From Eledone cirrhosa (Eukaryota), in the NCBI GenBank assembly GCA_964016885.1, contig OZ024743.1, positions 215,822,001-215,886,000 on the forward strand: a stretch of DNA of 64,000 nucleotides, written 5' to 3'. A program made the translations under genes and the position numbers. The notes beneath the pieces are model-generated. The model saw only the letters and a program-made list of their open reading frames with translations. It made no database searches and had not been told where the DNA came from. Numbering within the stretch: position 1 is the stretch's first letter; the number at the start of each line of letters is the position of its first letter. Below, piece by piece: positions 1-64,000 of this stretch.

Positions 1-44087: not shown

Positions 44088-44088
<1 letters not shown>
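40073..44088 (+). mobile_element. Inverted, rearranged and indel-rich copy of Naiad subfamily 3
   Basis: RT fragment ~40080-40780, scrambled jumps ~40780-40945, then a long copy through GIY-YIG and pLTR to (TA)n at ~44088. Many single-base indels. Confidence 0.85.
43934..44050 (+). ncRNA. Hammerhead ribozyme (inverted copy)
   Basis: Same motif as 35486-35602, on the plus strand. Confidence 0.8.
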
Positions 44089-44158
<70 letters not shown>

Positions 44159-44227
44159 GTGTGTGTATATATATATATGTATATATATATGTGTGTGTGG
44201 GTATATATATATATATGTATATATATA

Positions 44228-44285
<58 letters not shown>

Positions 44286-44312
44286 CATATACACATATGT
44301 ATACACATATAT

Positions 44313-44408
<96 letters not shown>

Positions 44409-45324
44409 CATACATACATATACATACATATATATATATATCTATATATACACGTATACGCACACGAATACACAAAACCATATATACATACATATAAATA
44501 TACACACATAGATGACATGTGAACGCACCTACACACAGCGATATGCATACAAACGAAAGGCCACTAATACAAACACATACAAATATGTGCTAATAAATAT
44601 ACGCATATACACAGGCACATAAAAACACCTCTACAAAGCAGAACATGCATATAGGTAAGATATATATATATATATGTGTGTGTGTGTATGTGTGTGTGTG
44701 TGCTCGAGAGCGTGTAGGTGTTTGCCAATGTGTGTGCATTCGTGTATATATGTCAGTTTCTATGTTTGTATGTATCGACAGGAAACAAAGAAGGGAAGAT
44801 GTGATGGAATGCGAAACGGTGTAAGAGATAAATGTTGTAAGCGGATATATGTGAGGGTAATGTCCTTTGAAAATCCTTAGAATAATGCAGCCATATTACA
44901 CGAATCGCATTCGATTCAAACGTATTCTCATTTCAGCAGAAATACCTGTTTCCTGAAAGGAATCATTAGAATATTTGATGTGATGTACTTGGAATATCAT
45001 ATAACTGTTTACTCTAAGTCGGTTCATCTTGTACATTCTTGTTTTGACTGAGCTACGAATATATTCCTAAGCTTTCAACAGAATACTGTACAGTATACCG
45101 CATGAGTATTTCATTTGAATATTATTATAGGATATTTCTCGATATATCTGTAAGGATACAGGATTTATGTTTATGTACACATAAAATGTTTGTCAATGCG
45201 TTTGAAATAAATGATGCTACAGCAAAAATGTAATACCCTATATTTGATGTTTGTTGTTAGCCTTCATTGAAATTTGAATTTAATATATACAAGTGTGGCA
45301 TTTGACTCATTATATATTTTGAGT

Positions 45325-45465
45325 GCAGCATCAAATTGGTAGAGTTGTTAGAATATCGGATAGAATGCTTTGTGGTATTCGTTTCCAATCCATGCTCTCT
45401 GAGTTCAACTTTGCGTGTTATTCATTATAAGGCGACAAACATGTACTAGTCTGATACTGGGTTCT
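45325..45465 (+). mobile_element. Degenerate SINE copy
   Basis: TTGGTAGAGTTGTTAGAATATCGGA..TGCTTTGTGGTATTCGTT..CTGAGTTCAACTTTGC resembles the 18095 copy. Confidence 0.5.
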
Positions 45466-45825
45466 ATTCGTTCTCTATATCACTTAGCGCATAGCCCAAC
45501 ATATAGAAAGCTATGTGCGACTGATCAAATTCCAAATATCTGCTGCCCAGTGTCGGTCACTGTTTGACCCACGACTGCCAGATGAGTCAGGGAGATGGGC
45601 TCTGCTAAGAATTATCACACAAATGCCGATTACGCCGGTTCTAATTATAGATATATCTAGAGATGCCGTTTCCTCAATGGTTGTTTGCACATAACCAGCA
45701 GGAGCTTTCCCAGCTCTCCGCTTATAAGATGCTGGAAGCAGATGGGCTGCCACACAAAACGAAAACATACTCCGTTATCAATCCCCGCCAAACACATACA
45801 CACACATATATGCCGACACACACAC

Positions 45826-45873
<48 letters not shown>

Positions 45874-45930
45874 GACGTAAGATAAGAAACATTTTTTAAA
45901 TTAAAAATTAACTTACTTACTAAAATGTTC

Positions 45931-46012
45931 ACTCCGACCAATTAGTTTCTGTAAGGGAATAAATATAGTTACGTAATGTAACTATAGAGAAGTCCTTACG
46001 TCATCAGCGAGT
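45931..46012 (-). ncRNA. Hammerhead ribozyme of subfamily C, inverted arm
   Basis: ACTCG-CTGATGA-C-GTAAGG..CCTTAC-A-GAAA-CTAATTGG-TC-GGAGT. Confidence 0.75.
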
Positions 46013-46442
46013 CTATTCTCAGCTAAGTTCCCAGGCAATGCGCGGACATATAATCGTTCTGCATCCCCGTGCATAGAACCACAAAGGTACTAAGACATAA
46101 CATATATATTTGCTAGCATGGGTTACATCGGTATATATATGTTGGTAGATATACTAATTCTCTATATTTATCTCAAAATTATCTGTTGAGCGAAACTTGC
46201 CAAATTTACTGCTATGGTTCATGGTAGTAGGTAGGCACTTGTCATAATTTCACCCAAATCCTCACTGATTAAACTCAGTGTCACGTGATTGATTCTTTAG
46301 AATTTGCCACTGACCAAGTAGGCAGTGAATTTTTCAGTGCCCTGGAATTTAGTCCCCGCTAGCTTTATTCCATCCACTGAATTATTATTTTTATATGGGT
46401 TCCTAGTGTCCGCGCATTGCCTGGGAACTTAGCAGAGAATAG

Positions 46443-46524
46443 ACTCCCTGATGACGTAAGGACTTCTATATAGTTACATTACGTAACTATATTTATTCCC
46501 TTACAGAAACTAATTAGTTGGAGT
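46443..46524 (+). ncRNA. Type I hammerhead ribozyme of subfamily C
   Basis: ACTCC-CTGATGA-C-GTAAGG..(TATAGTTAC/GTAACTATA)..CCTTAC-A-GAAA-CTAATTAG-TT-GGAGT. Confidence 0.85.
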
Positions 46525-46692
46525 GAACATTTTAGTAAGTTAATTTTTAATTTTTTTTAATTTTCTTATGTTACGTCTTTCATATAATCGTTCTGCATCC
46601 CCGTGCTTAGAACCACAAAGGTACTGAGACAGAACATATATATTTGCTAGCATGGGTATACATCTGTATACATATATTGGTAGATATATTAA

Positions 46693-47633
<941 letters not shown>

Positions 47634-47775
47634 TTAGGTTAATAGGAGTTAGGTATTGTATACCCGTGTCCCATTAAGGTATTGGCAGCATAATAATTAG
47701 CTCTATGCTTTGGAGCAGAGCCGTATATATGATAAAGAACACAAGAGCGTCTACAACATCAAAATATTTTTATTG

Positions 47776-47820
47776 GCTTACAATGTTTCTTCCTTATGTA
47801 ACCGTAGGATTCGTCAGAGC
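47776..47820 (-). ncRNA. Minimal hammerhead ribozyme
   Basis: GCT-CTGACGA-A-TCCT..AGGA-A-GAAA-CATTG-TA-AGC, then AATAAA. Confidence 0.8.
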
Positions 47821-50040
47821 TATAAAAGGGGTTTGATTGGTGTTATGGACTCTACCAACCAAACATTCAAGAGTAAAGAGAGTAAAGAGCAAAAGTAGGG
47901 GACGATAAGTCTAATTTTGGCGCAGGAGGGTGGGGTGTGGGTCCTTGTTTACTAGCTGTGGTCATATTCATTCCCGGGAGTCGAGTGGTTAGCTGAACCA
48001 TAGACGGGGTGGCGTCGATAGTATGGTGCAGAGGGTCTGCAGAAGCTACACAAACACAATGGGCATACAATATATATATATATAACGGAGGAGAAAGTAC
48101 ATGAGGTAATTAGAAATGGAAAAAGAGTAATAATAATAATCTATAATTAATAATGTATAATAAGGCATGGGGAAGATTACACTATAATAGGTTATAAAAG
48201 TAAGAATAAGGTAAAATATAAAGGAGGATAAAAGTGGAAATAATAAATATAAAAAAATATATATGTAAAAAAAATATATAGAGGATATATAAAGAAATAT
48301 AAGCGAATATTTGGAGGGGAAACCTGAATGTAAAAAAACCGATTTTTTCAAATAAAAATATTATGATTATGGGGGGAGAAAACGGGATAGAGAAATATGA
48401 TCAAATCTGATTAGTTGAGAGAATATAAGATGATAATAGTTATGTCAAGTTTATACATCTTAATAATAAATAATCTGTGTATCAGAGTTACAGAACCTTC
48501 AATTCACTTACAGGTTCAAGCCACGTGGCATAGTCCATTGTTTATCTGTGCGGTCATGCGCGTTTGTTTTTGACACCACAGCAGATGCACAAGGTCGTAA
48601 ATTCCAATGCAGATAGAAATCTATTTTTGCTCACCCGGACATTGACGGAGGATCTAATATTCCTAGTTCAATATGTGTGTGGTGTTATTTTGGTCGCACA
48701 AATCAATCACTTGATTCAATATTATGGAGTATGGTTTTCTGGTCTTCGTAGCAGTGTCAGTGGTTGTATATCTCGAAATCACAAGGATCACAGTACTCCG
48801 GTTTGGTGTGATTATCGGTCATCCAGCTATGTTGTTGGTGGTTGGATTCAATTCTATTAGCCCGAACGTTGAACTTTGGTCTCGATAGAACATTAACGAG
48901 GCAGGGTGAGATCGCATCTGTGGTACAAAACGGTACGCAAGGAAGTTCTTCGTCTTCGTTTCATCCGAGTCCAGCAGTCACGTGCAAGAACCGCTACGTA
49001 GTAATTGTGGGGTTAATCGGTCAAGTCAGCAACTGACAGAAAGTTCTCTTAGGAATTCAGACAGGCATGACAGGCACATTTAGGTCAGCAGCTTCTTTAT
49101 GTGTACGTGTGTCCGACACACACAGACACACATTTATATGTATTTCAACTAAAAAAACTCAATTGATTCCCCCACTGGTACTACAATCGGTCAAGACAGC
49201 AACTGGCCGAAAATTCCCTTAGGAATTCAGACAGGCATGACAGGTACATTTAGGTCAGGAGCTTATTTGTGTGTACGTGTGTCCGATACACACAGACACA
49301 TATCCATATGTATTTCAACTAAAAAAATTCAGTTGATTCGCCTATTGATATTATATCTGTGTTGCTCAGATGTGCATGTTGTGGTGTTCTGGTCGTGCAT
49401 AGCATTCACTGTGTGTTGCCATTACCTTGGAATGTGATGTTATGGTCATCAATAGTCCGACAAGCGCATTTCTCTCTTATATTGCGGAGAATGGTGTTCT
49501 GGTCCTCAGTAAACATTTGGGTCAGCAGGAGGGGTGGTGGTTCTCAGTTTCAACTTCGACAATACATATGTATTACTCTGCATATCGTGCTCCTCTCAAA
49601 GAAGAGTATTATAGGAGGAATTCGTGCCACACACCACATACAGAGAGGATTTCTACAGAAAAGTATACATACATATACACATATATACACACATCATACA
49701 CTCACACATACACACACATACGCATACATACATATATTCACATACATGTCACATATACACATACACACAATATAATACGCATGCATACAATATACATATA
49801 TATATATATATAAAATATACATGCATACAATGCACGCACCCATGCATGCATGCATGCACACACGCACGCAGACACACATACATATGTCTGTGTGTGTGTG
49901 TGAGAGAGAGAAAAAAGGAGAATACACACACACATACACACACACGCAAAGACACCAACCTTGTAGGGGACTGTACCACCCTTAGGGTACCTATCTATCT
50001 GGGTTACGGGTTGGTGGGGGTTGCGTGATATATGTTACGT

Positions 50041-52579
50041 CTATGTGCTAGGTTTAAAATAGAAGAAGGAACTCAGGATTTTGTGTTGGCAAGAGGAGAA
50101 AATTTCCGATTTCCTGTTAAGCAGGTTCAGTTTAGAGTGTATTATGGCATTCCAGTAAACACAGGTCACAACTTCCGCGCTGTGGTCGGTTTGGCGTGGA
50201 TCTAGTAAGCTTCCTCCAAAAAAGTTTGTATGGGGTACTATTATTTTTTTTTTTAAAGGAGATGTATACCGCCAGTGAGGTGGCATTCTTATGTCTATCG
50301 TGTCTAAATGTGTACATGTGCGCGTTAAATCTAGTTTTAAATGTCTTGGAGGTTGCTCCTATATATGTCTTGGTAGAGTTGTGTGTGGTTACGTCACATG
50401 CATATACGATGTTTTTCATGAGGCAATCCCCCCTTAGAGGACAATTACTACTCCGCCTACAATTGCAACTGCGGGTTCGATTAGTTAGCGTACCTCCCGA
50501 AGTTTGGTTACTAGCATTATCATTAGGTGCCTTTATATCATTAGATGGCTCATTGATGCTATTATGTTGCCCATTTTCCAGTGTAGTCGGTTGCTGGTGG
50601 TTAACTGCCATTTTAATTGCTTCGAAACCTTCTTTAGTTTTCCTGATGTTCGTGCGTGCTAGGTGTGATGCGAGGTTAGGTGTGGTCGAATAGGATAATT
50701 TAATTACGTTTTTGTTAATTATGTTGCGATATCTATTGCCTGGTGTGAAGTTTTTTTTCCAATAATGTGAAGAATACTCTGGGGAGGTTAGTGAGGACCT
50801 CAGAGTTAAAAGGTGGGTTAAAATACATGTTTTTCCTTCTTCTATTTTTCTTATCTGTGGGGTGAGTCTCGCTACAGTGCGTACTATTTTGTAGGGTTCC
50901 GTTATTAACGTTAGTGGCGTTGTCTGTTTTGCTTAAGCCCGGATGGTTTATATTCATGGCGTGATCATTTACTGTTTTAGAGTTGTGGTGAGGGACTTTA
51001 GTATTGTCTTTACGTGGTTTACATTTAGCTGGGTTACCGCCATTAGGGTTCTTACTATTATTCTTGCCTCTAAGTTGGTTAGGCTTTGTGGCCAAACTAT
51101 GTGTGATTATGTTGGTAGGTTTCACACTCATGCATTGGGAGTCCTTATGTATATATGATAATCTACTCCCGTAACCAGATTCTGCTAGGGCCTTGTTATA
51201 ATACTCTGCATTGGAGTTGAAGATACTCTGATTACAGGACAGCCTGCTAATTCTATTAGAGACCCCCCTGGGAATAGCGTTTAGGACTGATTTGGGGTGG
51301 TTAGAGCTGGCGTTTACATATGTTAGTCTATCGTTAGGTTTATGGTAGGGTGCAAATGTTTTACTTTCTAGGTCAAGGGTGGCGTCTAGGAAGTTTACTG
51401 TTTTATCATTTGCATCTATGGTAATACTTAGATTAAAGTTTTTAAAGAACCTACGTAACTGTTTCCTAGTTCTTTCTATATTGCACTTTTTATACTCGAG
51501 AGTGAGGAGGGCGTCATCACGGTATAAGGCGCCCTTCAAGTGCGGTAATGTCTCATGTAACTCCTTTAAGAGGTACAATCCTACCAGGTCCGTTACTTGT
51601 GCAGAGTCACTAGATCCCATTGTGATGTTGAAGTTATTGGGCGTATTCTTGCGGGTCCACAATTCATCCTCAAATGTGATTATCGTTTTCCGGGCCGCAA
51701 GAATGACATCAATTTGAGACCTAGTGAGGTCACTTTTCTGTATGGCCATGATTAGGGCCTTATTAAGGAGTATGGGGGAGATTGAGGTGTAGTACGCATC
51801 GATGTCGAATTGTATAAATTTAAGGGATTTATGGTTGCTAAGGCTTGAGAACCATTTCAAAACCTCTTCCGTATTCTCCCATAGCTCTAGATATATTTTC
51901 CTCCTGATGGTGGGTATAACGCCGTCTAAGATGTTCTTACTGATAATTCCTATATCTGACTTCGATGGGCTAATTAATCTAACAGAGGGTTTACTAAGGA
52001 AGTCAGCCTTATGGTCTTTAACGGTGAACCTGGGTTGCCTAGGGGTATATGGTTGGATATACTTTTCCAGACCTAGTTTATCCACTATGGCGCATGCTTC
52101 CTTATTAATTTCATCTATGTTTGCGCTTGTTGTCTTTTTATAGTTTCTATTTAATTCATTGTATATAAACCTACGATACGTATCATAATTTAAGCTATGA
52201 ATATTTCTGGTTTTATCCGAGGTGACCAGGATATCTCTTTTATCGTTAAAGTCCTTAACTAAGGTTTCCAGTTTCATCCGGAATTTGTTGCTATTCCCAA
52301 GGGGGTTTTTAAACTTAATATACCTTACTAGTGATAGGAGGTCATTCTCAAATCTATCTAGCATGGAGTTATGGGGCGGGCTCCTATAGGTTTTAAAACC
52401 GAATTTTTTATTGGGTGACACCGTGGGTGATTTCTTATTTCTCTTATCGAAGTGGAAGTGCGCCATCTAATACGCTTAACGAAGGAGGTGACACTACCTA
52501 TCAGTAATTTCTCATAAGTAGTCCTGGATGGGTTTGGGATGTTCTTGAGTGATATAGGTAGGTAGTCTTGAGTTAGCAT
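50041..52579 (-). pseudogene. Naiad RT-GIY-YIG polyprotein with about three frameshifts
   Basis: MLTQDYLPISLKNIP, FIQFDIDAYYTSI, TMGSSDSAQVTDLVG, LYRDD, NFLDATLDL, CNCRRSSNCPLRGDCL, YIGAT, CDLCLLE, LLNRKSEIFSSCQH. Shifts lie near 52470, in a homopolymer at ~50755 and in the 3' GIY-YIG region. Confidence 0.9.
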
Positions 52580-52802
52580 GCTGCCAATCAATTATAATCA
52601 TACACACAAGGTGGACAGGTTATAAGGATTTCGCTCAACCGGGGGGAGCCGTAGAAATACTTAGGTTAATAGGAGTTAGGTATTGTATACCCGTGTCCCA
52701 TTAAGGTATTGGCAGCATAATAATTAGCTCTATGCTTTGGAGCAGAGCCGTATATATGATAAAGAACACAAGAGCGTCTACAACATCAAAATATTTTTAT
52801 TG

Positions 52803-52847
52803 GCTTACAATGTTTCTTCCTTACGTAACCGTAGGATTCGTCAGAGC
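52803..52847 (-). ncRNA. Minimal hammerhead ribozyme (5' pLTR copy)
   Basis: Same motif as 47776-47820, with a better-paired stem II. Confidence 0.8.
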
Positions 52848-52895
52848 TATAAAAGGGGTTTGATTGGTGTTATGGACTCTCTCTATATATATATA

Positions 52896-52944
<49 letters not shown>

Positions 52945-52947
52945 CTA

Positions 52948-52999
<52 letters not shown>

Positions 53000-53004
<5 letters not shown>

Positions 53005-54745
53005 TATATATTTATAAATTTATAAATTTACAAATCTACAAACTTATACATTTCTGGTTGGTTGGTTGGTTCCACAACCAGATAGTTGTTTATATATAGT
53101 CATAGTCCTTTCCTCACACACTCTGTGACATCTTAAGTGACTGGGGATTCCTTTCTTTGTTTCTGTGCCTTTCCTTTCTTCTGTCCTACGTTATTTTGTT
53201 TCTGTGTGTGTGTTGTGTGCTCAGTTTGCGCATGCGCCACATCCGGGTGTCTGTGTGTGTTTGTGTTCATTTATCTATTTGTTTATTTATTTATTTATTT
53301 ATTTACATGTTGTTGGTTGGTTGTTTGTTCTATATGTGTGTGTGTTGTCATTTTGTCCTTAATTGTAAGTTGTGATGTTGCTGTTCCACTCATATCTTCT
53401 ATTTAATTTTGGTTGTAATTCTTTTATGCTTACTGCCTCTGTAATTTGCCTAAACATTGCATCTTTTCTGTGTGTGGATTCTATTTTTATTTCTATGTTC
53501 TCTAATTTACCCCTGTGTTCTATCTTAGCATGTTGGTAGAGCACAGATGATTCTTTATTATCTTGAAGGTCTCGCCAGTGTTCATTTATTCGTTCCCCTA
53601 TACTACGAACTGTCTCACCTATGTACACTATATTTTTGTTTCTACATTGTCCTTCAGTACATCTTATGCTATACACTACATTTCTAGTTTTTCAGTTAAT
53701 ATGGGGGCTTATTTTACAGGTTATACATTTCTTATCTATACATGAGGGTCTTTGGAACGGGTATGTCTTGCTAATAAGTGTTTTTACGGAGGTACCTGGT
53801 CCTTCTACTATCTTAATATTGAGATTATGTTTATTTAGGGCCCTTCTAAATTTGTAGGCTAGTTCGCCTCTAGGGGTTGTATTGATGAACATTACACTCT
53901 GGTATTTATTGCTATCATACCATGAGTTTATTCTATTGGCCTTGTTCCTAGTTCTTTCTATTCTATTCCAAAAGTTGCTCCTATACAAGGGGCAGGTCCC
54001 ATTTATGTCATTATTTACCATTTTTTCCCATTTGGTTCTGGCTCCTTTATACACTCTGATTCTATCTCTCTGATTGTAGCCAGAGAACTGCATAAGGTGG
54101 ATGAAGTGTTGTATGTGTCTCTCTAGTTCTTCGGGGTTGCACATGCGGGACACATTTCTCATCACCCGCACCAAATCCGCAATCAGTATGTTGATTTTGG
54201 TATGGTCCGAAATGGCCGAGTTTCGGTGGATCAGATGTTTGGAAGTCATGGGTTTGGCATAATGGGAATGGAGGATTTGTTTTTGGTTGTTAATGGTATC
54301 TAACCAGAGCTCTGTGTCTAGTACAGGTAATCGATGGTTGGGGTGTCTACTTGGGTAGTCTATAGTAACACACACAGACACCCGGATGTGGCGCATGCGC
54401 AAACTGAGCACACCACACACACACAGAAACAAAATGGCGTAGGACAGAAGAAAGGAAAGGCACATAAACAAAGAAAGGAATCCCCAGTCACTGAAGAGGT
54501 CACAGAGTGTGTGACGAAAGGACTATGACTATATATAAACAACTATCTGGTTGTGGAACCAACCAACGAACCAGAAATTTATAAATTTGTAAATTTATAA
54601 ATTTATAAATATATAATAAATTGAAGTGAATGCAACTGGTGCGTGTGTTTCTCATTGGCAACATGACCCTCCCAAAGTATAACACTATCGGTTTCAAAAC
54701 ACGATTTCAGATAAAGAATCTTGCTAAACAAATTCAGAAACGAAA
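53000..54745 (-). mobile_element. 5'-truncated PLE (Neptune/Nematis-type) with inverted 3' end (plus arm ~54367-54745)
   Basis: TIDYPSRHPNHRLPVLD..YAKPM..SAI..KINIL and YSIRC..C..YIGET..EH..RQITEA..LN. The UTR ~53000-53260 is inverted at ~54367-54620. Confidence 0.88.
54486..54530 (+). ncRNA. Ultra-minimal hammerhead with 1-nt insertion after A9
   Basis: AGTCA-CTGAAGA-G-GTCACA-GAGTG-TGTGAC-GAAA-GGAC-TA-TGACT. The minus copy at ~53099-53143 has a mutated core (CTTAAGA). Confidence 0.7.
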
Positions 54746-54767
54746 TATATATATATAAATATCTATC

Positions 54768-54897
<130 letters not shown>

Positions 54898-54924
54898 AAT
54901 ATATATACATATATATATAAATAT

Positions 54925-54961
<37 letters not shown>

Positions 54962-54972
54962 AATATATATAC

Positions 54973-55015
<43 letters not shown>

Positions 55016-55031
55016 TTTATATATATACATA

Positions 55032-55064
<33 letters not shown>

Positions 55065-55085
55065 ATATATATATATACCTATATA

Positions 55086-56027
55086 TATTGTTATACTTGG
55101 GGAGGGTCATATTTGCGTTATATTGCCAGAATTAATAACAGAACACAACCACTGTTTCGTTGGTTTTCCCTTCTCGCTGTCTTTTATATCTGCGATCTAA
55201 CTTACTCGGTCCTCAATGTTGCCATTGACTGACCGACGGTCAAACATTATACAGATACAATATAGACACAAACACATATATATATAGTTCACATAATTTA
55301 CATAAGTCTTTCGTTGCACATCTGCAACATCGTCAGTGGTTTTATATTCTTTGTTCCTCCTGTTGCGTTGTATGTCTACGCCATTTTTTATTCAGTCTGT
55401 CTATATATTTATTTATTTATTTGCTTGTTTGTTTATCTTATTTTATTTTGTCTTCTTTGCGCATGCGTTTGCGTGTGTGTATAGTGTTATGTGTGCTGTG
55501 TGACTAGTGTGTATAGTGTTGTGTCTGCTTGGTGACTAGTGTGTGTTTATGTGCTTGTTGTTATTGTGCTTGTGTATTGTGCTTGTTTATCTTATTTTAT
55601 TTTATTTTATTTTATTTATTTACTTATTTATACTTCTCTTAGGTCAGTGTTGTTTGTTTGGGTGTTGTTGTTGTTCCACTTATTCTTTCTGTTTAGCTTC
55701 TAATTTCTATTTCACTGGCCTCTCTGATTTGCCTATCTGCTGGGTCATTCATATGTTTAGATATTATTCTAATTACTATGTTGTCTATGTTACCGTCATG
55801 TTGTTGTCTAGCATGTTCGTATAGTACTGACCCGTTTGTTCGTCCTTTTAGTTCCTCCCAGTGTTGGTCTATCCTTTCACCTATGCTACGAGCTGTCTCA
55901 CCTATGTATGTTGTTGTCATGTTTCTGCAAGTACACTCTGTACATCGTATGCTATAGACTACGTTTCTAGTTTTACAGTTTATCCGGGGGTTCACCTTAC
56001 ATATGATACATTTCCTATTGGTACAGT

Positions 56028-56028
<1 letters not shown>
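55086..56028 (-). mobile_element. 3' fragment of the same PLE family as 21731-23341
   Basis: [36 protein letters not shown], with homologous UTR and the same end point in (TA)n. Confidence 0.85.
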
Positions 56029-58427
<2,399 letters not shown>

Positions 58428-58430
<3 letters not shown>

Positions 58431-58656
58431 TCGTTTCTGAATTTGTTTAGCAAGATTCTTTATCTGAAATCGTATGTTGAAACCGATATTGTTATACTTT
58501 GGGAGGGTCATGTTGCCAATAAGAAACACTACGCAGAAATTTATAAGTTTGTAGATTTGTAAATTTATAAACTAAGAAATATATAATAAATTGAAGTGAA
58601 ACAACTGGTGCGTGTGTTTCTTATTGGCAACATGACCCTCCCAATGTATAACAATA
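58428..58656. mobile_element. Miniature fold-back made of two PLE pLTR ends (53000-54745 family)
   Basis: TTGGCAACATGACCCTCCCAA(A/T)GTATAACAAT occurs on the minus strand at ~58488-58520 and on the plus strand at ~58624-58656; TA flanks. Confidence 0.75.
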
Positions 58657-58657
58657 C

Positions 58658-58758
<101 letters not shown>

Positions 58759-59165
58759 TATATATATATATATATATATATGTCTGTGTGTGAATATATG
58801 CATATATTTTTAATGCACTATGCCTTTCACATATACTTTTCACCTTAAAAATTTAAATATTTCATTTTTTCAAAAGAGTTATAAAGAATAACGCATCAGT
58901 TGAAAAACATGTGGAGAATATAGTCGTACTGAAAATAAAATAACATTAATATTACATTAACAATAAGGCATCGGATAGAAACATTTTGATTTGTAGAGTA
59001 TATGATGTATTTGTCGTGCAGCAAGCATTTACAATTAGCTACATGCGAACGTTGAATTAGATTTTCTGAATATCAAATTACCATATGTAAACTGAAGCAA
59101 ATTACAATTGTCTACCACCACACTTATTTTATATGTGCATTTGTCTACGTGTGAACCTCTGTATG

Positions 59166-59249
<84 letters not shown>

Positions 59250-59251
<2 letters not shown>

Positions 59252-59447
59252 AGCAAATAAGTTGGGTAAGAAACCAGGTGGACCATGATGCACCAGAGTA
59301 CTCGATACTAAGGGTAGTAGAGTGTGTACTAGCAAAATAGTCAGGACCCCGTCGGCTGAGCTCCGGCCGTTTCGGTCGCTAGATCGGAACAGTTCTGAAT
59401 CTAGGAGTCGAAACGGCCGGAATTCAGCCGTGGAGGTCCTGACTCTT

Positions 59448-59450
<3 letters not shown>
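59250..59450. mobile_element. Core-plus-hairpin element, copy 3 (~50-bp hairpin)
   Basis: Same core. The hairpin ~59335-59448 is homologous to copy 2; (TA)n on both sides. Confidence 0.75.
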
Positions 59451-59496
<46 letters not shown>

Positions 59497-60182
59497 GTGG
59501 GTGGGAGTATGTGTGTGTGTATGAATGTATGCATGTTATATTTAGTACTCACTTACATGTGATAGCTTGCAGTATTTGTATATTATACAAAGTAATGATT
59601 TGTTCAATAATATCGAGTTGTCATTCCTCGCCTCTATGTCTTTTGAGACCTGTAATGACGTAATGTATCCGGGTCGTTTGTGTGGTTTTCACTTGTGTTT
59701 CGTGGCGATGACCACAATGTGTTTTAAACTAAGAGTTGTACATTCTTTAGAAATGAAGCGTTGAATTTGAAAGGTTTTCGTGTTAGTGAGAAAAACGAGA
59801 TTGATTATTATTATCAACTGTGCATATATATTGCAACTTTGAACTTTTATTGTATTGTCCAGGATTGGTGTAAGAGTTGATAACTGCAATATTATTCAAA
59901 TGTACTGAAACATACGAGGAAGATAATGGTTGGCACTTAGTGAAATGTTACGTTAACTGGTTTTATAGAATTTATACCCAAATTATATCCCGTATATACT
60001 TTCTGTTAAAATATCCAGAAATATTATCGATTCTACTTAATATATAAAACTAAATGGAATATCGTAAAACCTTTCATAGGCTATAAATGTAGAAAGAGCT
60101 AAGAAATTGTTTCATATGTTCTATTTACAAGTATGTTCATATTCATAGGACATATGTGATATATATATATATATACACGTGC

Positions 60183-60217
<35 letters not shown>

Positions 60218-60330
60218 CTTGTGTATATATATATATATTTATATATATACTTGTGTATATATATATATAAATACATTTATATATATACTTGTATATCTAT
60301 ACATGTTTATATATATATGTATATATATAT

Positions 60331-60382
<52 letters not shown>

Positions 60383-62239
60383 TATACATATATACGTACA
60401 TGTTCCTTTGAATGACAATAATGGGCCTAAGATCATTGATCGAAGTAACTCAATTTCGTCATTTCCTTCGAAAACATAATGTTACTTAGCAATGAGAAAA
60501 TAAATCGTTTGCAAGACAATATTTATCATAGTTTATACTCCACCATTGAGATATACAGACGTGTGTAACTCAATATCATTTTGTAAGACAAATCACCTTT
60601 TCCATATTCTTTTGAATCATTGCTTGTATTATAGAAAAGTATTGTTCATATGTTTGTTTATACATGTGTTTTTATTGTGAAGCTTGAAATGATTAAAATA
60701 TTCTTTTGATGAATTGTAATTTTCTAATCACTAACTAATCACTAGTAGCACTAAGACACAGTTTAAGCCTAATAGTGGAGTTTATAAAACATACTTTATT
60801 TTTAAATACAGTAAACGTAAAGTAGCCTAGCCATCAAAGAAAGAATAATATTTCGTAATGAAAAATTATTATTGTATATTTTTCTCCGCCAAAATATCAC
60901 AACCTTATAAGAACGATCTAAGTTGCTGTTTCAGAATTTACTCTTCTTTCATCAATGGTATTCACTCAACCGATTATTTTGGGTTACAACTAGTTGCTGG
61001 CGATATTCATGTACATCGAAAACTTTGACTAGAAATGATCTTTTGCATATAATATGTTATTTATAGTTAATTGACAGTAGCACTAAAAAAGCTTTTAACC
61101 AAAATAGTAGTGTATATTTTCCTTCCTAATTGCATTATGAAATGCCAATAAGCCAATAAGCAAATTAAAAATAATTAAATTATTACTACGTATTTCGGAA
61201 TACGTGTTTGACGACAACGTCAATTTATTACAGTATTCAATTCACCAACAATGAATGACTCATACATAAATTACATGCCTCTATACGCACATACATATAT
61301 ATATATTCGGAGTCGCACAACACAAACAAATAGGAAGAAAAGTTATACTGAAATAGTTAGTTGGCCTTTTGAAATGGCCTTCATTTGAAAGTGAACTTAT
61401 TTGTGGCTAGTCCCAAACAGACAGTGTGTGCTGACCAGAAGCGCAATTACAGATTGTAAGAAAAACGTCATCAAAAAGTCAAATTATTTATGATTGTTTG
61501 GATATTTTCAGGGTATAATTATTTGTTATACGTAAGATAATTCAGTGCGTTTGTTTAGAATGATGAAGTAAAACGATCTTTCGTAATACAAAAAGCATTA
61601 AATATGAAAGCAACTGGTAGTTTTCTATCGCGAAGAAAGTTAGTATCTGCTCGCAGACAATTTTTTTATATGATGAAAATAGATCGATTAACTTTTATCT
61701 ATGTTTAAATCTTTAATGACTAATGATGGTTTTCATTACGTTCCACTGAGGGCATTTATCATGGTCCTTCCAGTTGAATGCTTTTTCTTACTGATGTGTA
61801 GTTTCCTTTGATCTAATCTGTTTCAAGTTCTAAGTACATTTTACACTGGTTTCAAGAGCACATGTACTTTATTTTCGCTTTCAAATACAATAATAACAAA
61901 ATACTCAGAAATAGTATTCACACATTTTCTTTACTGACTCTATTCTTCTGAGTCAATAATTAGCAACCATGTAATGTGAGTTAGGCATTGATTTATTAGC
62001 TACAACTTCACCTGCTTTAGCTCAATGATGCCGCAAGTCAAGTCTCTGAAATATATTTGAATCTAAATACATCAACACCGAAATCATTTCAATATTCATA
62101 ATTTAAACTATTCTTACCGAGAGAATGAATCCTCCAGCATAACTGCTTATAAAAACATATATTACACTCAAGCAAGCCACCTACCAGTTATCCACCAACA
62201 AATACGGGTATTTCACGAGCTGTCTACTGATAAGAATCT

Positions 62240-63200
62240 ACCTTTCCAGGCGTTGTTTTTAGGGAGATGCCTAGCATATTCTAGCGGGCTTGTCAGAATC
62301 AACGATCTCCAGTTCAACCTTTTGGATCTCCAAGAGAGCCCAGCGGAGCTGATGGGAAATATCCTACCGTCCCACTCAGACTCAGCCCCTTGGAATCCCG
62401 TTGGTTGCTTTTGCCTGTAAAATCTGTCCTGCGATTCTTTCCTTGGACATTCTAACCGCATGCCGTATTAGAGCTGTGATATCTCAATATGGAGAAGTAA
62501 CGTCTCAAAGCGAAGCAACAGTTAGTTTTCCGAGTTAAGCATTATATCGAGTAATGTTACTCCGATGACCTTTCTGAGGAACTCCATTTGGTAGTGTTGC
62601 TCTGCTAGAAAATGTTTTGCAGGGGTGGTGTATAGGAATACGGAAACCAGGCATGATGTTTTATTGTGATAATAACGGCTTCTTGCCAAACGAATAAGCG
62701 ACCCCTACGAATGGGAAGGATTAACGTGGAACACTATCATTTCCCATGACTCCTGTCAAAATCCACTCATGTACCAATGACGAAGAAAGTGAAAGCCACC
62801 TCCAAACAAATCTAAAATTCGCAGGTCTTAGAAAAACACCAAATTGGTTACTGACGCAAATATAACCACACAAACGATTACACTTCAGCATGGCCAAAAT
62901 CAATAAGGACACTCATGATGCATCGTCATGCGCGTAGGATATCAAGGCACACATTGAGGTCTTAGGCTGAGGGGCCTGTCAAAAATTCCTCAAAACACTG
63001 GTGATGAGCCTTTAGTCTGTCCTGTGATGCATGCCATGGGCGCACAACTGTGATGTATTCCAATACCCCAAAGGAAATCTCGAATGGAGCAAACCGATTT
63101 TGTTTGCCATTTTCTTTGCTTTCTCATGCACTTCTAACAGCATATATAACAATTTAATTGTTCCACCTTATGGGCTGTGATCATGTAGAGGCGTAATACA
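62240..63200 (-). mobile_element. Degenerate RTE-clade (Expander/Rex3-like) LINE 3' remnant
   Basis: Minus-strand QMEFLRKVIGVTLLD..HAVRMSKERIAGQILQAKATNGIPRG..LRWALLEIQKVEL parallels the RTE C-terminus (EMxFLRR..GHVxRM..RPRG..W). Many stops. Confidence 0.6.
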
Positions 63201-64000
63201 ATGTAAAAATTACGTATATTTCTATTGTAAATATATGTCTATAATCCACCGGCTACATCCTAATATTTACTATTAATGTAAACTCAAATATTTAGATATG
63301 TAATTCACAAGTTCATGATAAGTGACGTATTAACTTTAGTGATGTTAATTTTAAGTGATTTGTTTCTCACTCCCGATGTGTTATAGTGTACGATTCAATT
63401 TTAAAGAAATAGTCTTCTTTGCTATCAACCATTTATATTTATTGAAAATTGAGTTTGAACAATTTGAATATTTTGTTGGCGAATGGAATTAAATAATTCA
63501 TTTATTACATGTCGCTTTAGGTTTTGCAAAAAATAGTTTTAGAATCATTATATATATTTAATGATTTATTTGTTATATTTAAACAACAAGGAACACACTT
63601 CATACTTCTAAATATCTTTGAAAGCGTAATGCAAAAGATTAATCATGGAGTAATTAAAGCATTTTCGAAGTTTAATAATAAATTGTATTAGCTTGCAAAG
63701 AGGATTTTGAATGTTAAAAGAAATTATGTTTTCTTTATTGATGGCTTGCTAAATATAAATTATAAATCGTACACAGAACCAACATTTATTAAGATCATAT
63801 ATATTCTCAGAATTTAAATTGATTTATGGCACTATGTTTTAACGTTCAAACATCCTCTATAAATGGGGGTGAAAAAACTTCAGGAACCCTGTCTGAGTAT
63901 TGCAACTTATTAACAGATCCCGATTCGATTTCAGCTTTGACAAGGCAAAACCGCATATGGTCCTTTGCGATGAACAGTAGCCGAGTAACTAGGAGTGTAA

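Follow-up and report, generated by a model that had tools for sequence, protein, structure and literature searches.

The non-coding repeat at positions 45868-46696 of the window (the 64,000-nucleotide stretch of Eledone cirrhosa DNA analysed here) is probably a non-autonomous, retrozyme-like Penelope-like element (PLE), likely copied in trans by a Neptune-type reverse transcriptase (RT)/endonuclease that would use predicted hairpins, one behind each of two internal start sites. The window carried two copies of the repeat, A at 45868-46696 and B at 19580-20669. Locus A is a single insertion of the ~510-570-nt repeat. A tandem layout was rejected for this locus, which consisted of an inverted tail-less arm and a direct arm with a ~113-nt tail, within (TA)n. 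The direct arm comprised one 534-nt period plus the repeated 113-nt tail, with (TA)n flanking the insertion on one side and (TC)n(TA)n on the other. Since there was one hammerhead per strand, release of a monomer by locus A alone is impossible. The features of the locus and the related elements in the window were as follows.

45826-45869: (TA)n flank at the tail-less end (273/291 arm ends in the family lie in (TA)n/(TC)n)
45868-46048, minus: inverted, 5'-truncated, tail-less arm; hammerhead core begins at 46007 (minus)
46050-46162, plus: tail of the truncated upstream unit, 113 nt
46057-46079, plus: putative start-site hairpin 1, TTC-T[..]A-TA-GAAC, 9 nt behind end site 1
46103-46154, plus: long tail hairpin, including the distal hairpin of the sequence-only reading; second copy at 46637-46690
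46172-46191, plus: putative start-site hairpin 2, which in locus A departs by one mutated base from the consensus CTC-C[..]G-TY-GAGC
46199-46236, plus: hairpin H1, of varying length
46241-46251, plus: strand with predicted pairing to 46086-46096 in the tail; alignment pairs 86-461 and 92-455 covary here
46255-46271, plus: putative anti-ribozyme strand; the consensus fold places it in a helix across the cleavage site
46278-46303, plus: block 1 of the sequence-only reading; E-box-like TCACGTGA at 46281-46288, a promoter candidate only
46400-46427, plus: hairpin H4, with block 2 of that reading (46405-46424)
46443-46524, plus: type I hammerhead, recognised by sequence
46584-46696, plus: terminal tail, end site 1 to end site 2
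46697-47632: (TC)n(TA)n flank at the tailed end
19580-20669: subfamily B insertion, tailed arm on minus and tail-less arm on plus
35220-44291: Neptune-type family 1, autonomous, with inverted arms and a ~113-nt tail; hairpins on minus at 39019 and 38904
47630-52880, minus: Neptune-type family 2, autonomous; hairpins on minus at 52747 and 52648

The repeat family and its insertions

A genome search with a hammerhead-core pattern returned 8,527 exact matches against 1 for the control, and narrower hammerhead patterns returned 2,192 and 398. We built 18 subfamily consensuses from 188 of 295 copies, with A, B and one long array subsampled, and rejected the description of locus A as one of two subfamilies; a second set, drawn from 385 of 446 copies, comprised 16 consensuses. 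Mean divergence was 2.2% for A (35 full copies) and 1.4% for B (29 full copies). Tandem non-coding units, each with a type I hammerhead, were found in the family but not at locus A, and arrays reached 16 pure units (locus L157). The periods first read from the window, 534 nt for A and about 564 nt for the B copy, held for these copies but were not fixed family-wide, with 529-542 nt in A, 554-571 nt in B (one of 534 nt) and 511-532 nt in the other subfamilies. No ORF was found in the repeat units or arrays, and in particular not the RT and GIY-YIG ORF of an autonomous PLE. A plant LTR retrozyme (type III hammerhead in LTRs, PBS, PPT) was rejected, as the hammerhead has type I topology and there was no LTR pair. 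Pattern searches for deeper relatives, allowing other stem lengths, another stem III or a short stem II, recovered only damaged copies and unrelated matches. Contigs from four sequencing runs, compared over part of the unit, contained the family for organism A and numbered only 1-2, of low depth, for organisms B and C; they were left out of the analysis. Our literature search found no description of the family or of the start-site hairpin; the family or the hammerhead variant may be recorded in sources beyond its scope, namely Repbase, Dfam, subscription papers or the supplementary files to PMC4209133, PMC8557442, PMC7229834 and the 2026 preprint (10.64898/2026.07.22.740005).

Insertion anatomy was scored on 312 arms. 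Among the 291 arms with a visible 3' end, 136 ended at site 1 and 141 at site 2, ~110 nt further on. An inverted partner was present for 232 of 298 arms, and 84 of 98 inverted pairs combined one tailed with one tail-less arm. Insertion was biased towards microsatellites, 273 of the 291 visible ends adjoining (TA)n or (TC)n, and the check for target-site duplications found microsatellite in the flanks. The insertions thus had the anatomy of a non-autonomous PLE: an inverted 5'-truncated arm, a tail on one end and partial tandems. The available text of PMC8557442 describes the inverted truncated arm, one-end tail and (TA)n for PLE insertions, and that of PMC11167929 shows the tail to be the stretch between two internal RT start sites, with RNA 3' of the sites needed. 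"Retrozyme" fits the repeat loosely; its insertion anatomy is that of PLE target-primed reverse transcription.

Several junctions had further peculiarities. (TC)n of variable length often followed tailed arms before (TA)n, for example at window 46697-46771; it matched the template's own TCTCTATAT and possibly reflects stutter at the RT start. Locus L154 (5410-7953) was a composite, a repeat arm lying back to back with the 3' arm of a Neptune element and each ending in (TA)n, and could represent one event that used two templates. At L152 (5833-6791), a Neptune endonuclease region that stops short of its last motif was joined in the same direction to a truncated unit.

Neptune-type elements and a putative start-site hairpin

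The autonomous Neptune-type elements in the window were assigned to this clade from the CxC..C linker, as in the available text of PMC8557442, and the motifs seen. The Neptune-1 protein had the CxC..C linker, GIY-YIG and CCHH, and all 150 scored matches of this family were 99-100% identical. At least 150 near-identical matches, many with 785-codon open frames, indicate from sequence that Neptune-1 is likely active. Its arms had two ends ~113 nt apart (14 and 12 of the 27 arms that end), so that the repeat and Neptune-1 have the same ~113-nt tail. The copy at 35220-44291 was an inverted tandem whose hammerhead carried A.A at the base of a ~80-nt stem II. Neptune-2 had hammerheads at 47817 and 52844 (minus) and a tail of ~97 nt, and a third Neptune-type family at 2100-5170 had a hammerhead at 2180 (minus) and a 102-nt tail. 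In the ATT run at the 3' end of this third family, loci L358 and L374 carried a SINE-like insert resembling window 20860-21040. A different PLE protein lay at window 53692-56157. Pfam named nothing on five Neptune ORF pieces except a spurious D5_N match, and the Atlas gave RT/GIY-YIG/HTH_animal clusters, which we take as a lead only.

The repeat shares a short hairpin with these elements. The form CTC-C[..]G-TY-GAGC was first noticed behind three end sites, and the motif was defined after seeing them. Its wider form, YTC-Y[..]R-TN-GARC, was present at a distance of 6-11 nt from the junction behind all six end sites, two each in the repeat, Neptune-1 and Neptune-2 (the Neptune-2 ends rest on one and two arms plus the window), and its paired positions switched between C-G and T-A together. 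In the repeat, hairpin 1 was present in all 15 subfamily consensuses that cover the tail, its second copy in locus A (46591-46613) being mutated, and hairpin 2 in 15 of the 17 that cover its site, the remaining two carrying an ambiguous base inside. In a held-out test on the family at window 2180 (Neptune-type ORF in L397; ends 102 nt apart, 31 arms), the motif was present behind both sites, site 2 resting on one read-through locus, L397. In a second test family, site 1 fitted the motif only if a 58-nt insert was allowed, and no read-through was available for site 2. The background was 115 motif starts in 218,970 nt, or 0.0037 per 7-nt window. Another PLE family in the window lacked the motif in two short stretches behind its ends. 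Searching the genome with a pattern for hairpin 2 gave 3,679 matches, and all of the first 100 listed were the repeat.

The sequence-only reading had proposed two other stretches, described as invariant, as promoter or RT-recognition signals. They were indeed identical in the window's A and B copies, but full matches occurred in only 4 of 17 subfamilies for the 26-mer and 4 of 18 for the 20-mer. Across the subfamily consensuses, 22 of 26 columns of the first block and 11 of 20 of the second were invariant, against a background of 253 of 529 columns. The 20-mer was mostly a hairpin with a covarying closing pair (alignment columns 244-261). From its sequence, the hairpin behind the two 3' end sites is a better candidate for an RT start signal than either block, and the E-box-like core TGTCACGTG is the sole part of the blocks that remains a promoter candidate.

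A profile of the repeat found no match in the window's Neptune pLTRs, with which it had only the short hairpin in common. As no autonomous pLTR homologous to the unit was found among the families sampled, we infer the helper at the level of the clade only. Neptune-like ORF pieces lay near units at 25 of 200 loci in mixed orientations, which may reflect shared (TA)n targets, and at two of the loci studied (L152 and L154) a unit was joined to such pieces.

Copying by a Neptune-type enzyme would begin with transcription of a tandem source. The Neptune protein would bind the folded tail and 5' domain and cut both strands of (TA)n, and each strand would then prime synthesis from one of the two sites, so that a pair of divergent arms, both 5'-truncated, would result. 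We also considered a bolder proposal, tentative and somewhat short of an even chance, that Neptune-type RTs choose both start sites by a duplicated conserved RNA element (a 3-bp stem with a 2-nt 3' bulge and a variable hairpin, placed 6-11 nt downstream), and that the repeat is a minimal circular parasite that retained two copies of this element and a switch that hides the ribozyme and keeps its cut ends together for ligation.

The hammerhead and the form of the template

At locus A, stem I is ACTCC/GGAGT, the core CTGATGA lies at 46448-54 and GAAA at 46506-09, an unpaired C and A sit at the base of stem II, and stem II contains an internal loop and a hairpin. The palindromic CTAATTAG follows, with the GUU predicted to be cut after 46519. 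By sequence, this is a type I hammerhead with the CUGANGA and GAAA core, an NUH site and stems I-III; the G10.1-C11.1 pair does not directly adjoin the core, as C.A or A.A sits between the core and the G-C pair. CTGATGA and GAAACTAATTAGTT were invariant in 18 of 18 consensuses (7/7 and 14/14 columns, against the same background of 253/529). Rfam at the gathering threshold gave no match anywhere in the window, and at E<=10 around locus A only microsatellite-driven or chance matches, with no hammerhead among them. Judged by sequence, the motif is of the PLE type, with an extra base after A9 and a palindromic helix III. The PLE minimal hammerheads in the available text of PMC4209133 share with it the extra base after A9, the G-C first pair and the palindromic helix III (dimer), and the U.U mismatch at the stem II base of axolotl HHR_Amex2 is a precedent for its mismatch. 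The repeat differs from both in the extra unpaired A before GAAA (C.A or A.A), a ~35-nt structured insert in stem II and a U at the cleavage site. The window's Neptune hammerheads had an unpaired N and A at the stem II base, as in the repeat.

Several subfamilies had C-UUCG-G as the inner loop of stem II, A and B had UUACG/UUGCG, and one subfamily had mostly lost this inner hairpin. GTAAGT, which resembles a splice donor, lay ~15 nt 3' of the predicted cleavage site and was invariant in 18 of 18 consensuses; no conserved splice acceptor was evident to match it. PLEs keep introns in the 5' UTR. Further hammerhead-like cores were found in the window at 21976(-)/23037(+), 54491(+)/55336(-), 29051(+)/29269(-) and 8562(-), mostly as inverted pairs, with U.U at the stem II base in the pair 29051/29269.

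The local minimum-energy fold of the ribozyme region mispaired the core, and in predicted folds of 13 consensus circles stem I had a probability below 0.25 in 11. The anti-ribozyme strand formed at a probability of at least 0.8 in 7 of the 13 (0.09 in A and 0.04 in B), and its pairing contained a single covarying pair, tied to a change in stem I in one clade (E=0.14). These folds provide a lead to an anti-ribozyme switch that would hide the cleavage site. The strand at 46241-46251 paired with the tail at a predicted probability above 0.9 in 10 of the 13 circles, A and B not being among them.

The hammerhead would cut multimers as a dimer through its palindromic stem III. What then serves as template is where the classic non-LTR retrozyme cycle competes, in which monomers are cut from tandem transcripts and closed by ligation into circles that the RT runs round. 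We consider this cycle possible, at rather less than even chances; it can coexist with copying by a Neptune-type enzyme, as it concerns the form of the template. Consistent with it are the arrays of up to 16 pure units (L157), and units or opposite arms of one insertion were often closer to each other than to other loci (1.9% vs 4.8% at L018, 0.3% vs 1.3% at L159), but within-array distance was about equal to between-locus distance at L035, L036, L038, L052 and L147. Each of the 13 consensus circles folded better than shuffled versions of itself (12 per circle; z -2.3 to -10), and a strand that would hold both cut ends together was predicted in 6-7 of them; a linear multimer accounts for the same data. 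Circles have been shown for coral, mussel and axolotl repeats (available text of PMC7229834), whereas in the available accounts the hammerhead was dispensable for insertion by an anole PLE in vitro (PMC11167929) and 8 of 9 Xenopus dimers did not cleave (2026 preprint).

Base changes across the unit and relation to known elements

The sequence-only reading had noted compensatory changes between the two window copies. Those in stem II (GTAAGG/CCTTAC at 46456-61/46499-504 vs GCAATG/CATTGC in B at 20526/20569) and in the inner hairpin (TATAGTT/AACTATA in A vs GACAGTT/AACTGTC in B) were confirmed. The change in the distal hairpin was also real, but its proposed 2-nt loop is impossible and we redrew it with an ATCT loop, as GTATAC-ATCT-GTATAC in A and GCGTGC-ATCT-GTGCGC in B; it forms the tip of a ~50-nt tail hairpin, whose base changes pass through G.U states. 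The A/B differences were fixed in the two consensuses, built from 35 A and 29 B copies, and so do not stem from noise in single copies. Among subfamilies, all four Watson-Crick pairs were seen at position 2 of stem II and two at position 5.

The further claim, that RNA structure is selected across the monomer, held in aggregate, but no single pair outside the hammerhead reached E<0.05 (best 0.064). Our home-made test modelled on R-scape (G-test with APC; 60 tree-based nulls) gave E<0.05 for 2 of the 154 proposed pairs, each in hammerhead stem II or its insert. In an all-pairs version, none had E<1. With 18 related consensuses as input, the power of the test is low. In an aggregate test with each null refolded, 17 pairs outside the ribozyme, some of them in gappy columns, had two Watson-Crick types, against null maxima of 13 (n=25) and 7 (n=26). 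In a leave-clade-out test (two seeds, 400 nulls), the structure from 8 consensuses was applied to the other 8, and 20 and 18 pair-breaking changes were observed where uniform placement predicts ~45 (p=0.0025). With rates preserved in the null, changes left the position paired in a fraction of 0.53 vs 0.40 (p 0.015-0.018) and of 0.65 vs 0.45-0.48 (p=0.0025). Same-branch double changes outside the ribozyme were few (1 and 2-3; p 0.02-0.48). The leave-clade-out result indicates that structure outside the ribozyme is constrained, mainly via G.U intermediates, although the demonstration does not extend to individual pairs.

Template-switch repair of quasi-palindromes, or shared ancestry, could produce such changes outside the ribozyme with no selection on RNA. 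Compatible with this are the lack of an individually significant pair outside the hammerhead and the nature of the double changes, most of which were single events on an 18-tip tree, many in local hairpins. We regard it as unlikely: the long-range pairs 86-461 and 92-455 also covaried, G.U was kept (280 G.U vs 39 A.C cells, a count biased by the folding method), the plus strand folded better than the minus strand (-145.9 vs -127.9), and the leave-clade-out result held under the column-rate-preserving null. Covariation in PLE hammerhead families was already noted (PMC4209133, available text), and the changes first read from the window are by themselves expected for such elements, and ordinary inside the ribozyme.

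PLE copies are mostly 5'-truncated, and the unit could accordingly be only the pLTR of an autonomous PLE sampled in such copies, as the joins to Neptune ORF pieces at L152 and L154 and a weak trace like the Neptune N-terminus would allow; this is most improbable, since read-through always enters the next unit, the arrays have no ORF and the two ORF-unit junctions lie at different unit positions in different orientations. The N-terminal vestige (YCLFNTP vs YSLKNIP) was discounted as too short.

With metazoan non-LTR retrozymes (Cervera and de la Pena 2020, PMC7229834, and Li et al. 2026, available text) the repeat has in common non-coding tandem type I hammerhead units, thousands of copies and a proposed dependence on PLEs. 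Unlike them, it has a PLE-type rather than a canonical hammerhead, and most of its insertions are inverted arm pairs with a tail. Its units are 510-570 nt long, against 150-450 (PMC7229834) and 51-972 (2026 preprint) in the available texts, and its ribozyme is predicted to be blocked by self-pairing in about half of the subfamilies, which the available part of PMC7229834 gives, among animals, only for some mussel circles. With the Neptune-clade PLEs in the available text of PMC8557442 it shares the inverted 5'-truncated arm, one-end tail, (TA)n target and hammerhead, but it has no ORF and no nucleotide homology to the Neptune pLTRs sampled, and its tail is ~110 nt rather than the 30-40 bp described there. 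The Poseidon element PAc of Anolis (PMC11167929, available text) also has two internal RT start sites that define the tail and requires RNA 3' of them, but belongs to a different clade, and its signal is described as an AC-rich stem-loop.

Dependence of retrozymes on PLEs has been proposed from co-occurrence and pLTR similarity (2026 preprint; PMC7229834), and the available text of the preprint, drawing on vertebrates, insects and corals, argues that the retrozymes of animals are PLEs of the non-autonomous kind. New here is a putative start-site hairpin common to a non-coding repeat with the full PLE signature and to young, intact Neptune families. The shared hairpin makes both the retrozyme-PLE dependence and the start-site rule directly testable with a protein, a ~250-nt RNA and specific mutations. 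If recognition of the duplicated element is borne out, it would tie an animal retrozyme to its helper RT at the level of sequence and make available a start signal, portable in nature, for an RT related to telomerase.
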